From: Candidatus Latescibacterota bacterium
GTDB taxonomy: Bacteria > Latescibacterota > UBA2968 > UBA8231
Direction: 5' to 3'
DNA length: 64,000 nt
Assembly: GCA_965204725.1 (NCBI GenBank)
Contig: OZ242005.1
Span: 1,760,001-1,824,000, forward strand
This document shows, one piece after another, positions 1 through 64,000 of this stretch. The position numbers and the translations under genes are program-made. Positions within the stretch are counted from its first letter, which is position 1; every line of letters starts with the position of its first letter. The notes under the pieces were generated by a model, which saw nothing but the letters and a program-made list of their open reading frames with translations, made no database searches and was not told where the DNA came from.

Positions 1-1
1 A

Positions 2-640
2 GGCTCGGTTCAGCTCGACTCGCCCATGCTCTACGTGATGGGCTTTATCGGCCTGTTCACCATCGGCGGGCTGACGGGCCTGTTTCTTTCCACCTTGGGC
101 ACGGATGTCCATCTCCACGACACCTATTTCGTGGTCGCCCACTTTCACTACGTCATGGTGGGCGGCATGGTCATGGCGTTTCTGTGCGGCCTGCATTTTT
201 GGTGGCCTAAAATGACCGGGCGCATGTACTCGGAAGGGGCGGCCAAGCTCGGCGTCATGTTCGTCTTCGCCGGGTTCAACTTGACCTTCTTTCCCCAATT
301 TGTCTTGGGGTACTTGGGCATGCCGCGGCGCTATCACGCCTATCCCGAGGAGTGGCAAGCCCTCAACATCATGTCAACAGCCGGGGCCACCGTCCTCGGG
401 CTGGGCTTTTCCCTGACCATCGTCTATCTCCTCTGGTCCTTGTTCAAGGGCCAGAAGGCCACTGCCAATCCGTTCCAAGCCAAGGGCCTCGAATGGGATA
501 TTCCCTCGCCGCCCATCGCCCACAACTTTGAAGCCATTCCGATCGTTACTTGGGAAGCCTATCCCTACGGCGAGGAGGAACCCGCAGCACCGAGCAGCGA
601 GCCCGTACCTGAACGCGCTAAGGAGGACGAAGTTGTCTGA
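2..640 (+). CDS. ctaD: Cytochrome c oxidase subunit I, C-terminal part (5'-truncated by window edge)
   Basis: [13 protein letters not shown] heme-ligand motif, GMPRRY motif; frame open from base 2. Confidence 0.96.
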
Positions 641-1301
641 GCACGCACACAGCGCCCACCACCTACATCAGTTCGAGACCGCGCAGCAGCAATACGAAGC
701 CGCCAGCCTCGGCATGTGGGCGTTCATCATCCAAGAAATCCTGTTCTTCGGGGGGCTGTTCGGCGCGTACACCGTGTATCGCAACACCTATATCGAAGCC
801 TTTACCGCCGGCTCGCACCACCTCGACATCTTCTGGGGCACCTTCAACACCATCGTGCTAATCGCCAGCAGCCTGACCATGGCATTGGCTGTCCGCGCCG
901 CGCAGACCGACGCCGGTCGCAACGCGATTACCGGGTGGCTCGTCGCCACGATCCTTCTCGGCTGCGCCTTCTTGGGCGTCAAGTACATCGAGTACAGCCA
1001 CAAGTGGCTCGATAACCTCATCCCAGGCAGCATGTTCCAGTGGAACGACCCCGCCTTCCCCGAGGTTTCGCTCGGCAACGCCAAAATTTTCTTCTCGTTC
1101 TACTTCGTGATGACCGGGATGCACGCCTTGCACATGGTCATTGGCGTTGGCATCATGCTGTGGATGATCGTCAAAGTCCAGCGCAACGAGATTTCGGCTC
1201 AGTACTTTACGCCGATTGAAATCAGCGGCCTCTACTGGCACTTCGTGGATATCGTGTGGATTTTCCTCTTCCCCCTGCTCTATCTGATCGGACGCCACTA
1301 A
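633..1301 (+). CDS. ctaE: Cytochrome c oxidase subunit III
   Basis: [44 protein letters not shown]; TTG start after AGGAGG, overlapping the subunit I stop. Confidence 0.93.
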
Positions 1302-1630
1302 TGTCTGAACATCACGTAGTTCCGCTCAAGATCTACTTTCTGATCTTCTTCGCCCTAATGATTGGCACCGTCCTCACGGTCGCCGCGGCCTTCGTCGATA
1401 TGGGCTTTTTGAATACGCCGGTCGCCCTGATCATCGCCTTAGTAAAGGCATCGCTGGTCATTTTGTTCTTCATGCACGTAAAATACAGCCCCAAGCTGGT
1501 CGGGCTGTTTGCCGTGGCCGGCTTCTTCTGGCTGTGCATCCTGCTGGCCTTGACCATGCAGGATTACTACACGCGCGGCTGGGGCGAGGAAGCACCGGTG
1601 GAGTTTTTGCAGGAAGGGTCGTTCTTCTAA
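1301..1630 (+). CDS. ctaF: Cytochrome c oxidase subunit IV (caa3 type)
   Basis: KASLVILFFMHVKY motif, three TM helices, TAATG coupling to subunit III. Confidence 0.88.
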   Translation: MSEHHVVPLKIYFLIFFALMIGTVLTVAAAFVDMGFLNTPVALIIALVKASLVILFFMHVKYSPKLVGLFAVAGFFWLCILLALTMQDYYTRGWGEEAPVEFLQEGSFF

Positions 1631-1721
1631 GTTTTAAGTCGAGCCTTACCAAGGCACGGGCGAGAGATACTCGTCGCCAAGCCGTGGAGATTCGGCAGCG
1701 CATCCCTGCCGCTTCTGCATA

Positions 1722-1756
1722 AAAAAGCCCAAGCCGCTTTACACGGCTTGGGCTTT
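1722..1756. terminator. Bidirectional intrinsic terminator
   Basis: aaagcccaagccg-ctttaca-cggcttgggcttt hairpin between convergent gene blocks. Confidence 0.8.
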
Positions 1757-1777
1757 CGTCCTATACGCTTCCCCATT

Positions 1778-1960
1778 CTACTCTGTCGCTCGCGCCGCCT
1801 TGAGAAAGGCTACCACCTCCTTGTAGCACTCCTTCTTTTCGCCGCCCTCAATGTGGGAACCCCGGCCAGCCCATGTCAAGGCCATCCCTTCGGAGTTATT
1901 TTGTTTTGGGCGTTGACCTCGGCACCGAGATCCACCAAAAACTTTACTATCTCTAATTGA
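1778..1960 (-). pseudogene. Frameshifted remnant of an ankyrin gene 3' end
   Basis: Reads QLEIVKFLVDLGAEVNAQNK then in another frame NNSEGMALTWAG..YKEVVAFLKAA; DNA similar to 2465-2545. Confidence 0.7.
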
Positions 1961-1970
1961 AGTGGAGAGA

Positions 1971-2189
1971 CTACAAACGCTCCCAAGTTGTCCGACTAAC
2001 ACCGGCCTGCGCTAAAATTTTATTCAAAAGCCCACGGCCAATGTCGCCACGATGTGGGTTAGGCAGGACAAGACGCGTCTTATCTCGGACCATATACTGA
2101 TGATTCCCCCCAGAATAGGGGCCTTCAAATCCCAATCTCCTCAAATAGCGAATAAGATCGCGGTGACTCAGCGGTCCAAATTGGGGCAT
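1971..2189 (-). CDS. hicA: HicA family mRNA interferase toxin
   Basis: LRRLGFEGPYSGGNHQYM..LVLPNPHRGDIGRGLLNKILAQAG; ATG overlaps the upstream TGA. Confidence 0.9.
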   Translation of the reverse strand: MPQFGPLSHRDLIRYLRRLGFEGPYSGGNHQYMVRDKTRLVLPNPHRGDIGRGLLNKILAQAGVSRTTWERL

Positions 2190-3172
2190 CACACCGATTC
2201 CGGTACGCCCTCCAAGCGCACCCCATCCACTTCAGGAAGCAGATGGTTCATTTTCAATCCGAGGGTGATCCAGCCCTCAAGCACGGATTGCAATTCTTCG
2301 CGGCACTGTTCCAAGGTCTCCGCATTTGCATACACGCCTTGAAATCCGACAATTTCTCCATAAAACGTTTGATCGTCGAGTACCTCGAATGTCGTGCGTC
2401 TCATCGCCAACTGGATATATCGGGCCATTCTGAGAAAATCTGCCATCTCCTGATAGTCGCCCGCTTCGGCCCATGTCAAGGCCGTCTCACCGGAGTTATT
2501 TCGGTCGTTGACCTTCGCACCACGGTCCACCAAAAACTTCACCACCGCTAAACGATCGCTAACGGCGGCCTTCATCAAGGCCGTCCAGCCGCGGTTATCC
2601 TTGGCGTGGATATCGCCCCCCTTGGAAATCAAAAACTCCACGACCGCTAAATGGCCACCCCAAGCGGCCCGCATCAAGGCCGTCTCGCCATCTTTATTAC
2701 CGATGTTAATATCGGCCCCCTTACAAACCAAAAAGCGCACTACCGCTAAACGGTCCTCCATAGCAGCCTTCATCAAGGCCGTCCAGCCGACGTTGTTTTG
2801 GGCATTGACATCAACATCAGCCCCGCTAGCCACCAAAAACTTCACTACCGCTAAATGGCCGCCTTGAGCAGCCCACATCAAGGCCGTCCAACCATTCGCA
2901 TCGCGGATGTGAATATCCGCCCCCTCGGCCACTAAAAAGCGCACCATCGCCAAGTAGCCATCTTGGGCCGCCCACATCAAGCTGGTCGTCTGTCGCGCCC
3001 CTTGCCCAATATAGGACTTGAGCAATGCCTGCACCGACATGTCTCGGTTGGCGGCGACCTGCTTGAGAGAATGGAGTACATCCTTGGGTATCTCTATGGA
3101 TACCGTTTCCGTCGCACGAGGACGGAACGCAAGCGCAAATTCTTCTTTCTGTTTGGTTTCAGGCGTCTTCAT
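2189..3172 (-). CDS. Fusion protein: CopG/RHH-like antitoxin + about 6 ankyrin repeats + HicB antitoxin
   Basis: N-term RPRATETVSIEIPKDVLHSLKQVAANRDMSVQALLKSYIGQG; repeated TALMxAAxxGxLAVVKFLVxxGAD; C-term YIQLAMRRTTFEVLDDQTFYGEIVGFQGVYANAETLEQCREELQSVLEGW. Confidence 0.85.
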   Translation of the reverse strand: MKTPETKQKEEFALAFRPRATETVSIEIPKDVLHSLKQVAANRDMSVQALLKSYIGQGARQTTSLMWAAQDGYLAMVRFLVAEGADIHIRDANGWTALMWAAQGGHLAVVKFLVASGADVDVNAQNNVGWTALMKAAMEDRLAVVRFLVCKGADINIGNKDGETALMRAAWGGHLAVVEFLISKGGDIHAKDNRGWTALMKAAVSDRLAVVKFLVDRGAKVNDRNNSGETALTWAEAGDYQEMADFLRMARYIQLAMRRTTFEVLDDQTFYGEIVGFQGVYANAETLEQCREELQSVLEGWITLGLKMNHLLPEVDGVRLEGVPESV

Positions 3173-3452
3173 ATAACTTCCTTTCAGGAGGCGTTGCGCG
3201 ACGCGCAGATATGATGCGCGTCCATTGGTCTCGCTCTACGTAAACGACCAGCAAAATGCGTTGCTGAAACGAGTACCCAAGAATGAAATTCCGTTGTTCG
3301 GCACCCGTGGATGCGTCACCTATTTGATAAAAACGATCGAAGAAGACTTCGGCGGCTTCTTCAAAATGGACGTGATGCTTCTGCACATTGCTTTGGGCTT
3401 TGTTCTCATCCCACTGAAACCTGATGTCTTGAAGTTGGTATTCGATGTCCAC
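3159..3452 (-). CDS. brnT: BrnT family ribonuclease toxin
   Basis: FQWDENKAQSNVQKHHVHFEEAAEVFFD ... RIISARRAT. Confidence 0.92.
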   Translation of the reverse strand: MDIEYQLQDIRFQWDENKAQSNVQKHHVHFEEAAEVFFDRFYQIGDASTGAEQRNFILGYSFQQRILLVVYVERDQWTRIISARRATPPERKLYEDA

Positions 3453-3475
3453 AAGACGAAGGATCGCCTCCCCTA

Positions 3476-3718
3476 CTACTCTCCGCCCTCGTAAAGCCCT
3501 TTGCGGCTAACCGCGTACTCGGACAATGGGGGGCAATCGGGACCAACACAATCCATAAAATCGTCTGCCAACTGATCGGCTAGGGCCTCAAATTTATCAT
3601 CCGATAGCGGCTCTACCTTAACCTGCTCCCATGGGACGAATTCGATCAGCACGGATTGCTTCTCACCATTAGAATCCACGACAAACTGGGATTTTTGAAT
3701 CCGGTCAGCAACGCCCAT
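3476..3718 (-). CDS. Small antitoxin-like protein, apparently chimeric
   Basis: QFVVDSNGEKQSVLI N-terminus and LSEYAVSRKGLYE C-terminus each resemble small antitoxin-type proteins; located in the TA array. Confidence 0.5.
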   Translation of the reverse strand: MGVADRIQKSQFVVDSNGEKQSVLIEFVPWEQVKVEPLSDDKFEALADQLADDFMDCVGPDCPPLSEYAVSRKGLYEGGE

Positions 3719-3749
3719 TTCGTTCTTCTTTTTTGGTCCCAAACGGCCC

Positions 3750-3848
3750 TCACGCAATGTCGCGCACCAGCACCAAGATCGCCGCCTGCGGCACGACGAT
3801 AAACTTCTCGTCGTCGAACTTGATTTCTACCGCGTCTTTGCACAGGAA
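3750..3848 (-). repeat. 99-bp copy of the 3' end of the groES-like gene (5792-5890)
   Basis: 93/99 identical, includes stop codon; encodes FLCKDAVEIKFDDEKFIVVPQAAILVLVRDIA*. Confidence 0.95.
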
Positions 3849-3855
3849 TTTTGAC

Positions 3856-4332
3856 CTACCCTTTATCTGTTCCATCTTCTTGTTTCAACTCTAATTCATC
3901 GAGAACGAGCACGTCCACATCCGCTACACGTTTGAGTGCTTTATCGTTGGTTAAGAAAACCTGACAGTTCGCTGTCTTAGCAACGGCAACTTGTAATGCG
4001 TCAGGTGTGCGTAACCCATGTTGTGCCCGGAGAATAGCCGCTTGCTCGGCTACTTTTGCGTCAACAGGCAACGTATAGAAGTTGGCACTGTGAAGCAACA
4101 AATCGCGATATTCTTTTTGCAAATGAATCTCTCCTTGTTCCAGAGGCTGAGTTAAAACTTCCGTCAAGGTAATGACTGAAGTAAATCCTGTAATGATTCC
4201 TTGATGAATTCTGTGAAAAATCTCGGTAACTAATCTATGGTACGCGGGATTCATTTCGATTAGATAGATGATGGGCGCCGTATCGAATCCTACCCTTGTC
4301 ACATCCGCCAATGCGTCATCCAGTGCGATCAT
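3856..4332 (-). CDS. vapC: PIN-domain (VapC-like) toxin
   Basis: VGFDTAPIIY, SVITLTEVL, LRTPDALQVAVA, FLTNDKAL acidic PIN motifs. Confidence 0.9.
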   Translation of the reverse strand: MIALDDALADVTRVGFDTAPIIYLIEMNPAYHRLVTEIFHRIHQGIITGFTSVITLTEVLTQPLEQGEIHLQKEYRDLLLHSANFYTLPVDAKVAEQAAILRAQHGLRTPDALQVAVAKTANCQVFLTNDKALKRVADVDVLVLDELELKQEDGTDKG

Positions 4333-5464
4333 GGTTGGTATCCCATTCTTCACGAAGACGATCAACGTACGTTTGAGCATCTACCCCTTGCCAAATCTCT
4401 CTACCTAATCCACGCAACTCCAGAATACTCCGTTTTTTAGGCTCCTGTTGGGCGATGAGAGCCAATTTTAACCGGCGCAGATGCTCTGGCGAAGGATCCC
4501 ACCAAATAGGATTTGCCAACGATCCTTCTTGGCCTCGTAGCCTATCGTTGCACCGCTTCGTTTCCTTTGAATCTGCACGCGATTGCACATCTCCAACCTT
4601 TGCTAGGCGATGCAGGGGGACCGGCGTGTCATGGGTCAATTCTTCATAGAGACGGTTGCGTAACCATGCGACGTTCCGAGGTATGAGGTTATGGCCAAAC
4701 AGTTGGTTGGCAACATTCCCAATGCATCCATAGGTAGCCAGATGGCCAAATGGAATTTGCGTAATGATCAGGGCTACATGCCATCGCCACTCTCCCTTAG
4801 AGTTTCGCAACTGTGCTTCAATACCTTGCAAATCTTCTTCAATACCCTGCAAATCTTCTTTCGTAGTTTTTTTTATTGTATCGCAGTACTGGGCAAGCCT
4901 TTCGGCTACTTCATTCCCGAATTTTTCCAGCCGGGAGTCTAGGGATTCTCGCGTCTGTAGCAGCGACTCCTCCAACGCCTTGATACGTCGCTGTAGATGA
5001 GGATGAGGAACCATGGCGTATAGTTGCTTAGCCACTTCTAGGTCCAGCTCAATCCGACCTATCGAGTTGTAGAGGTAAGGGAGCTTGTTCCTGTACTCTT
5101 CCACCTTCCCCCCCACCAACTCATTGATCGCATCCCAGTCGAAGATGATAGGCGGCCGCTCCTCAGCAGGGATTAGCTCAAACCCCCTCCTCCACTCCTC
5201 GGCCTTCTTCAGCAGAGCAGGCAGACGTTCCGGCCAGTCGTGGAGCATGTTCGGCGAGAAGTCGGCTCCGGTAGGCCAAGTTGGGACCCCATCGTCCAGA
5301 TAAACTTGGTTGAACAGTTTGAGGTCCTTTAGGGGACTATATATCCGGCCTGATAAGATAGGACGAAGATCGGCCTCTTGGCATGTACCGTCCTCAAAGG
5401 AGGCCCGTAGCTTGTAGGGACCTATCACTTCCAGACGGATCACTTTATGAAGTTTATAATCCAC
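4316..5464 (-). CDS. Fusion protein: DUF2442 antitoxin-like + coiled coil + MGMT/ATL-like DNA-binding domain + VapB-like tail
   Basis: YKLRASFEDG..LFNQVYLDDGVPTWPTGADFSP; QIPFGHLATYGCIG..PRNVA..VPLHRL; KRSILELRGLGREIWQGVDAQTYVDRLREEWD. Confidence 0.75.
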   Translation of the reverse strand: MDYKLHKVIRLEVIGPYKLRASFEDGTCQEADLRPILSGRIYSPLKDLKLFNQVYLDDGVPTWPTGADFSPNMLHDWPERLPALLKKAEEWRRGFELIPAEERPPIIFDWDAINELVGGKVEEYRNKLPYLYNSIGRIELDLEVAKQLYAMVPHPHLQRRIKALEESLLQTRESLDSRLEKFGNEVAERLAQYCDTIKKTTKEDLQGIEEDLQGIEAQLRNSKGEWRWHVALIITQIPFGHLATYGCIGNVANQLFGHNLIPRNVAWLRNRLYEELTHDTPVPLHRLAKVGDVQSRADSKETKRCNDRLRGQEGSLANPIWWDPSPEHLRRLKLALIAQQEPKKRSILELRGLGREIWQGVDAQTYVDRLREEWDTNHDRTG

Positions 5465-5469
5465 TTGTT

Positions 5470-5730
5470 TTATCTCTCTGGCGGCTCAATAGGATCGGGG
5501 ACGACGCCTTGCTGCAACTGTTCCCAAGCAGCTTCCAGATCTTCTACATGATCTTCAGCCCAGTTCATCACTTGTCGATGCTTATTCCTTGGCAGTGAAC
5601 CCCCTATTACCTCTATATTGCCTGAATCAACGGCATAAACAGCCTCATCCCCCGAATAACTCGCATGAAAGTGCGGTCGATGGTGAGGGCTACCTACTTC
5701 CGAGAACATTCGGTCAGATAGTGATTCCAT
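5470..5730 (-). CDS. DUF4160 family protein (putative toxin partnered with DUF2442), N-terminus atypical
   Basis: HHRPHFHASY..A..GSLPRNKHRQVMNWAEDHVEDLEAAWE..PIEP. Confidence 0.8.
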   Translation of the reverse strand: MESLSDRMFSEVGSPHHRPHFHASYSGDEAVYAVDSGNIEVIGGSLPRNKHRQVMNWAEDHVEDLEAAWEQLQQGVVPDPIEPPER

Positions 5731-5791
5731 AAAACTCCGCAAGTTTCGGCATAAAACTCCGTTAAACAGAGTCGATTCAAGGCTTGCTTCG

Positions 5792-6154
5792 TCAAGCAAT
5801 ATCGCGCACCAGCACCAAGATTGCCGCCTGCGGCACGACGATAAACTTCTCGTCGTCGAACTTGATTTCCACCGCGTCCTTGCGCAGGAAAATGGCGTGA
5901 TCGCCCTTTTTGGCTTGGAGGCCGATGTAGCGCATCTGCTCGCTCCCCTCCTCCCAAGGTACGCCGTCGTCATCGGCCTTCGGCGGCAAGGGAACGCCCG
6001 GCCCCACCTCTTCGACGCGCCCGCTTTGCACGTTCTCCTTTTCCAAAGCGGTCGGCGGCAAATAAAGCCCCACGGCCGTGCGCTCTTCCATGTCGTCAAC
6101 CCGGATGAGTACGCGGTCGCCGACTACGTATAGTTCTTTGTCGCCCCGGATCAT
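5792..6154 (-). CDS. GroES/Cpn10-family co-chaperonin-like protein (orphan, no groEL)
   Basis: VGDRVLI..GLYLP..GRVEEVGPG..KKGD..EKFIVVPQAAIL. Confidence 0.85.
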   Translation of the reverse strand: MIRGDKELYVVGDRVLIRVDDMEERTAVGLYLPPTALEKENVQSGRVEEVGPGVPLPPKADDDGVPWEEGSEQMRYIGLQAKKGDHAIFLRKDAVEIKFDDEKFIVVPQAAILVLVRDIA

Positions 6155-6155
6155 T

Positions 6156-6413
6156 TCACCTCGTTAGTAGCGGCAAAAGCTGATTGACTAGCACGGCAAC
6201 CACGACCGCGGCGGCGATCTTCCAGCCGAGCTTGTTCAGGTCATCGCGCACTTTGTTTAGCTCACCGCGTACTTTGTTTAGCTCGCTGTGCATTTCTCTG
6301 CGCAGGTCTCCTAACTGATCTTCTACGCGGCCCAACCGTTCGTTCATCTGCCGCATTTCGCCGCGCAATTCGCCTAAATGCTCGGCGCGTTCTTCTGTCT
6401 CGCTCAAGGCCAT
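6156..6413 (-). CDS. Small coiled-coil protein with C-terminal TM anchor
   Basis: Heptad repeats ELNKVRG/ELNKVRD (21-bp tandem), hydrophobic C-terminus, AGGAG RBS. Confidence 0.75.
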   Translation of the reverse strand: MALSETEERAEHLGELRGEMRQMNERLGRVEDQLGDLRREMHSELNKVRGELNKVRDDLNKLGWKIAAAVVVAVLVNQLLPLLTR

Positions 6414-6449
6414 GCTCCACGCTCCTTTCTTGGGTAATCCGTTGAGTTC

Positions 6450-7664
6450 CTAGGACGCCAGTCGCAAACACTCGCCGTAGCGCTCAAAGCGCTCCCCTTC
6501 CTCCTCGGCTGGATCGACGTACTTGAGCCAAAGGGCGCTGTCCTTCTTGGCACCGCTGAGGTCGCGGCGGCTGCCCAAGTGGCTGGGATCCGCGCCGTTC
6601 CACACCACTTGGCCGTCCTGCATGTAGATGAACTCCCCTCGATAGCGGTCGATTAGCGGCTGCTGTTGGTCTTGGTAGATCAGCCCCTGTTCGCAGGTGG
6701 TGCGCCGCCAGTTGGCCACGGTGGCGTCTGAGTCCGTAGATACCGAGTCAAATTCGGCCAGCGGCGCCTCGACCTCGCTCGCAAAGTCAATCTCGGCCAA
6801 ATCCACCGTGCCAAAGCCGCGCTCGGCCGCGATCAGCAGGTGATTGCGGTCGCGGCGGAAAGGCGGGGTCGGCCAATCGGATTGGGGATCGTGGCCCATC
6901 AAGGTCATGCCGCAGGCGTCGGTCGCCACCGGGTGATCGCCGGCCATCAAGGCATTGCAAATCCGGCCCTCGCCGCCCCATTCGCGGCCCCATTGGCCGG
7001 TGAGGGCCTCGACGATGTTGAGGCAGGGCTTGGTAATCAGGCCCAAGTCCGGCAGGACGTAGGAAAGCCGGATTAGGTGGTGATAGTACGAGCGCGTCCG
7101 CCCTTCCGGCGGGATCATCGGCGGCAGGCCAAAGAGGTTTTTCAGGGTCAAGGTAATGCCCATGAAGGCGTGGTTCTTCATCTTGGCGATGGATACCATC
7201 TCATCGGCCTCGGCAAAGACCGAGTTGAGCACGTATTGGTCGAACATGCAGCCGCCGTCCGGCACGGCAAAGGTAGTAAAGGGCGGCAAATTGCCATCGA
7301 CAAAGCGGACGCCAAACTCGTCCAACAAGTAGCGGTAGTTAAAATCGTCTGGGGTCACGTGGCCGTTGCCGTAGGGATAGGTATCTACGGCCACGAGCTC
7401 GGCCGTCGTCCGCTCCCGCAACAGGCGCAACACCGCCCGAGCCATGGCGTCATCGACCAATTCTCGGCGGCGACCGGCGAAATACTCAACGCGCTCCGGC
7501 GGCTTAATCATGTTGAATTTCAGGGCGATCCGCCGCGCTTTGGCCAACTTCTCCCACGAGCGGTCCAGCGGTTCGGTCGTGCGCTTGAGCACTTGGTATA
7601 TCTCCTCGTCGCTGGCTTGATGATCGCAATGCGACGCTCGGACCTTGTACTGTTTGTCGTTCAT
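6450..7664 (-). CDS. DUF362 family (putative Fe-S) protein
   Basis: LKFN, KMKNHAFMGITLTLKNLFG, HPVATDAC motifs. Confidence 0.8.
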   Translation of the reverse strand: MNDKQYKVRASHCDHQASDEEIYQVLKRTTEPLDRSWEKLAKARRIALKFNMIKPPERVEYFAGRRRELVDDAMARAVLRLLRERTTAELVAVDTYPYGNGHVTPDDFNYRYLLDEFGVRFVDGNLPPFTTFAVPDGGCMFDQYVLNSVFAEADEMVSIAKMKNHAFMGITLTLKNLFGLPPMIPPEGRTRSYYHHLIRLSYVLPDLGLITKPCLNIVEALTGQWGREWGGEGRICNALMAGDHPVATDACGMTLMGHDPQSDWPTPPFRRDRNHLLIAAERGFGTVDLAEIDFASEVEAPLAEFDSVSTDSDATVANWRRTTCEQGLIYQDQQQPLIDRYRGEFIYMQDGQVVWNGADPSHLGSRRDLSGAKKDSALWLKYVDPAEEEGERFERYGECLRLAS

Positions 7665-7786
7665 GGGGCTCTCCTTTTGGGCCTTTTCACTGTGTGGGCT
7701 AGGTGATATATTGAAAAAACATATCGTGCGACTCTTCTATGTCAAGCCGGCCGTTTTTCCCTCTCATCCACAGCAAAGGACATCCC

Positions 7787-8614
7787 ATGAGACCGCTGGT
7801 CCTGTTCCACGGAGGCTGTAATGACGGCTTCTGTGCTGCGTGGATCTACCGCCGCTACGTCAACCCGCACACCGAGTTTAAGGCCGTTCAATACAACACC
7901 GATCCGCCGGCTACGGCGGGCCGCGACGTCGTCATCCTCGACTTCAGCTACGACCGCACCCAGCTCATGGCCATGCACAATCGCGCCCGCTCGCTCTTGG
8001 TCTTAGACCATCACGAGACCGCCGCCGAGGCCCTAGCGGGGCTCGACTATTGCGTGTTTGCCGAGGGCAAGTCTGGGGCGCGCATGACTTGGGAGTACTT
8101 TTTCGATCCCCGCTCGCAGGTCCGCATCGACGACGTCCCTTGGCTGGTGTCCTATACCGAAGACCGCGACCTATGGCGGTGGGCCTTGCCCGATTCCAAG
8201 GCCATCAACGCGGCCCTCGCCTCGTACCCGCGCAACTTTGCCGTGTGGGACGAAATCGCCGAGCGCGGCCCGCAAGCCCTCGTCGTGGAAGGCCAAGCCA
8301 TTCTCCGCTTCCAACACCGGCTCATCCGGCCGCGCGTCCGCCATCACGGTTGGACCACCATTAGCGGGTTCCGCGTCCCCATTACCAACGCCACGTTTCT
8401 GACCTCTGAAATCGGCAATGCCCTCGCCGAAGGGCATCCTTTTTCCGCCGTGTTCTTCGTCCGCCCCGACAGCAGGGTCGTGTACAACCTGCGCTCCAAG
8501 GGGGATGCGGCCGCCGATGTGGGCCGCATCGCGCGCACGTACGGCGGGGGCGGGCACAAGCACGCGGCCGCTTTTACCCTAGAGACCATGTTGCCGATGG
8601 AAGCGGGGACCTAA
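7787..8614 (+). CDS. DHH/DHHA1 phosphoesterase
   Basis: HGGCNDG, ILDFS, LDHH, DRDLW, GGGHKHAAAF. Confidence 0.88.
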   Translation: MRPLVLFHGGCNDGFCAAWIYRRYVNPHTEFKAVQYNTDPPATAGRDVVILDFSYDRTQLMAMHNRARSLLVLDHHETAAEALAGLDYCVFAEGKSGARMTWEYFFDPRSQVRIDDVPWLVSYTEDRDLWRWALPDSKAINAALASYPRNFAVWDEIAERGPQALVVEGQAILRFQHRLIRPRVRHHGWTTISGFRVPITNATFLTSEIGNALAEGHPFSAVFFVRPDSRVVYNLRSKGDAAADVGRIARTYGGGGHKHAAAFTLETMLPMEAGT

Positions 8615-9415
8615 ATGACCCCCGAACAGCGCTATCTATTCGACATCAACGGCTATTTGCACCTTCCCAACGTGCTCAGCGACCGCGAACTAGCGGCCGG
8701 ACGAGCCGCCATAGATCGCTATATAGCCACGCCCGACGACGAGCTGCCCGAGGGGTTTTCCCGCTCCGACGACGGCAAGTCCTACGCCAACGGCTTTGCT
8801 TTTGACAAGGCGCTCGAATCCTTGCTCTTCCACCCCACCCTGTGGCCCATCGTCAAAGAGTTCACGCACGATCGGCCCGCGTTCTCCCGCGGCACCTTGT
8901 TGGTAGATAGTCACCGGCACGAGCCGCTGCGCCTACACTGTGCGCGCGAGGACTTTGGCTGGCCCAGCACGCGCTACGACACCCGCGAGGGCCGCATCTT
9001 CTGCGACGACTTCGTCATTTTCCCCTATTTTGACGATGTCTTCCCGGGCGACGGCGGCTTGCTGGTGGTCCCCGGCTCGCACAAGGCGGCGTTTGCGCGA
9101 CCGCCGAGCCTGTTCAACCGCGGAGTCACCGCCGAGCTAAAGGACTTGCCGGTTGGAGTCGTCAATGTGACGCCGCGAGCCGGAGATGCGGTGGTCATGA
9201 CGGAAATGCTGGCCCACGGGACCTTGCAATGGCAGCCCACAGATCGCCGGCGTCGCACCTTGGTATTGCGCTACCGGCCCCAATTCAAGGGCCAAGCCGT
9301 GGTGCCGGAAGCCCTCTACGACCGCTTGTCGCCGCAAACGCTAGAGCTGATGGCCCCGGCTCACTACACCCATGTCAAGGAGATCGTCAAGGAGGACGTG
9401 GTGCGGCTCACCTAA
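8615..9415 (+). CDS. Phytanoyl-CoA dioxygenase (PhyH) family protein
   Basis: YLFDINGYL, GGLLVVPGSHK, AGDAVVMTEMLAHGT. Confidence 0.85.
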   Translation: MTPEQRYLFDINGYLHLPNVLSDRELAAGRAAIDRYIATPDDELPEGFSRSDDGKSYANGFAFDKALESLLFHPTLWPIVKEFTHDRPAFSRGTLLVDSHRHEPLRLHCAREDFGWPSTRYDTREGRIFCDDFVIFPYFDDVFPGDGGLLVVPGSHKAAFARPPSLFNRGVTAELKDLPVGVVNVTPRAGDAVVMTEMLAHGTLQWQPTDRRRRTLVLRYRPQFKGQAVVPEALYDRLSPQTLELMAPAHYTHVKEIVKEDVVRLT

Positions 9416-9433
9416 ACCAAGTCAAACTCAAGC

Positions 9434-9471
9434 AAAACAGGCACCTGCGATGGCTCACAAGTGCCTGTTTT
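9434..9471. terminator. Intrinsic terminator between the PhyH gene and tRNA-Lys
   Basis: aaaacaggcac...gtgcctgtttt inverted repeat. Confidence 0.7.
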
Positions 9472-9547
9472 TGGTGAGCCCACTGGGAATCGAACCCAGG
9501 ACCTACGGATTAAAAGTCCGGTGCTCTACCAGCTGAGCTATAGGCTC
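9472..9547 (-). tRNA. tRNA-Lys(UUU)
   Basis: Reverse complement gagcctatagctcagctggtagagc..cttttaa..ggttcgattccc..acca, 76 nt with CCA. Confidence 0.96.
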
Positions 9548-9690
9548 TATCGGGATTGTATCTACTTCAAAATAGGCGGTTTGCACCCCTATCGCAAGGT
9601 TCCCTCCCCCCGTGCGGGGCCTAGTAGGCCAAAGCGATGATCTGGATCGTTTCCTGCGTCTGCGCGTACCCACGGAGGATTTCTTTACAG

Positions 9691-10073
9691 ACAAAAAAGC
9701 CCCGGCCTGCCGGTGGAGACAAGCCGGGGCGACGCGGGGCTGTAATTGTAATCGGTATTTATCGGTGTTTAAGGTATGGCGTATTTGAAAACAATTTGAA
9801 TCAAGACCAGCACGACAGGCACTCCGATGCTCATCGCCTTGATTGCCATCCGCATTTCGCCCCTGAGTTCGGCTATGTCCTCCTTGAGTGCGCCAACGTC
9901 CTCTTTTGTCGCCAAACCCTTGAGTTCCCCCTTGAGTTCGGCCACATTCTCCTTGGTCGCCAGATACTTATGAGTGCCTTCTAAGTTGGCGACCCTTTCC
10001 GCTACTTCTGCCATTGCGTTGCTCCTGTCTAGTGGGTATGTGCAATATAGCTCTATTTAACGCCGTGTCCAGC
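9691..10073 (-). repeat. Cassette copy 1 (promoter-RBS-ORF-terminator), direct repeat of 10876-11226
   Basis: High identity across terminator hairpin, ORF and upstream TGGAC(A/G)..TATATT region. Confidence 0.9.
9769..10014 (-). CDS. DUF1640/Bdr-like coiled-coil membrane-anchored protein (81 aa)
   Basis: LATKENVAELKGELKGLATKEDV repeats and C-terminal TM. Confidence 0.75.
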   Translation of the reverse strand: MAEVAERVANLEGTHKYLATKENVAELKGELKGLATKEDVGALKEDIAELRGEMRMAIKAMSIGVPVVLVLIQIVFKYAIP

Positions 10074-10140
10074 GGTCTAGTATAATCCCTTTTCAGCACA
10101 GGTTCGGGATGACAAGTAGCTACCTCAATGGACGCTTACC

Positions 10141-10509
10141 TTATGGTTTTGGTGTGATCGTGATGTCAAAATCAGGGAGAAATATGCGCGCCAAAAAGAC
10201 AATAACCACAAAAATTCCAATGGTCATCCAAAAGCGATTTTCAAGTCTCCGCACTCTTTTCTCCAAGTTCTGCAATCCGTTTTCAATCCGCGGGATTGAT
10301 TCGACCTTTTCTTCCACGCGAGTGACTCGTTCCTTTAGATCTCTGAAGTCTTTTCCAAGCTCGTCGAGTCTGTCGTGAATCCGGTTAATACCCTGCATGA
10401 TCCACTGACTTGCATCGCTAAAAGAATGGGATGGCGATTCTGGACGTGTCGGAGGGCTGAGTTCCCGATTTTCACCGTTCTCTGCGTTGTTCTTTTGATC
10501 AGGTGTCAT
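10141..10509 (-). CDS. Coiled-coil protein with C-terminal TM helix
   Basis: Heptad-rich LKERVTRVEEKVE..LEKRVRRLENR then hydrophobic helix; ATGA overlap with upstream gene. Confidence 0.7.
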   Translation of the reverse strand: MTPDQKNNAENGENRELSPPTRPESPSHSFSDASQWIMQGINRIHDRLDELGKDFRDLKERVTRVEEKVESIPRIENGLQNLEKRVRRLENRFWMTIGIFVVIVFLARIFLPDFDITITPKP

Positions 10510-10793
10510 ATCCGTGGCCCTCCTACAACCCAGTCGTGTTCGTGGATGTTGATCCACTCCCAGAGGTCTTTGGCTGCATAACCGTAGTAATTCGAGACCG
10601 GTATGACGATCCCAGTACCCGATTCGCCATTGCTAAGCCCGATAGCTTCGGCCAATTCGCGCGTCGTCCCGTTGTACGACACAAAGTACGTAATGGGTGC
10701 TTCGTCAGTATAGACGGGAATCTCGAGTGTCTTTACTTTGTCGCGAAGTCCTTCTGCGTCACTCCGTTGAAAAGGTATGATCGCATAGATCAT
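10506..10793 (-). CDS. Hypothetical protein (95 aa)
   Basis: AGGAGAG RBS, CTGACA..TAAAAT promoter upstream, translationally coupled to next gene. Confidence 0.65.
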   Translation of the reverse strand: MIYAIIPFQRSDAEGLRDKVKTLEIPVYTDEAPITYFVSYNGTTRELAEAIGLSNGESGTGIVIPVSNYYGYAAKDLWEWINIHEHDWVVGGPRI

Positions 10794-10875
10794 TGGCGTG
10801 GCTCTCCTTTCATATCAAAATGTCTGCGACATACTTGCATTTTACAAAATACCGGCCTGTTTGTCAGTTGGCCAA

Positions 10876-11226
10876 ACAAAAAAGCCCCAGCTTGCGGTAG
10901 GAGACAAGCCGGGGCAACGCGGGGTTGTAATTGTAATCAGTATTTAAGGGATGGCGTATTTGAAAACAATTTGAATCAAGACCAGCACGACGGGTACTCC
11001 GATGCTCATCGCCTTGATCGCCATCCGCACTTCGCCCTTGAGTTCGGCTACCTCCTCCTTGGTCGCCAAACCCTTGAATTCCCCCTTGAGTTCGGCTATA
11101 TCCTCCTTGGTCGCCAGATACTTATGAGTGCCTTCTAAGTTGGCGACCTTTTCCGTTACTTCTGCCATTGCGCTGCTCCTATCTATGGGTACGTGCAATA
11201 TAGCTTTATTCAACGCCGCGTCCAGC
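10876..11226 (-). repeat. Cassette copy 2, direct repeat of 9691-10073
   Basis: Same terminator, ORF and promoter, with a 21-bp shorter ORF. Confidence 0.9.
10944..11168 (-). CDS. DUF1640/Bdr-like coiled-coil membrane-anchored protein (74 aa), paralogue of 9769-10014
   Basis: LATKEDIAELKGEFKGLATKEEVAELKGE; identical TM tail. Confidence 0.75.
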   Translation of the reverse strand: MAEVTEKVANLEGTHKYLATKEDIAELKGEFKGLATKEEVAELKGEVRMAIKAMSIGVPVVLVLIQIVFKYAIP

Positions 11227-11513
11227 TAGGTCGTTCCCGCAGAAATCCAAGAGTCTTTTGACCGTGGAGACCACAAAGTTCGCATCCGCTGCCGCCTGCC
11301 GTGCATCTTCTCTGCCGGTCGCTTGGAGGCTGCCCTTCATAGCACCAACACCTCGTCTGGTTTCAGATCGGGTTTTAAGTCCCAGTACCAGCCGCTATCG
11401 CGCCGGATTTTTCGCGCCCCAATTGCCGCAGCCTGTCCTGCGACGAAGCAATCAAGTAACGGCTTATAGGTTGGGTAGCCGAATTGGGCCGCCTCGACAT
11501 CTACGACTTTCAC
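11206..11513 (-). pseudogene. Two short coupled ORFs (11337-11513, 11206-11340), probable remnants of a nucleotidyltransferase/HEPN pair
   Basis: AGGAGG+GTG start; GARKIRRDSGWYWDLKPDLKPDEVLVL; ATGA overlap; REDARQAAADANFVVSTVKRL. Confidence 0.45.
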
Positions 11514-11555
11514 GGGGCTGCCTCCTGAAGTTAGCTTGTTGCGTCTATTTGCTTC

Positions 11556-12584
11556 TTACAGAGTGATTTGGCAGCCGCGTTCAGCCGCCTCGTATGCCGC
11601 CTCGACAAAGCGCATGGCCTGCCAAGCATCGTCGCCATTGGTGATAAAAGTGCCTCGTCCGCGGCTAGCGGCGACAAAGTCGGCGATAAAACCCTGTCCA
11701 GCCGCCCCGCCATACCCAGGAGCCTCGCCAACCGAGCGGTCGAATTGGCGGTACTCGTCCTCGGTCCAGCCCTCAACTTGGCTCTGGACGATGAGCCGGT
11801 CGCCGCGCCCGTCCCAATCCTGCATCACCCAAGTCGCATCCCCGGCCGTTCCTCGGAAGCACAAGTAGATGTCGCCGTAGCGGCGCGGCAGGACATAGCC
11901 CGCGTGGAGATTGCCCAGAGTGCCGTTGTCCATGCGGAACGAGGCAGCGAGCACGTCTTCGACGCTGATGCCGGTGCCGCTCAGGGTCGCCTTGTGAGCA
12001 CTGACGCTCTGGTACTCTAGGCCGCTGATATAGCGAATCAAGTCAACCGTGTGGATCGCCAGCCAGTGCAGGATGCCGCCACCGGCCCGAGCGCGGTCAA
12101 AGAGCCAGTGGTCCGGGCCGCGCTGCTGCACGGTGCTGGTGATCATCCGCCCCTCAATGGAGACGATGCGGCCCAAGACGCCAGCCGCGATGAGTTGGCG
12201 CGTCTCGGCGGCCAGCGGATGGCAGCGGTTCAAAAAGGCCGTCGCCCACAAGACCTGCTGCGCGTCCGCTAGTTCGTTGAGGCGGGCGATGTCAGCGGCC
12301 GTGCGCGCGACCGGCTTTTCGGCAATGGTCGGTACGCCGGCCTGCAAAAGCTGGGCGATGCGAGCGGGGGCTTGGTCGTTGCGCGTACATACGATGGCCA
12401 GTCCCGGCTTTTCGTCCTTTAGCAGCGCGTCCAAGCTGCCATACACCGGCTCGTCGCCCGGACATGCTTCGGTCGCACAGACGACCAACCGGCCCACGGC
12501 CTCGCAGTGCTGGAGCGAGGTCAGCCACCCGCGGCTGTGGGGATTGTCTAGCCCAACGAGGGCGGCGCACACTTTATCCGTCAT
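11556..12584 (-). CDS. Gfo/Idh/MocA oxidoreductase
   Basis: AEKPVA, GGGILHWLAIHTVD. Confidence 0.9.
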   Translation of the reverse strand: MTDKVCAALVGLDNPHSRGWLTSLQHCEAVGRLVVCATEACPGDEPVYGSLDALLKDEKPGLAIVCTRNDQAPARIAQLLQAGVPTIAEKPVARTAADIARLNELADAQQVLWATAFLNRCHPLAAETRQLIAAGVLGRIVSIEGRMITSTVQQRGPDHWLFDRARAGGGILHWLAIHTVDLIRYISGLEYQSVSAHKATLSGTGISVEDVLAASFRMDNGTLGNLHAGYVLPRRYGDIYLCFRGTAGDATWVMQDWDGRGDRLIVQSQVEGWTEDEYRQFDRSVGEAPGYGGAAGQGFIADFVAASRGRGTFITNGDDAWQAMRFVEAAYEAAERGCQITL

Positions 12585-13560
12585 GGTAATCCACCACCTT
12601 TCCCGCCCGCGCCGAGCGGTAGATGTTCTCCAACAGCGCGACGGTGCGGCGGCCCTCGCGCCCATCGACCCGCAGGGCGGTTCCGGTTTCTAGGGCCGAT
12701 ACCATGTCCTCAACGACGTTGGTCAGCGGATTGGGCATGGCCAATAGCTTCTCTTCCAGCCCGTCGCCAAAGACGCGCATCTCGCCCGACAGCACCGCGT
12801 CTAGCAACACCCCCCCTTCGCTGCCGTGGACCTCGGCACTAAAGTAAGGGCTGGCCGGAAAGGTCGTCGTGCCCAAGATGCCTCCTTTGGCGCCGTTCTC
12901 GAAATTCAAGATGGCTTGGCCAATATCCTCGGTCTCAATGTCGTGGTTCATGATCGCGGTTTCGCCATAAACGGTCTTGGGTACGCCCATGAACCACAGC
13001 AGGAGATCGATCAGGTGCGAGCCTTGGTTGGCCAGCGAGCCGCCGCCATCCATGGCCCAAGTGCCGCGCCAGCCGCCGCTGTGTTCAAAGTATTCCTGTG
13101 AGCGAAACCACTTAAAGCGCACCTCCCCGAGAATGGGCTTGCCCAACAGGCCCTGCTTGAGGGCCTCGGCCACGCGGTAGTTGTTGGCGACGTAGCGGCT
13201 TTGGTAATCCACGCCGAGCAAGAGGCCGCCGGCGTCGGCCGCGGCGATCAACTCGTCGCAGGCTTTCGTGCTGACGTCCATGGGCTTAGTGGTGATCACG
13301 TGCTTGCCGGCTCTAAGGGCTTCGACGCCTAGTTGGGCATGTAGCCCGCTAGGCGTCATCACCAGCACGACATCGACATCGCCTCGCCCCAGCGCGTCTT
13401 CCAAGCGGGCGCACCACGAGCAACCCATTTCCGCGCCGACTTGGCGGGCCAACTCCTCGTTGAGATCGACGACCACGCGCAACTCGGCCCCTTTGGTCTC
13501 GGCCACTTGCCGGGCGCGGTTGCGCCCCATGCCCAGCCCTACAACAGCAAATCCGATCAT
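12574..13560 (-). CDS. Gfo/Idh/MocA oxidoreductase
   Basis: VVGLGMG, GKHVITTKPM, WRGTWAMDGGGSLANQGSHLID. Confidence 0.92.
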   Translation of the reverse strand: MIGFAVVGLGMGRNRARQVAETKGAELRVVVDLNEELARQVGAEMGCSWCARLEDALGRGDVDVVLVMTPSGLHAQLGVEALRAGKHVITTKPMDVSTKACDELIAAADAGGLLLGVDYQSRYVANNYRVAEALKQGLLGKPILGEVRFKWFRSQEYFEHSGGWRGTWAMDGGGSLANQGSHLIDLLLWFMGVPKTVYGETAIMNHDIETEDIGQAILNFENGAKGGILGTTTFPASPYFSAEVHGSEGGVLLDAVLSGEMRVFGDGLEEKLLAMPNPLTNVVEDMVSALETGTALRVDGREGRRTVALLENIYRSARAGKVVDYHDG

Positions 13561-13573
13561 GAAAAACCTCCTT

Positions 13574-14212
13574 TTATGTATTTAATTCATCAAAGCGTCT
13601 ATCTGCCAGCCGCTCAAGGCGTTTCGCCTGATTTAGAAGAGTTCGGCGCAATCCCGCCGAGACGTTTCTTTCGCTTATAAGCCGGGCCAAGTTGGCGATC
13701 GTACTGGCCCTTCTTGCTATTCTGATGTCTGGATGTTGCTCCCTAGCGTAGATGTGCGCTGGTATTATCCTAGCCCGGTGCGATTTGGGTAACTCAATCG
13801 GTTCCGTCGGCTTTATATCTTCCTCATTGAGAATAGCACCAATAGCAGATTCTTGCAGGAGCTTCTGGAATACGGTGTATTCCGCTTTTTCCATTTTCTC
13901 TTTAGCCGTCTTTGGCGAAATATCAAAGAAGGGCCAGACTTCCACTTCTGCTACTTCTACCGGGTCGAGGACGAACTTACCCACCGCATCACTCCTTTTT
14001 CCCGTAAGATGGCGACCAATCCGCCCCCGGACCTTCTCAATGGTCTGCCCCACATAAATAGGCTCCCCCTCATAGTCGTAGAATGCGTAGATACCGCAAA
14101 GGGCATTGCCAATTTTGCGTCCTTGTTCGTCTTCAGTGTCGTAAAATTTCTTTATCTCTTTTTGAATGTCCCTGACATCTTGTGGAGACGATTGCTTGCT
14201 TCTTTGAGCCAT
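13574..14212 (-). CDS. GIY-YIG nuclease, putative restriction endonuclease
   Basis: CGIYAFYDYEGEPIYVGQT..RGRIGRH; coupled to methylase. Confidence 0.8.
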   Translation of the reverse strand: MAQRSKQSSPQDVRDIQKEIKKFYDTEDEQGRKIGNALCGIYAFYDYEGEPIYVGQTIEKVRGRIGRHLTGKRSDAVGKFVLDPVEVAEVEVWPFFDISPKTAKEKMEKAEYTVFQKLLQESAIGAILNEEDIKPTEPIELPKSHRARIIPAHIYAREQHPDIRIARRASTIANLARLISERNVSAGLRRTLLNQAKRLERLADRRFDELNT

Positions 14213-15333
14213 TATACTTCTACCTCACTCAACTCATCAACAACCGGATTGAGATAATATCGGGCTATCCACTCAATGGCCGATACGCACACGGCGTCGC
14301 CAAAACCAAATAGCGCTCTGTTCAATGGTAGGTCTGGACGGAGCGTAAATTCATCGGCCCCCATTAGGCGGGCGCATTCTCGCGGCGTAAGCAGACGGAC
14401 GGCATACTCCCCGTTACCTCCGCGAAAGAGAATCTGTCGGCCGCTGCCACCACGCGGCGTTCTCAAACATCCGGCGATACCATCGGTGCGTAGCTCGGCC
14501 ATGGACCGCTTGTTCCTCACCCGGCGAAAGACCGTGCCATAGGAATAGTTTCTGCCAGCGATCATTTTTTCGGCTATTGCCCGGTGCCGTTGGCTCATCT
14601 GGTTCAGCAGGTACTCGGCTCGTTCCTTGCTCCACCATTCCTCGACGTCATCCGGCAAGTCTTCGAGCACATCTTCGAGCATCTGGTCGTTGCCGGTAAT
14701 TTCTGGCAGCTTCCTAATATGCCATGCCAGTTCAGGGTGTGTAGCCATAAAATGAGCGAGGGCCTTAGGTCGAATTTGGCTTTCTATGAGTGCCTGTTCA
14801 AGCAGTACAGGGCCTTTTTGTTCTCCCTGAACGCCCACCACAAAGATCCTTTGCCGGCTTTGCGGAACAAACCACGCTGCATTAAGAATAAAGGCATCCA
14901 CCTGATAGCCTAGATCGTTCAGGGCATGTAATGCACAGCGCAGGTCCTCGCCTTGGTGGGAGGTCAAAAAGCCGAGAACGTTTTCCAAAAGCACTATCGC
15001 GGGCCGACGCTCGTCCATTTTTTCCAAGACCTTCACAAAACCCCAAAAGGCAGAAGACGCTTTGCCGTTCAGCCCACGTCTGGCCCCGGCAAGCGAGAGG
15101 TCATTGCAGGGAAAAGAGGCCGTAGCAAGAGTAACCGCCGGCAGCCAAGCCCCTTCTACATTGTGAATATCGCTGACCGTAAAGTGCTCGTCGGCATCCG
15201 CGAAGTGAGCCTTGTACATCGCAAACTTTTCCTCGTCGATATCATTGGCCCAAGCTATATCCCATCCTGCGCGTTCAAGGCCCATTCTCACCAGACCGAT
15301 ACCGGCAAAGAACTCGGCAAACGTTTTTTTCAT
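14212..15333 (-). CDS. dcm: DNA (cytosine-5) methyltransferase
   Basis: FFAGIG (I), SFPCNDLS (IV), LLENV (VI), PQSRQRIF (VIII), RLLTPRECARLMG (IX). Confidence 0.95.
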   Translation of the reverse strand: MKKTFAEFFAGIGLVRMGLERAGWDIAWANDIDEEKFAMYKAHFADADEHFTVSDIHNVEGAWLPAVTLATASFPCNDLSLAGARRGLNGKASSAFWGFVKVLEKMDERRPAIVLLENVLGFLTSHQGEDLRCALHALNDLGYQVDAFILNAAWFVPQSRQRIFVVGVQGEQKGPVLLEQALIESQIRPKALAHFMATHPELAWHIRKLPEITGNDQMLEDVLEDLPDDVEEWWSKERAEYLLNQMSQRHRAIAEKMIAGRNYSYGTVFRRVRNKRSMAELRTDGIAGCLRTPRGGSGRQILFRGGNGEYAVRLLTPRECARLMGADEFTLRPDLPLNRALFGFGDAVCVSAIEWIARYYLNPVVDELSEVEV

Positions 15334-15524
15334 TGCGATCTCGCTAGCTCCTCTCTAATGCGGAATCTTATATTCCTTTTTTTATTCTAAAGGTAAGGGT
15401 CATACTATATATATATTTCTCTTTAGGAGGCAATGCTTTGGCAGCCTAGCGCGAAATTCAACGGAACTCGCGTGGCACTAGTCGTTGACTTACTTTCAGA
15501 GAAACGTCAGATAAGGAAGGAAAA

Positions 15525-16505
15525 ATGCACAACATGAACTGCAAAGCCATGGCAATCGCGGCGGCCGGAGTCGCTCTGCTGGCCGCATCGGCGGTATCCG
15601 CGCTCGACAAACTCACGGTGGCATACTTCCTCGAATGGCCTACCCCGAACTTGGTCGCGCAGGTCGAAAAGACCTACGACGAGGCCCTCGGCGTCCCAGT
15701 GGAGTGGCGCGCGTTTGGCAACGGCAACGAGATGAGCTTGGCAATGGCATCGGGCGAGGTACACATCGCCTACGCGCAGGGCGTGATTCCGTGGCTGGTC
15801 GCGGTGTCCAACGGCCTGCCGCTCCAGCTCGTCGGCATTGCGGACAGCTATGCCGAGGGCGACAACTGCGTGGTGCGCAACGGCGCCGGCATCACCCAAG
15901 CCAATGCGGCTGAGCTGGAGGGCAAGCGCATAGCGACGCCGATCGGCAACGTCACCCACTACAAGCTGCTGCGCGTCCTCGACCACCTCGGCGTCGATGT
16001 CGCCAAGGTCAACCTCGTGCAGATGAACGGCGCGGACGCGGCCGTGGCGCTGGCGCGCGGGGACGTCACCATGGCGTGCGCCTTTGGCGGGCCGCTACGG
16101 CGGATGAAGGAGTTCGGCGTGGAGCTCATGACCGCCGCCGAGCAGGAAGCGATTGGCATTCGCGTCTTCGACGTCATCTCGGTGATCAAGCAATTCGCCG
16201 ACGACCACCCCGAGCTCCTGCGGAAATTCATGCAGGTGACCGAGCAGGCCAACGCGGCGTACGCGGCCGACCCGAGCCAACTCGAAGCGACGATCGCGGA
16301 AGCGGCCGGCATGGAACTAGACGTGGCGCGGTGGTTTCTCGACGCCTTCTCCTTTCCCTCGGCCGCAGAACAGCAGTCGGCTGCTTGGCTCGGCGGCGGC
16401 GTCCAGACCTTTGCCAAAGCGGTGGCAGAATTTCTCGCCGCGCAGGGCCAGCTAGAGCGAGCACTCAAGAGCTACGAGTTCGCGATTAACCCCAGCTTCC
16501 TATGA
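15525..16505 (+). CDS. tauA: ABC transporter substrate-binding protein, taurine/sulfonate type
   Basis: Signal peptide, VAYFLEWPTPN, LEGKRIATPIGNVTHYKL. Confidence 0.75.
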   Translation: MHNMNCKAMAIAAAGVALLAASAVSALDKLTVAYFLEWPTPNLVAQVEKTYDEALGVPVEWRAFGNGNEMSLAMASGEVHIAYAQGVIPWLVAVSNGLPLQLVGIADSYAEGDNCVVRNGAGITQANAAELEGKRIATPIGNVTHYKLLRVLDHLGVDVAKVNLVQMNGADAAVALARGDVTMACAFGGPLRRMKEFGVELMTAAEQEAIGIRVFDVISVIKQFADDHPELLRKFMQVTEQANAAYAADPSQLEATIAEAAGMELDVARWFLDAFSFPSAAEQQSAAWLGGGVQTFAKAVAEFLAAQGQLERALKSYEFAINPSFL

Positions 16506-17311
16506 ACCGCTCAGACGGACTCGTCCTCGACGGGGTGTCGATGACCTTCGCCGCGCCGGACGGCAGCGAAGTGAAGGCACTCGCAGATGTTTCGCTGCAC
16601 CTGCAACCGGGCGAGTTGATGGCCGTGCTCGGCCCGTCCGGGTGCGGCAAGACCACGCTGCTCAACATCATCGCCGGATTCTTGGCACCCACTACGGGGC
16701 AGACCCTGCTCAACGGCCGGCCCGTTACGGGGCCGCACAAGGAACGCGGCATGGTATTCCAGCAGGGCGCGTTGTTTGAATGGATGACCGTCGCCCAGAA
16801 CGTCAGCTTCGGGCCGCGCATGAGCGGCACTGATCGGGCCGCAACCGAGGCGACGGTCGGGGACCTGCTCGGCACCATGGCCCTGCAGGAGTTCGCCGAC
16901 AAGCCGGTCTATCAGCTCTCCGGCGGCATGCAGCAGCGAGTGGCCCTAGCGCGGTGCTTAGCCAATGACCCGGATGTAATCCTCATGGACGAGCCGCTGG
17001 GGGCACTAGACGCCCTGACGCGCGAGAAGATGCAGGGGTTGGTGCTCAAGCTGTGGAAGGAGACCGGCAAGACCATCCTCCTCATTACCCACTCCGTGGA
17101 AGAGGCCCTGTTCCTCGGCGAGCGCGTGGTCGTCATGGCACCCCGGCCCGGCCGCATCCACGAGGAGTACCGCCTGCCGTTTGCCGATCAAGGCGTCACC
17201 GGCGATGCTCGCGCCATCAAGACCTTGCCCGATTTCGTCGCCGCCCGCGAAGAGATTCTTTCCATGATCTGGGAGATGGAGGAAGAGATCATGGGCAACG
17301 ATACAGCCTGA
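16502..17311 (+). CDS. tauB: ABC transporter ATPase, TauB/SsuB type
   Basis: GPSGCGKTT, LSGGMQQR, MDEPLGALDALTR. Confidence 0.85.
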   Translation: MNRSDGLVLDGVSMTFAAPDGSEVKALADVSLHLQPGELMAVLGPSGCGKTTLLNIIAGFLAPTTGQTLLNGRPVTGPHKERGMVFQQGALFEWMTVAQNVSFGPRMSGTDRAATEATVGDLLGTMALQEFADKPVYQLSGGMQQRVALARCLANDPDVILMDEPLGALDALTREKMQGLVLKLWKETGKTILLITHSVEEALFLGERVVVMAPRPGRIHEEYRLPFADQGVTGDARAIKTLPDFVAAREEILSMIWEMEEEIMGNDTA

Positions 17312-17320
17312 GAGACGATC

Positions 17321-18229
17321 ATGCCAAATCGCAAGCACCCTTCAAAGCTAGCTATATGGCTCGGCGTTGCAGACGATCCCCAGACCGAGCAGAAAACGGT
17401 CAAGTTCGGCGACGCCTCCGCGGTAAATTCCGGCCGGCTGTGGTCGATCATTACCGTGGTGGTGCTGCTCGCCGCTTGGGCCGTGGCGACGGCCGGCGCA
17501 CTCTTCGATCCCATCTTCTGGCCGCCGCTCGATGGCCGGCTCTATCCGTGGGACGATCCCGACCGCGCCCGGCCCGGCGTCGTCGATCGCTTTATCAGCC
17601 TAGTGATGGACGGCTACCGCAATGTCTCGCTCTGGGAGCACGTCTGGACGTCGGTCCGACGGGTGCTGTTGGGCGTATTGTTTGGCGGGTTGCTCGGCAT
17701 TCCCCTCGGTTTTGCCATGGGCTTGAACTCGGTGGCGCGCGGCCTGCTGGACCCCATCGTGGAGTTCATCCGCCCGATCCCGCCGCTCGCCCTGATTCCG
17801 CTGGTCATCCTCTGGCTGGGAATCGACGAAGCGGCCAAGACCTTCCTGCTGTTCCTCGCAGCACTCTTCATCACGCTGATCTCCGCCCGCGCTGGGGTCA
17901 GTTCGATCCGCATTGCAAAAGTGCATGCGGCCTATTCCCTCGGTGCCTCCAAGGCGCAGGTGCTCCGTCACGTCATCCTGCCGAACGCATTGCCGGAGAT
18001 CTTCACCGGCCTCCGCACCTCAATGGGGGTGTGCTGGGGAACGCTGGTGGCCGCCGAGCTGGTGGCCGCAGACCGGGGCGTAGGCTCAATGATGATGGTG
18101 GCCAAGAACTTTCTCCAGACCGAGGTGGTGGTCATCGGCGTCATCATCATCGGCACCATTGGATTCGCCATCGAGATGCTCATGCGCGCACTCGAAGCGT
18201 GGTTGATCCCCTATAAGGGAAAGGGCTGA
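17321..18229 (+). CDS. tauC: ABC transporter permease, TauC/SsuC type
   Basis: RPIPPLALIPL, AAYSLGAS EAA loop, LVAAEL. Confidence 0.85.
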   Translation: MPNRKHPSKLAIWLGVADDPQTEQKTVKFGDASAVNSGRLWSIITVVVLLAAWAVATAGALFDPIFWPPLDGRLYPWDDPDRARPGVVDRFISLVMDGYRNVSLWEHVWTSVRRVLLGVLFGGLLGIPLGFAMGLNSVARGLLDPIVEFIRPIPPLALIPLVILWLGIDEAAKTFLLFLAALFITLISARAGVSSIRIAKVHAAYSLGASKAQVLRHVILPNALPEIFTGLRTSMGVCWGTLVAAELVAADRGVGSMMMVAKNFLQTEVVVIGVIIIGTIGFAIEMLMRALEAWLIPYKGKG

Positions 18230-18233
18230 TCCG

Positions 18234-19838
18234 TCAATCTTCCACCACGTGCAACCGCTGGTTGACGGCCACGTCTTCGAGCACTTGCACGCCCCCGGCC
18301 GGCCAGTGAATTTCCAGCCGCTCAACGCGCTCAGCCGCGCCCAACCCGAACACCGGGTCGCGCTGACTGGTCGAGAGAAAACCCGACCCCGCCTTTACTT
18401 CCCTAACCTGCCCATGGCCGTCAGCCCATAGATACAGGCGGGCGCCGATGCCATCGCGGTTGCTCCGTCGGCCCTTTAGCGCGACCGCGAGATAGTTGCC
18501 CCCCACGCCGTCGTTGCGCAGCAGGGCGAAGCGGCGGCCGTTGTTGACGAGGGCCAGGTCTAAGTCGCCATCTTGATCGATGTCCCCAAAGGAGGAACCG
18601 CGCACCACCCAAAAGGCGGCAAACCCCGGGCCGCTCGCCGCGGTCACTTCGCGAAAGACGCCCGCGCCTTGATTGCGAAAGAGCTGGGCCTGTTGGGCGT
18701 AGGTCACCAATTCGTCGTATTCCTCAATGTTGTCGTGGACATGGCCGTTGCCCACGAACAAATCGAGATGCCCGTCGTTGTCCGCGTCGAAAAACCCCGT
18801 GCCAAAACCGAGGTAATTCAGGCTGAGGTCGCCGAGGCCGGCCTTGAAGCTGATCTCGGAGTAAAACGAGCCGTCGTTGCGATACAGCCCGTTGTTTTCC
18901 AACTGGTAGTTGGTGACGAACAGGTCGAGGTCGCCATCTTGGTCTATGTCGCCGGCATCCACGCCCATACCCGCTTGGCTGGCCCCGTCTGCGCTCAGCG
19001 CGGTCCCGGCCACCAAGCCGGTCTCGGCAAAGGTGCCGTCGCCTTGGTTGACGTAGTGGAAATTGGGCGTCAAGTCGTTGGCCACGTATAGGTCGGGATC
19101 GCCGTCCCGGTCGAAATCGCCCGCCACCGCGCCCAACCCATTGCCGGCGTGCTCAATACCTGCTTGAGGGCCAACTGCGGAAAAGACGCCGTGGCCCTCG
19201 TTGCGGTAGAGGATGTCCTCGGTAGGCGCGAACTCCCTCGGGTCGCAGTAGAAGCGCAACCCCAAGTCCTCGCGGCCACACCACGGCTGTTCGCCCAAGG
19301 CAAAGCGCACGTATTGCGCGGCAAAGAGGTCGAGATCGCCGTCGAGATCGTAGTCGAATGCAACGGCACTGGTGGTCCACCCCGCGTGTCCGAGGCCGGC
19401 TGCGGCCGTCGCATCCACATAGCCAGCCTCGGCGCGCCGGTAGAGCTGATCCAGCCCATAAGCCGTCAGATAGAGGTCCGGGCCGCCATCGCCATCGTAG
19501 TCGGCCGCAGTTACCCCCATGCCATAGTAAGTGCCGGGCGCACCGGCCGCGCTGTCCACCCGAGCAAAGGCGCGCCCATCGTTGCGAAAGAGCTGATTCG
19601 AGGCCGTGCCCCGCCCCCGCTTTAGGTCCCCGCTGTTGACCAAGTACAAATCCCAATCGCCGTCGCCGTCGTAATCGAGAAAGGCACTGCCCGCGCCGTT
19701 GGTCTCGGGCAGGTTCTTGTCGGCCGAGGCCCCATTGTCGTGGACGAAGTCAATGCCTAATTCGCGGGCCACCTCCACGAAGTGGGGCTGCCCATAGCTG
19801 GCGACCGCTAGCAGGAGCACGAGGAGCAGGACCCCCAC
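18234..19838 (-). CDS. CRTAC1/ASPIC-UnbV family FG-GAP repeat protein
   Basis: Repeated DYDGDGDxDLY, C-terminal SNRDGIGARL..FGLGAA..IHWP. Confidence 0.9.
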   Translation of the reverse strand: MGVLLLVLLLAVASYGQPHFVEVARELGIDFVHDNGASADKNLPETNGAGSAFLDYDGDGDWDLYLVNSGDLKRGRGTASNQLFRNDGRAFARVDSAAGAPGTYYGMGVTAADYDGDGGPDLYLTAYGLDQLYRRAEAGYVDATAAAGLGHAGWTTSAVAFDYDLDGDLDLFAAQYVRFALGEQPWCGREDLGLRFYCDPREFAPTEDILYRNEGHGVFSAVGPQAGIEHAGNGLGAVAGDFDRDGDPDLYVANDLTPNFHYVNQGDGTFAETGLVAGTALSADGASQAGMGVDAGDIDQDGDLDLFVTNYQLENNGLYRNDGSFYSEISFKAGLGDLSLNYLGFGTGFFDADNDGHLDLFVGNGHVHDNIEEYDELVTYAQQAQLFRNQGAGVFREVTAASGPGFAAFWVVRGSSFGDIDQDGDLDLALVNNGRRFALLRNDGVGGNYLAVALKGRRSNRDGIGARLYLWADGHGQVREVKAGSGFLSTSQRDPVFGLGAAERVERLEIHWPAGGVQVLEDVAVNQRLHVVED

Positions 19839-19840
19839 TG

Positions 19841-20701
19841 CTACCCCCGGAGCAGCGGCTCAATATGGTCTTTGGCGCGCAACAAGCCTTCCTGTTGCAA
19901 CTCGGGGGTCTGCCAGAAGTAGTGGTCTTCGAGTTCCACCGAGAGCACGCCGTCGTAGCCCGCATCCTCGAGCCGGCGTATTACAAAGTTCCAATCCACT
20001 TCGCCCTCCCCGGGAATGGTATAGCGCCACCAGCCCTCGCCGCACACGTAAGTCGAGCTATACGCCTCGCCCAAGTTGCCGGATTCGTAGAGCTTTTCCG
20101 GCATGATCTCAGTGTCCTTGAGATGGACGTGCCGTACGCGGTCGCCAAACTCGTGCAAGAGCCGCTGATAGTCTATCTGCAAGCGCACGAAGTGCGATGG
20201 ATCGTAACATATACCCAGCCGCGGCGACGGGCACGCCGCAAAAATCAAGCGCAGGCTCTCGGGCGAGCAGCCCAGATTGGGATAGTGGGGCCGACCGCCC
20301 GGCCACGGTTCAATGGCGATGTTGACGCCCACCTTCTCGGCGTGCGCCACGACCCGGGGATAGACCTTGGCAAAGATCTCAAAGGTCTCGGCTTTGGACA
20401 TGCTTGGGTCGTCTGGGGCGAGCACCGTAAAGAGCGTGTGGCCGCCGTGCCGGGCGATCGCGCTCAAGCTCTTCTTTATTTCGCTCAAGCCCTTGCGGCG
20501 CTGGGCCGCGTCGCGGGTGAGGACTTGGCCGCTGCCGTCGGCCGTGCCGAGGGCCAAGCCTAGTTGCTCGCAGGTGCGGGCGATCGGGCGCGTCAAGGGC
20601 GGGGTATCGACCGCGCCAAAACCGTTTTCGGCCAACCACGCGGCATAGGCGTCAAAGCCGATCGAACGGGAAAATGGGGGCATGCGAGTGCCGATTTTCA
20701 T
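19841..20701 (-). CDS. Sugar phosphate isomerase/epimerase (AP-endonuclease-2 barrel)
   Basis: IAIEP, YDPSH, HVHLKD, SVELE. Confidence 0.88.
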   Translation of the reverse strand: MKIGTRMPPFSRSIGFDAYAAWLAENGFGAVDTPPLTRPIARTCEQLGLALGTADGSGQVLTRDAAQRRKGLSEIKKSLSAIARHGGHTLFTVLAPDDPSMSKAETFEIFAKVYPRVVAHAEKVGVNIAIEPWPGGRPHYPNLGCSPESLRLIFAACPSPRLGICYDPSHFVRLQIDYQRLLHEFGDRVRHVHLKDTEIMPEKLYESGNLGEAYSSTYVCGEGWWRYTIPGEGEVDWNFVIRRLEDAGYDGVLSVELEDHYFWQTPELQQEGLLRAKDHIEPLLRG

Positions 20702-20723
20702 GGGGTTCCCTTCTCTATTGGGG

Positions 20724-20945
20724 TTAGTTCAGCACCTTCATGAGGATGGTTATTTGCAAGCCGACAATGCCGAACAGGATGCCAACAATCCAGCGGTGGC
20801 TTGCTCGAAGTTCAGCGCGAAGCTCGGCTACGGCTCGCTCAAGCGAGTCCAAGCGGCGATCTAACTGCTCGGCAATCCCTTCCCCTTCTAACCGTCCAAT
20901 GCGGCGGTCGTGGTCTTGCGCTTGGGTTAGGGTGTGTTCGGTCAT
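20724..20945 (-). CDS. Small coiled-coil protein with C-terminal TM
   Basis: GGAGG RBS; LDRRLDSLERAVAELRAELR..WIVGILFGIVGLQITIL. Confidence 0.7.
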   Translation of the reverse strand: MTEHTLTQAQDHDRRIGRLEGEGIAEQLDRRLDSLERAVAELRAELRASHRWIVGILFGIVGLQITILMKVLN

Positions 20946-21035
20946 GATTCCTCCGTTGGTTGTGGCTGGGATTTTCAAGGACCGGCTGAAATGTCGGGTT
21001 TTCGCACGGCGGTTGCAATTAAGAGAGGATCGAGA

Positions 21036-22190
21036 TTAAGCCGGGGCACGGCCCTGCTTGGCTGGATCGACCCACTGGGTCACTACCAGCGAGACCAGAG
21101 CGAGGAGCGCGCCGCTGATAAAAATGACCTCGTAGCCAAAGAAGAGCCAAGCATACCCGCCGACTAGGGGCGCGGCCACGGCCGCCACGTGGTTCATGGT
21201 CACCCCCATGGAGAGGGTGGGTTTGAGTTCGTCGGGGGGCGCGATCTTGTGCGCGTAGGTAGTAAGCGCGATCCCGCCGAAGAAGATGAGGTTGTCGAGG
21301 CAATAGAGCGCGTATAGGCTCGGCCGGTGCTCCACAAACGCATAGCCCAAAAAGACGAATACCAACACGCTGTAACTGAGCGTGAGCATCCGCCGCTCGC
21401 CAAAGCGATCGACCAAGCGGCCCATCCACGCAGCCGTCAAGGTAATCAGCACTTGGTTGATCAGCACCAAGACCATGGTCGTCTCCACCGGCATCCCGTG
21501 TACTTTGACGAGGGCAAAAATGGCAAAGGTGATGAACATCTGCTTGCGCAGACCTTGGAGGAAATTCAGGGCGTAGTAGAGCAAATAGCACCGCTTGAGC
21601 ACCCAGCGCTTCTCGCCAGCGGGCGCGTCCTTGGTATCGGCCCAAAGCAGGGCCAAGCCACCCGCGGCCGTACACACCCCGGCCAAGACAAAGACCCCCT
21701 CGTAGCGCAAAAACTCCAGCCCCAGCATGCACCCGCCAATGGCCGCTAGCCACGCCAAGCTGCCGATGCTGCGCAACTGCCCCAACCAGCGGCCCTTGTC
21801 TGCGGTGGGGCCGTAAGTTAGGCCCATGCTCTGCTCAAGCGGGAGCCAGCAGTGAAAGCCCAAGCTCCACACCAGCGAGAACGAGGCCAACATAAAGACC
21901 GAGGACACCTCTGAGTATGCGGCCAGCCCGACGCCCATCACCACCAGCGCAACGGCGGCGACCTTCGGCGGGGTGCAGCGGATGATCAGCACTAAAAAGA
22001 ACGCGTTGAGAAAACCCGGGACTTCGCGCAGAGCCTCGACGTAGCCCAATTCGTGCGGCTCAATGCCCAACCGCTCGACGACGAAGTTGTTGAACAGGGT
22101 CAGCTGCACCCCGAAGAACACCCCCGTCCCGGCCACGGCCACGGCCAAGAGCGCGAAGTTTTTATTCCATTCTGCAAAAGGATTGGTGAT
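21036..22190 (-). CDS. MFS transporter (start uncertain)
   Basis: Multiple TM helices, GRLVDRFGERR motif A. Confidence 0.85.
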   Translation of the reverse strand: MTNPFAEWNKNFALLAVAVAGTGVFFGVQLTLFNNFVVERLGIEPHELGYVEALREVPGFLNAFFLVLIIRCTPPKVAAVALVVMGVGLAAYSEVSSVFMLASFSLVWSLGFHCWLPLEQSMGLTYGPTADKGRWLGQLRSIGSLAWLAAIGGCMLGLEFLRYEGVFVLAGVCTAAGGLALLWADTKDAPAGEKRWVLKRCYLLYYALNFLQGLRKQMFITFAIFALVKVHGMPVETTMVLVLINQVLITLTAAWMGRLVDRFGERRMLTLSYSVLVFVFLGYAFVEHRPSLYALYCLDNLIFFGGIALTTYAHKIAPPDELKPTLSMGVTMNHVAAVAAPLVGGYAWLFFGYEVIFISGALLALVSLVVTQWVDPAKQGRAPA

Positions 22191-22308
22191 GACCGCCCCC
22201 TTGTTGATGTGAATTTGAGTGTGCTTTGCCGTCTTATCCAGCTACTTGACGCACCGCGAGGCAGCCGTTAAGCTACCGGCCCCAACCCACGCAAAGGAGA
22301 TTGTTACC

Positions 22309-23052
22309 ATGGCCGACGAACGCGTCTTTATTGGCGACCTGACCCGCAAGGAATTCCGCGAGCGCATCCACGCTGGTACGATCCAAGCCGCCATTGTGCC
22401 CACCGCCGCAACCGAGCAGCACAACGAACACCTGCACATGATCCACGACACCTTCCACGCCAGCTATATGGCCGAACACGCGGCCAAAAAGCTCCTGCCC
22501 CGAGTGGTCGTAGCGACCCCCGTGAGCATCGGCGTTTCCGAGCACTGGATGGAGCACATCGGCACTCTGACCGTGCGGCCAGAAGTTTTCTGCGAATACG
22601 TCTTCGATGTCTGCCATTCGCTCGTGCGGGCCGGCCTTGAGAATATCTTGGTGCTCAACGGCCACGGCGGCAACGTCAAACCCATGATGCGCCGCCTCGA
22701 CGAATACCGCGAAAAACTCGGAGTCAACCTCCGCTTCCAGTCCTATTGGGACGTATATGATCCCGACTTGGTGCAGCAATACATGGAACGAGGACGCCTG
22801 CCGGGGCATGCCGACGAATTCGAGACCTCGACCATGCTCTACCTCGCACCGGAACGCGTACAGCCAGAGGCCATCGACAACCCGGCGGCCGCCTTGGGCA
22901 CCCGCGCCAAGGGCGAGGCCCTCGTGGGACCGGCCGTGGACGGCGTCGCCGCGCTGCTGGAGGACATGCTCGCCGGCGAAACAATTGACCTGCCGCCAGT
23001 GACCTTCCATCCAGAGGGCAAGCGCAACCTCGTCACCGGCGAGCCGGTTTGA
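22309..23052 (+). CDS. Creatininase family protein
   Basis: EQHNEHL..D, NGHGGN, GHADEFETS. Confidence 0.9.
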   Translation: MADERVFIGDLTRKEFRERIHAGTIQAAIVPTAATEQHNEHLHMIHDTFHASYMAEHAAKKLLPRVVVATPVSIGVSEHWMEHIGTLTVRPEVFCEYVFDVCHSLVRAGLENILVLNGHGGNVKPMMRRLDEYREKLGVNLRFQSYWDVYDPDLVQQYMERGRLPGHADEFETSTMLYLAPERVQPEAIDNPAAALGTRAKGEALVGPAVDGVAALLEDMLAGETIDLPPVTFHPEGKRNLVTGEPV

Positions 23053-24082
23053 GCACGACGCCGAGGGCCTCGGCCGGCGACTCGACGAGCACATCTACGG
23101 CCGCGGCAATGTCCTCGAGCGCAAACTCATGGGTATAGAGCGGTTGGACGCAGAGCTTGCCGGCCGCCATGGCGCGCAGGCACTCGGCTAGGTTCCGCTG
23201 GGTCGGCCACTCGACGAACACCTCGGGATACGCTGAGCCGCGCTCGTAGGCGGGATCGTGATAGCCGGGGCCGGTGCGCGCCGCACTCCGCACATCCACG
23301 TTGCCCAGCGCGGCCCCAAAGCCGTGCGCGACCCGCGCTCCGCCCACGAGGACGACGCGCCCCATGCGATGCGTATCCGGCGCTTGCTTTAGGCTCTGGT
23401 AAATGGCGGCAAACGCCTCGCTGGCCTCGCCGCCAAAGGCAACGACGCCAAAATCCATGCCATACCCTCGGGTGAACTCGCCGGCCCGCTCGACCACGTC
23501 CTCGCCGGCCGGATCGACTACGCCCTCAACGCCCACCTGCCGGGCGATGGCTCGCCGGCGCGCCCAGCGATCGACCCCCAAGACGTGGCAGCCGCTTAGC
23601 TGGGCGAATTGGGCCGTGAATTGACCCACCAAACCCAAGCCGACGACGATCCCGTTTTCTCCGTACAAAGGGGCTGTGCGGCGCACGGCGTGTAATCCGG
23701 TCGCCGCCAGATGCACGGACGCGGCCTCGGCAAAGCCAACGCCCGTGGGGATGGCCGCGCACAAATTCTGCGGCACACAGGCCCAATCGGCGTGCAAGGC
23801 GTATCCGCCCCCCATGCAGGCCACGCCCTGCCCCACCTCGAATTGCTCTACGCTCGCTCCTATTTCCTCGACGATGCCGGCGTTGCTGTAGCCAAAAGGA
23901 CGCGGGGGCCTGTTGGGTTGGGGATTTTCCCGCATGGCCCCCACCCGCCCCAGTTCGCTCCCCGGGCTGATCAACGAAGCCTCCACCCGGACCTTTACCT
24001 CCCCGGGGCCGAGTGCGGGCATGGCTTCCTCTAGACAGACCCCTTGACCGCGGCCGTCAATAGCGGCGACTTTCCGCTGCAT
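23033..24082 (-). CDS. Zinc-binding alcohol dehydrogenase (MDR) family protein
   Basis: SLISPGSE, FGYSNAG, GLGLVG. Confidence 0.85.
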   Translation of the reverse strand: MQRKVAAIDGRGQGVCLEEAMPALGPGEVKVRVEASLISPGSELGRVGAMRENPQPNRPPRPFGYSNAGIVEEIGASVEQFEVGQGVACMGGGYALHADWACVPQNLCAAIPTGVGFAEAASVHLAATGLHAVRRTAPLYGENGIVVGLGLVGQFTAQFAQLSGCHVLGVDRWARRRAIARQVGVEGVVDPAGEDVVERAGEFTRGYGMDFGVVAFGGEASEAFAAIYQSLKQAPDTHRMGRVVLVGGARVAHGFGAALGNVDVRSAARTGPGYHDPAYERGSAYPEVFVEWPTQRNLAECLRAMAAGKLCVQPLYTHEFALEDIAAAVDVLVESPAEALGVVLKPARR

Positions 24083-24188
24083 AAGCACCTCCTTGGCGTG
24101 CTGGTTGCGCCTCTACGAGCTGCTATATTACTTATTATATACTTTTCTATTATTATTCTTTTATGTCTATCGCACTATTCGAGGCCCT

Positions 24189-24962
24189 GTGAACGTCATC
24201 ATCGCCGCAGTTTTAGGAGGCATCCTCTTGGTTTGGGGCGGGTTTTGGGGCCTGCTCCGCATTGCGGATCCCTTCGAGCGCAAACACGTGTTGATCCTCG
24301 CCGCGTACACCACCGTCGTCGTCGGTTGTGTCATGGGCTTGGTGCTCTTTACCAATCACGAGCGGCAAAAGGAGCACCGCGCTCAGCTAGAGGAGCAAAT
24401 GGAGGACTTCTCCGCTCGCCTCTCCGAGCTGAGCACCCGGCTCATTGGCCAGCTAGAAGAAAAAGCCAATCTGACCGCCTCTGAATTTGAGATCCGCTCC
24501 CTGCTGCAAAACGAAAAGGATCACCACACGCGCACCCGCAACCAGCTAGCGAACCAAATCGATCGCAACAACGCGCTGCAAAACAAAATGGACACCGAGC
24601 GCAAGGAGCGGCTGCGCTACCAAGCCGACACCGACCGCCAGCTCAAAGAACGCTTCGAGCAGGAGGACGTGCGCTACCAAGACCTCGCCAATACCCACAA
24701 GCGTTCCTCAGCGGATGTGCAGGCGCGGCTCGATCAGTTCGACGGCCAGTTGACCCGCCTGCAAGAGCAAACGGCGGCCTTGCAGCGCAATCAGCAAGCG
24801 ATCATAGCCAAAATCGCCGCCGCCCGCGAGACCCAAACGCTTTCGGCCCAAACGCTCGATGCACTCGCCCGCAGCCTGAGCGCTCTGTCCAACGACTTCC
24901 ACCACACCATGGCACAAGTCGATAGCCTGTACAGTAGAACATCCCCAACGCCAACGCCTTAA
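24189..24962 (+). CDS. Two-TM membrane protein with long coiled coil
   Basis: Two N-terminal hydrophobic helices then Q/E/L-rich heptads; GTG start after GAGG. Confidence 0.7.
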   Translation: MNVIIAAVLGGILLVWGGFWGLLRIADPFERKHVLILAAYTTVVVGCVMGLVLFTNHERQKEHRAQLEEQMEDFSARLSELSTRLIGQLEEKANLTASEFEIRSLLQNEKDHHTRTRNQLANQIDRNNALQNKMDTERKERLRYQADTDRQLKERFEQEDVRYQDLANTHKRSSADVQARLDQFDGQLTRLQEQTAALQRNQQAIIAKIAAARETQTLSAQTLDALARSLSALSNDFHHTMAQVDSLYSRTSPTPTP

Positions 24963-24972
24963 GGAGCCGATA

Positions 24973-25797
24973 ATGAAACGCACCCTCATCCCTTTCATCG
25001 CCCTAGTTCTCGCCTCCTGCACCGATAAGGAGCAAGAGATGCTCCTGCTCCAATTACAAAGCGACATGGGCCGGGCCAACGCCGCCATTGACTCGCTGAC
25101 GTACTCGCTCGACGACTCCAACCGCTTGCTCGACGACATGCGGGCCCAAGTTGACAGCACCCAACAGGTAAACGACAAGCTCCTCGAAAACGTGCAAAAG
25201 CTCAACAAGGAACTGCGGCATTGGAGCAAACTGGCCACCGAATACAAGGAGAGCAATGCGCGGTTAAAGGTCGAAATCGAGCAGCTAAGACAGGAAAAGC
25301 AAGCGGACCGCTACACCATTTCCCAACTGCGGGCCGAGACCGACCGCCTCAATGGCGAGCTGCTCGAAACCCACAGCAGCATCCGCCGCCAGAGCGACCA
25401 CATCCGTCGCTTAGAGCAGGAGTTGGCCCAGACCAAGGCCCAACTGGTCGCGGCGGAAGCCCAAATGGCCGTGCAAAATGCCGTGTTCCTCTACGCGGCC
25501 AACGAGCCGCAGCTCATAGAGCAGGGCTATCTCAGAACGCATCGCCCCTTTGGCAGCGGGTTCCGCAAGCAATACGAGTTGATTAAAAAGATCCGCCGCG
25601 ACAGCCCAGGCACTCAAGTCGCGCCCATCGGCCAAACCATCGCGCTAGCAGGCGAGGTCGAAGCCCTCGTCGATCACTACGGCAAGCTCAGGAAGGGGGA
25701 CGACTACGAAATGACGCACGGCGACGCCGGAGTGCAGGTCACGTTCCTCAACGAGTTGACCGGCGGCACGGGCGTCTTGGCGATACTCAAGGAATAG
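24973..25797 (+). CDS. Coiled-coil lipoprotein
   Basis: Lipobox VLASC, long heptad region, globular C-terminus. Confidence 0.75.
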   Translation: MKRTLIPFIALVLASCTDKEQEMLLLQLQSDMGRANAAIDSLTYSLDDSNRLLDDMRAQVDSTQQVNDKLLENVQKLNKELRHWSKLATEYKESNARLKVEIEQLRQEKQADRYTISQLRAETDRLNGELLETHSSIRRQSDHIRRLEQELAQTKAQLVAAEAQMAVQNAVFLYAANEPQLIEQGYLRTHRPFGSGFRKQYELIKKIRRDSPGTQVAPIGQTIALAGEVEALVDHYGKLRKGDDYEMTHGDAGVQVTFLNELTGGTGVLAILKE

Positions 25798-25800
25798 CTC

Positions 25801-26220
25801 TCACCAAGCGTGGACATAGACCGCCGAGCGCACCTTCTCCCCGGCTTGGTTGGTCGATAGCAGCGAGTCGGCAAACGTCGCGTGTTTGGCCAGCCTTTCG
25901 CGGCTACCCCCTTTGAGAAATAAATGCAAATTGGCTTCGGGCTCGGCCGCGAGACGGCGCACCATCCGGCGGAACTCCCACTCGCTCAAGGGGGTGTCGA
26001 TGGTGTAGCCATCGCTCGATAGGCCCACGCTCGCGCTCGTGTACAGCACGACCCGGTCGCCCGGCTGGGGGTCGTGGCGATGCACCCGCCAGACCGGTTG
26101 CGTCGCATTGAGAATCAGAATGCCCAAGCTCAACATCAGCATCATAATCCCCAAGAAGAGTTCCTTGCTAATATCGTGTTCTTCGAGCTCGGCGTCTTGG
26201 TGCTTGAGATAGCGGCTCAC
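25801..26220 (-). CDS. Divergent ExbD/TolR-like single-TM protein
   Basis: Short N-terminus, one TM, small alpha/beta periplasmic domain; coupled to the ExbB-like gene. Confidence 0.5.
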   Translation of the reverse strand: MSRYLKHQDAELEEHDISKELFLGIMMLMLSLGILILNATQPVWRVHRHDPQPGDRVVLYTSASVGLSSDGYTIDTPLSEWEFRRMVRRLAAEPEANLHLFLKGGSRERLAKHATFADSLLSTNQAGEKVRSAVYVHAW

Positions 26221-27002
26221 AATCCTCTATTCCTCGCTCGAACCCAAGCGTCCTCCTGCCGGGCGAGCCGCTGGACCAAGTAGTCGGCGCTCTTGCGCAA
26301 CGGCAAGTAAGCCAAGAGGCCGACGAGCGTGGTCTTAAAGGCCAAGACCAAGCCCTCAGCCATGGCGCTGAGGGCCTTAAAGGTCTGGGTCGCCTCGTCA
26401 ATCTGACTCAATTCCTGCGCGGTCAGCAGGATGCCGCAGACCGTGCCCAAGTAGCCGTACAGGGGGATTCTCGCTAGACCGCGGCGCACATGGGTTAGCG
26501 GGTCCCCGAGAACGCCGACGAGTTCGTCCACCAACTCCTCGTCGCGGCTCTTGCGATCGCTGTAGTTGGCAAACTGACGCTGCAAGTCTGATAGCTGCTC
26601 CATTCGCCTGCGGCCCAAGGTATTAGGGCTAGTATCTCCGTGCTTCCCCCAAGCCCTTTCCTCGCGGCGAAGATGCAGGTTAATATGGGCCAAGCTCAAC
26701 AGATGGCCGCCAGCCGACCAAGCGATCAGCGCGTATGAGAGGCGGCCAATCCACGCAAAAGCACTGGCTGGCTGCGGATTGACGAAGAGGTAATAAGCGG
26801 CCAACGCCCCGACGATACCCCCGGTCAGCAAACCAATACTGCTGGCGAGGAACCTCAGGCGGGGCACGTTCAGGGAGTACTCTTGGTCGTGCTGGCGCAT
26901 GCGCCGGGCGCGGCGCAGGTGTAGCCAGCTAACGCTGACGCCGCTGGCCAGCACCAACAAAATGCTGCTGCCTAGTATTAACTCGTCGTTCAAGAGGTCC
27001 AT
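26217..27002 (-). CDS. MotA/TolQ/ExbB proton-channel family protein
   Basis: IPLYGYLGTVCGI and GLVLAFKTTLVGL motifs. Confidence 0.75.
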   Translation of the reverse strand: MDLLNDELILGSSILLVLASGVSVSWLHLRRARRMRQHDQEYSLNVPRLRFLASSIGLLTGGIVGALAAYYLFVNPQPASAFAWIGRLSYALIAWSAGGHLLSLAHINLHLRREERAWGKHGDTSPNTLGRRRMEQLSDLQRQFANYSDRKSRDEELVDELVGVLGDPLTHVRRGLARIPLYGYLGTVCGILLTAQELSQIDEATQTFKALSAMAEGLVLAFKTTLVGLLAYLPLRKSADYLVQRLARQEDAWVRARNRGL

Positions 27003-28192
27003 CCCCGCGCCCAGAAGAGCTTCCACCACTGCCGACCGACCACCCCCAGATAGCCCAGCAGGCCGGTCGCAATCCCCCACAGTGCCCACGGCATGCTGCG
27101 GTCCGTGCGGGCGCTCCGCGCCGACGCTCGGGCACCACCCGATCCCGTAGTGCGCCCCTCGCCTTTGGTTGAACCGCGGGCGGCCGGCGGCTTGTAATCT
27201 CGACGGCGGTCTGCTTCCCCGCGCGCTGTGGGCTGCACGGCGCGCGGCGGCACGACGTGGGCGGTGCCCTTGAGGGCCTGCTTTTTTGGAAAAACCAACT
27301 CGCGGTGCGCGGCGGGCAGGGCCTCGGTCCAAGCGAGCAGTTTTTTCGCCGCGTCTATGCTTTCGACTTCGGCCAATTTGTCCGCTTTTCCCAAAGAAAA
27401 AGCCAACCGCCCGCGGATGAACCCCCGATAGAGCACGTCCGGGGTCGCGCTGCGGCGCGCTTGGAGCTTGCGGGCCAATTCGTCGCGTTGCTTTTGCAGA
27501 CGCACCAGACGGCTGACGACGGTATGCGTCTCCATCGGCTGGTCCTGCGCGGGGCTGGCCGCGCCGGTGAGCGGCCGACGCCGCGCCGCACGCGCCAACT
27601 GCCCGGCGTCAAAGCGAGCCTCTAATTCGACCTCGCCAAACAGCGTCGTGCCCCAGATGACTTCGGCCCCGGGAATATCGGGCAAGCTGTGGTTGTAAAA
27701 ACGCGGCTCGGCCCGCCGGCCGGCCACCCTCCAGCGGCCAGCGCCGGTGACCAGCACCCGGCGCAAGCGGCCGCGGCTGTCTTGCAGGTACAGACCGGCC
27801 ATAAAGCCGCTCTCGACTCGGTCGGTGTCCCAGCAATGGGCGCGGAGGACATTGGACTTGCGCAGGTACACAACGGGAATTTCGACTCGGGTCGGGGTCA
27901 AGCGCGTTTCCCCGATCCGGTGCCCATTGAGGAACAGCTCGGCTTCGTCGTCCGCCCAGAACATCAGTACTAGCTTGGAATTGGCTGGCAATATCCGGCT
28001 ATTTCCCTTCCGCTTGGCCAATTCGCGCAGCTTGTCCCCCCCGTAGAGGCGGACCAAGGTGTCGATGCTGGCGGACACTTGGTTGTACTCGCGCCGGAGT
28101 GCCACCACGTCGTCGGCAGCAGCGGCCACAGCCCAGCCGACCCCGCACACCACCCAAGCCAACCAACGCCCCCATCGCGCATAGCCGCTCAT
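26990..28192 (-). CDS. Exported protein with beta-sandwich domain and C-terminal TM anchor
   Basis: Signal-like N-terminus, WADDEAELFLNG motif, R/G/P-rich linker, hydrophobic C-terminus. Confidence 0.6.
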   Translation of the reverse strand: MSGYARWGRWLAWVVCGVGWAVAAAADDVVALRREYNQVSASIDTLVRLYGGDKLRELAKRKGNSRILPANSKLVLMFWADDEAELFLNGHRIGETRLTPTRVEIPVVYLRKSNVLRAHCWDTDRVESGFMAGLYLQDSRGRLRRVLVTGAGRWRVAGRRAEPRFYNHSLPDIPGAEVIWGTTLFGEVELEARFDAGQLARAARRRPLTGAASPAQDQPMETHTVVSRLVRLQKQRDELARKLQARRSATPDVLYRGFIRGRLAFSLGKADKLAEVESIDAAKKLLAWTEALPAAHRELVFPKKQALKGTAHVVPPRAVQPTARGEADRRRDYKPPAARGSTKGEGRTTGSGGARASARSARTDRSMPWALWGIATGLLGYLGVVGRQWWKLFWARGWTS

Positions 28193-28959
28193 ATATTGGA
28201 CTTGGATTGCCCCCCATCGACATTGATGCAGGCACCGGTCACCCATTTTGCCCGGTCGGACGCCAAGAAGGCCACTACATCGGCGACCTCCTCCGGGGTG
28301 CCAAAGCGCCCAAAGGGTAGGTTGGCATCGACAAAGGCTTGGATTTGCGCTGGATTTTCCTTCATCCGCCGCTCCCAGCTCCCCCCGGGAAAGAGAATGG
28401 AACCCGGGGCCACAGTATTGACGCGGATGTTCTTTTTCGCCGCTTCAATCGCCAAATTGGCCCCTAAGCTGATCAGCGCGGCCTTGGCGGCATTATAGGT
28501 GGTAGGCCCCCCGGTTTCGCGGCCAAAAATCGAGGCGATGTGGACGATGCTGCCGCCCCCGCGCGCTTCGAGCAAGGGAATCGCCGCCCGGCTCACCCGC
28601 ACCGCCGAAAGAAAGCTCAAGTTGATGCTGTCGTTCCACTCGGCATCGTCAATCTCGACAAAGGGGGTCCACTTGGCCCCGCCGACATTGTTTACGAGAA
28701 TGTCGAGCCCACCAAAGCGATGGTTCGCCGCCTCCACCACGGCGATCGCGCCCTCCGGCGTCGTCACATCTTGTGTGGTGGCCTCTACTTCGGCACCGCG
28801 CTCGGCTAAGTCGGCGGCCGCTTCCGCCAGCGCGTCCGCGCCGCGAGCACAGATGCAAACCCGAGCGCCCTCGGCGGCCAAGGCCGCGGCAATGCGCTTG
28901 CCAATGCCGCGGCTAGCCCCCGTAACCAAGGCGACTTTGTCTTTGAGTCCCAGATCCAA
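28189..28959 (-). CDS. SDR family oxidoreductase
   Basis: TGASRGIG, NNVG, YNAAK. Confidence 0.93.
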   Translation of the reverse strand: MDLGLKDKVALVTGASRGIGKRIAAALAAEGARVCICARGADALAEAAADLAERGAEVEATTQDVTTPEGAIAVVEAANHRFGGLDILVNNVGGAKWTPFVEIDDAEWNDSINLSFLSAVRVSRAAIPLLEARGGGSIVHIASIFGRETGGPTTYNAAKAALISLGANLAIEAAKKNIRVNTVAPGSILFPGGSWERRMKENPAQIQAFVDANLPFGRFGTPEEVADVVAFLASDRAKWVTGACINVDGGQSKSNI

Positions 28960-28960
28960 A

Positions 28961-29947
28961 CTACCCTCCTTTTTCAAGGCCCGGAGTTAGTGCTCCGGGG
29001 TTGGTCGCGAAAAGCGCGATCAAATAAGCAATGCACAACACCAACAACACCAAGCCCTTCCAGCGGTTTAACTCGTAGCCATAGCGCATCAACCCGAGCA
29101 TCGCCAAGACGATTGCCAGCATCCACGGGAACATGAACCGGACCACGTCGGGCGGGACCACCAGCGGATTGGCCAAGGCCGAAGCGCCGGCGATCCAGCA
29201 GATATTGAGGATGTCGGCCCCGAGGATATTGCCCACCGCCAAAGCCCCTTGGCCTTTGCGAGCGGCGACAATGCAGGTCGCGATCTCGGGGATGGAAGTG
29301 CCCAAGGCCACGACCACTAAGCCGATGACCACATCCGGCAGCCCCAACGCCTTCGCCACCACCGGAGTCGCCGCGACGATAAAGTGGCTGCTGACGACCA
29401 CGCCGGCCAAGCCGCCGCTGAACAGCAACGCGACCAGCCAGAGGCTGCGCGGGGCGGTCTCCTCGTCGTCTATCTCGACGCGCGGCCGCCGCTTCTGCTC
29501 CCAGAACGAATATATTAGGTATAGGACAAAAAGCCCGACCAACGCGCCGCCCTCCACCCGCGCCAACGTCCCGTCGGAGGCCATGTACCAAGCGACTAGA
29601 TCTACGGTGATGAGAAAAATCGCGGCCGAGCGCAGCACGACGCGGTCAATGGCAATGGCGGCGGTGGCAAAGAGCGCGGCCATGGGCAGGGCCACGCCGT
29701 CGTCGTAAATGACCGACCCCACCGCATTGCCCAGCGCCACTTCGGGGGCGCCCTTGAGGGCCGCGGTCACCGACACCGCCAACTCGGGCGCGGTGGTGCC
29801 AATGCCGACGATGACGATGCCGATCAATATCGGCGGGGCGCGGAGATAGCGCGCAATATCAATGGCGCCCTCCACCAGATAGTCGGCGCATTTGGCCAAT
29901 AGCGCGAAGGATAGGACCATCAGGCCCGCGGCCTCCCATATCCCCAT
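28961..29947 (-). CDS. Calcium/sodium antiporter (YrbG-like)
   Basis: GTTAPELAVS, GNAVGS, GTSIPE, GNILGA repeats. Confidence 0.9.
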   Translation of the reverse strand: MGIWEAAGLMVLSFALLAKCADYLVEGAIDIARYLRAPPILIGIVIVGIGTTAPELAVSVTAALKGAPEVALGNAVGSVIYDDGVALPMAALFATAAIAIDRVVLRSAAIFLITVDLVAWYMASDGTLARVEGGALVGLFVLYLIYSFWEQKRRPRVEIDDEETAPRSLWLVALLFSGGLAGVVVSSHFIVAATPVVAKALGLPDVVIGLVVVALGTSIPEIATCIVAARKGQGALAVGNILGADILNICWIAGASALANPLVVPPDVVRFMFPWMLAIVLAMLGLMRYGYELNRWKGLVLLVLCIAYLIALFATNPGALTPGLEKGG

Positions 29948-29967
29948 AAGTTAGCTCGTGGCCGTCT

Positions 29968-30840
29968 TCACGGCGCGTCTAAGTAGGAGGACAAGAGGCG
30001 CTCGGCGTTTTGGTAGGTGATCTTGTCAAAGGCTGCGGCCGGCAGCGCAAGGGAGCGCAGAAAATCCATGAGCTCGGAGCTAAAGTAGTCCCGACCAAAG
30101 AGCAGTTTGTCCTGAAATTCGAGGAGGAAATCGCGCCCAAAGATCCGGTCCCTTTGCAGGGCACGCAAACCCGACCCGGCCGACAAATCGGCGTATAGGT
30201 TGCGGTACTGGCGCAGCATTGGGGCCAAGCGTCCATTCGGCAGCACCGGGCCGCTCGGGTAGCTCTCTTTGACATGGCGGTCGTCCCCGGAAATGTGGGC
30301 CCAAAACCCGGGAGCATGGCCGATAAAGACCGTTTGTGAACAGGCCGCGACCGCGCGTTCAAGCGCGTCGAGACTGCCGCCGTACCACCAGTTGGGGCGC
30401 GGGTAAGGGCCGCGGCCGTGGTCAATTGGATAGTCGAGGTGGATTGTGATGGGCAAGCGCAACGCGCCGCACGCCTCGTATAGGCGCAGCGCGTCTGGAT
30501 CGTCAAACGGCAGGCGCACCTTCAGCTCGGACGCGAGCTGGACGCCGTGGATTTCGACTGCGGCCTTGAGCCGATCTATGGCGTCGGGCCGCTTGGGGTG
30601 AGGCATATAGCCGAGGACGAAGCGGTCGGGTGCTTCCCGGCCGACCGCGAGCACATCTTCAAAGGGAATTCCCAAGCCCGTCGGGGGCAACACCGAGTGA
30701 TACGAAGGCGGGTATTCATCGGCCGCGACCTCCCACGAGAAGAGCCACATAAGGTCGATGCCCTGCTCGTCCATGTTACGCAGGATTTTGCCGGCGTTAA
30801 ACCCGTGCCAATTAGGGTGATTGTGCGCGTCAATGAGCAT
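29968..30840 (-). CDS. Amidohydrolase_2 family protein
   Basis: IDAHNH, FIGHA, LLFGRD. Confidence 0.85.
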   Translation of the reverse strand: MLIDAHNHPNWHGFNAGKILRNMDEQGIDLMWLFSWEVAADEYPPSYHSVLPPTGLGIPFEDVLAVGREAPDRFVLGYMPHPKRPDAIDRLKAAVEIHGVQLASELKVRLPFDDPDALRLYEACGALRLPITIHLDYPIDHGRGPYPRPNWWYGGSLDALERAVAACSQTVFIGHAPGFWAHISGDDRHVKESYPSGPVLPNGRLAPMLRQYRNLYADLSAGSGLRALQRDRIFGRDFLLEFQDKLLFGRDYFSSELMDFLRSLALPAAAFDKITYQNAERLLSSYLDAP

Positions 30841-30890
30841 TCGTTAATGATATTCTCATGGGGGAAAACTGTCAAGCAAAGCAACGGGCG

Positions 30891-30932
30891 TTTAGTAATA
30901 ATTATTCTTGATTAAGAATTATTATTTATTAT
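30891..30932 (+). promoter_or_regulatory. Putative tandem ARG-box-like operator upstream of argG
   Basis: gtaataattattct and agaattattattta resemble the ArgR TGAATAwwwATTCA consensus; sharply AT-rich. Confidence 0.5.
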
Positions 30933-30959
30933 ATTACTTTTTCACTCAAAGGAGGAACC

Positions 30960-32204
30960 ATGAATATCGCCGATCTAAAAGGCCAAACGGTGATGCTGGC
31001 CGCGTCCGGTGGCCTCGATAGCTGCACCATCACCCATTGGCTCCAATCCCAAGGGCTAGCGGTCGTCGCCTATACCGCCAATCTGGGCCAGCCCGACGAG
31101 GAGCGCATTGAAGACATAGGAAGCCGGATGCGGGCCTGTGGGGCTGCTGAGGTGATCCTCGACGACCGCAGAGAGGCTATTTGCCAAGCCGGCATCCAAC
31201 TCGTCCAAGCGCAAGCCCGCTACGAGGGGGGCTATTGGAACACCACCGGCATCGCCCGGCACGTGACGGTGGCCGGCATGTTGCCCCACATTCAGGAGCG
31301 CGGCATCCAAGTGCTGGCGCATGGGGCCACCGGGCGCGGCAACGACCAAGTCCGCTTCCAACTGGCCGCGCAGATGCTCGCTCCGCATATCGCGGTGTAC
31401 GCTCCGTGGCGCGACCCGGCCTTCTTGCAAAACTTCGGTGGGCGCAGCCAAATGATCGCGTACTGCCAAAAGCACGGCCTGCCCATAACCGCCACCCCGG
31501 ACAAGCCCTACTCCACAGACGCCAACATGCTCGGGCTGACCCACGAAGCCGGCCAACTCGAATCCTTAACCACCGCAGCCAGCTTGATCGCGCCCGGCAT
31601 GGGTTGCTTCCCGCCGCAGGCCCCAGACCAAGCAGCAGTTTTTACCGTGCGCTTTGAACGCGGCGTCCCGGTCGCCATCAACGACCGCGCTGTCGGCTTG
31701 GTCGCCGCCATTGAGCAGAGCAACGCCGTGGCCGGGCAGCACGGGGTCGGCATTGGCTTACACGCGGTGGAAAATCGCTTCGTTGGCATTAAGTCGCGCG
31801 GCGTCTATGAGGCACCGGCCCTCGCGCTGCTCGGCCAGTGCTACGAGTACTTGCTCCAGCTCGTTCTCGATCGCCGGGCGCGGCGGATTTTTGCCGTTGT
31901 CTCTGAATTTATCGCCGAGCAGATCTATCAAGGCTACTGGTTTGACACGGCGACCCAAGCGAGTTGGAAGCTCATCGAGCACTTTAATCAGTTGGCGACC
32001 GGGACCATCGCCGTCTCGCTCTACAAGGGCCAAGTCTCCTTTTGTGCAGCCAGCGACATCCCCCACTCGCTCTACAGCGAGGACACCGCTTCCATGGAGG
32101 CCATCGGCGACTTTGACCACCGCGATTCCGAGGGCTTCTTAGGCGTCTTGGGCGTCAGCGCCCGCGCACTGCATCAGGCCGGGCAAACTTCGCAACCTTT
32201 GTAG
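30960..32204 (+). CDS. argG: Argininosuccinate synthase
   Basis: ASGGLDS, HGATGRGNDQVRF, ENRFVGIKSRGVYEAP. Confidence 0.96.
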   Translation: MNIADLKGQTVMLAASGGLDSCTITHWLQSQGLAVVAYTANLGQPDEERIEDIGSRMRACGAAEVILDDRREAICQAGIQLVQAQARYEGGYWNTTGIARHVTVAGMLPHIQERGIQVLAHGATGRGNDQVRFQLAAQMLAPHIAVYAPWRDPAFLQNFGGRSQMIAYCQKHGLPITATPDKPYSTDANMLGLTHEAGQLESLTTAASLIAPGMGCFPPQAPDQAAVFTVRFERGVPVAINDRAVGLVAAIEQSNAVAGQHGVGIGLHAVENRFVGIKSRGVYEAPALALLGQCYEYLLQLVLDRRARRIFAVVSEFIAEQIYQGYWFDTATQASWKLIEHFNQLATGTIAVSLYKGQVSFCAASDIPHSLYSEDTASMEAIGDFDHRDSEGFLGVLGVSARALHQAGQTSQPL

Positions 32205-32213
32205 CAAGCCCCC

Positions 32214-33113
32214 TCACCCCCGCAAGAGCGGCGCGACGCCGGACCATATAATCTCCAACTCGGTCCGTGCGTCGCCGTCGAGGACGGGCACGGGGGCGCG
32301 GCAAACCGCCGAGCGGATCAATCCGCGCTTTTGTAGAATCCACTTGTAGATCGCAAGCCCGTAGAGCCGCTCGTAGTTCATCAACGGCAGGAGCTGATAA
32401 AAGCGCGCCCGCGCTGTTGAGTCGTCGCCCGCTTCGAGGGCATCCCAGATCGCCGCCATGGCGTCGGTCACGTGACAGCCCGGCATGTTGCCGCAGGCAC
32501 CGCGCCGATATTCGTCGAGCATATAGACCCCTCCTTTGCCGCCCAAGACGCCCTTGCAGGCCGCGCCGGCCAGCGCCAACGTGCGGCTGACCTGCCACGG
32601 CTCGGGGACGGTCTCTTCCTTGATGTAATCAACCCCCTCCAACTCGCGGCACATCCGCCCCAACAGCTCGCCGCTCATGGGCGTACCGACTGGCGAGTCG
32701 AAATTCTGCACGCAAATCGGGATCGCAACTGCGGCCGCCAACTGCTGGTAAAAGGCGTAGCAGCCTGCTTGGTCAACGCGCAATACGTGCGGCGGCATGG
32801 ACATGATCCCGTCGGCTCCGGCGGATTGGGCAAACTGGGCGAGGGCTACGGCCGGCACGGCATGGCCGGAAGTGACCGAGGCCACGACGGGTACTCGTCC
32901 AGCGGCCGCGGCCACGACGATCTCGATCCAGCGGCGGCGTTCCTCGTCGGAAAGGGTCGAAAATTCGCTGGCATTGGCCGGCCCCACCAAGCCCGTAGCC
33001 CCGGCTTCAACAGTAAAGGCGACCAAGTCTCGCAAGGCCGCTTCGTCGAGCGCGTAGCTGTCGGTAAAGGGGGTGACCACAATCGGCATGATTCCGCGCC
33101 ACGTTTCAGTCAT
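32214..33113 (-). CDS. Dihydrodipicolinate synthase family protein
   Basis: GIMPIVVTPF, SEFSTLSDEER, YIKEE. Confidence 0.88.
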   Translation of the reverse strand: MTETWRGIMPIVVTPFTDSYALDEAALRDLVAFTVEAGATGLVGPANASEFSTLSDEERRRWIEIVVAAAAGRVPVVASVTSGHAVPAVALAQFAQSAGADGIMSMPPHVLRVDQAGCYAFYQQLAAAVAIPICVQNFDSPVGTPMSGELLGRMCRELEGVDYIKEETVPEPWQVSRTLALAGAACKGVLGGKGGVYMLDEYRRGACGNMPGCHVTDAMAAIWDALEAGDDSTARARFYQLLPLMNYERLYGLAIYKWILQKRGLIRSAVCRAPVPVLDGDARTELEIIWSGVAPLLRG

Positions 33114-33765
33114 GAATATCTCCTTTTAGGCCGAGCAAAGCGGCCACGGCAAAAAGCCCGTCCACCACAGCGCACTCCCCCAACTCCAACCGCCGCCGGC
33201 TCTGGTGGCCGGAAGGCAGCAGGACGCAATGGACTCCTAGTGCCGCGGCCACCTCAATGTCGTGTAAGGTATCGCCGACGAGCAGCACTTCGTCGCTCCG
33301 GCAGTTAAGGGCCGCCAAGTGCTGATGTCCGCGCTCGATTTTCCCCTCCCCCAAGCGATTATCCACTCCGGCGACTGCGGCAAAGTAGGGTCGTAGCCCG
33401 TAGTCGGCGACCATTTCTTCGAGGGACACTTGATCCGAGGCCGATAAGAGGGATTGTCCAATCCCGTTGCAACCGAGGGCGGCCAGCACGGTACGTGCGC
33501 CCGCGCGCAACCGGCACTCGCGCCGGCGCTGGCTATAGAGGATGCTGAATTCGTCGCCGAGGGCCGCGAAATCCTCGCGCCCTAGGTCAAAGCCCAAGTG
33601 CTCGTAGTACGCATACAGCGGAAAATCGAATGCCTCGCTGTACTCGCACGGGGTGATCGGCCCGAGCCCGCGACGCCCCAACAACTCGTTGACGATTTCC
33701 ACGCACAGCCAAGCATCGTCCACCAAAGTGCCGTTCCAGTCCCAGATTACGCAGCGCGGCTTCAT
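33106..33765 (-). CDS. HAD family hydrolase
   Basis: WDWNGTLVDD, VGDTLHD. Confidence 0.9.
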   Translation of the reverse strand: MKPRCVIWDWNGTLVDDAWLCVEIVNELLGRRGLGPITPCEYSEAFDFPLYAYYEHLGFDLGREDFAALGDEFSILYSQRRRECRLRAGARTVLAALGCNGIGQSLLSASDQVSLEEMVADYGLRPYFAAVAGVDNRLGEGKIERGHQHLAALNCRSDEVLLVGDTLHDIEVAAALGVHCVLLPSGHQSRRRLELGECAVVDGLFAVAALLGLKGDIHD

Positions 33766-33775
33766 AGCTTCATAG

Positions 33776-34519
33776 CTACTCTTGGTAGGCGACTACGCGC
33801 AGCCGCCAATAGTCGGCGCACCAGCCCTCATCGCCGTACAATGCCGGGCGGACGGCGTCCTCGACCGCTGCCAACAACTCTTCGCGCAGCGGCGGCGGGA
33901 CGCCCGCTGTCAGCGGCTCGGCGAACATCTCCAGCCAATCGCGCAACCCGCTCTCGCCTGCGAGGGGCGTTGGACGGGGAAAGTGGCTGGCATGAGCAAC
34001 GCGCAGCCCGGCCTGCTCCACGAGCCGCGCGTACTCCCCCAAGCTGGGAAAATACCAAGGCCATTGCGGATAAAGGCCCCGAGCGGCCAACTGGTCCGTC
34101 AGCCCTCGGCAGATGGTGGCCACGTTCCGCGCCCCGCCCAACTCGGCGACCAAACGACCGCCCGGCTCCAGACCGGCGGCAATACGCGCAAGGGCTGCCT
34201 CCGGCGGCTGGACCCAGTGCAGCACTGCGTTGGAAAAGACCGCATTGAACGGCTCGGCAAAGGAAAAATCCCGCGCATCGCCGACGACAAAAGATAGACT
34301 CGGAAACTGCTCGCGGGCCGCGGCGATCATCTCGGCCGATCGATCCATGCCGACGACCTCAGCCCCGGCCGCGGCAATCTGGGCGCTCAGTTGACCCGTG
34401 CCGCATCCCAAGTCGAGGACGCGCTCGCCAGCTTGGGGGTTCAAGACCTCCACCAAGCTGGCACCGGCGGCGGTGACGTAGTGGTGTTTGGCTTGGTAGC
34501 ACTCGGGGTGCTGGAACAT
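33776..34519 (-). CDS. Class I SAM-dependent methyltransferase (Tam-like)
   Basis: VLDLGCGTG, FSNAVLHW. Confidence 0.9.
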   Translation of the reverse strand: MFQHPECYQAKHHYVTAAGASLVEVLNPQAGERVLDLGCGTGQLSAQIAAAGAEVVGMDRSAEMIAAAREQFPSLSFVVGDARDFSFAEPFNAVFSNAVLHWVQPPEAALARIAAGLEPGGRLVAELGGARNVATICRGLTDQLAARGLYPQWPWYFPSLGEYARLVEQAGLRVAHASHFPRPTPLAGESGLRDWLEMFAEPLTAGVPPPLREELLAAVEDAVRPALYGDEGWCADYWRLRVVAYQE

Positions 34520-34549
34520 ATAGCCGTCCTAAGAGCTGTATAGATCGGT

Positions 34550-35824
34550 TCAAAACCGCAGGGTGGCTCTGGCCAACCAGTTCCCTCGGGCGTCTGGCAC
34601 CAGACCTACCGAGAAGCGGCCAGACTCCGGGGGCTTGCGAAATAACTCGGACGCCCATGTCGCTGTGGTAGACGAAATGATCATAACGCACCCAATGGCG
34701 ACGGTGGCACCGACGGGATCCGACCATGCATCTGTGGGGATTAGCGCAAGGCCAATCCCACCAATCCCACCCCCTAAGAGGCTACCACCTATTGAAAAGA
34801 CCAAGGAGCGATAATAATGGTGTCTATCAAATAAGCTGATCCCGGCCCCCACTCCAATCGGATAGCCAACGAAAAGAGCGACCTCAGCGTCCTGGATCGC
34901 AAGGGCAATAGCACTACCCATAAGAGTGCCAACGCAGAACTTACCCGCAACTCGACCGGCCAACTTGGAGCGTTGACGGCCCGATGATATGTTCCGATAT
35001 GCTCCGGCAATGGCGGCCCCATCCGAACCCGGCGGAAACGTCAGCCGAAACTGAGACCCATAAAAAGGGGACATTCTACCCTTGCGATATATCCCAATCA
35101 GGCCGTAGGTGGCAGCCAGAGAATCCAACGCGGCGATCCCTGTAACCGGCGTCCCCGCGTCAACAGCCGCCAACAGAGCCGCAACCACCGCCTTGTGCTC
35201 TCCGCTGACATGAATCGTGATCTCTTGTCTCTCGGATGGTTGGTTCATAGAAGGTGTTGCGTTGATGAACAGCCCAAGCTCTTCTTTTCGCTCCCTTCCC
35301 CTCGGCGTCGCCTGCTTAGCTGCATCCGCTGGCGCGGTCGGCTTGCCGCAGTTGGCAAAGGCGATAGCGTCCATCCTGACGAACCCACCCCGCTTGGCAT
35401 ACACACAGCGCAAGCCATCGCGAATCACGGCGTGGGATACATCGGCTCGCCCGCCCCGCTCGACGACAAGGCCATACCAATCCGCTCCCCACGAACCCGC
35501 ATCCGCTGAACGAAAGACGATGCCCCCGGCGTGCGCCGCCAGCCGCCCCTCGACGATCAGTTCCGCCCGGGTCGAGTCTAAGCCACCTCGGGTCTCATCG
35601 CGGTACGGCAGAAAGAGAACCTGCGTATTGGGAGCCAGCGTCAGCGTCGCTCCCGCTGCAATCGTCACGTCGCCGCCGACATACACCATGCCACGCCACG
35701 TCGTATCCTGTTCGATACGACCCGTCCAATAGGGCTCGCTGGCGTCGCTAGCCGCAGAGCCAACTCCTCCCAGCAGCAGGACGAACCACAGCACTCGATG
35801 CCGTTTAGTGAAGCCTCTGTTCAA
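34550..35824 (-). CDS. Modular exported protein (beta-helix-like insert + shared domain + Gly-rich hydrophobic C-terminus)
   Basis: Signal-like N-terminus, GDVTIAAGATLTLAP motif, ends ARATLRF; paralogue of 36535-37314. Confidence 0.65.
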   Translation of the reverse strand: MNRGFTKRHRVLWFVLLLGGVGSAASDASEPYWTGRIEQDTTWRGMVYVGGDVTIAAGATLTLAPNTQVLFLPYRDETRGGLDSTRAELIVEGRLAAHAGGIVFRSADAGSWGADWYGLVVERGGRADVSHAVIRDGLRCVYAKRGGFVRMDAIAFANCGKPTAPADAAKQATPRGRERKEELGLFINATPSMNQPSERQEITIHVSGEHKAVVAALLAAVDAGTPVTGIAALDSLAATYGLIGIYRKGRMSPFYGSQFRLTFPPGSDGAAIAGAYRNISSGRQRSKLAGRVAGKFCVGTLMGSAIALAIQDAEVALFVGYPIGVGAGISLFDRHHYYRSLVFSIGGSLLGGGIGGIGLALIPTDAWSDPVGATVAIGCVMIISSTTATWASELFRKPPESGRFSVGLVPDARGNWLARATLRF

Positions 35825-36506
35825 AGTGGATTCTTAACCCCATTAGATCCGCCTCTATGCGCATGTTGGACCTCTCCGATAGAGAATTCTCCATACCCAA
35901 GCCTATACGAAATACGCCAAGGTCCTCATATTCACCGTGCTGCTGGTCTGCTACTCCTCCCATTCCTAGAATGAGATACGTGCGAGGCATGATGGTATAT
36001 ATATATGCACTTAGAGTTACACCTAGCCATTTTGGGGCTATCCCCCTTCCCTTACCGCCCATCAAGAGATTGGCCTCAAAAGCCCGGTTTGAATAAGGCG
36101 CATACCTTAATGTACATCCCGCACCTGTAAAACTTCTAGTACCAGGAAGTTCCTGTGGAACTTCTTTTATTGCAACAATCGTGCCCGCCGATAAGCCTCC
36201 GAACCAACGATCAACCCTTATTGGACGGCTGAACGTATGTATCCGTCGGTACTCAAGGGCAATAGGTCCTTCAAACCCAACATCCAACGTGACCGAGTCG
36301 TCGTCTGTCTGGAGAACTCGCCCTTTCTTGGTTCTCATTTTCGCCCGCTCGTCCTCGTAAGTGACTTTCACTTTATCGCCCTTTTTGAATAGCTGCCGGT
36401 CAATCGTCCCACCTTGGCGAGTAGATACTACCTTGGACAGGGGAGCAGCGCACCCTGTTGCGAGGAGCAAAATAACCACAGTAAGAGAGCTAGAGACGAG
36501 GCTCAT
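35805..36506 (-). CDS. Lipoprotein-signal protein with beta-strand-rich C-terminus
   Basis: Lipobox LATGC; lower GC; amphipathic strands. Confidence 0.6.
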   Translation of the reverse strand: MSLVSSSLTVVILLLATGCAAPLSKVVSTRQGGTIDRQLFKKGDKVKVTYEDERAKMRTKKGRVLQTDDDSVTLDVGFEGPIALEYRRIHTFSRPIRVDRWFGGLSAGTIVAIKEVPQELPGTRSFTGAGCTLRYAPYSNRAFEANLLMGGKGRGIAPKWLGVTLSAYIYTIMPRTYLILGMGGVADQQHGEYEDLGVFRIGLGMENSLSERSNMRIEADLMGLRIHFEQRLH

Positions 36507-36534
36507 TGTACCCCTCTTGGTCTTACGGCTCGGT

Positions 36535-37314
36535 TCAAAACCGCAGGATGGCTCTGGCCGACCAGTTCCCTCGGGCGTCTGGCATCAGCCCTACCGAGAA
36601 GCGGTCAGACTCCGGAGGCTTGCGAAATAACTCGGACGCCAACGTCGCCGTGATAGGCTGAATGATTAGCTGCATAAAGATCCCACTCATAGGCACCCAT
36701 GGATCTATGGGGACTAGTGCAGCACCGATCCCGACTCCTAAGAAGCTGCCGCCTATTGAAAAGACCAAGGATCGAGGATAATCGTGTCTATCCAATAAGC
36801 TGGTCCCGAGCCCCACTCCAACCGGACAGCCAACGAGAAGAGCGACATCAAGGGCACCACCGATAGCACTCCCCACAAGGACAGCACTACCCATAAGAGT
36901 GCCAACGAATAACTTACCCGCAACTCGACCGACCCACTTAGCGCGTTGACGGCCCGATTGTATATAGGGTACGTTCCAATATGCTCCGGCAATGGCGGCC
37001 ACATCTGCACCCGGCGGAAACGTTAGCCGAAACTGAGACCCATAAAAGACAGAGGATCGCCCCGTACCATACTCCATCAGGCCGTAGGTGGCAGCCAGAG
37101 AATCCAACTCGGCGATCCCCGTAACCAGCGTCCCCGCGTCAACAGCCGCTAACAGAGCCGCAACCACCGCCTTGTGCTCTCCACTGATATGAATCGTGAT
37201 CTCTTGTCTCTCGAAGGGAGCCGGCTCGCTGGCGTCGCTGGCCGCAGAGCCAACTCCTCCCAGCAGCAGGACGAACCACAGCACTCGATGCCGTTTAGCC
37301 AAGCCTCTGTTCAA
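36535..37314 (-). CDS. Shorter paralogue of 34550-35824 lacking the insert
   Basis: Near-identical N-terminal 31 aa, shared RQEITIH..TGIAxLDSLAATYGL domain and C-terminal tail. Confidence 0.65.
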   Translation of the reverse strand: MNRGLAKRHRVLWFVLLLGGVGSAASDASEPAPFERQEITIHISGEHKAVVAALLAAVDAGTLVTGIAELDSLAATYGLMEYGTGRSSVFYGSQFRLTFPPGADVAAIAGAYWNVPYIQSGRQRAKWVGRVAGKLFVGTLMGSAVLVGSAIGGALDVALLVGCPVGVGLGTSLLDRHDYPRSLVFSIGGSFLGVGIGAALVPIDPWVPMSGIFMQLIIQPITATLASELFRKPPESDRFSVGLMPDARGNWSARAILRF

Positions 37315-37339
37315 AGTAGATTCTTAACCCCATTCCTAA

Positions 37340-37501
37340 GAAGCTGTCTGAAAACTCTGGTAGTCGTCCCTTGTGTCTAAACGATACCGGCTGGATTCCC
37401 GCCCCGTGTCGGGGCACGGGGTGACGTTCTTTCGCGGGAATGACGGATCCTGTCTCTACGGCGTGTTCAACAGGACCCAAGGTGGGTTTTCAGACAGCCT
37501 C
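37340..37501. mobile_element. MITE with 16-bp terminal inverted repeats and TAA flanks
   Basis: GAAGCTGTCTGAAAAC ... GTTTTCAGACAGCCTC (15/16), TAA on both sides, internal ATTCCCGC..GCGGGAAT palindrome. Confidence 0.75.
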
Positions 37502-37525
37502 TAAGAATGATATAGGGTTGCTATC

Positions 37526-38515
37526 TCAGCCCAAGAGATCGGCGATGACTGCGCGCTCCTCTTTGAGCTCGTCTTCAGTGGCCTTGATTTTCGCCCGGGC
37601 GAAGTCGCTCAGTTCCAAGCCCTGCACGATCTCCAAGCGGCCTTGGCCATCGCTGCGCATGGGAAAGGAGAACATCAACCCCTCGTCAATCCCGTAGCTG
37701 CCGTCCGAATAGACGCCCGCCGAGAAAAAGTCGCCAGCCGGCGTAGCACTCTCAACGCTAACGACGTGGTCAAGCGCAGCATTGGCGGCCGACGCGGCCG
37801 ACGACAAGCCGCGAGCCGCGATGACGGCCGCGCCGCGCTGCTGGACGATTTGGATGAATTCCTCGCGCAACCAAGCGTGGTGGCCTATGACGTCGGGCGC
37901 CGGGCGGCCCTCAATCCGCGCATTATCGGCGTCCGGGTACTGCGTGGCACTGTGGTTGCCCCAGATAGCCATGTTGGTCACCGCCGCGACCTTGACCCCG
38001 GCCTTGTTGGCGAGCTGGGCTTGGGCGCGGTTTTGATCCAAGCGGGTCATGGCGTGGAAGCGGTCGCGGGGGATGCCGGCCTCGTGGCCGTGGGTCATGG
38101 CAATCAAGCCATTCGTATTGGCCGGATTGCCCACCACCAAGACGCGCACGTCGGCCGCAGCCCGGGCGAGTGCCCGACCTTGGCCGACGAATATCGGCCC
38201 GTTTTCCCGGATCAAGTCGCCCCGCTCCATCCCGGGGCCGCGCGGCTTGGAGCCAATCAGCAGCCCCCAGTTGACCCCGTCAAAGGCCACGTCGGCTCGA
38301 TCGGTGATCTCGATGTGGTCGAGGAGCGGAAAGGCGCAGTCGTCGAGCTCCATAACCACGCCTTCTAGGGCTTTGAGTGCCGGCGTAATCTCCAGCAAGT
38401 GCAGCGAAATTCGGACGTCGCGGCCGAACACCTCGCCCGAAGCGAGGCGCGGCAAGATAGCGTAGCCGATTTGGCCAGCGGCCCCGGTGACGGCTACTTT
38501 CACAGTGCGTACCAT
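37526..38515 (-). CDS. mdh: Malate dehydrogenase
   Basis: [41 protein letters not shown]. Confidence 0.97.
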
Positions 38516-38673
38516 GTATTCCTCCTAAAGGCGGTTTTGGTTTTTACTTAAAGAAAATCTGCCAAAAAAATCCGCTCTGTGCAATGCGGGCCGCCCTTGA
38601 TCCCACCTCGGCCCGCTGGTTATTCTACGACTTTGCTTCCAATCCACGGCCCACGAGCGAAAGGACGGCCATT

Positions 38674-39834
38674 ATGAGCAGCGACTTCGATCTCATCATC
38701 CAAGGGGGACACCTGATTGACCCTAAAAACGACCTCAACGGCCCAGCCGATATTGCCATCAAGGATGGGCGCGTCGCTGCGGTCGCCGACCGAATTGAGG
38801 GCCGTTCCGCACAGGTCATTGACGTATCCAACCTCTATGTCACCCCGGGCTTGGTCGATATTCACGTCCACGTCTATGGGGGGTATCAGGGCTGGCTCTT
38901 TCCCGACCCGCACGCCCTACCCTGTGGCGTGACCACCGTAGTAGATACCGGCGGGGCTGGATGGAAGGATTTTGCCGACTTCAAGCGCTCCATCATTGAC
39001 CCCGCCCAGACCCGCGTCTTGGCCTTTGTCAATATCGTCGGCGCGGGCATGACCGGCCCGCCCGAACAAGACGTCCGCGAAATGGACCCCACGCGCTGTG
39101 CCGCGGCGATTGAGCAATACCGCGATCACGTCATCGGCGCCAAGTCGGCCCACTTTGGCGGCCCGGGCTGGGAGTCGGCTGGCGGCGCGATCGCCGCGGC
39201 GCGTCAAAGCGATTCCATCGCCATGATCGACTTCGCCCCCCAGCCCACTCGTTCGTACGAGGAATTGCTCGAGCGCATGAGTCCGGGGGACATTCACACG
39301 CACCTGTACGCCGCCCACATTCCCCTGCTCAACGCCGACAAGCAGGTCGCAGACTACGTGCGCCAATCCCGACAGCGCGACATCGTCTTTGACACCGGCC
39401 ACGGCAACGGCTCCTTCTGGTTTCGCATCGCCGTGCCCGCCATGGCCCAAAACTTCCCCCCGGATACCATCAGCACAGACCTACACAAGGCCAGTCGCAT
39501 GCTGCCCAACGCCACCATGCCCATAACGATGTCCAAATTCCTGAACCTCGGCATGCCGCTCCAAGAGGTCGTCTATCGCTCGACGCACAAACCGGCCGAG
39601 GTAATCGGGCGTCCCCAGCTAGGCCACCTCACTATTGGGGCCGAGGCCGACCTAGCGGCTTTCGCCCTGCACGAAGGGGATTTCGCCTTTGTCGATTCGG
39701 GGCGGGCGCGCATGCGGGGCCGGCAGAAACTCGAATGCGAACTAACGCTGAGAGCGGGCCGAGTCGTCTGGGACCTAAACGGCCGCAGCCTAGTGGATTG
39801 GGACGAGGCCGGCGAATACCGCCACCTCGCTTGA
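38674..39834 (+). CDS. Amidohydrolase/deacetylase family metallohydrolase (dihydroorotase-like)
   Basis: PGLVDIHVH, GVTTVVDTG, DTISTDLH. Confidence 0.88.
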   Translation: MSSDFDLIIQGGHLIDPKNDLNGPADIAIKDGRVAAVADRIEGRSAQVIDVSNLYVTPGLVDIHVHVYGGYQGWLFPDPHALPCGVTTVVDTGGAGWKDFADFKRSIIDPAQTRVLAFVNIVGAGMTGPPEQDVREMDPTRCAAAIEQYRDHVIGAKSAHFGGPGWESAGGAIAAARQSDSIAMIDFAPQPTRSYEELLERMSPGDIHTHLYAAHIPLLNADKQVADYVRQSRQRDIVFDTGHGNGSFWFRIAVPAMAQNFPPDTISTDLHKASRMLPNATMPITMSKFLNLGMPLQEVVYRSTHKPAEVIGRPQLGHLTIGAEADLAAFALHEGDFAFVDSGRARMRGRQKLECELTLRAGRVVWDLNGRSLVDWDEAGEYRHLA

Positions 39835-39860
39835 GACCTGCATAGGCCCTTGCAAACAAC

Positions 39861-39889
39861 TTGACGCCGTGTTGTTCCTTATGTATAAT
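39861..39889 (+). promoter_or_regulatory. Near-consensus sigma70 promoter for the sigma factor gene
   Basis: TTGACG-17 bp-TATAAT. Confidence 0.8.
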
Positions 39890-39939
39890 CAGTTAGTTTC
39901 ACTTATACTTACGCTACATATCTCATAGGTACGTCAAAG

Positions 39940-40800
39940 ATGAGAGGCTCTATGCACAATCTGCACGACGAGGAAAACACTCTACGGCTCTATTTCGACG
40001 ATATTGCTGAGTCCACGCCCCTTTCGAGAGAGCGCGAAGTGGAACTAGCCGATCGCATCAAAAATGGCGATATGCATGCTCGCGAAGAAATGATCAGCGC
40101 CAACTTGCGGTTTGTCGTCGATGTGGCCAAGAAATACCAAAACCGCGGCTTGTCCCTTTCCGACCTGATTAGCGCCGGCAATCTCGGCCTCATCACGGCG
40201 GCCGACCGCTTCGACGGCACCAAGGGCTACAAGTTCATTTCTTACGCCGTTTGGTGGATTCGCCAGTCCATTCTCCAAACCCTCGCCGAGCACGTGCGCA
40301 CCGTGCGCCTTCCTCTCAACAAGGTCAGCTTACTCAAGGATATTTCCAAAGCCTCGCGCAAATTGGGCCAACATCGCGCCAGTGAGCCCGACATAGAGGA
40401 AATCGCCGCTGAGCTTGAGGTCCCAGCCGAAGAGGTTCTAGAGACCATCCTCAGTGCCCGCGCCGTGTGTTCGCTCGACGAGTCCTTTACCGACGACGAC
40501 GAGCGCAGCCTGCTCAACACCTTGGCCGACAACACGGCCGCAGCCCCAGACGCCGACATCTTGAGCGAATCGGCGCGGGAGCAGCTCGAAACAGCTTTGG
40601 AAACCCTCGAGGAACGCGAATTGCGCATTATCAGGCTCTATTTTGGCCTCGACGGCAACGAGGCCCTGACGCTCGAGGAAATCGGCAACATGATGAACCT
40701 CACGCGCGAGCGCATCCGCCAGCTCAAAGAGCGGGCACTTAGCAAGCTGCGCCATCCTTCGCGGCACCGAGAGCTTAAGACGCTGGCGAGCGGCATCTAA
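39940..40800 (+). CDS. RNA polymerase sigma factor, RpoD/SigA family, lacking region 1.1
   Basis: ANLRFVVDVAKKY, KFISYAVWWIRQSI, TRERIRQ. Confidence 0.93.
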   Translation: MRGSMHNLHDEENTLRLYFDDIAESTPLSREREVELADRIKNGDMHAREEMISANLRFVVDVAKKYQNRGLSLSDLISAGNLGLITAADRFDGTKGYKFISYAVWWIRQSILQTLAEHVRTVRLPLNKVSLLKDISKASRKLGQHRASEPDIEEIAAELEVPAEEVLETILSARAVCSLDESFTDDDERSLLNTLADNTAAAPDADILSESAREQLETALETLEERELRIIRLYFGLDGNEALTLEEIGNMMNLTRERIRQLKERALSKLRHPSRHRELKTLASGI

Positions 40801-40808
40801 AATTTGCC

Positions 40809-40894
40809 GGGGGGATACCGAAGTGGTCAAACGGGGCAGACTGTAAATCTGTTGGCTCATGCCTTCGCAGGTTCAAATCCTGCTCCCCCCACCA
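40809..40894 (+). tRNA. tRNA-Tyr(GUA)
   Basis: ggggggataccgaagtgg..ctgtaaa..long variable arm..ggttcaaatcc..acca. Confidence 0.96.
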
Positions 40895-40898
40895 CTGA

Positions 40899-40938
40899 AA
40901 AGGGGCGGTTCTCATTGAGAGAACCGCCCTTTTATTTT
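40899..40938 (+). terminator. Intrinsic terminator after tRNA-Tyr
   Basis: aagggg cggttctc..gagaaccgccctttt hairpin followed by T run. Confidence 0.8.
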
Positions 40939-40970
40939 ACGTCCTATAGCAATCCTACATCTTCCAAGAC

Positions 40971-40997
40971 TGGATTCCCGCGTGCGCGGGAATGACG
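40971..40997. repeat. REP/dRS3-like palindrome
   Basis: tggattcccgcgtgcgcgggaatgacg; same core occurs in the MITE at 37392-37445. Confidence 0.7.
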
Positions 40998-41024
40998 CCT
41001 CCTAGACAAAAAAGACCGGGCCGA

Positions 41025-42191
41025 TCAACATTCCATGCTTTCGAGGCATTTAGGACAGCTATATCGCCCCTCTTCTACGACTCGTTCCAGATCCAAGCAC
41101 AGAGCATCAGCCAGCAAAAACCCCGCCCGCGTCAAACGCAATCGCTGGCCTTCGAGCGCGACGTATCCCGCTTTCGCCAAATCGGCAAAGTGCCCGCTGC
41201 TCTGCACTCGGCTGACCTCTTCTTCGGTCAGTTCAATCCCCTCAATGGTGCGTAAACCCAGCCATAGACGTTCCCGGCGGGCCGTGTCTGGGGCTATGGT
41301 CTCTTCCCCGGCCCGCGGCGACCGACCGTGGTGCATCGCGTCGAGATAGGCACTGAGATCGCGGGTATTCCAAAATCGCTTCCCGCCGAGGAAGCTATGG
41401 CTCCCGAGCCCAACCCCTAAATAAGGAACGCCCGTCCAATAGCCCCAGTTGTGGCGCGAGCGGTACCCAAGACGAGCGTAGTTTGAAATCTCGTAGTGTT
41501 CATAGCCAGCCGCGACCAACCGGGCGTCGGTCCATTCCAAGGTGCGAGCCTGCTCGTCGTCCGCAACAGGTTTCAGCAGGCCCTGCCGTTGTCGTTGGGC
41601 GAAGATCGCGCCTTCTTCAATGGTGAGGCTATAGATAGAGAGGTGCTCTGGGGCCAAGGCGATAGCCCGCTCAACGCTAAAGTGCCAACTGGCCTCTGAG
41701 ACTCCCGGTACATTGGCCACCAAGTCCAAGCTCACATTGGCAAAATCGGACGCTCTAGCCGCTGTGTATGCCCTTTCGACATCGGCCGCACTATGCTGCC
41801 GGCCTAAGCACCGCAGATCCGCATCGCGAAAAGCCTGCGCGCCAATGCTGATGCGGTTGCACCCCAGATCCTTTAGCATGGCGAATTTCTCGCGGTCCAC
41901 GGTTCCGGGGTTGACTTCAACCGCAATTTCCGCGTCTGGGTGGATCCCCAAATGCCGCTGAACGGCCTCGATCATCTGCCCAATTAGCACCGCCTCAACT
42001 TGGCTGGGGGTGCCTCCGCCCAAGAACAGAGTATCTACCGGCCCCGACAAATGCGCCCAAGACTCAATTTCGCGGCAGATCGCCTCGGTATATGGGCCGT
42101 GGTGCTCCTCGTGGCCAACGACCGTAGCAAAGGCGCAGTAAGGGCAACGTTGGGGGCAAAACGGCACGTGGATATAGAGACCCAACGCCAT
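41025..42191 (-). CDS. hemW: Radical SAM heme chaperone HemW
   Basis: LYIHVPFCPQRCPYCAF, GGGTPS, YEISNY, HNWGYW. Confidence 0.92.
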   Translation of the reverse strand: MALGLYIHVPFCPQRCPYCAFATVVGHEEHHGPYTEAICREIESWAHLSGPVDTLFLGGGTPSQVEAVLIGQMIEAVQRHLGIHPDAEIAVEVNPGTVDREKFAMLKDLGCNRISIGAQAFRDADLRCLGRQHSAADVERAYTAARASDFANVSLDLVANVPGVSEASWHFSVERAIALAPEHLSIYSLTIEEGAIFAQRQRQGLLKPVADDEQARTLEWTDARLVAAGYEHYEISNYARLGYRSRHNWGYWTGVPYLGVGLGSHSFLGGKRFWNTRDLSAYLDAMHHGRSPRAGEETIAPDTARRERLWLGLRTIEGIELTEEEVSRVQSSGHFADLAKAGYVALEGQRLRLTRAGFLLADALCLDLERVVEEGRYSCPKCLESMEC

Positions 42192-42248
42192 TATTTATTT
42201 TTTGGGATTAGGAGCCGCAGGAGTGGCGAGTACGCCTCTTGCTCATAA

Positions 42249-44045
42249 TCAGGCTTCCATCTTGAGCGCGGCCAAAAACGCTTCTTGGGGAATTTCCACC
42301 TTCCCAAACTGCTTCATGCGTTTTTTGCCTTCCTTCTGCCTTTCGAGCAATTTGCGTTTGCGGGTCACATCGCCGCCGTAGCATTTGGCCGTCACATTTT
42401 TGCGGAATGGCTTGACCACCTCGCGGGCGATCACCTTACTCCCCACGGCCCCTTGGATGACGACCTCGAACATCTGCCGCGGGATCAGCTCCTTGAGCTT
42501 CGTGCATAGCTGCCGCCCCCACTGGTATGCCTTGTCGCGATGGATGATCACGGAGAGCGCGTCCAGCGGCTCGCCATTGATCATAATGTCGAGCCTAGAC
42601 AGGAGGCCAGCCCGCATCTCCAGATGCTCGTAATCGAATGACGCATAGCCCCGCGACACCGACTTGAGGCGATCATAGAAGTCGATCACTACTTCGGCCA
42701 AAGGCATCTCAAAGCTCAGGATAGCTCGGCTGCCATCGAGATACTCGGTGTTGCGGTAGCTGCCGCGCCGGTCCGTGCAAATTTTCATTACTGCGCCGAT
42801 ATAATCCCTCGGCACCAAGATCTGGACGGCAAGAATCGGCTCGCGCACCTCGTCGATCTCAGCGGCCGGCGGCAATAAGGAGGGGTTATCTACATCGATT
42901 AGGTGCCCGTCTTTGGTCAGAATCTCGTAGAGCACATTGGGGAGGGTCGTGATGATTTCGACTTGGTACTCGCGGTCGAGGCGCTCCTGTACGATCTCCA
43001 TGTGCAGCAGCCCGAGGAAGCCGCAGCGAAAACCAAACCCCAACGCCGGAGAGGTCTCCGGCTCATAGGAGAACGCGGCGTCGTTGAGCTTGAGCCGCTC
43101 TAAGGCGTCGCGCAACACCTCATATTCCTCTGGGATAACCGGATACAGTCCGCTAAAAACCATCGGTTTGAGCGGTTGATAGCCAGGCAACGGCTCTACT
43201 TCTTCCTCTGCATCAACGACCGTGTCGCCGACGTGGGCCTCGGCCAGATCTTTGATTCCAGCTATAAAATAGCCGACTTCACCAGTCTCAAGTGCTTGGG
43301 CCGGTACGCGGTTTAAGACTAAGTGGCCGACCTCTTCGACTTCGTAGAGCCGTCCGGTGGAGTAGAAGCGAATTTTCTGCCCCTTGTGGATGCGCCCATC
43401 AACGACTCGGATGAAGCAAATTACGCCTCGGTACTGGTCGTAGAGCGAGTCAAAAACCAGTACCCGCAACGGCCCCTGCTGACGCCCCGTCGGCGGGGGG
43501 ATGCGGTCGACAATAGCTTCCATCACCTCCTCGACCCCAATCCCCTCTTTGGCACTGACTTGCAAAATATCTTCGGCTTCCCCGCCCAACAGATCGAGCA
43601 CCTGCTGCTGCACCGCTACGACCTGAGCAGCGGGCATGTCGATTTTATTGAGCACCGGAATGACTACTAGGTCGCTGTTTAGTGCCAACAGCAAATTGCT
43701 TACGGTCTGGGCTTCCACACCCTGCGTGGCATCGACGATCAATATGGCCCCTTCGCAGGCGGCCAAACTACGCGATACCTCATAGGTAAAATCCACATGT
43801 CCTGGTGTATCGATCAAGTTGAATTGGCAGATTCTACCATCGGCGGCCTGATAGTGCATTCGCACAGCGTGGGCCTTGATGGTAATGCCCCGCTCGCGCT
43901 CTAAATCCATGTTGTCGAGCACCTGCTCCTGCATCTGCTTCGCTGTTAGGGTCGCAGTTTTTTCAAGCAGGCGGTCCGCTAGCGTTGACTTGCCGTGATC
44001 AATGTGGGCAATGATGGAGAAATTGCGAATCTGCGCGATACCCAT
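42249..44045 (-). CDS. lepA: Elongation factor 4
   Basis: [35 protein letters not shown]. Confidence 0.98.
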
Positions 44046-44073
44046 ACAGTTTATAGTTGGTCGTAGGTTAGTA

Positions 44074-44917
44074 GAAGCTATCTCATAAATAGTCTGGCTG
44101 TGCTACGTTAGTGGTATTCCCTTTCGGAGGTATCTCTTATGGATCTTACAGACGAACAGTGGTCGATAGTGTCCCCACTGCTGCCGGCGTGTCCCAAACG
44201 CCGCGATGGCCGGGGTCGTCCGTGGCGTTGTAACCGAGCGGTGCTCAATGGTATTCTGTGGATTCTCCGCACCGGGGCGCCTGGGCATGACCTGCCTGCT
44301 CGCTATCCGTCCTACCAGACCTGCCATCGTCGATTCCAACAGTGGTCGTCTGATGGCACCTTTGAACATATTCTGCGCACCCTCGCGCACGACTTGCATG
44401 AGCGCGGGGGCCTTGATGTGAGCGAATGCTTCATCGATGGCCTGTTTGTCGCGGCGAAAAAAGGGGGGACCAAGTGGGTCCGACCAAGCGGGGCAAAGGT
44501 ACGAAGCTCATGGCAGTGGCAGACCGCGCTGGTCTTCCTATCGCCGTACTCATCCAAAGTGCTTCGCCGCACGAAGTCACCCTCGTAGAAGCCACCCTGG
44601 AAAACCGATGGGTCCAGCCCCGACCGCAACGACTCATCGGGGACCGAGCCTACGACTCGGATCGATTGGATGCGAGCCTGGCCGACCAAGGCATTGAGAT
44701 GATCGCGCCGCATCGCCGCAATCGTACGCAGGCCAAAACCCAGGACGGGCGGCGGTTGCGGGGCTACAAAAGACGCTGGAAAATAGAAAGACTGTTTGCT
44801 TGGTTGCATAACTTCCGCCGCATCGTGGTTCGATACGAATACTATGCTGAAAACTACCTCGGCTTTGTACAACTCGGATGCATCCTCATACTGCTACGGT
44901 ATTTATGAGATAGCTTC
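44074..44917 (+). mobile_element. IS5-family insertion sequence (IS427-like, two overlapping ORFs)
   Basis: Perfect 18-bp TIR GAAGCTATCTCATAAATA, TA on both flanks. Confidence 0.92.
44139..44908 (+). CDS. IS5-family transposase, probably made by -1 frameshift at AAAAAAGGGGGG (about 44457)
   Basis: [17 protein letters not shown] in ORF A; [29 protein letters not shown] in ORF B. Confidence 0.88.
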
Positions 44918-44920
44918 TAG

Positions 44921-45592
44921 TCAGGATATGCGCTGGCGATATAGGCTCTCGTCCACCACGCTAGCCATTTGCCACACATCTAAGGAGAGGGCGAGAAAGG
45001 TCTTAATCTCGTGGCTTATGGCCAGCGGGTCGCGCAAGACAGCGGCGTAGTTGACATAGAGCACCTCCATTTGCTGGTGCTCCGCCAACCACTGTTGCAC
45101 TGCCCGTAAGTGCCGACTAAAGGCGGCGGCTATCGCGGCGTCGGAATCCCGATCGCAGGGCTGTCCTCGCCGTTCTAACATTGCCCGCTGCGAAGCCAAA
45201 ATCTCGTCCATTTTTCGGAGAGCGAATACGATTTTGTACGGCTTGTGGAGCGGCAATTGGCCGAGCAATTGGGATATGACCTTGACAGCTTTACCCCTCG
45301 CCGATTCGAGCCATGCAGTGTCTTTTTCTAGCCGCTTGACCTTCTCGAATTCGTAATATCCCCTTGGATTGTCGGCGTCGGCCGCGCGAATGCCGTCTGT
45401 TAGGGGCGGCAATCCGCCCGCAGCCAGCATCTTCATCAGCATCGAGGTACCAGAACGGGGGAGACCAGACACAATAGTTATGTACTCGTCTGGCCTATGT
45501 GGAAGGAAAGCAGGATAGGAAGGCAAAGCAGAGAAAACCGACACACGCTTCCAAAGCCTAGCTTCGGAAGCGTGTGTCGTCTTGTGCTGCAT
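44921..45592 (-). CDS. Sulfotransferase family protein
   Basis: VSGLPRSGTSMLM PAPS-binding loop, NPRGYYE. Confidence 0.85.
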   Translation of the reverse strand: MQHKTTHASEARLWKRVSVFSALPSYPAFLPHRPDEYITIVSGLPRSGTSMLMKMLAAGGLPPLTDGIRAADADNPRGYYEFEKVKRLEKDTAWLESARGKAVKVISQLLGQLPLHKPYKIVFALRKMDEILASQRAMLERRGQPCDRDSDAAIAAAFSRHLRAVQQWLAEHQQMEVLYVNYAAVLRDPLAISHEIKTFLALSLDVWQMASVVDESLYRQRIS

Positions 45593-45603
45593 GTATGAAG
45601 TAA

Positions 45604-48600
45604 TTAAAAGACTAGACGCCCACGCAACAGGAGGCCATGCTCAGCAACACCGGCCATGCGCTGCCAACGCGTACTCTCAAGGCTCACCGACATCGACGAA
45701 TCCACCTCAAAGCGCGTACCGAGGCGCAATTGCATTCGCTCTGGTGCTTGGGTCATGCCGCTGTACACAGTGTACACCCCCTGACCGCCGGGCGCGGCAA
45801 GACCGTAGCCGACTTCGGCTCTGAGCTGGCCTTGCGTGTTCAGATGACCCCGCTCCGTCAGGTCGGCTACGCTGCGCTCCCACAGCGTCAGGCTATTCGC
45901 CTGCGTACCGTAGGTCGGCATCAGCCGCATCGACAGCCCTCGACCGTCGGTGCCGGATGCGCGCTGGATTAGCAGATGCGCCCCCCACTCTTTGTAGTCC
46001 CCTGGAGGAGCAACCAGACTCCGCGCCATAGCTTCGAGAGTGAAGCCGCTCCCCTCAAAACGCAGGCCACCGCCCACTTCTACGCCGGCCCCGGTCTCTC
46101 CGTCGCCGCCATCTTGGCGCAGAGCGACCTCTAGCTGGGGTGTCATCTGCCCATCCATGCCCATCTCGTAAGCATACGAGCCTTTAAGCGCCAGCCTCAA
46201 GCGGTTGGCATTTACTGTCTGCTCAGCAATCCGGCCTCCACCTTTGACGTCGACTTGTGCTGCTGTAGCCGCACCTTTGACCCGCAACCGAGTCGGCCCG
46301 CTGTCGAGCAAATCACCGCTAGCCCCTACACTTGCAGTCCTCAGCGACGTATCGCTCGACTGCTGGCCTATGGTCCCCTGTTGGTCGTCAATCTCGAGGT
46401 CGCCGCGCCCTAAGCCCGCCGTCAACCATACCCCCAACCGCCCGGGCGAGAACCCGACGTAAGGATGTAGGCTCAACATGCGGGTCGTATAAGTACCGTC
46501 GACTCGCTCTGCGCCGAGCAAGGGGGCGGTATAATCAAACGACCCTTGAGCCCATGACAGGGCCAAACCGGTTAGCATCTCGGCACCTGGCCGGGCGTCC
46601 AAACCAATCTGAGCGCGGGTTAGATTGCCGTCCCAATCCAACGAACCGTCGTCGCTAGACAATTTGCCGTAGTCTCCCCGGCCCCAAAATGCAGGACTAC
46701 CGGGACAGACGATGCATCCTCTACCGAAACCGAACGGCACCGCGAAGGACGAGCCATTCATAACCTGGGATAGATTGACCGGGCTGTTTTCAAAGATCCG
46801 GCCGGATTGGATCATGTCGTAGAGGGTGGACTCGGCGGCGAAGCGAAAAGAACCGCTCCCATCGCCGACTCTACCCACCTGCTCAAGGCGATTTTCGATG
46901 GCGCGATTGGTTCCATCGGCAATGGCCAACGCGTACTTGGACAGGATCTGTTCGTTGAGTTCCGCAAAACGGTCCGTAGCCGATTCTTCCACCCGGACCT
47001 CGAAACTGAGGATAGCTGCGTCCTCAGCAGTCATATTGTCGTCGGCGTCGTGGGCCGTATAGGTCAACGAGTACGTTCCGACCTCAGTCGGGGTGCCCGA
47101 AAGCGTCGGCGACCTGGGATTGGGGTCAAACGCGAGACCCGGCGGCACATTATCTAGGGTATAGGTCAACTCGCCGAACTCGCCGTTGCCGTCTGGATTT
47201 AGCGAGAGCAAGTTGCCGCCCGAAGCCAAGGGCAACACTAAGCCTTCAATCGCCTCGCCTTCTATGTACGTCTGGTTGGCCACGGTCCCGCTAAAGCTGG
47301 GTGCGCCATCTATCGTTAGGTGAAAGGTCAACTCGGCCGAATCGCCATCCACATCCGCCACCCGGTAAACCAAGCGGTACACCCCAGTGCTCGTCGGAGT
47401 GCCCGAAAGCGTCCGCGACGCAGCGTCGAAGTTCAGACCCGGCACATTCAGATCTAAACTATATGTCAACTCGCCGTTGCCGCCCAAACCCGCCGGTAAT
47501 TCCCACGGATCCATCGCCTCATTTTGACGTAAGGTTCGATCCTCAATGGTCGTGTCAAAGGCAGGTGTACCGTCGACTTTCAGGGAGAAGGGCACCTCCA
47601 CCGAATCGCCATCGCTATCTTCCGCCCGGTAGGTCAACTCATACGTATCGGCTGTGGTCGGCGTACCCGAAAGCGTCCGAGCCTCGGCATCAAATGTCAG
47701 ACCCGGCACCTCTGGCGACAGGCTATACGTCAACTCGCCGTTGCCGCCCAAAGCCGCCGGCAACTCCAACGGGGCCATCTCCTCCCCTTCAGCAATGGTC
47801 TGATTCGTAATAGTCCCCGCAAAGCTGGGCATACCGTTGACCGCAATGGTGAAGCTCAACTCAGCCGAATCGCCATCCACATCCACCACCTGATAGGTCA
47901 ACGCATAGCCCTCGGCAGAATACAACACATTAGGCGGCGGCGTACCCACAATCGTCCGCGACGAGGCATCAAACGCCAGACCCGGAGGCAAGTCCCCGTC
48001 CAAGGTATAGGTCAACGCCACATTCCCACCGGCCGCCGCCGGTAGTTCTAGGCTCACCTCATCGCCTGCGGTGTAACTCTGGTCGGCCACGACTTGGTCT
48101 CCGAAGCTGGGCATACCATTCACCGAAACCGTGAAGCTCAATTCCGCCGAATCGCCATCTACATCCACCACCCGATACGTCAACACACATCCCTCGACAT
48201 ACAACGCATCCGCTGGCAGCGTACCCGAAAGCGTCTGCGACGAGGCATCAAACGCCAGACCCGGAGGCAATTCTCCCTCCAAACTATACGTCAACGCCAC
48301 ATGCCCACCGGCCGCCGCCGGTAGAGCTAAGTTCACCTCATCGCCTGCGGTGTAGCTCTGGTCGGCCACGACCTGATCGCCGAAACTGGGCTTAGCATCT
48401 ACCACAATGGTGAAGCTCAACGCCGCCGAATCGCCATCCACATCCGCCACCCCATACGTCAACGCATAGCCCAAGTCATATAAAAGATCAGCCGACAGAT
48501 CACCCGAAAGCGTCCGAGATGAGGCATCAAACGTCAGACCCGGAGGCAAGTCCCCAGCCAAACTATACGTCAACGCCCCGTTACCACCCGAAGCCGAGGG

Positions 48601-51342
48601 TAACACCCAATCCCCTATCGACGCCCCGGCTGTAAAGGTAACTTGGTTCGCCACGGTTTCGTCGAAACTAGGCATGCCAGCCACCGCAATGGTGAAGTTC
48701 AACGCCACCGAATCCCCATCCAAATCCGCCACTCGATAGGTCAACGCATAGCCCTCGGCAGAATACAACTCACCCGTCGGCAGAGCACCCGAAAGCGTCT
48801 GAGACGCCGCATCAAAAGCCAGTTCCCCAGGCAACTCCCCGGCCAAGGTATAGGTCAACGCCACATTCCCGCCGACCGCCGACGGTAGAGCTAAGTTCAC
48901 CTCATCGCCCGCGGTGTAGCTCTGGTCGGCCACAACCTCATCGCCGAAGCTGGGCATACCATTCACCGAAATCGTGAAGCTCAACTCAGCCGAATCGCCA
49001 TCCTCATCCGCCACCCGATAGGTCAACGTATGGTCCTCGGCAGAATACAACTCATCCGTCGGCAGAGCACCCGAAAGCGTCTGAGACGCCGCATCAAAAG
49101 CCAGTTCCCCAGGCAACTCCCCGGCCAAGGTATAGGTCAACGCCACATTCCCGCCGACCGCCGCCGGTAAAGCTAAGTTCACCTCATCACCTGCGGTATA
49201 GCTCTGGTCGGCCACGACCCGGTCGCCGAAGTTGGGCTTGCCATTCACTACTATCGTGAAGTCCAAAGTAGCTTCATCCCCGTCCGCATCCTCCACCACC
49301 AACGTCAACGAATATTCGGCTTGATACAACCTATGAATCGACGGCGTACCCGATAGCGTTCGAGTCGCGGCATCAAAATTTAGAAAACTCAGATCCGGCG
49401 TCTGATTACCGCGCAAGCTATAGGTCAACTCGACATTGCCGCCATCCGCATCCGGCAAAGTCAAGCTCATCTCTGCGCCCGCCGGATACGACGGCTTGGC
49501 GTCCATGGTCTTGTCGTCGCCGAAGCTGGGCATGCCATCCACCACTATCGTGAAGGGCAACTCAGCCGAATCGCCATCGCCATCCCACACCTCCAACGTC
49601 AACTCATATTTATCGTCATACACCATATCAGCCGGCGGCGTACCCGAAAGCGTCCGCTTAGCGGGATCGTCATCAAACTCCAGACCCGGCGGCAGTTCCC
49701 CTTTCAGGCGATACTCCCATATCACATTCCCGCCTGTCGGCTCCGGCAAAGTCAAGCTCATCGCCACGTCCGTCTGGTACGGATCCTGCGGTACATCCAC
49801 GGTCTTGCCATCGAAGCTGGGCATGCCATCCACCACTATAGCAAAGCTCAACGCCGCATCATCGCCATCCACATCCACCACCCGATACGTGAACGCATAT
49901 GACTCAGCATATACCACATCGGCCGGCGGCGTACCCGAAATCGTCCGAGACCCGGCATCAAATACCAGACCCTCAGGTAACTCCCCGTCCAAGCTATACG
50001 TCAACGCTACATTCCCACTGACCGCCGCCGGCAGTTCCAATTCTACCTCATTGCCCGCTGTGTATAGCTGGTCTTCCACAACCTGATCGCCGAAGCTGGG
50101 CATAGCAGCTACCACAATCGTGAAGGTCAACTCAGCCGAATCGCCATCGGAATCCACCGCCCGATACGTGAACTCATATTTATCGTCATACACCACATCG
50201 GCCGGCGGCGTACCCGAAATCGTCCGAGACCCGGCATCAAATACCAGACCCTCAGGCAACTCCCCGTCCAAGCTATACGTCAGAGCGTCGATAGACAGCC
50301 CCACTGGCAACTCCCAAGGCTGTTTTATCTCTTCGCCCGCAGTAAAGGTTGTCTGACGCGCAGCAACCGCCGCAAAGGTAAGCTCCACCGAGATCGTGAA
50401 GGTCAATTCCTCCGCGTCGCTCTCCTCCATATTGGTATCGGAATCTTCTACTCGGTAGGTCATTTCATACGTCCCAGCTACGGTCGGCGTACCCGATAGC
50501 GTAAGCGACGTAGCATCAAAAGTCAGACCTGGCACCTCCGGTGACAAGCTATATCTCGGAGGCGCCTCATGCTCTCCCACCGAAGCCTGAGGCAATTCCA
50601 GAACTCCTATATCCTCGCCTGTCCGGTACGACTGATCAACAACCGTCGCCCCCTCAAAGCTCGGCATCGTATCGACTTCTATCTCGAATGTCAACGTGGC
50701 CGTATCGCCATCGGCATCCGTCACTTCGTAAGTCATCAGGGAAAGAGCCACTTCCGAAGGCGTACCCGAAAGCGTCCGCGACCCGGCATCAAATGCCAAA
50801 CCCGGCGGCACAGGCCTTAAATTGTATGTCAAATCGCCATTGCCACTCGAAGCCGCAGGTAACTCCAGAGCCTCTATCGCTACCCCCGCCGAGAACATCT
50901 GATCGGCAACCGTCGTACCGTCAAAGCTCGGAGCTACATCCTCCTCCTCTACTAAAACATTGAAGGTCAACGTGGCCGTAGCACCGTCGGCATCCGTCAC
51001 TTCGTAGACCATCAAGTAAAAGACCTTTTCCGGGAAGACGACAACGTCCGAAGGCGTACCCGAAAGCGTCCGCGACCCGACATCAAATGTCAAACCCGGT
51101 ACCTCCGGCGACAGGCTATACGTAAGCTCGCCATTGCCTCCCGAAGCCGCAGGTAACTCCAGAGCCTCTATCGCCACCCCGGCCTCGTACATCTGATTGG
51201 CAACCGTCGCCCCGTCAAAGCTCGGCGTATCCTGGGCTTCAGCCACCGGGACCAACACCAAAGTGGCCGCCAGAAAGAGCATACTCAGGCAGAACGGCGA
51301 TCTATTCCAAACAAGTCTGTTACTAACTGCACACCCGCTCAT
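45604..51342 (-). CDS. Large autotransporter-like adhesin with about 15 Ig-like (He_PIG/cadherin-like) repeats
   Basis: Signal peptide, about 95-aa repeats PSF..LPAASGGNG.LTYSL..GLxFD..RTLSGTP..DxDGD, C-terminal beta-barrel ending in F. Confidence 0.88.
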   Translation of the reverse strand: MSGCAVSNRLVWNRSPFCLSMLFLAATLVLVPVAEAQDTPSFDGATVANQMYEAGVAIEALELPAASGGNGELTYSLSPEVPGLTFDVGSRTLSGTPSDVVVFPEKVFYLMVYEVTDADGATATLTFNVLVEEEDVAPSFDGTTVADQMFSAGVAIEALELPAASSGNGDLTYNLRPVPPGLAFDAGSRTLSGTPSEVALSLMTYEVTDADGDTATLTFEIEVDTMPSFEGATVVDQSYRTGEDIGVLELPQASVGEHEAPPRYSLSPEVPGLTFDATSLTLSGTPTVAGTYEMTYRVEDSDTNMEESDAEELTFTISVELTFAAVAARQTTFTAGEEIKQPWELPVGLSIDALTYSLDGELPEGLVFDAGSRTISGTPPADVVYDDKYEFTYRAVDSDGDSAELTFTIVVAAMPSFGDQVVEDQLYTAGNEVELELPAAVSGNVALTYSLDGELPEGLVFDAGSRTISGTPPADVVYAESYAFTYRVVDVDGDDAALSFAIVVDGMPSFDGKTVDVPQDPYQTDVAMSLTLPEPTGGNVIWEYRLKGELPPGLEFDDDPAKRTLSGTPPADMVYDDKYELTLEVWDGDGDSAELPFTIVVDGMPSFGDDKTMDAKPSYPAGAEMSLTLPDADGGNVELTYSLRGNQTPDLSFLNFDAATRTLSGTPSIHRLYQAEYSLTLVVEDADGDEATLDFTIVVNGKPNFGDRVVADQSYTAGDEVNLALPAAVGGNVALTYTLAGELPGELAFDAASQTLSGALPTDELYSAEDHTLTYRVADEDGDSAELSFTISVNGMPSFGDEVVADQSYTAGDEVNLALPSAVGGNVALTYTLAGELPGELAFDAASQTLSGALPTGELYSAEGYALTYRVADLDGDSVALNFTIAVAGMPSFDETVANQVTFTAGASIGDWVLPSASGGNGALTYSLAGDLPPGLTFDASSRTLSGDLSADLLYDLGYALTYGVADVDGDSAALSFTIVVDAKPSFGDQVVADQSYTAGDEVNLALPAAAGGHVALTYSLEGELPPGLAFDASSQTLSGTLPADALYVEGCVLTYRVVDVDGDSAELSFTVSVNGMPSFGDQVVADQSYTAGDEVSLELPAAAGGNVALTYTLDGDLPPGLAFDASSRTIVGTPPPNVLYSAEGYALTYQVVDVDGDSAELSFTIAVNGMPSFAGTITNQTIAEGEEMAPLELPAALGGNGELTYSLSPEVPGLTFDAEARTLSGTPTTADTYELTYRAEDSDGDSVEVPFSLKVDGTPAFDTTIEDRTLRQNEAMDPWELPAGLGGNGELTYSLDLNVPGLNFDAASRTLSGTPTSTGVYRLVYRVADVDGDSAELTFHLTIDGAPSFSGTVANQTYIEGEAIEGLVLPLASGGNLLSLNPDGNGEFGELTYTLDNVPPGLAFDPNPRSPTLSGTPTEVGTYSLTYTAHDADDNMTAEDAAILSFEVRVEESATDRFAELNEQILSKYALAIADGTNRAIENRLEQVGRVGDGSGSFRFAAESTLYDMIQSGRIFENSPVNLSQVMNGSSFAVPFGFGRGCIVCPGSPAFWGRGDYGKLSSDDGSLDWDGNLTRAQIGLDARPGAEMLTGLALSWAQGSFDYTAPLLGAERVDGTYTTRMLSLHPYVGFSPGRLGVWLTAGLGRGDLEIDDQQGTIGQQSSDTSLRTASVGASGDLLDSGPTRLRVKGAATAAQVDVKGGGRIAEQTVNANRLRLALKGSYAYEMGMDGQMTPQLEVALRQDGGDGETGAGVEVGGGLRFEGSGFTLEAMARSLVAPPGDYKEWGAHLLIQRASGTDGRGLSMRLMPTYGTQANSLTLWERSVADLTERGHLNTQGQLRAEVGYGLAAPGGQGVYTVYSGMTQAPERMQLRLGTRFEVDSSMSVSLESTRWQRMAGVAEHGLLLRGRLVF

Positions 51343-51695
51343 AATTGACCCTCCAAATAGAGATTTAAGATTTAAGTTTAGGTTGTAGCACAACGCGATG
51401 TGCTAGATCGCTGCCTCACCGATCTAAAGGAAAAGACGCAAATCACCGCATTCTCGTCAGCGCGGATAAATCCGTCCCTTAATACCAACCACCACCGCGC
51501 TCGTGATCTCTTTCTTCCCTAGCACCCTTTAACAAAAATAGCTTAATTGAAGAGCGTGTAAAGAAGCCTGAGATCATTTTACGGTTCCATCCTACCATCC
51601 TAAAGTATTCAATACAAAATACGCATCTAATACTCAGGATGCAAGAGATAGTTTCTAAACTACATGGCCTATTAGCACCTAGCCATAGGGAAAGG

Positions 51696-52169
51696 TTAAG
51701 ACCTTGCAAAAAGAGGAAGACCATGGCGTAACTCGGCTTCCAACTTGGAGTGACAAGAAGGGCAAACCGAAATCAGATGTTCCAGCTTATTGGCCTCTAC
51801 ATTGGAAGAGAAACTGCGATAGGGAATCTTGTGATGTACGTCGAGCTGACGCCCCAATTCCTCTTCGCTGATCCCGCATACTTGGCAGATAAAGCCATCG
51901 CGTGTCCGCGCCTTTAGTGCTTGGAGGGCCCAGTTGGCCCCCCGCTGTTTGGAGGATGCCCCCAAGCAAACCTCGAACGAAGGCATACCCTCTGTCCAAG
52001 CCCGGCGACAGGACGCATCGCAAAAATGCAACTGCGCTTGGTCCACATACCAAGCCGGGACCTCAATCTCTAGCCGACAGTACGCACAGTGCGTGGCAAT
52101 CTGCTCGTTGCCGCTAGCAGAGCACTGATCGCCAAAATCAAACCCCATCTGATCACTAGGCGAAGACAT
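51696..52169 (-). CDS. HNH endonuclease with N-terminal Cys4 zinc finger
   Basis: CAYC..FCDASC; RDGFICQVCG..DVHH..N..CPSCH. Confidence 0.85.
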   Translation of the reverse strand: MSSPSDQMGFDFGDQCSASGNEQIATHCAYCRLEIEVPAWYVDQAQLHFCDASCRRAWTEGMPSFEVCLGASSKQRGANWALQALKARTRDGFICQVCGISEEELGRQLDVHHKIPYRSFSSNVEANKLEHLISVCPSCHSKLEAELRHGLPLFARS

Positions 52170-52346
52170 GATAGACCGTAGGACTAATTTTATAGGAGAT
52201 TCCGATCTGTTCTGGTCTCATCGCTTGCCTCTTCTACGTACTATGCACAAATGAAGTCTGGTTAAGGAGATCTCCAAAACCCATCTTGCTCCCTTTCCCT
52301 ATTTCATATATATTTAATAGTTTTATTAAAGAGAGGAGCGTAAAAA

Positions 52347-52601
52347 TTGCCCAAACTCAAATCCGCCAAAAAGCACCAAGCCACTAGTGCCAAAGCCTAC
52401 GAACGCAATCGTGCGCTCCGCTCGCGGATGCGCACGGCCCTTAAAAAAGTCCGTCAGGCTCCAGACAAAGCCTCGGCCGAAACCGCTCTACAGGCGGCGA
52501 TCTCGACTGTTGACAGGACTACCAGCAAAGGTATTATCCACAAAAATGCCGCCGCACGCTGCAAGTCGCGGTTGAGCCGCCTCGTACAGACGATGGCCTA
52601 G
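52347..52601 (+). CDS. rpsT: 30S ribosomal protein S20
   Basis: KSAKK..RNRALRSRMRT..KGIIHKNAAAR; TTG start. Confidence 0.95.
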   Translation: MPKLKSAKKHQATSAKAYERNRALRSRMRTALKKVRQAPDKASAETALQAAISTVDRTTSKGIIHKNAAARCKSRLSRLVQTMA

Positions 52602-52610
52602 CATTTCTCC

Positions 52611-53528
52611 TCATTCAAAAGCACGAGTACTCAAGTAGCGCAACCCACTGTCGCAGAGGATCGTCGCGACTCGAGCAGTTGATCCAAGCTCGCGAGCGAC
52701 TTGGGCGGCGATATAGGCGTTGGCTCCGGCTGAAATTCCCACCAAAAGCCCTTCCTCTCGTGCCAAGCGGCGGGCCATTTCATAAGCGTCGTCGTCGGTA
52801 ATAACCCGCACCTCGTCGACAACCTCGAGGTTGAGGACCGGCGGCACAAAACCCGCGCCGATGCCTTCTATATAACTGAACCCAGCCTCCCCGCCTGAAA
52901 GCACGGGCGACCCGGCAGGCTCGACAGCGATGACCCGCACAGAGGACAGAGCCTCTTTGAGCACCTCGCCGACTCCAGTTAAGGACCCCCCAGTACCCAC
53001 ACCAGCCACAAAGGCATCAATCCGGCCATCTAACTGTTCCAAAATCTCACGGCCGGTCGTACGGCGGTGTATCTCAGGGTTCGCTGCGTTCATAAACTGT
53101 TGTGGCAAAAAGTAATCTGGATTCTCGCGCTTGAGTTCAAGTGCTTTGTCGATAGCACCGCGCATACCCTCGGCCGCTGGCGTCAACACAACCTCGGCAC
53201 CGTACGCCTGCATCTGTAAGCGGCGCTCGCGGCTAGCCGTATCGAACATGGTGACGATGAGCTTGTAGCCTTTATAGGCAGCCACCATGGCCAAGCCAAT
53301 GCCGGTATTGCCACTCGTTGGCTCAATGATCGTGCCGCCCTCGGCCAATAGCCCTTGCTCTTCAGCAGCTTCGACCATGGCCAGAGCGATGCGGTCCTTG
53401 ACACTGCCACCGGGATTGGTCGCCTCTAACTTGCCCCACACCTCAGAGGCATCCTCCCCGACGACTCGGCCAAGGCGTACCATAGGCGTAGCCCCGATTA
53501 ACTCTAGCACATTGTGGGCGCGTTTCAT
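52611..53528 (-). CDS. cysK: Cysteine synthase A
   Basis: NPGGSVKDR, EPTSGNTG, GVGTGGS. Confidence 0.9.
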   Translation of the reverse strand: MKRAHNVLELIGATPMVRLGRVVGEDASEVWGKLEATNPGGSVKDRIALAMVEAAEEQGLLAEGGTIIEPTSGNTGIGLAMVAAYKGYKLIVTMFDTASRERRLQMQAYGAEVVLTPAAEGMRGAIDKALELKRENPDYFLPQQFMNAANPEIHRRTTGREILEQLDGRIDAFVAGVGTGGSLTGVGEVLKEALSSVRVIAVEPAGSPVLSGGEAGFSYIEGIGAGFVPPVLNLEVVDEVRVITDDDAYEMARRLAREEGLLVGISAGANAYIAAQVARELGSTARVATILCDSGLRYLSTRAFE

Positions 53529-53567
53529 CCTGTACCAACCCTAACGCTGGCCGCCTGTAGGATAGTT

Positions 53568-53846
53568 TCAACTCCCGCCAGCAATAGCTGGGACGATAGA
53601 GACGCTGTCGCCATCGTTGAGAGGTGTGTCCTTACCGTCAAGGAAACGGATATCTTCGTCGTTGACGAAGATATTGACGTATCGGCGGATCTCGCCCCCT
53701 TCGTCGAGCAATTTCTCGGCCAAGCCCTCGTAAGAGCCTTCGAGCCCATCTACCAACTGGCCAATAGTCGCCGCCTCCAGTGTGACCTCGGCCTGATTGT
53801 GGGTCAACCTTCGCAACGGCGTAGGAATGTGAACGGTAACCGGCAT
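53568..53846 (-). CDS. MoaD/ThiS-family sulfur carrier (CysO-like)
   Basis: IPTPLRR..VNIFVNDEDIRFL..IVPAIAGGS. Confidence 0.9.
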   Translation of the reverse strand: MPVTVHIPTPLRRLTHNQAEVTLEAATIGQLVDGLEGSYEGLAEKLLDEGGEIRRYVNIFVNDEDIRFLDGKDTPLNDGDSVSIVPAIAGGS

Positions 53847-53911
53847 CTCATCCTCCATTTGGTTATTAAAATGCGGCTCTGCCGCCCGCATTCTATGTTT
53901 AGGAACGTTTG

Positions 53912-54406
53912 CTAGACTATTTTAACACCCACTTCGACGTAGCGGCTGCCGTCCCAAGCAAAACACTTGTAGCCTTGCACTTTCCGCTGGCTGCCTGCCT
54001 CCTCGCCGCATACTGAGAGGACTAGATAAATCGCGTCTGGATCGTCTGGATCGTCGCCCGCCTCTCGGCTGTTGAATATCCAAGTGCGCCTTTCGTCTTC
54101 GGCCGAGAAATAGGCTGCGCAATCAATGTGGGAATGGTAGCAACCCGCGACCCGGCCACCGGCCTCTTCAGCCGCCTTCTCAATGCGTAACTGCTCACCT
54201 GCGTCGATCAGATAGGCCGTGCTTGCATCGCGAGGATAGTGCTTGGGGTCTTCTTCGTGCCGCTGCTGCTGTACATTAGTACAAGCATGGGCCGTAGCCA
54301 CCCCATCCGGCACTTTCTCGATCAACAGACCGCAACACTCGTGCGGGTACTCAGCCAAGGCTTGGGCGTAAATCCGTTCAACCTCTCTGCGAGCGATGCA
54401 CAGCAT
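53912..54406 (-). CDS. JAB/MPN (M67) metalloprotease, Mec-like
   Basis: YPHECCG, YHSH, SAED. Confidence 0.9.
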   Translation of the reverse strand: MLCIARREVERIYAQALAEYPHECCGLLIEKVPDGVATAHACTNVQQQRHEEDPKHYPRDASTAYLIDAGEQLRIEKAAEEAGGRVAGCYHSHIDCAAYFSAEDERRTWIFNSREAGDDPDDPDAIYLVLSVCGEEAGSQRKVQGYKCFAWDGSRYVEVGVKIV

Positions 54407-55339
54407 TCAGCCATCCTTCTGCGTAGCAATGTCACTGAGGGCCAGCCGCCACATAGGCGTACTCATGTACTTGTCTCCGCCATCGCAAAATATAGTCACC
54501 ACCACCCCCATGTCTAGCTGACGAGCAACTTCCAGCGCGGCCCAATAAGCCCCACCCGCAGACTGTCCGACGAGAATCCCTTGCTCGCCCGGGAGGCGCA
54601 GAGCAGTATCGTACGCATCATCGGTATCTATCGGTATTTCGTAGTCGAGGAGGGTCTCGTCGTAGATACCGGGGACAATTGAACTCTCCATGTGCTTAAG
54701 CCCCTCAATGCCGTGAAACGGCTCGGCCGGCTTAGCGGCAATGACCTGGACCGCCGGATTGAACTCCCTAAGACCTCGGCCTGTGCCCATCAGCGTCCCG
54801 CTAGTGCCGATAGTGGCGACAAAATGAGTGACACGCCCTTGGGTCTGCTCCCAGATTTCGGGGGCAGTGGTGTCGCGATGGGCGTACCAATTCGCGGGAT
54901 TGTTGTATTGATCGGGCTTGAAGTACTGGTCGGGATCGGCTTCGTAGATCCGCCGCGCTTCCCGTATGGCCCCGTCGGAAAGTTCTCCCGGGTCGGTGTA
55001 CACCACCTCAGCACCATAGGCGGCGAGAATGGCCTTGCGCTCGCGGCTGACATTGGCCGGCATAGCCAACTTTACCCGATAGCCCTTAGCAGCACCGATC
55101 ATAGCGTAGGCAATGCCGGTATTTCCAGAAGTGGAATCCAAAATGACCTTGCCCGGCCCCAGCGACCCGTCCTGCTCGCCATCCTCAATCATCCGCCGCG
55201 CCGGTCGGTCCTTGACCGACCCCCCGGGATTGAAAAACTCCAGCTTGGCATAAACTTCCACCCGCGGTGGAATCGCCGGATCCCTCAGCCGCAAAAGCGG
55301 CGTATTACCAATCTGCTCAACGACCGATAGGCCCTTCAC
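54407..55339 (-). CDS. cysM: PLP-dependent cysteine synthase, CysM-like
   Basis: NPGGSVKDRPA, DSTSGNTG, IGTSGTLMG. Confidence 0.82.
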   Translation of the reverse strand: MKGLSVVEQIGNTPLLRLRDPAIPPRVEVYAKLEFFNPGGSVKDRPARRMIEDGEQDGSLGPGKVILDSTSGNTGIAYAMIGAAKGYRVKLAMPANVSRERKAILAAYGAEVVYTDPGELSDGAIREARRIYEADPDQYFKPDQYNNPANWYAHRDTTAPEIWEQTQGRVTHFVATIGTSGTLMGTGRGLREFNPAVQVIAAKPAEPFHGIEGLKHMESSIVPGIYDETLLDYEIPIDTDDAYDTALRLPGEQGILVGQSAGGAYWAALEVARQLDMGVVVTIFCDGGDKYMSTPMWRLALSDIATQKDG

Positions 55340-55477
55340 AAAAATCTCCCCTTACGATTAAAAGAACCAAAATCCGCCATGTCAACCAACCCTGCCTTTT
55401 CTTGACACCCTCCAAGCCACCTTCTACCTTATCTTTTTCCCACCTGAAATCCAATTTTCATTAGATAGGTATAACTT

Positions 55478-57262
55478 ATGGAAGAACCGAGCGAAGGCTT
55501 GGGCGGCTGGGAGCGCACACACGACTGTGGCACTCTTACAGATAAAGACATCGGTCAGCGCGTCCTGTTAATGGGCTGGGTCTGGCACCGCCGCGACCAC
55601 GGCGGTGTTATTTTTATCGATCTCCGCGACCGCTATGGCATTACTCAAATCGTCTTCAATCCACAACGCGACCCCACTGCCTACCAGCAGGCCGACCGCT
55701 TGCGCAGCGAGTACGTCATCGCCGTACAAGGCGAAGTCGAGGCCCGGCCCGAAGGCATGGTCAACCCTCAGTTGCCCACCGGGACCATTGAGGTCAACTG
55801 CGATCAGCTACGCCTCCTCAACCAATGTCGGACCCCGCCTTTTCTCATCGAAGACCAAACCGATGCTGGCGAGGAAATTCGGCTCAAGTATCGCTACTTG
55901 GACCTTCGCCGGCCTCGGATACAAGGCAATTTGCTACTCAGGCACCGAGGCTACCAGATCGTGCGTCGTCTGCTCGACGAGCGCAGCTTTCTCGAAGTTG
56001 AAACGCCGTTTCTGACCAAGAGCACTCCCGAAGGCGCTCGAGACTACCTCGTTCCCAGCCGAGTTCATCCTAGGCAGTTTTTCGCCCTGCCCCAATCGCC
56101 TCAAACCTACAAGCAGCTCTTGATGGTCGCGGGCTGTGACCGCTACTTCCAGATCGTTAAATGCTTCCGCGACGAGGATTTGCGCGCCGATCGCCAGCCC
56201 GAATTTACCCAGATCGACATCGAAATGGCCTTCGTGAGCGAAAATCACGTCATGGCCGTTGCCGAAGATCTGACCCGCGCCCTCTTTGCTCAGTTGCGCC
56301 AAATCGATTTACCCAATCCCTTTCCACGGCTCACGTATCGCGAAGCCATGGAGCGCTTTGGCTCCGACAAACCCGACCTGCGCTTCGGCCTAGAGCTCAA
56401 AGATGTCGCGGTAGCTGCACGCATTTCCCAATTCCAAGTCTTTCACTCTGCTCTCGACGCAGGCGGTCAGGTCAAAGGCATAAATGCCAAGGGCTGTAGT
56501 GGGCTCTCACGTGGACAAATCGACGATTTAATCGCCTTTGTCCAAGGGCTGGGGGCCAAGGGTCTCGGCTGGATCAAGCACACCGACGCCGGCCTTGAAT
56601 CCTCCATCGTCAAATTCTTCCCCCAAGCGGCTCAAACCTTATTGATCGAGGCCCTCGAATCCGCCCCTGGCGATCTGTTGCTCTTTGTCGCCGACCAGCC
56701 TAGGCAGGTTGCCCGAGTTCTCGGAGGACTGCGCTTGGAACTGGCCCAGCGCCTCTCACTAGTGCCCGATGCTTCTTGGCAGCCCCTTTGGGTCAGCCAA
56801 TTCCCACTGCTAGAACGCGACGAAGAAGCTGGCCGCTTTACAGCCATGCACCATCCCTTCACCGCTCCCTTAGAAGAGGACCTCCCCCTGCTGGATACCA
56901 ATCCGGCCGATGTGAGGGCACGGGCCTATGATTTGGTCCTCAACGGCAATGAAATCGCCGGAGGCAGTATGCGGATTTTCCACAGCTCAGTGCAAGCCCA
57001 CGTCTTTCGACTTTTAGCGATCAGTGCCGAAGAAGCCGCGGTCAAATTCGGCTTTCTGCTCGAAGCTCTCGACTACGGAGCTCCGCCACACGGTGGGATT
57101 GCCTTTGGCTTTGACCGGCTGATAGCCCTGCTCGCCGCCGAAGATTCAATCCGCGACGTCATCGCCTTCCCAAAGACCAACAAGGCCGTGGGGTTGATGG
57201 AAAACGCCCCTTCTTCGGTCGATTTGGGCCAGTTGCGCGAATTGGGCATTCGGTTTGCCTGA
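55478..57262 (+). CDS. aspS: Aspartate-tRNA ligase
   Basis: RTHDCG, GARDYLVPSR, ALPQSPQ, FRDEDLRADRQPEF, GAPPHGG. Confidence 0.97.
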   Translation: MEEPSEGLGGWERTHDCGTLTDKDIGQRVLLMGWVWHRRDHGGVIFIDLRDRYGITQIVFNPQRDPTAYQQADRLRSEYVIAVQGEVEARPEGMVNPQLPTGTIEVNCDQLRLLNQCRTPPFLIEDQTDAGEEIRLKYRYLDLRRPRIQGNLLLRHRGYQIVRRLLDERSFLEVETPFLTKSTPEGARDYLVPSRVHPRQFFALPQSPQTYKQLLMVAGCDRYFQIVKCFRDEDLRADRQPEFTQIDIEMAFVSENHVMAVAEDLTRALFAQLRQIDLPNPFPRLTYREAMERFGSDKPDLRFGLELKDVAVAARISQFQVFHSALDAGGQVKGINAKGCSGLSRGQIDDLIAFVQGLGAKGLGWIKHTDAGLESSIVKFFPQAAQTLLIEALESAPGDLLLFVADQPRQVARVLGGLRLELAQRLSLVPDASWQPLWVSQFPLLERDEEAGRFTAMHHPFTAPLEEDLPLLDTNPADVRARAYDLVLNGNEIAGGSMRIFHSSVQAHVFRLLAISAEEAAVKFGFLLEALDYGAPPHGGIAFGFDRLIALLAAEDSIRDVIAFPKTNKAVGLMENAPSSVDLGQLRELGIRFA

Positions 57263-57388
57263 AAACTTACAGGCAGGGTAGATTTTCACTTGTTCTGCTT
57301 GACATCCACTCTAGGTCGCCTATATTTGTCCCAATATCCCGTATTTAAGATCACCGTCTGCCCCTTAAGCCTAGGTGGAGGAACTACT

Positions 57389-57676
57389 TTGAGCTGTCTT
57401 TCCACTTTGTCCAGTTTGAAATACTTAGGCGTCGCCTCGTCGGTAGTGGCTCTTTCTTTCGTCGCCGGCTGTTCGCGTGTTCCGTCGCAGGAGGACATGG
57501 AATACCTAGAACAACGGAGCCAAGCCACACTGGCCGCCGAAGTAAAAGTAACCGAGCTACAGGCCGAAAAAGCACAACTCCAGCGCGAACTCGCCGAGCG
57601 GCAAGCCACCAAAAAAGCATTAGAAGACAAACTAGCCGCTACCAAGACCAACCTCGCCAACCAAGTTGATAAATGA
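57389..57676 (+). CDS. Small coiled-coil lipoprotein
   Basis: GGAGG RBS + TTG, lipobox VAGC, heptads. Confidence 0.65.
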   Translation: MSCLSTLSSLKYLGVASSVVALSFVAGCSRVPSQEDMEYLEQRSQATLAAEVKVTELQAEKAQLQRELAERQATKKALEDKLAATKTNLANQVDK

Positions 57677-57690
57677 GAAAGGGTTCAACC

Positions 57691-58521
57691 ATGAAGAAGT
57701 TGTCCGTTGGTGGGTTGGCTTTAGCATTGCTAGTCCTAGTAAACGAAAACACCTCTGCCCAAGAGCAGCAGATGACCTGTGAGGAATACATGGCTCTGGG
57801 GCACGAGATCGTCAACCGCGAAGCCGCGGCCAACACCGAAATCGAAGCACTTAGTGCCCAGCTCGAAGCACTTAAAATGCAGATCGCCCAGCTCGACCGG
57901 GCCAATGCCGAGCTCAATGCCCAGATTCTCGCAGCAGTGGGCCACTCCGAATCCGAAGTTATGGCCTTTGGGCGCGAGCTCGACGCCATTATCGCCCAGC
58001 TCGAAGGTCTGATGGCACTAGCTCCCGAAGTACTCATCATGCAGCGCGGTGAAGTCATGGCCATCGACTCCCGGGTTGCCAAACTCAAGCAGACCAACAT
58101 GGCCGCCTTGCCCGAAATGCTCGACAAGCTATCTACCATAGACCAGCTACTCGCCGAGCTCAAAGCACGCATAGCTCAGCCCGTGGTCATCGACTACAAA
58201 GTCGTGCGGGGCGACAATCTGTGGAACATCTCCAAAAAGGACCAAATCTACGCCGATCCTTATATGTGGCCTCGCATATACCGAAAAAACAAGGAGCAAA
58301 TCAAAGACCCTGATTTAATCTACCCCAAACAAGTCTTGGCCGTGCCGTTTGGAGTAGCCGAAAATCAGTATTTGGTCTCCCGCGGAGACTTCCTCTTCAA
58401 AATTGCCGCCGAGCTTTACAACAATGCCGGCAAATGGCATAAAATCTACGAGGCCAACAAGCAGCAAATCATCGCGCCAGACTTGATTTTTCCTGCTCAA
58501 GTCCTCGACATTCCCCAGTAA
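57691..58521 (+). CDS. Secreted coiled-coil protein with two LysM domains
   Basis: YKVVRGDNLWNIS..PDLIYPKQVL and YLVSRGDFLFKIA..PDLIFPAQVL. Confidence 0.9.
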   Translation: MKKLSVGGLALALLVLVNENTSAQEQQMTCEEYMALGHEIVNREAAANTEIEALSAQLEALKMQIAQLDRANAELNAQILAAVGHSESEVMAFGRELDAIIAQLEGLMALAPEVLIMQRGEVMAIDSRVAKLKQTNMAALPEMLDKLSTIDQLLAELKARIAQPVVIDYKVVRGDNLWNISKKDQIYADPYMWPRIYRKNKEQIKDPDLIYPKQVLAVPFGVAENQYLVSRGDFLFKIAAELYNNAGKWHKIYEANKQQIIAPDLIFPAQVLDIPQ

Positions 58522-58556
58522 CCAAAACTACTTGATCTAAATAAATTTCAAGACTT

Positions 58557-58607
58557 AAAGGGGTTTGATCCTGCCGCTAGGCCCGGCAGGATTTCAAACC
58601 CCTTTTT
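58557..58607 (+). terminator. Intrinsic terminator
   Basis: aaaggggtttga-tcctgccg..cggcagga-tttcaaacccctttt. Confidence 0.75.
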
Positions 58608-58630
58608 GTATTTTTATATAGGTACAGGGC

Positions 58631-59587
58631 ATGAGGGACATTTCCATTGCCGGCATAGATCGCCGCTCTCTCTTCGGGCGCAACGATCAGCACTTAGCAC
58701 ATATCGAAAAGAGATACGGAATCCGCCTAGTTGCCCGCGGCGACACGCTCACGCTTAAAGGATCCGATGCCTCCGTGCGCGAGGCCGATGGCTTCCTCAG
58801 TCAGCTCATAAAACGCATGCGCCACGGCCCGCCGCTCGAAGTAGCCGAGTTAGAGGCCTTGATCCACTCTAATCCATCCCCGCCCAAAGGCACTCACAGC
58901 CCCCTCTCAAGCCCCGCAGCGCATACTTATAAAACGGCCATCTACGCCCGCACCGAGGGGCAAGCGAAATATCTCGCAGCAATCGACAACAACGACGTGG
59001 TCTTCAGTATCGGCCCAGCGGGCACCGGCAAGACGTACTTAGCGGTGGCCATGGCTGTTGCCGCCCTGCGGCAGAAGCAAATCTCGCGCATCCTGCTCGC
59101 CCGGCCGGCAGTAGAAGCCGGTGAAAAGCTCGGTTTTTTACCGGGCTCTTTTGAGGACAAGGTCGACCCCTATTTGCGCCCGCTCTACGACGCGCTACAG
59201 GATCTCATGGAACCTGAGCGGCTGCGGCGGATGCAGGATATGAAAATTGTCGAAGTCGTGCCGCTGGCCTACATGCGCGGCCGCACCCTCAACGATTCGT
59301 TTATTATTCTCGACGAGGCCCAAAATACTACTCCTCAGCAGATGAAGATGTTTCTCACCCGGCTGGGCAGCCACTCAAAGGCCGTAGTTACTGGCGATAT
59401 TACCCAGACCGACCTCAGCGATGACCAGCCCTCGGGCTTAGTCGTCGCGCCCAAAATTCTGACCGGGATCGCCGGCTTGGCCTTTGTTCGGCTCAACGAG
59501 CAGGATGTGGTGCGCAACCCGCTCGTACAGAAGATCATCAAAGCCTACGACCGCTATGACGAAAGCCACGCCTCGGCCGATTCATGA
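58631..59587 (+). CDS. phoH: PhoH-family ATPase
   Basis: GPAGTGKTYLA, LGFLPG, YMRGRTL, DEAQN. Confidence 0.93.
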   Translation: MRDISIAGIDRRSLFGRNDQHLAHIEKRYGIRLVARGDTLTLKGSDASVREADGFLSQLIKRMRHGPPLEVAELEALIHSNPSPPKGTHSPLSSPAAHTYKTAIYARTEGQAKYLAAIDNNDVVFSIGPAGTGKTYLAVAMAVAALRQKQISRILLARPAVEAGEKLGFLPGSFEDKVDPYLRPLYDALQDLMEPERLRRMQDMKIVEVVPLAYMRGRTLNDSFIILDEAQNTTPQQMKMFLTRLGSHSKAVVTGDITQTDLSDDQPSGLVVAPKILTGIAGLAFVRLNEQDVVRNPLVQKIIKAYDRYDESHASADS

Positions 59588-61824
59588 ACGCGCTTAAATT
59601 CAAGTGGTTTGGCTCCAGACGCCGCAGCAATCAGCCCCAACCTTGGCACCCGCATAGCTTGCGAGTGTTCCACATCGCTTTAGCCGGTCTAGTCATCGGC
59701 CTGCTCACCTATTTATCACCCTACCAGCGTCCCTACAATGTCGCCCAACTGCGAGTCGGCAGCGTCGCTCAAGAGCGCGTCGAAGCCCCTTTTCTCTTTC
59801 ACGTGCCCAAGAGCGAGGCCGAACTAGAACGCGAACGGCAAGCGGCAACCGCTGAGATTCCCACTATTTTGCACCGCGATCCCCTAGTTCAAGCGCAGCA
59901 ACTAGCTCGGCTAGACTCGGTCTTTGCGGTGATGATCCCCAACATCCGGGTGCAGATGGCCGATTCGCTCAAGCAACGCGCCCTCCAGCGCACCCTCCCG
60001 CGAATCATTGGTTCGCTCTCGCTCGATGCCCTTTCGACCCTCATCGACGTTCTCTCCACGGCCAGCGAACCTTATGTACGCGATTTCCAAGCCATCTGTC
60101 GGCAGATTCTGGCCAATTACTATACCGCGGGCATCATCGCCTCCAAACAACCGATCCTCCTAAGCCCTTCGGCCCAAGTCCGCCTCGGCGAGCGGGAACA
60201 GCACATAGAAACCCTCTACAGCGAGGAAAAGCTCAAACAAGGCGAATTAATCTCGCGCATCCAAACGTATCACACCATCTCCAACCGCGACGCCGTCCAA
60301 GCGGTACACGAGCTCCTAAGCCTCTTTGTGGTACCCAATCTGACCATTGACGAGCCGGAGACTGCTCGCCTCAGAGACGCGGCACGGCGCGGTGTAGCCA
60401 GTATCAAGCGGATCTATGCCCAAGACGACCTCATTGTCGATAAGCACGCGACCGTCACCGCAGAGCACGTCGATGCACTTGACGCACTCGCTGCCCGCAT
60501 CGCCCAAGAGCAATCCCAACATCCGATCAAGCACCTGATCCAAGTGGCGGCGACCGCGACTATATCCGGCTTCCTGATCTTCGTCCTCGGCTACTTTCTC
60601 GCTACGCATGAACGCACTGTTTTCGGCCAGCCCGGCCAGCTCGTCCTCTTAGCCATTCTGATCGTGACCACGGCCGCCGTGGCCTCTTATATCAAAACGC
60701 ACGATCTTTCCCCCTACTGGGCACCGATCCCCCTAGCCGCTATGTTGGCGACTATTCTGTTGACGCCCCAAATTGGCTTGGTGCTCTCGTTTGTGCTCGC
60801 GCTCTTTGTCGGCAACCTCTTCGCCGACTTCTACGCGGCCATAACCTGTGCTCTAACAGCGGCCATAGCCGTCTATGCGGTGCGGCACGTGCGCCACCGC
60901 AATCAATTCTACCGCCCCATGATCTTCCTGCCGATCTCGTACGCGTTGCTCATCGCGGCGGCCGACCTGTTGCGCTTCTTCCCAATCGAGCAGATATACG
61001 GGCATATCTTACCCGGCATCGTCATCGGCGCGGCCGCCCCCATTCTCACTATCGGCCTGCTACCGATCTTTGAAAGCCTCTTTCACATTACCACAGACAT
61101 CACCCTGCTGGAGTTGTCGGATCCCAACCGGACCTTGCTCCGCCAATTAGCCATCCGGGCGCCGGGGACCTATACCCACAGCCTGATTATGGCCAACCTC
61201 TCCGAGAGTGCGGCCGAGGCCATTACCGCCAATCCGCTCTTGGCCCGCGTCGGCTGTTATTACCACGATATTGGCAAAATGAGCAAGCCAGAGTACTTCA
61301 GCGAAAATCAGGGCTTGCAAGGCGGGCGCAACCCCCACGATCAGCTAATGCCCTACCTGAGTATGCTCATCATCGCCTCGCACGTCCGCGAGGGGCTTGA
61401 GCTGGCCGAGGAACACGGCCTCCCCCAATCCATCTGCGACTTGATCTCCCAGCACCACGGCACTACCGTCATCGAGTACTTTTACGAGCGCGCGGTGGAA
61501 TTGGGCGACCAGAGCGTACGCGAGGAAGATTTCAAGTACAACGGCCCTAAGCCCCAGACCAAAGAAGCGGGCATCCTGATGTTGGCCGACTCCGTCGAAG
61601 CGGCGGCCCGCACCCTCGCCGAGCGCACCCCCAGCCGGACGCGCCAGTTAGTGCATAAAATTATCCAGCAGAAATTCACCGCCGGCGAACTCGATGAATG
61701 CACGCTAACCCTGCGGGATTTGCTTAAAATAGAGGACAGCTTCATTCGCGTACTGATGGGCATCCTACACAGCCGGATGGAATACCCTTGGCAAAAGGCC
61801 AATCGCAAATGGAGTACCGTCTAG
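59584..61824 (+). CDS. 7TM-HD phosphohydrolase (PgpH/YqfF-like)
   Basis: 7TM region, APGTYTHS, YYHDIGK, QHHGT, MLADSVEAA. Confidence 0.9.
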   Translation: MNALKFKWFGSRRRSNQPQPWHPHSLRVFHIALAGLVIGLLTYLSPYQRPYNVAQLRVGSVAQERVEAPFLFHVPKSEAELERERQAATAEIPTILHRDPLVQAQQLARLDSVFAVMIPNIRVQMADSLKQRALQRTLPRIIGSLSLDALSTLIDVLSTASEPYVRDFQAICRQILANYYTAGIIASKQPILLSPSAQVRLGEREQHIETLYSEEKLKQGELISRIQTYHTISNRDAVQAVHELLSLFVVPNLTIDEPETARLRDAARRGVASIKRIYAQDDLIVDKHATVTAEHVDALDALAARIAQEQSQHPIKHLIQVAATATISGFLIFVLGYFLATHERTVFGQPGQLVLLAILIVTTAAVASYIKTHDLSPYWAPIPLAAMLATILLTPQIGLVLSFVLALFVGNLFADFYAAITCALTAAIAVYAVRHVRHRNQFYRPMIFLPISYALLIAAADLLRFFPIEQIYGHILPGIVIGAAAPILTIGLLPIFESLFHITTDITLLELSDPNRTLLRQLAIRAPGTYTHSLIMANLSESAAEAITANPLLARVGCYYHDIGKMSKPEYFSENQGLQGGRNPHDQLMPYLSMLIIASHVREGLELAEEHGLPQSICDLISQHHGTTVIEYFYERAVELGDQSVREEDFKYNGPKPQTKEAGILMLADSVEAAARTLAERTPSRTRQLVHKIIQQKFTAGELDECTLTLRDLLKIEDSFIRVLMGILHSRMEYPWQKANRKWSTV

Positions 61825-62267
61825 ATAGAGCTAGGCCCCTTCGCATCCTCCACGACGCGGGCCTCGCTTCCCTGCCGGCCGATGAGCTCGCAGCCCTGCA
61901 CCACATCGCCGCGCAGGTCGCCTGCGTTCACGCGCTGCCGGACGCAGTCCAGCTAGTTCTCATTGACGACGACTACATGAACCATCTCAACGCGACCTAT
62001 CGCAGCAAGCAGGGCACGACGGACGTCTTGTCTTTCGACTTGGGTGCCATACCGGGTCAGGGCAGTAGTGGCGAAGTGTACATCTCTCTGCCCCAAGCCC
62101 AGCGGCAAGCCGCTGCCCTCAGCGTCTCGCCCTTAGTGGAACTAGCCCGCCTGTTGGTACACGGCTTACTGCACCTCGCGGGCTGGATGCACGACACGCC
62201 CGAGCAACTAGCCGCTATGGAACGCGAAACCGATCACTTCCTTACCACCGCTTCCCTCTCCCTCTAA
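61809..62267 (+). CDS. ybeY: rRNA maturation endoribonuclease YbeY
   Basis: LNATYR..TDVLSF, HGLLHLAGWMH. Confidence 0.9.
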   Translation: MEYRLDRARPLRILHDAGLASLPADELAALHHIAAQVACVHALPDAVQLVLIDDDYMNHLNATYRSKQGTTDVLSFDLGAIPGQGSSGEVYISLPQAQRQAAALSVSPLVELARLLVHGLLHLAGWMHDTPEQLAAMERETDHFLTTASLSL

Positions 62268-62305
62268 GCAGCCTTGGCCGGCCGCTTTACCCGAAAGGAG
62301 CCTTT

Positions 62306-63640
62306 TTGGAACCCCCACAAGTTGACTTATCCTCGGTCGCGTACGCCGCACTGGTCAGCGCGATCAGCCTCGGCTGGCTCTTCTTGGTAGCCAGCTATGA
62401 GGCTACCTTCGCCATTCTCTCCAAATCCGTGCTGGAGAAAATGGCCGAAAACGGCGTATCGCATGCGCGCACCATGCTCCGCATCTACGAGCCGCGCCTG
62501 CGCCTGCGCCTGATGACCCGCCTCGGCGAGACCATTGGCGTCACCGTCCTCGCCCTCGCCTTGTTCTTTCTCGTGCAGGCCCTCCTAGTGCCGTACGCCC
62601 TTTCGAGCTATATCCCGGCGGCAGTAGCCTTATTGGGGGCGCTAGGGCTTTTCATGATCGTGGCGACGCCCCGCCGCATTCGCTTTGACGAAGAGGGCGA
62701 CGAAGTGCGCATACCCGTCATCGCCTTGGCCTATACGCCGGTACACCCCCTGCTCCTGCCCTTGACCAACCTCCTCGAACTCCTCAGTAGTTTTGACTAC
62801 AGCGACGAGGACTTTCGCGCTGAAAAGGAGGAGGAACTGCGCAGCATCGTCGAGTCAGAAGGCGAGTCTGGCGTTTTAGAAGAAGGCGAGCGCGAGATGA
62901 TTGAGAGCGTCTTTGGCTTCCACGACCGCATCGTCCGCGAAGTCATGGTCCCTCGCGTCGATATGATCGCCATCGAACAATCGGCCTCCCTGCAAAATTT
63001 GCTCGATCTCATTCGGGACAAGGGGCACTCGCGCCTGCCCATCTATCGGGAAAGTCTCGACCACATCCAAGGGCTGATTTACGCCAAAGATCTGCTGCAT
63101 ATCTTGGTGTCGCGGCCCGACGTCGATCTAGCGACGCCCATAAACCAACTACTGGCCAGCCGGCAAGAGGGCGATTTGCGTTTTACCCACGAGCCTTATT
63201 ACATCCCCGAGACCAAGAAAATCGACGTCCTGCTCAACGACCTGAGAGCCAACAAAATTCGCCTCGCCATCGTCCTCGACGAATACGGCGGCACGGCGGG
63301 CTTGGTCACCACCGAGGACCTCGTCGAGGAAATCGTCGGGGAGCTGCAAGACGAGTACGACGAGGAAGAGGAGTTGCACCATTGGCAGGTCCCCGGCGAG
63401 GTGCTCATCGCCAATGCCCGCATCGACATAGACGATCTCAACGAGTTGCTTTCCACGGACCTGCCCCGGGCGGGTTTTGAAACCCTTGGCGGATTTATCT
63501 ATGACCACTTGGGGAGCATCCCCGCGGCGGGCTTAGTCTTTACGGTCGATCATCTAGATCTAGAGCTCGACATCCTCAAGGTCGAGGGCCAGCGCATCGC
63601 CCAAGTCAAACTCCGGCGCTTGGCTCCGGTCGCCGATTGA
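62306..63640 (+). CDS. Hemolysin/CorC family protein (DUF21-CBS-CorC)
   Basis: VREVMVPR, HSRLPIY, DEYGGTAGLVTTEDLVEEIVGE. Confidence 0.9.
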   Translation: MEPPQVDLSSVAYAALVSAISLGWLFLVASYEATFAILSKSVLEKMAENGVSHARTMLRIYEPRLRLRLMTRLGETIGVTVLALALFFLVQALLVPYALSSYIPAAVALLGALGLFMIVATPRRIRFDEEGDEVRIPVIALAYTPVHPLLLPLTNLLELLSSFDYSDEDFRAEKEEELRSIVESEGESGVLEEGEREMIESVFGFHDRIVREVMVPRVDMIAIEQSASLQNLLDLIRDKGHSRLPIYRESLDHIQGLIYAKDLLHILVSRPDVDLATPINQLLASRQEGDLRFTHEPYYIPETKKIDVLLNDLRANKIRLAIVLDEYGGTAGLVTTEDLVEEIVGELQDEYDEEEELHHWQVPGEVLIANARIDIDDLNELLSTDLPRAGFETLGGFIYDHLGSIPAAGLVFTVDHLDLELDILKVEGQRIAQVKLRRLAPVAD

Positions 63641-63701
63641 GAGGGTTGCGCCCATCTGCCCCATCCTTTAGATTAGTAGCTAACATAAATACATAGCTTG
63701 T

Positions 63702-63778
<77 letters not shown>

Positions 63779-63782
63779 CCTT

Positions 63783-63814
63783 TCAGGGAGTCGCTCGCGG
63801 CTCCCTGATTTTTT
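63783..63814 (+). terminator. Intrinsic terminator after tRNA-fMet
   Basis: tcagggagtcgc-tc-gcggctccctga followed by tttttt. Confidence 0.8.
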
Positions 63815-63816
63815 CT

Positions 63817-64000
63817 ATGCCTATCTACAATAAGGTTCCCGACAATCCCACCGCCGCCCCGGCCGAGCGCATCCGTCTCGACGAACGCTTCGTATCCTTG
63901 CTCGTCGCTGAAGACGCCCAAGCCCGCCTCGAAGCCCAAGAGCTGCGCCAGCTCGTCCATCGCGCCCTCCAATCCCTTTCCGCCGACGAGATGCGCGTTA
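63817..64000 (+). CDS. Partial ORF, possibly leading into a sigma70 region-4-like domain
   Basis: ELRQLVHRALQSLSADEMRV at window edge. Confidence 0.45.
   Translation, partial: MPIYNKVPDNPTAAPAERIRLDERFVSLLVAEDAQARLEAQELRQLVHRALQSLSADEMRV

Follow-up and report, generated by a model that had tools for sequence, protein, structure and literature searches.

Two composite toxin-antitoxin operons with double-headed antitoxin fusions, probably products of recombination in a groES-cox island of a Latescibacterota bacterium

This study focused on two adjoining toxin-antitoxin (TA) operons of a sponge-associated Latescibacterota bacterium, and on the question of how, in each of them, two different antitoxins came to be joined in one reading frame. 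The window, that is, the whole stretch of DNA analysed, comprises 64,000 nucleotides, and all coordinates are counted from its first letter. The genome carrying it is designated G000, while G, P, L, and X stand for genomes, protein clusters, loci of relatives, and sequencing runs. A first-pass annotation had described a layout of toxin A, [antitoxin A / middle domain / antitoxin B], toxin B, present twice in unrelated modules, had taken the repetition as a sign of design, and had proposed that the central domain releases both toxins together; in-frame recombination within a dense TA array was its stated alternative. That alternative turned out to be the best fit, with the products still intact in several strains. 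From the domain content, junction anatomy, narrow distribution, flanking remnants, and ORF continuity in contigs of another study, we consider it likely (probability about 0.6) that these are two composite type II TA operons, recently made by recombination in a TA island between groES and cox.

Architecture of the two operons

All features lie on the minus strand. Module 1 has the order brnT, fusion 1 [BrnA-like ribbon-helix-helix (RHH) / ankyrin / HicB], hicA, and module 2, upstream of it, has the order DUF4160 gene, fusion 2 [DUF2442 / coiled coil / ATL-like / VapB-like tail], and the PIN gene vapC. Pfam matches and gene order bear out the twofold layout, each middle ORF carrying two antitoxin-type heads that face their cognate toxin genes. 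The genes do overlap or abut: brnT and fusion 1 share 14 nt, fusion 1 and hicA 4 nt, and fusion 2 and vapC 17 nt, if the ATG at 4332 is taken as the vapC start, while 5 nt separate the DUF4160 gene from fusion 2. In a genome-wide six-frame scan, using HMMs made from the alignments of this analysis, fusions 1 and 2 were the only 2 of 78,164 open frames with two antitoxin-type domains.

The brnT gene (3159..3452, 97 aa) matches Pfam BrnT_toxin (5.5e-25; 87.9 bits, cut-off 34.5), and its family profile matches PDB 7vd7 (2.3e-14) and the Brucella BrnT 3u97 (7.2e-4). Fusion 1 (2189..3172, 327 aa), with matches to CopG_antitoxin, Ank_2, and UPF0150, begins with the BrnA-like head (residues 1-62, 2987..3172). 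The CopG_antitoxin match of this head (residues 19-55; 8.5e-5, 23.7 bits) falls below the cut-off of 28 and covers the RHH half of the model alone (positions 40-76 of 79), and its match to NCBIfam BrnA (0.0027) is likewise below cut-off. The ankyrin repeats (residues 63-248, 2429..2986; Ank_2 1.6e-50) were modelled by AF2 with pLDDT 80-98, and Foldseek placed them close to designed ankyrin proteins, with on-target TM-scores as high as 0.97. The HicB head (residues 249-327 plus stop codon, 2189..2428; UPF0150 5.9e-26, residues 251-313, 90.6 bits against a cut-off of 27.3) retains the presumed start Met of HicB itself and is 79% identical to a stand-alone HicB of 80 aa. In the AF2 model it has beta (260-284) and alpha (287-307) parts at a pLDDT of about 90, and residues 241-258 form a rigid continuous helix (pLDDT >90) from the ankyrin cap to HicB. 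The hicA gene (1971..2192, 73 aa; Pfam HicA_toxin 5e-13) is 77-79% identical to HicA behind stand-alone HicB (L005, L007).

In module 2, the DUF4160 (DhiT-like) toxin gene (5470..5752; Pfam DUF4160 9.3e-16; NCBIfam DhiT 1.9e-11, below cut-off) has 4 extra bases at about 5714-5717 when compared with the relative G019 and with X3 and X4. The insertion breaks the frame, giving a stop after codon 12; a restart at 5730, the start taken by the first-pass annotation, is possible. Fusion 2 (4316..5464, 382 aa) begins with a DUF2442 (DhiA-like) head (residues 1-95, 5180..5464; 3.7e-5), in which residues 8-74 score 24.3 bits (cut-off 23.9); DUF2442 is matched by 13 of 13 family members, and the match to NCBIfam DhiA (2.9e-4) is below cut-off. 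A helical, coiled-coil-like linker follows (residues about 96-223, 4796..5179), with weak apolipoprotein-like matches and long helices in a low-confidence AF2 model. The ATL-like domain (residues about 224-325, 4490..4795) is of the MGMT DNA-binding type without the acceptor Cys. Its PF01035 match is weak in fusion 2 itself (E = 0.027), while 12 of 13 family members match (best 1.5e-5), and a clean family profile matches S. pombe Atl1 (3gva, E = 0.0049), the PWHR motif of Atl1 being PLHR in this family; as a lead only, protein-atlas matches of this part were PF01035 clusters throughout (0.86-0.87).

The VapB-like tail of fusion 2 (57 aa, residues 326-382 plus stop codon, 4316..4489) found no family in a Pfam search. 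It was recognised from stand-alone antitoxin ORFs of 72-76 aa, to which it is 77-83% identical and with which it aligns from about their residue 13. It matches 1208 cluster representatives, where its partners include TPR, HTH_17, and a second copy of the tail, and so it seems to behave as a modular, portable toxin-binding piece. The vapC gene (3856..4332; PIN 1.8e-17) lies in a frame open from 4380, with the ATG at 4332 as likely start, and is 75-82% identical to PIN genes behind stand-alone VapB-like ORFs (L048, L051).

Continuity, distribution, and junctions

Chimeric joins or indel errors of long-read assembly could in principle have produced such frames, given that the source genome was assembled from a metagenome into 2 contigs, with an estimated contamination of 9.97%, and that repeat-rich ankyrin DNA and a 99-nt duplicate may lead assembly software astray. 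Both fused ORFs are, however, spanned by contigs from another study (X3), and so they are not assembly chimeras: these contigs run through 1700-3810 (3% differences) and 3798-5852 (1.2% differences), and break at the groES repeat (3750..3848) only. Pieces from X10 are identical to the window, one of them at the site of the 4-nt DUF4160 insertion, both junctions are common to five protein clusters of other assemblies, and the Ank-HicB junction is common to G007 and P0137. An artefact is extremely improbable, and for practical purposes already refuted. The X3 contigs have no indels other than a 3-nt ankyrin insertion and the lack of the 4 extra DUF4160 bases, and no frame-breaking indel was seen in either module of that strain. 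The indels observed inside the fused ORFs keep the frame (+3 nt at 2721-2722, -3 nt at 4490-4492, and, near the ATL-tail junction, a difference of two residues between the window and P0121 and P0122), which could alternatively reflect positive maintenance of the fusion.

The double-headed forms are narrowly distributed. Among the best 120 of 3488 matches, the full-length relatives of fusion 1 were P0001 (94%), P0002 (87%), and P0003 (226 aa, fewer repeats). Fusion 2 had 16 matches, of which two were full length (P0121 and P0122, 88%), and 13 were shorter (324-336 aa), ending just before the tail. The fusions are not unique to this strain: five further metagenome protein clusters at 87-94% identity have them (fusion 1 with 22 member sequences over 3 clusters, fusion 2 with 34 over 2), and the fused frames last across 6-13% protein divergence. 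A search of 61 genomes from relatives, as the first-pass annotation had suggested, found matches over residues 1-327 of fusion 1 and 1-382 of fusion 2 in G000 only. BrnA-Ank without HicB was present in G027, G006, G026, and G023, with a full-length brnT directly 5' in the last three. HicB with HicA, and the VapB-like protein with PIN, are separate pairs in relatives, and the other full UPF0150 matches among 131 genomes of the class were always in open frames of ≤169 aa. Within G000, the HicB and tail HMMs matched the fusions only, and PF21748 had 1 match. The conserved units are the two-gene modules BrnT + BrnA-Ank and DUF4160 + DUF2442-coil-ATL, and the middle domains are parts of the older, upstream antitoxins, not inserts between antitoxins. 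Within this genus, closely related ankyrin domains are joined to BrnA, to DUF2442, and to HicB, three antitoxin families in all, a hint that the ankyrin-antitoxin combination itself is favoured.

The junctions themselves are illegitimate in-frame joins. In fusion 1, an ankyrin ORF without its last codons is joined at the start codon of HicB, which is where DNA homology to stand-alone hicB starts; the same junction is known without the BrnA head in P0136, P0137, and G007. In fusion 2, at about 4493-4495, the ATL part minus 2 codons meets vapB minus about 13-14 codons, and vapB homology starts at about 4495. Just downstream of the inserted parts sit remnants of groES and ankyrin genes. One is a duplicate of the 3' end of groES (3750..3848, 99 nt), 94% identical to 5792-5890. 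The other, recognised in translations, is a frameshifted 3' ankyrin gene remnant without start codon (1778..1960), in which the C-terminal cap is left and, ahead of it, the final 1.5 repeats; it has 74-79% DNA identity to 2467-2551 and aligns to BrnA-Ank 3' ends (L001, L002), and P0004 and P0006 end in a matching cap. A hairpin with a T-run (1724..1757), read directly in the sequence and absent from a consensus terminator scan, probably served the ancestral BrnA-Ank gene as its terminator, and the region aligns with DNA 3' of BrnA-Ank at the same two loci.

The groES-like gene (5792..6154; Cpn10 7.1e-13), 93-100% identical at the same place in relatives, forms the upstream border of a hypervariable TA island, the recombination hot spot that holds both modules. 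TA content at the groES...coxIV site varies from species to species, as seen in G006, G026, G023, G019, G027, and G007. The site in G027 also has IS-like ORFs (a reading of the ORFs, without family search) and truncated forms (BrnT residues 30-93, VapC residues 131-174, DUF2442-coil cut at 205 aa), and truncated TA forms are found in G007 as well. Run X9 has 8 joints inside the stretch, of which 7 skip part of it and 1 goes back. Outside both modules, the neighbouring orf93 (3476..3757) is an orphan, RelB/Phd-like antitoxin gene with an internal deletion; it has no Pfam match in this genome, and its 109-aa homologue in G023 has a RelB-like match (1.5e-5) below cut-off. Nor are the two modules unrelated: in G019 and P0019, an ankyrin domain of the kind present in fusion 1 is joined to the DUF2442-coil head, and a single hot spot holds both modules.

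Origin and function of the fused frames

The most probable history is that each operon arose when an antitoxin-first pair became fused, in frame, with a toxin-first pair of older date: HicB-HicA would have been added onto BrnT + BrnA-ankyrin, and VapB-like-VapC onto DUF4160 + DUF2442-coil-ATL, the older antitoxin in each case already having its extra C-terminal domain. A toxin-first pair upstream of an antitoxin-first pair brings two antitoxin genes side by side. Gene order and the survival of in-frame joins, in one hypervariable island, would then account for the repeated layout without selection for a two-toxin switch, and its occurring twice loses its weight as a sign of design. The fused protein may neutralise the toxins on either side through the contacts of the separate antitoxins, with operon repression through the RHH or ATL-type DNA-binding domain. 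Addiction may be why the fused frame persists: the HicB and VapB heads are the sole copies found in the genome, so that a frame-breaking change would free HicA or VapC.

That one bridging protein neutralises both toxins received support in part, for the BrnA head and BrnT. Their predicted complex scored 0.66, against 0.00 for the best of 3 controls, the runs sharing at least 83% of contacts with partner pLDDT of at least 87. Of 80 solved complexes, 58 attained that mark, as did 2 of 110 mismatched pairs; these counts are only roughly valid for this pair, which was run with custom alignments and with one chain in two copies. The prediction supports binding of BrnT by the N-terminal head of fusion 1, and it is probable that the fused proteins can still neutralise the toxins beside them. 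As for the proposed trigger, no evidence of such a central domain was found in either fusion, and PADLOC gave generic ankyrin matches only.

Two other readings have to be weighed against a recombinational origin of still functional operons. The locus may be a TA graveyard, its toxins inactive or being lost and the fused ORFs neutral leftovers without function. The frameshift in the DUF4160 gene would fit this, as would brnT in X4 and X9 (1 nt inserted, and a net loss of 33 nt), the deletion in orf93, the groES and ankyrin remnants, and the shortened genes of G027 and G007. These lesions do mean that use of both heads fails in some strains, given the DUF4160 frameshift here and the brnT indels in X4 and X9. 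Nevertheless, general decay is doubtful: HicA, BrnT, and PIN each match full Pfam models above cut-offs, the X3 strain is free of frame-breaking indels in both modules, and dN/dS of the TA parts is 0.15-0.53 and not about 1 (groES 0.04-0.055; the branch after the fusion stands outside these values). Moreover, the antitoxin heads are the most conserved parts of both fusions, with 57-60 of 62 residues identical in the BrnA-like head (P0001-P0003), and 70-78 of 79 and 90-94 of 95 in the others.

The other view is that the double-headed protein was selected as a sensor, tethering two different RNase toxins and freeing both together when ankyrin or ATL detects some signal, for instance a protein of a phage, DNA alkylation, or a factor of the host, or when it serves as a protease target. 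The facing heads with their overlapping or abutting genes, the rigid helix of fusion 1, the BrnA-head complex that beat its controls, the retention of fused frames in several strains and studies, and ankyrin on three antitoxin families all agree with it. It is quite unlikely, however, since each double-headed form occurs in 1 of 61 genomes, with none other for HicB among 131 class genomes, and the middle domains are older than the second head. Junctions and remnants resemble recombination accidents, a toxin gene (DUF4160) is broken in this same genome, the PADLOC matches are generic, and the simpler account of ATL is that it is the DNA-binding domain of an antitoxin.

Comparison with known toxin-antitoxin systems

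The closest relatives of these operons are the canonical pairs BrnT/BrnA, HicB/HicA, VapB/VapC, and DhiT/DhiA, which have the same toxin families and overlapping genes, and whose gene orders are kept here (toxin-first brnTA and dhiTA, antitoxin-first hicBA and vapBC). The antitoxin heads have homologues among the stand-alone antitoxins of relatives, but two antitoxin families share one polypeptide, two pairs have become one three-gene unit, and the upstream antitoxins are extended by ankyrin or by coil + ATL. In modular 'mix and match' antitoxins, a DNA-binding domain is combined with a short toxin-binding tail. The VapB-like tail resembles these in being found behind TPR, HTH_17, and ATL, and in tandem, except that its recipient here is a complete antitoxin of another TA pair.

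The DUF4160/DUF2442 pair corresponds to DhiT/DhiA as described in PMC8198452, and a small HicB in hicBA order to 'Class 2' in the scheme outlined in bioRxiv 10.1101/2023.12.08.570793. On the account given in that preprint, HicB proteins of Classes 7 and 8 (216-356 aa) share with fusion 1 a C-terminal HicB fold, extra N-terminal domains, and a hicA directly 3'. For Class 7 the extra part described there is a second DUF1902-type domain, and for Class 8 it is a domain resembling lysyl-tRNA synthetase, together with an N-terminal one of no known function, whereas in fusion 1 it is another antitoxin with its own toxin upstream. Single-polypeptide TA fusions, as far as these sources describe them, include CapRel SJ46, EzeT, and the fused HicAB of Classes 11-13 (bioRxiv 10.1101/2023.12.08.570793; PMC13728456), and P0138, a HicB-HicA fusion, is a relative of this kind. 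CapRel, in which the antitoxin part is described as doubling as a sensor, is the model behind the trigger proposal; in all of these a toxin is fused to its own antitoxin, while the present fusions link two antitoxins and leave the toxins as separate proteins. A functional parallel may be SR6 of B. subtilis, described in PMC5848175 as a bifunctional type I RNA antitoxin for yonT and yoyJ: there, too, one antitoxin molecule lies between two toxin genes and acts on both, but SR6 is an antisense RNA, and the putative counterpart here is a protein, formed by the fusion of two antitoxin families.

Two double-headed antitoxin genes between groES and cox

Every gene of this finding is on the minus strand. 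In that direction the locus runs from a groES-like gene (6154-5792) into module 2, formed by a DUF4160 gene (5752-5470), the 382-aa ORF termed fusion 2 (5464-4316) and a PIN (vapC) gene that ends at 3856 and probably starts at 4332. Between this module and module 1 lie a 99-nt duplicate of the groES 3' end (3848-3750) and the 93-aa orf93 (3757-3476). Module 1 comprises brnT (3452-3159), the 327-aa ORF termed fusion 1 (3172-2189) and hicA (2192-1971), the last overlapping fusion 1 by 4 nt. These are followed by a 3'-end remnant of an ankyrin gene (1960-1778), frameshifted by one additional A in an A-run, then a hairpin with a T-run and, beyond it, the convergent cox genes. The groES copy (3750-3848) and the end of groES itself (5792-5890) form a direct repeat of 94% identity, comprising the last 32 groES codons and the stop codon, and bracket the whole block from the DUF4160 gene to vapC. 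In sequencing run X9, 5 bases are missing at 1899, inside the ankyrin remnant. The window scan was uninformative on operon structure (promoter-like sites numbered 1 where 3.5 were expected, and terminator-like sites 6 where 5.4 were), and PADLOC returned only ankyrin-repeat matches on the locus. The small orf93 is a RelB/Phd-like orphan antitoxin gene that has lost an internal part; its homologue in the related genome G023 (109 aa, RelB-like at 1.5e-5, below cut-off) stands directly after groES, and neither copy has a visible toxin partner beside it.

The first-pass annotation had described each module as built around a single ORF with an antitoxin-like domain at either end, lying between the two corresponding toxin genes, and this layout was confirmed by Pfam, by relatives and by independent contigs. 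The stretch or parts of it were present in 20 listed runs from 9 studies, and four of 21 listed runs, one from each of four further studies, were compared in detail. Contigs of run X3, which is labelled a sponge metagenome, cover 1700-3810 and 3798-5852 with 64 and 25 differing letters; they break at the 99-nt groES repeat, a place at which assembly from short reads would be expected to end. The pieces from run X10 are identical to the window. Both junctions also recur among protein clusters of other assemblies, that of fusion 1 in P0001-P0003 and that of fusion 2 in P0121-P0122. As the junctions are carried by the X3 contigs and by these clusters, they are not assembly chimeras, a concern that had been raised at the outset.

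Composition of the fused proteins and their partners

In module 1, HicA has the dsRBD-type toxin domain (PF07927, 5e-13, 49.4 bits against a cut-off of 27) and BrnT its own toxin domain (PF04365, 5.5e-25, 87.9 bits against 34.5), the latter also matching PDB entries 7vd7 (2.3e-14) and 3u97 (7.2e-4). The C-terminal part of fusion 1 is a complete HicB domain (PF21748, UPF0150, 5.9e-26, 90.6 bits against 27.3, residues 251-313) which adjoins hicA, like the antitoxin of HicBA systems, and is modelled by AF2 with a pLDDT of about 90. A separate translation start for HicB within fusion 1 was weighed: HicB's own ATG is kept, but the nearest AGGAG lies about 20 nt upstream of it. The N-terminal head reached 23.7 bits against a cut-off of 28 with PF12441 (CopG_antitoxin, 8.5e-5), aligning only to model positions 40-76 of 79, the RHH half, and 17.8 bits against 60 with the NCBIfam BrnA model NF047399 (0.0027). 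Because both curated BrnA cut-offs were missed, it is called BrnA-like, meaning an RHH domain in BrnA's place. Searched alone against the PDB, it found nothing significant, the best match being a CopG-family RHH protein (E = 1.2). Between the heads lie tandem 33-residue ANK repeats (Pfam Ank families, 1e-32 to 1e-50). The AF2 model of fusion 1 (pLDDT 84.7, pTM 0.76) shows the ankyrin cap running into HicB as a single continuous helix; a Foldseek search with it identified the ANK fold (E = 1e-13, TM-scores on the target up to 0.97), returning ankyrin proteins only and nothing for either head.

In module 2, the DUF4160 domain is present (PF13711, 58.2 bits against 23), while the score with NCBIfam DhiT, 44.4 bits against 100, is below cut-off. 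The gene is not intact in the window, as a 4-nt insertion (about 5714-5717) produces a stop after codon 12; it was judged against G019 and runs X3 and X4, all of which are without the 4 bases. An X10 piece has the window sequence across the insertion, which makes a genuine allele probable and an assembly error unlikely. Restart of the gene at 5730 is a possibility. The DUF2442 head of fusion 2, directly downstream of the toxin gene, is barely over the PF10387 cut-off (24.3 bits against 23.9), the same model matches 13 of 13 members of its family, and a DUF4160 gene is found upstream of the DUF2442 gene in G019, G021, G012, G028 and G009. Since it scored 21.3 against 200 with the NCBIfam DhiA equivalog, the head is assigned to the DhiA superfamily and not to the equivalog. 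Across the phylum, DUF2442 was detected in 117 of 168 genomes, a single genome having as many as 15 matches, one recurrent form being an open frame of about 249 aa with a C-terminal extension. The PIN protein has the toxin domain (PF01850, 1.8e-17, 64.5 bits against 23.6), and its acidic residues were judged by eye against what we take to be the PIN motif.

The DUF2442 head of fusion 2 is followed by a long helical stretch, an ATL-like domain and a 57-residue tail. The ATL-like part of the window protein scored below the PF01035 cut-off (14.8 bits against 27, E = 0.027), and 12 of the 13 family members match this model at E up to 0.1 (best 1.5e-5). A family profile, made from a clean alignment without the ankyrin-bearing P0019, the inclusion of which swamped the PDB search with ankyrin, matched S. 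pombe Atl1 (3gva, E = 0.0049). The corresponding motif is PCHR in MGMT, PWHR in Atl1 and PLHR in the family, so that the acceptor Cys is lost. Protein-atlas feature matches of the ATL part were all PF01035 clusters at 0.86-0.87, and are taken as a lead only. The AF2 model of fusion 2, built on a 16-row alignment, was unusable (mean pLDDT 45.0) and, being so poor, was not used for a fold search; an alignment including stand-alone VapB-like ORFs was left out of folding, their N-termini being seemingly misplaced in the coil, as judged by invariant columns.

A Pfam scan of the tail and its stand-alone relatives gave no family (0 of 4 scanned), and the name VapB-like derives from gene context. The tail is 77-83% identical to stand-alone ORFs of 72-76 aa in relatives; among seven of these that were fetched, a full-length PIN match lies directly downstream in three (L045, L048, L051), a PIN fragment in one (L046) and none in three. 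It is a widespread, portable piece, matched by 1208 cluster representatives at E up to 0.001, and of the best 150 listed, 146 measure 42-133 aa and the other 4 measure 166-186 aa. Ten tail-bearing proteins were scanned against Pfam, and the tail was seen joined to ATL (P0146), to TPR with the junction position unchanged (P0165), to HTH_17 (P0284) and to a second copy of itself (P0164). Members of the VapB-like family (P0139-P0288), which is without a Pfam model, have an N-terminal helix and a conserved tail of about 35 residues.

Distribution and origin of the fusions

The groES...coxIV interval is syntenic in the genus, while its content varies from species to species. It holds BrnT and BrnA-Ank in G026 and G006, an orf93 homologue followed by BrnT and BrnA-Ank in G023, and DUF4160 with DUF2442-coil-Ank in G019. 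G007 has pieces of orf93 and of the VapB-like tail, followed by an ORF that joins an Ank fragment to HicB, and then HicA. In G027 (locus L001), a DUF2442-coil ORF cut at 205 aa is followed by ORFs named for their resemblance to IS transposase fragments and by a 581-aa protein whose C-terminal part consists of ankyrin repeats (together 2750-5255); after these come VapC and BrnT fragments and an intact BrnA-Ank. A conserved small ORF of about 80 aa lies directly downstream of DUF2442-coil-ATL genes in L033 (G012) and L052 (G019) and is absent from the window. Run X9 has 8 joints within the stretch, of which 7 skip part of it and 1 goes back; one skip takes out almost all of the DUF4160 gene, and two connect the ankyrin remnant with the ankyrin repeats, without hicBA. 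TA modules crowd the groES-cox site, which is a hot spot of recombination. The dS values of the TA parts (HicB and DUF2442 heads against G007, G019 and G027) were lower than those of neighbouring groES, for example 0.22 for HicB and 0.47 for groES against G007, which suggests that TA cassettes have been exchanged between species at this site.

Full-length matches to fusion 1, and likewise to fusion 2, were confined to the source genome (G000) among 61 genomes, namely G000 itself and others of its genus, family and class. With HMMs built in this analysis, two antitoxin-type domains occurred together only in fusions 1 and 2 among 78,164 open frames of G000. All other full UPF0150 matches in 131 genomes of the class were in open frames of at most 169 aa. 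Longer proteins with HicB of the fusion 1 type numbered 6 of 122 candidates (three triple fusions, two Ank-HicB and one HicB-HicA), and none of the 16 loci recovered from JGI metagenomes with fusion 1 as the query carried the triple fusion. So far a single species-level lineage, that of an uncultured bacterium, is known to have the fused forms, a narrow scope.

The conserved units are two-gene modules. BrnA-Ank proteins without HicB (P0004, P0006, and in G006, G026, G023 and G027) share their C-terminal cap with the remnant at 1778-1960, and full-length brnT is directly upstream of BrnA-Ank in G006, G026 and G023, G027 having a brnT fragment only. DUF2442-coil-ATL proteins of 324-336 aa (13 clusters, 57-61% identity) stop 2 residues past the point where the tail of the window protein starts, and have a DUF4160 gene upstream in G021 and G012. 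Stand-alone pairs of 80-aa HicB and HicA (66-79% identity) are found in relatives, as are VapB-like and PIN pairs. DNA homology with stand-alone hicB starts at the hicB start codon, so fusion 1 corresponds to a complete HicB attached to an ankyrin ORF that has lost its last few codons. In fusion 2, ATL-gene homology extends to about 4484-4493 and vapB homology begins at about 4495, so that an ATL two codons short meets a VapB without its first 13-14 codons. The Ank-HicB junction also occurs in Ank-HicB proteins of 162-165 aa (P0136, P0137) and in G007, and predates the triple fusion; the latter was probably formed when the ankyrin repeats of a BrnA-Ank gene recombined with those of an Ank-HicB gene. 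The description of the two modules as unrelated is contradicted by this history of fusions at a shared site.

Behind each inserted block is the leftover 3' end of the gene that was entered: the 99-nt groES end and an ankyrin end of about 180 nt and about 75% identity, which aligns with the 3' end of relatives' BrnA-Ank and the DNA downstream. Each insertion would have had a homology anchor on one side and an illegitimate join on the other. Duplicated ends might also be left by a site-specific integrative element, and this source was considered, but the ORF list for 1-9000, inspected by size and not by family search, has no integrase-sized ORF, and the repeats are gene ends of 94% and about 75% identity, not att-like sites. 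One-end, homology-anchored insertion fits better.

Activity and significance of the fused antitoxins

Heads of the window proteins were compared with those of relatives of 87-94% identity, P0001-P0003 (fusion 1) and P0121 and P0122 (fusion 2), and are among the most conserved parts. Identical residues numbered 57-60 of 62 in the BrnA-like head, 70-78 of 79 in HicB, 90-94 of 95 in the DUF2442 head and 48 of 57 in the fusion 2 tail. Pairwise dN/dS of heads and toxins against relatives was 0.15-0.53, values that mix time before and after fusion, and that of groES was 0.04-0.055; to judge by these figures, the TA parts are constrained. No further copies of the kind of HicB or of the tail were found in G000, so HicA and VapC, if active, depend on the fused proteins. 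A predicted complex of two copies of the BrnA-like head with BrnT scored 0.66 (best of three controls 0.00), a mark that 58 of 80 solved complexes attained, as did 2 of 110 mismatched pairs, and a rough guide here, where our own alignments and two copies were used. Separate runs agreed in at least 83% of contacts with a partner pLDDT of at least 87, although a similar complex may already be solved. The predicted BrnT interface, head residues 10-19, is invariant or nearly so among 9 BrnA-Ank sequences. The model supports binding of BrnT by the BrnA-like head. Some strains give evidence against continued use. The DUF4160 gene of the window is frameshifted. In runs X4 and X9, brnT has a 1-nt insertion (3431, near codon 7) and a net 33-nt deletion (3288-3323), which may represent toxin decay in those strains, and relatives have truncated toxins next to intact antitoxins, the pattern expected of TA decay in which toxins are lost first.

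From knowledge of type II TA systems, each three-gene unit would be a single operon with translation coupled by the overlaps, and the fused protein would engage one toxin at each end, its N-terminal head taking the product of the upstream toxin gene and its C-terminal head that of the downstream one. Operator binding would most likely fall to the RHH head in module 1 and to the ATL-type winged-helix domain in module 2, and the coiled coil and ankyrin repeats might serve oligomerisation or partner binding. The first-pass annotation had gone further, proposing that one bridging protein neutralises both toxins and that its central domain may release them together. The bridging is partly borne out, as the conserved heads and the predicted complex point to real antitoxins that probably still work in fused form, but the central trigger found no support. 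A bolder reading is that, in this genus of sponge symbionts, the BrnA-like, DUF2442 and HicB antitoxins would be purposely tied to a common ankyrin or ATL 'receiver', and that the fusions would be working hubs at which one event, such as the docking of a phage or host protein, recognition of damaged DNA or targeted proteolysis, frees two RNases. We think this improbable; were it true, the locus would offer a natural coincidence switch linking two TA systems. The recurrence of the layout had been put forward as an argument against accident. A toxin-first pair upstream of an antitoxin-first pair places two antitoxin genes side by side on the same strand by gene order alone, and the only joins to survive would be those that keep the downstream antitoxin translated while its toxin stays active, so the shared layout needs no selection. 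The double-headed antitoxins are genuine, and they are most likely recent products of recombination with a narrow distribution.

At one syntenic site, related species preserve the steps of the process, from separate pairs through two-domain antitoxins and fused forms to decayed ones, and the locus shows that gene order and addiction are able to fix a fusion without a new function. If both heads work, the fused genes are natural constructs with which to ask whether two TA systems tolerate physical coupling, whether antitoxin turnover is set by the whole protein or by each head, and how new antitoxin architectures originate. A phrase and keyword search of full-text literature found no fusion of antitoxins from two families between both cognate toxin genes. 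Among known systems, dhiTA is a toxin-first, autoregulated TA pair (PMC8198452), and small hicBA loci without a DNA-binding domain are described in a preprint (10.1101/2023.12.08.570793).

Follow-up and report, generated by a model that had tools for sequence, protein, structure and literature searches.

Two toxin-antitoxin systems, HicAB and BrnTA, come closest to the locus described here. In E. coli, the canonical order is hicA before hicB, and canonical HicB has its own C-terminal DNA-binding domain, either ribbon-helix-helix (RHH) or HTH. A looser parallel is offered by CapRel-like sensors, fused toxin-antitoxin proteins in which an antitoxin-like domain recognises a phage protein. In BrnTA, the toxin gene is followed by the antitoxin gene and BrnA has an RHH, according to the part of PMC11980606 available to us, which also counts 28 prokaryotic and 4 eukaryotic BrnT-BrnA fusion proteins. 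Ankyrin repeats, for their part, are listed among the immunity proteins of polymorphic toxins ('Imm-ank') in the accessible part of PMC3482391.

We analysed a 64,000-nt stretch of Candidatus Latescibacterota DNA, called the window throughout, in which a single gene joins antitoxin modules of both systems. The features of the locus are as follows:

1720..1760, no strand assigned: G+C-rich hairpin followed by a T run (an A run on the other strand), found by sequence inspection
1778..1956, (-): relic of a displaced ankyrin 3' end, starting 14 nt past the hicA stop
1971..2192, (-): hicA, 73-aa RNase toxin, start GTG then ATG (Pfam HicA_toxin)
2189..3172, (-): fused gene brnA::ANK::hicB, 327 aa plus TGA stop, an unbroken ORF
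2192..2428, (-): HicB/UPF0150 domain, aa 249-327, without a DNA-binding domain (Pfam PF21748, PDB 2dsy)
2429..2986, (-): six ankyrin repeats, aa 63-248, period 99 nt with one of 105 (Pfam Ank, AlphaFold2, Foldseek)
2987..3172, (-): putative BrnA-type RHH antitoxin module, aa 1-62 (Pfam, NCBIfam, phmmer, locus L033, AlphaFold2)
3159..3452, (-): brnT, 97-aa RNase toxin of the BrnT family, GTG start (Pfam BrnT_toxin)

On balance, the central gene is probably a young double antitoxin, made by recombination, through which BrnT and HicA are linked to a single polypeptide and a single operon. This explanation starts from what can be seen directly: the anatomy of the gene, its distribution, the junction inside it, the relic beside it, the selection on it, and its presence in independent assemblies.

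Both toxin genes are recognised by Pfam above cut-off. BrnT matches BrnT_toxin (PF04365) at E 5.5e-25 and 87.9 bits (cut-off 34.5), as well as the PDB entries 7vd7 (E 3.9e-9) and 3u97, BrnT (E 0.011); its 350 homologues are mostly of 97 aa, and several are named 'BrnT family toxin' by their source. HicA matches HicA_toxin at E 5e-13 and 49.4 bits (cut-off 27), and its alignment to PDB 1whz (E 2.3e-5) pairs the His of 'GGNH', which we take to be catalytic, with a His. Compared with five intact relatives, hicA has a dN/dS of 0.16-0.22 (Nei-Gojobori).

As in BrnTA (Brucella abortus brnTA; PF04365, PF12441), a toxin gene of the BrnT family comes first and is overlapped by the gene of an RHH antitoxin. 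The difference is that the antitoxin here is short, scores below the Pfam and NCBIfam cut-offs, and leads into six ankyrin repeats and then another antitoxin domain. As in HicAB with a UPF0150-type HicB (2dsy; 1whz), both families score above cut-off and hicB overlaps the hicA that follows, as it does in the pairs of relatives, an order opposite to the canonical E. coli one. Here, however, HicB lacks its first four codons and its start and forms the C-terminal domain of a larger protein. BrnT-family modules are prone to in-frame fusion, as the described BrnT-BrnA fusions show, and BrnT-RHH read-throughs also occur among the matches to the N-terminal module (P0143 and P0154). Those fusions join a toxin to its own antitoxin, whereas here the antitoxins of two unrelated systems are linked via a repeat domain and the toxins remain separate genes.

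A preliminary description of this locus had claimed an uninterrupted frame between brnT and hicA, and this is borne out by the ORF list of the window, which gives 327 codons with no internal stop, and by the Pfam calls for the flanking genes. The order it proposed, antitoxin, six ankyrin repeats, and HicB, is likewise recovered by Pfam, phmmer, and AlphaFold2, and its wiring to two RNase toxins holds in that one frame links the BrnA-type and HicB modules, each adjoining its own toxin gene. The AlphaFold2 monomer model of the fused protein (pLDDT 85, pTM 0.81) has a strand-helix-helix unit between residues 24 and 55, then six pairs of helices (64-257), and finally three strands with one helix (260-307). 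The fused gene overlaps brnT by 14 nt, its TGA overlaps the hicA start, and a Shine-Dalgarno-like AAAGGAAG lies 6 nt 5' of its ATG, within the brnT 3' end. By this layout, the overlapping genes brnT, fused gene, and hicA appear to be arranged as a single operon. A promoter scan of 1600-4000 returned no sigma-70-like site where shuffled sequence gave 1.9 on average, and the lineage may use other promoters.

The three-part arrangement is genuine and not a misassembly, because independent metagenome assemblies have the same arrangement. A single 11.2-kb contig from run X6 covers 1700-3500 at ~96.5% identity to the window, a contig from run X5 covers 2246-2644 with zero differences, and the fused arrangement is seen in contigs of four runs from four studies.

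The middle of the protein is an ankyrin protein by its tandem 33-residue repeats, its Ank model, its six helix pairs, and its DARPin matches. Over approximately aa 41-250, Pfam calls Ank (E 1.1e-47) and Ank_2 (E 1.6e-50); Foldseek matches the array to DARPins at an rmsd of 0.7 Å and 39-42% identity, and searches of the ESM Atlas and of the PDB with Foldseek returned ankyrin proteins only. The repeat motifs quoted in the preliminary description (WAAQGG/KAAMED/RAAWGG/KAAVSD) are present at the 99-nt period. We sorted the repeats into families D1-D4; the last repeat is a canonical cap, "tail1" (EAGDYQEMADFLR).

Relatives of the lineage, labelled Candidatus Latescibacterota MAGs, carry brnT followed by a brnA::ANK gene without HicB and with its own ending, "tail2" (G006/L037, G023/L038, L036, and L039), and a decayed copy is present at L040. 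At L039, the order is Cpn10-like > brnT > brnA::ANK < cox, which is the same site as that of the relic in the window. The relic itself reads 'LEIVKFLVDLGAEVNAQN' and, after a 1-nt frameshift, 'NNSEGMALTWAGRGSHIEGGEKKECYKEVVAFLKAARATE*', which is tail2. Its last 109 nt and the 56 nt past its stop (1722-1886) are 88.5% identical over 165 nt to L036, where the counterpart is the 3' end of the BrnA::ANK gene and its downstream flank; against L038, the relic region is 82% identical over 217 nt. A pair of direct repeats of ~90 nt (1867-1956 and 2467-2551) could recombine and thereby delete hicBA. The hairpin at 1720..1760 is probably a terminator that works in both directions and also serves the convergent cytochrome oxidase gene ending at 1630, judging from its sequence, and it was not among the calls of a simple terminator scan. 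The neighbours include BrnT, HicA, a PIN protein, DUF4160/DUF2442, and a Cpn10-like gene. In genome G019, this site holds an ankyrin array with the same tail2, fused to an antitoxin-like DUF2442 and adjoining a DUF4160 gene.

At the other end of the fused protein, UPF0150 (HicB-like; PF21748) matches aa 251-313 at E 5.9e-26 and 90.6 bits (cut-off 27.3), and PDB 2dsy (TTHA0281) matches the HicB domain at E 3.6e-11. The protein ends 14 residues past the UPF0150 match, with no C-terminal RHH or HTH, and the stand-alone HicB relatives (80 aa) likewise have no DNA-binding domain. Over 79 aligned residues, the domain is 74-79% identical to 10 of the 12 stand-alone HicB genes compared; L031 is 68% identical, and L032 aligns over 65 residues only. 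Its dN/dS is 0.10-0.26 against six stand-alone genes (Nei-Gojobori). The stand-alone proteins start with MLT[TA]YIQ; in the loci compared, the start of a downstream hicA overlaps the end of the hicB gene, and such pairs occur in many of the related genomes.

In the fused gene, an ankyrin tail, four codons short of its stop, is joined to codon 5 of hicB. The hicB-derived part runs from Y252 onward (2192..2419), and M249-A-R (2420..2428) derives from the ankyrin tail. The 45 nt 5' of the Y252 codon match tail2 at 30 positions, which was reached by 3 of 500 shuffles, and do not resemble the sequence 5' of stand-alone hicB. Because the fusion enters at codon 5, the start of hicB itself has been lost. 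All seven fusions keep ETAL..AEAG..QE.ADFLR[MV]A.YIQ invariant and have an open frame through the junction.

The open frame argues against an alternative that we consider unlikely, in which the fusion is formal only: HicB would be made mostly as a separate ~79-aa protein from M249 (ATG; GTG in relatives), and the long product would matter only as BrnA::ANK. Codon 249 is indeed an ATG, one codon off the stand-alone HicB start in the protein alignment and with GGAG 18 nt upstream, and in G007 HicB persists behind a single ankyrin repeat. However, this Met lies in ankyrin-tail DNA, where it aligns to an Ala of tail2, the first four codons of hicB and its upstream region are gone, codon 249 is Val in four of the seven fusions (run X6 has T>C at 2428), and the promoter scan of 1600-4000 found no promoter-like site. 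The internal start at MARYIQ raised in the preliminary description is thus not the old hicB start. We also rejected the idea that the stretch before M249 is an old hicB leader, as it is ankyrin-tail DNA. Poor Shine-Dalgarno spacing was considered as a way to exclude internal initiation, but this argument is weakened by the start of brnT, which has GGAGG 14 nt upstream.

In the N-terminal module (aa 1-62), a conserved RPR..E motif precedes a strand and two helices, and GQG.RQ follows them; AlphaFold2 places the strand at 24-29 and the helices at 30-42 and 47-55, although its confidence here is low in the monomer model. CopG_antitoxin (PF12441) matches aa 19-55 at E 8.5e-5 and 23.7 bits, below its cut-off of 28, and the NCBIfam BrnA model (NF047399) reaches only E 0.0027 and 17.8 bits, below its cut-off of 60. 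In this short form, ~20 residues precede the RHH, versus ~39 in the Pfam profile. The weak profile call is rescued by the family matches from phmmer and by the gene after brnT at L033. Using aa 1-64 against 1.84 billion representatives, phmmer found 153 matches at E<=1e-3; among the 150 listed, the majority are 52-143 aa long and align at their own N-terminus. At L033, brnT is directly followed by a ~105-aa stand-alone BrnA that is 75% identical over aa 1-61. Judged by these relatives, aa 1-62 is a complete stand-alone antitoxin type, and it appears to be BrnA-type by context, as a short RHH family next to brnT, rather than by curated models. An alignment of the regions 5' of brnT in four loci revealed no recognisable shared (operator) palindrome.

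The array starts at the very point at which the stand-alone relatives run on into a tail such as 'DIASLFGARVLQTTETVLARH...', and many RHH antitoxins bind their toxin through a part C-terminal to the RHH. This position, the conserved aromatic residues in the groove, and the Imm-ank listing would all suit an array that replaced the helical tail of BrnA as the toxin-binding part and clamps BrnT or both toxins. We nevertheless find such a clamp improbable. Two stand-alone relatives, P0142 and P0144, are only 63 aa long and have no tail, so the N-terminal motif and RHH may suffice; P0003 lacks three repeats (99 codons) while brnA and hicB are still in frame; and canonical BrnA has its RHH at the C-terminus, according to the available part of PMC11980606. 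The likeness to Imm-ank and polyimmunity, in that ankyrin repeats stand on the protective side and several protective domains share a polypeptide (PMC3482391, available in part), also has its limits, as this locus has small cytoplasmic type II RNases and no polymorphic toxin, secretion domain, or immunity-gene array. No polymorphic toxin with a secretion or trafficking domain was found within 1..7700.

Shortened arrays recur elsewhere: run X10 has a 99-codon array deletion with its joint at 2472>2771, and in G007 (L014) HicB is preceded by one ankyrin repeat only. Because natural variants exist without three or five repeats, the array is, as far as these sequences tell, dispensable for whatever HicB does.

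Of 41 genomes, only that of the window itself has a match across the whole of 1-327. HicB matches are present in 53 of the 168 genomes of the phylum, and only in G000 and G007 do they continue into the ankyrin part. A search of 5.8 billion proteins gave seven matches among proteins >140 aa, five of them ANK::HicB (P0001, P0002, P0003, P0121, and P0122), and the three-part gene was found only in its own genome and in three near-identical metagenome protein clusters. A metagenome scan with the junction alignment yielded only two stand-alone hicB loci. Among the data searched, the fusion is rare, evidently young, and confined to one narrow lineage.

This rarity is also what one would expect of a neutral or decaying chimera, a by-product of cassette shuffling in which one or both modules are non-functional. 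Several features point in that direction: a relic adjoins the gene, a brnA::ANK pseudogene is present at L040, and the gene is a mosaic, with 95% of the N-domain nucleotides identical to L036 and values of 93, 91, 72, 89, 78, and 70% for R1-R6. In addition, hicBA modules decay frequently in this group, because a hicA match is partial or absent at 6 of the 12 stand-alone hicB loci (L024, L025, L026, L027, L028, and L032) and the hicA of G007 is split across two frames; the hicBA copy in the window could be on the same path. Even so, we give this possibility little credence. All three genes, brnT, the fused gene, and hicA, are intact, the dN/dS values of the fused gene and of hicA are well below 1, the same arrangement recurs in the four runs described above, and an intact hicA should be counter-selected where HicB does not work.

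In BrnA::ANK genes compared with four orthologues, dN/dS is 0.20-0.35 for the array and 0.26-0.45 for the N-domain (Nei-Gojobori); these are rough values, computed pairwise on a mosaic, recombining repeat gene. They indicate purifying selection on the array of BrnA::ANK genes, which leaves room for a binding role. The preliminary description had suggested comparing the variable ankyrin residues among homologues. Across eight orthologues, canonical surface positions are more variable than the core (0.37 vs 0.20, Mann-Whitney p 5e-4), but the key groove residues have not diversified, with positions 5 (W/W/E/W/E) and 10 (W/W/K/R/K) nearly invariant. We dropped the surface excess as a sign of diversifying selection, as any ankyrin domain shows it.

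The preliminary description went further and proposed a receptor, in which binding of a phage or host protein to the array could displace the toxins. In such a model, a change in the protein or its exposure to proteolysis would free both RNases at once, as in abortive infection; purifying selection, the surface variability, the tail2 array on the unrelated DUF2442 protein of G019, and ankyrin models among PADLOC defence candidates are compatible with it, but we regard it as highly improbable, as we came across neither a ligand nor a phage context nor a partner from a defence system, the surface excess is ordinary, the invariant groove fits an arms race poorly, three-repeat and one-repeat variants persist, the ANK::HicB junction is rare (2/168 phylum genomes), and the two-toxin wiring is a recent recombination accident that left a relic behind. 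The PADLOC likeness (PDC-M72A, E 2e-52; MzaA, E 1e-16) is at the repeat level only: the matches span ankyrin repeats alone, profile positions 100-185 of 392 and 14-91 of 683, and the NCBIfam MzaA model gives 107 bits against a cut-off of 800, which places the protein outside PDC-M72/MZA. The only PADLOC match among the neighbours is a weak JetD (E 0.0076) for the 382-aa DUF2442 ORF at 4316..5464(-). CapRel-like sensors resemble the locus only through the receptor proposal, which couples a recognition surface to toxin release; here, the toxins are not fused to the sensor, the architecture is unrelated, and a trigger is not in evidence. Very doubtful, too, is a wider role in which the array is a working recognition module for a conserved protein of the cell or of an invader, both BrnT and HicA are freed by a single act of binding or degradation, and arrays also serve as recombination handles for swapping antitoxin heads (BrnA, DUF2442) and tails (plain cap, HicB). 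If true, it would be a modular route to rewiring toxin-antitoxin systems.

We therefore return to the young double antitoxin, for which we propose the following history. The ancestral family would have been brnT-brnA operons encoding a short RHH BrnA whose helical tail had been replaced by a C-terminal ankyrin array, and the site a variable toxin-antitoxin island flanked by the cytochrome oxidase operon and the Cpn10-like gene. Recombination among ankyrin-repeat genes would then have joined a BrnA::ANK gene in frame to a hicB-hicA pair, removing the hicB start and upstream region and pushing the old ankyrin 3' end behind hicA, where it now appears to be decaying. The resulting operon, brnT - brnA::ANK::hicB - hicA, would be translated with coupled starts. 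Of its product, we would expect that it binds and neutralises the toxins and represses the operon, and the repeats may have a role as well: the 36-kDa protein may dimerise and repress the operon via its N-terminal RHH, hold BrnT with its N-terminal 60 residues, and hold HicA with its C-terminal UPF0150 domain, making both RNases dependent on the level of a single polypeptide. The ankyrin rod would be a rigid connector, its last helix continuous with helix 1 of HicB, and it might have a conserved binding partner in addition.

Most type II antitoxins are small two-part proteins. In the part of the literature on ankyrin repeats and toxin-antitoxin systems or anti-phage defence that we covered, we found no description of ankyrin-fused antitoxins, and one may exist. 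The family is unusual, first, in that an antitoxin carries a folded repeat domain that appears to be under purifying selection (BrnA::ANK, with DUF2442::ANK as a counterpart at the same site) and, second, in that one of its members is a single polypeptide for two unrelated RNase toxins. The record of how this architecture arose is unusually clear because the junction, relic, intermediates, and deletion variants are all preserved. A working fused protein would be a natural test of stoichiometry, proteolysis, and autoregulation with two toxins on one antitoxin, and a non-working one would capture a moment of cassette turnover in a toxin-antitoxin hotspot.

The fused gene brnA::ANK::hicB is a single open frame of 327 codons with a three-part product, set between two toxin genes with the layout below.

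3159..3452: BrnT toxin gene, upstream of the fused gene; family match above cut-off
2189..3172, reverse strand: fused gene brnA::ANK::hicB
aa 19-55 of its product: weak CopG_antitoxin/BrnA match, under curated cut-offs
aa 63-248: ankyrin part; Ank models, E 1.1e-47
aa 251-313: HicB-like UPF0150 fold; E 5.9e-26, 90.6 bits against a cut-off of 27.3
1971..2192: HicA toxin gene, downstream of the fused gene; family match above cut-off
1956 down to 1778: relic of a second ankyrin 3' end, beginning 14 nt past the hicA stop

The start of the fused gene is overlapped by brnT (14 nt), and the start of hicA overlaps its TGA. Open frame, domain matches, and neighbors thus confirm the unbroken ankyrin-HicB frame between brnT and hicA reported in the preliminary description, and the anatomy of the gene is real and well supported. 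The solved structure nearest to the HicB domain is TTHA0281 (2dsy, E 3.6e-11). In an AlphaFold2 model (alignment of 25 rows; mean pLDDT 85, pTM 0.81), residues 24-55 form a strand-helix-helix, with the low confidence usual for an RHH modeled as a monomer. The array forms six helix pairs, the final ankyrin helix (241-257) runs unbroken into the first HicB helix, and the HicB sheet and long helix are present. Foldseek matched this model to ankyrin proteins and DARPins only.

The N-terminus had also been called an RHH/CopG antitoxin; this holds in the form of a short BrnA-type core, although the CopG_antitoxin/BrnA models themselves score under their cut-offs. Searching 1.84 billion cluster representatives with aa 1-64 (phmmer) returned 153 proteins at E ≤ 1e-3. 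Among the 150 matches listed, most are 52-143 aa long and match through their own N-terminal 55-60 residues, with the common core 'RPR..E.V.L.IP.DTL.SL..VA..RDMS.EALLKFYIGQGLRQD'; ankyrin repeats occur in only two clusters (P0004 and P0125). Two matches, P0143 and P0154, are BrnT-RHH read-throughs. At one related locus (L033), a 97-aa brnT is followed by an overlapping BrnA-like gene of ~105 aa, which shares 75% identity with the fused product over aa 1-61 and has a helical tail after the conserved part. By this comparison, a short BrnA-type antitoxin has its complete conserved core in aa 1-62, and the array occupies the place of the relatives' short tail.

Repeat genes are easily misassembled, and we therefore compared positions 1700-3500 with contigs from four public runs of four studies, all DNA-type. 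A single 11.2-kb contig (X6) spans the whole interval with 62 substitutions and three small gaps. The X5 contig is identical over 2246-2644, an interval that includes the ankyrin-HicB junction, and the X3 contig (1827-2422) carries the relic, hicA, and hicB. In X10, the same gene has 2472 joined to 2771, a net loss of 297 nt (99 codons), in agreement with protein P0003, which has 226 aa and lacks three repeats.

When the entire protein was searched against 41 genomes (this one and 40 relatives), a complete 1-327 match was found in the source genome alone. BrnA::ANK genes without HicB follow brnT and end in '...GGEKK.CYEEVVAFLKAAGATE*' (tail2). They occur in G006 (L037), G023 (L038), and two further species genomes (L036, L039), and as a pseudogene decayed in several frames at the same island in G011 (L040, 5001..5400). 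Their records carry the label Candidatus Latescibacterota MAG, with one labeled Gemmatimonadota. L039 starts with the Cpn10-like gene, followed by brnT, brnA::ANK, and a convergent cytochrome oxidase gene.

Stand-alone hicB is common, encoding 80 aa that start M-L-T-[TA]-Y-I-Q. In 10 of the 12 loci examined, its product shares 74-79% identity with the fused domain across 79 aligned residues; L031 reaches 68%, and L032 aligns over 65 residues only. At these loci hicA follows with an overlapping start, and its match is full-length in six and partial or absent in the other six (L024, L025, L026, L027, L028, L032). In G007 (L014), hicA is split. Partial or split hicA beside intact hicB suggests that loss of the toxin precedes loss of the antitoxin.

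Fusions are far rarer. A junction-spanning query matched HicB in 53 of 168 genomes of the phylum and reached the ankyrin part only in the source genome and G007, where a 121-aa frame at the same genomic site holds one ankyrin repeat and HicB beside a frameshifted hicA. In a collection of 5.8 billion proteins, the HicB domain is matched by seven proteins of more than 140 aa, five of them ANK::HicB. P0001 and P0002 have all three parts and share 94% and 87% identity with the fused protein, P0003 is three-part with the shorter array, and P0121 and P0122 join ankyrin repeats to HicB without the BrnA module. Other unusual contexts are a 143-aa read-through from HicB into HicA (P0123), an MFS-like membrane protein of 321 aa whose N-terminus is HicB (P0124), and a 419-aa open frame containing a HicB-like piece (G143:C1:1192967-1193113).

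All seven fusions share 'ETAL..AEAG..QE.ADFLR[MV]A.YIQ' at the junction. The 45 nt preceding the Y252 codon match the last tail2 codons at 30 positions, a score equaled by 3 of 500 shuffles, and do not resemble the sequence that precedes stand-alone hicB. Since this DNA resembles tail2 and not hicB upstream sequence, an ankyrin tail is joined to hicB codon 5, with the hicB start codon and leader gone. The ATG-GCC-CGA (M-A-R) of the junction aligns with GCG-GCG-CGA (A-A-R) four codons ahead of the tail2 stop; the Met of 'MARYIQ', which is Met in three fusions and Val in four, is a substitution within ankyrin-derived sequence.

The relic reads 'LEIVKFLVDLGAEVNAQN', then after a one-base frameshift 'NNSEGMALTWAGRGSHIEGGEKKECYKEVVAFLKAARATE*'. 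A stretch of 165 nt (its last 109 and 56 past its stop), extending to a hairpin beside the oxidase gene, shares 88.5% identity with the L036 BrnA::ANK gene at its 3' end and flank, and the relic region matches L038 at 82% over 217 nt. The fused gene itself is less close to the relic, at 74-79% in its last repeats and 67% in its tail. Against L036 the fused gene is a mosaic, with 95% nucleotide identity in the N-domain and 93, 91, 72, 89, 78, and 70% in the six repeats in order. These observations are most simply explained by recombination between genes with ankyrin repeats, in which an ankyrin cap fused to hicB-hicA would have entered a resident brnA::ANK gene and displaced its 3' end. This could have taken a single step or two, and ANK::HicB forms that lack BrnA may be ancestors or truncated descendants. 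The fused gene is young and local, and recombination in a cassette hotspot explains it.

The surrounding variable toxin-antitoxin island (1630..7664) lies between a cytochrome oxidase operon and the Cpn10-like and DUF362 genes, and cassette sets differ at this site in related genomes (L013, L014, L038, L039).

6450..7664, reverse strand: DUF362 gene
5792..6154, reverse strand: Cpn10-like gene
5470..5760, reverse strand: DUF4160 gene (E 1.6e-16)
4316..5464, reverse strand: DUF2442 protein following the DUF4160 gene; coiled coil, weak MGMT-DNA-binding-like end
3476..3757, reverse strand: 93-aa ORF without family match, 23 nt upstream of brnT

The Cpn10-like gene ends in ~30 codons ('KDAVEIKFDDEKFIVVPQAAILVLVRDIA') that recur ~2 kb downstream (3750..3875, reverse strand), which suggests that a DUF4160/DUF2442/PIN block was inserted, duplicating that 3' end. 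The 93-aa ORF has a longer relative (L012 84..536, 150 aa; N-terminus Phd/YefM-type-like by eye), against which it seems to carry an internal deletion. Because the same DUF2442 head carries tail2-ending ankyrin repeats in G019 (L013 620..895, 841..2115) and P0019, the ankyrin module is common to two unrelated antitoxin-like heads, BrnA and DUF2442. Other ankyrin-gene clusters occur in the source genome (e.g. C1:2575761-2581080, C1:2656844-2660801), several of whose genes have a predicted membrane-anchor-like N-terminus ('...RFKQLAVALGVAAVLVGGLSLF...'). By a simple motif search, only the fused gene among the genome's 16 ankyrin ORFs has toxin-antitoxin domains.

Pairwise Nei-Gojobori dN/dS, rough for a recombining repeat gene, is 0.20-0.35 for the ankyrin part and 0.26-0.45 for the N-terminal module against four BrnA::ANK orthologues, 0.10-0.26 for HicB against six stand-alone genes (0.49 against G007), and 0.16-0.22 for hicA against five intact relatives. 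These low values indicate maintenance by selection of every part, array included, within its family. Across eight orthologues, variability is higher at canonical ankyrin surface positions than elsewhere (0.37 vs. 0.20, P = 5 × 10−4), as is general for ankyrin domains, and the groove is nearly constant at positions 5 and 10 (Trp, Trp, Glu/Lys/Arg).

From this anatomy and knowledge of the families, brnT - brnA::ANK::hicB - hicA would be an operon with coupled translation. Its 36-kDa product would dimerize through the RHH and repress the operon as BrnA does (PMC11980606). The N-terminal module would neutralize BrnT and the UPF0150 domain HicA; that hicA is intact though hicB lacks its own start speaks for a working HicB in the fusion. 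The array would serve at least as a rigid spacer, and it could also bind a conserved partner, or stand in for the lost BrnA tail by binding BrnT. The preliminary description had instead proposed a receptor whose ligand binding frees both RNases, BrnT and HicA. This is an unsupported possibility at low odds, and the three-repeat and one-repeat variants show that the HicB end does without the array.

Both BrnTA and HicAB count among the established type II systems. PMC11980606 catalogs in-frame BrnT-BrnA fusions (28 prokaryotic, 4 eukaryotic), and PMC3482391 describes ankyrin repeats among immunity domains, and immunity proteins with multiple domains, in polymorphic toxin systems. Our literature survey, non-exhaustive and based on partial texts, found no description of a type II antitoxin with ankyrin repeats, nor of a single antitoxin polypeptide uniting BrnA and HicB modules. 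The fused protein would be a two-headed antitoxin based on a BrnA with ankyrin repeats, in which known kinds are newly combined.
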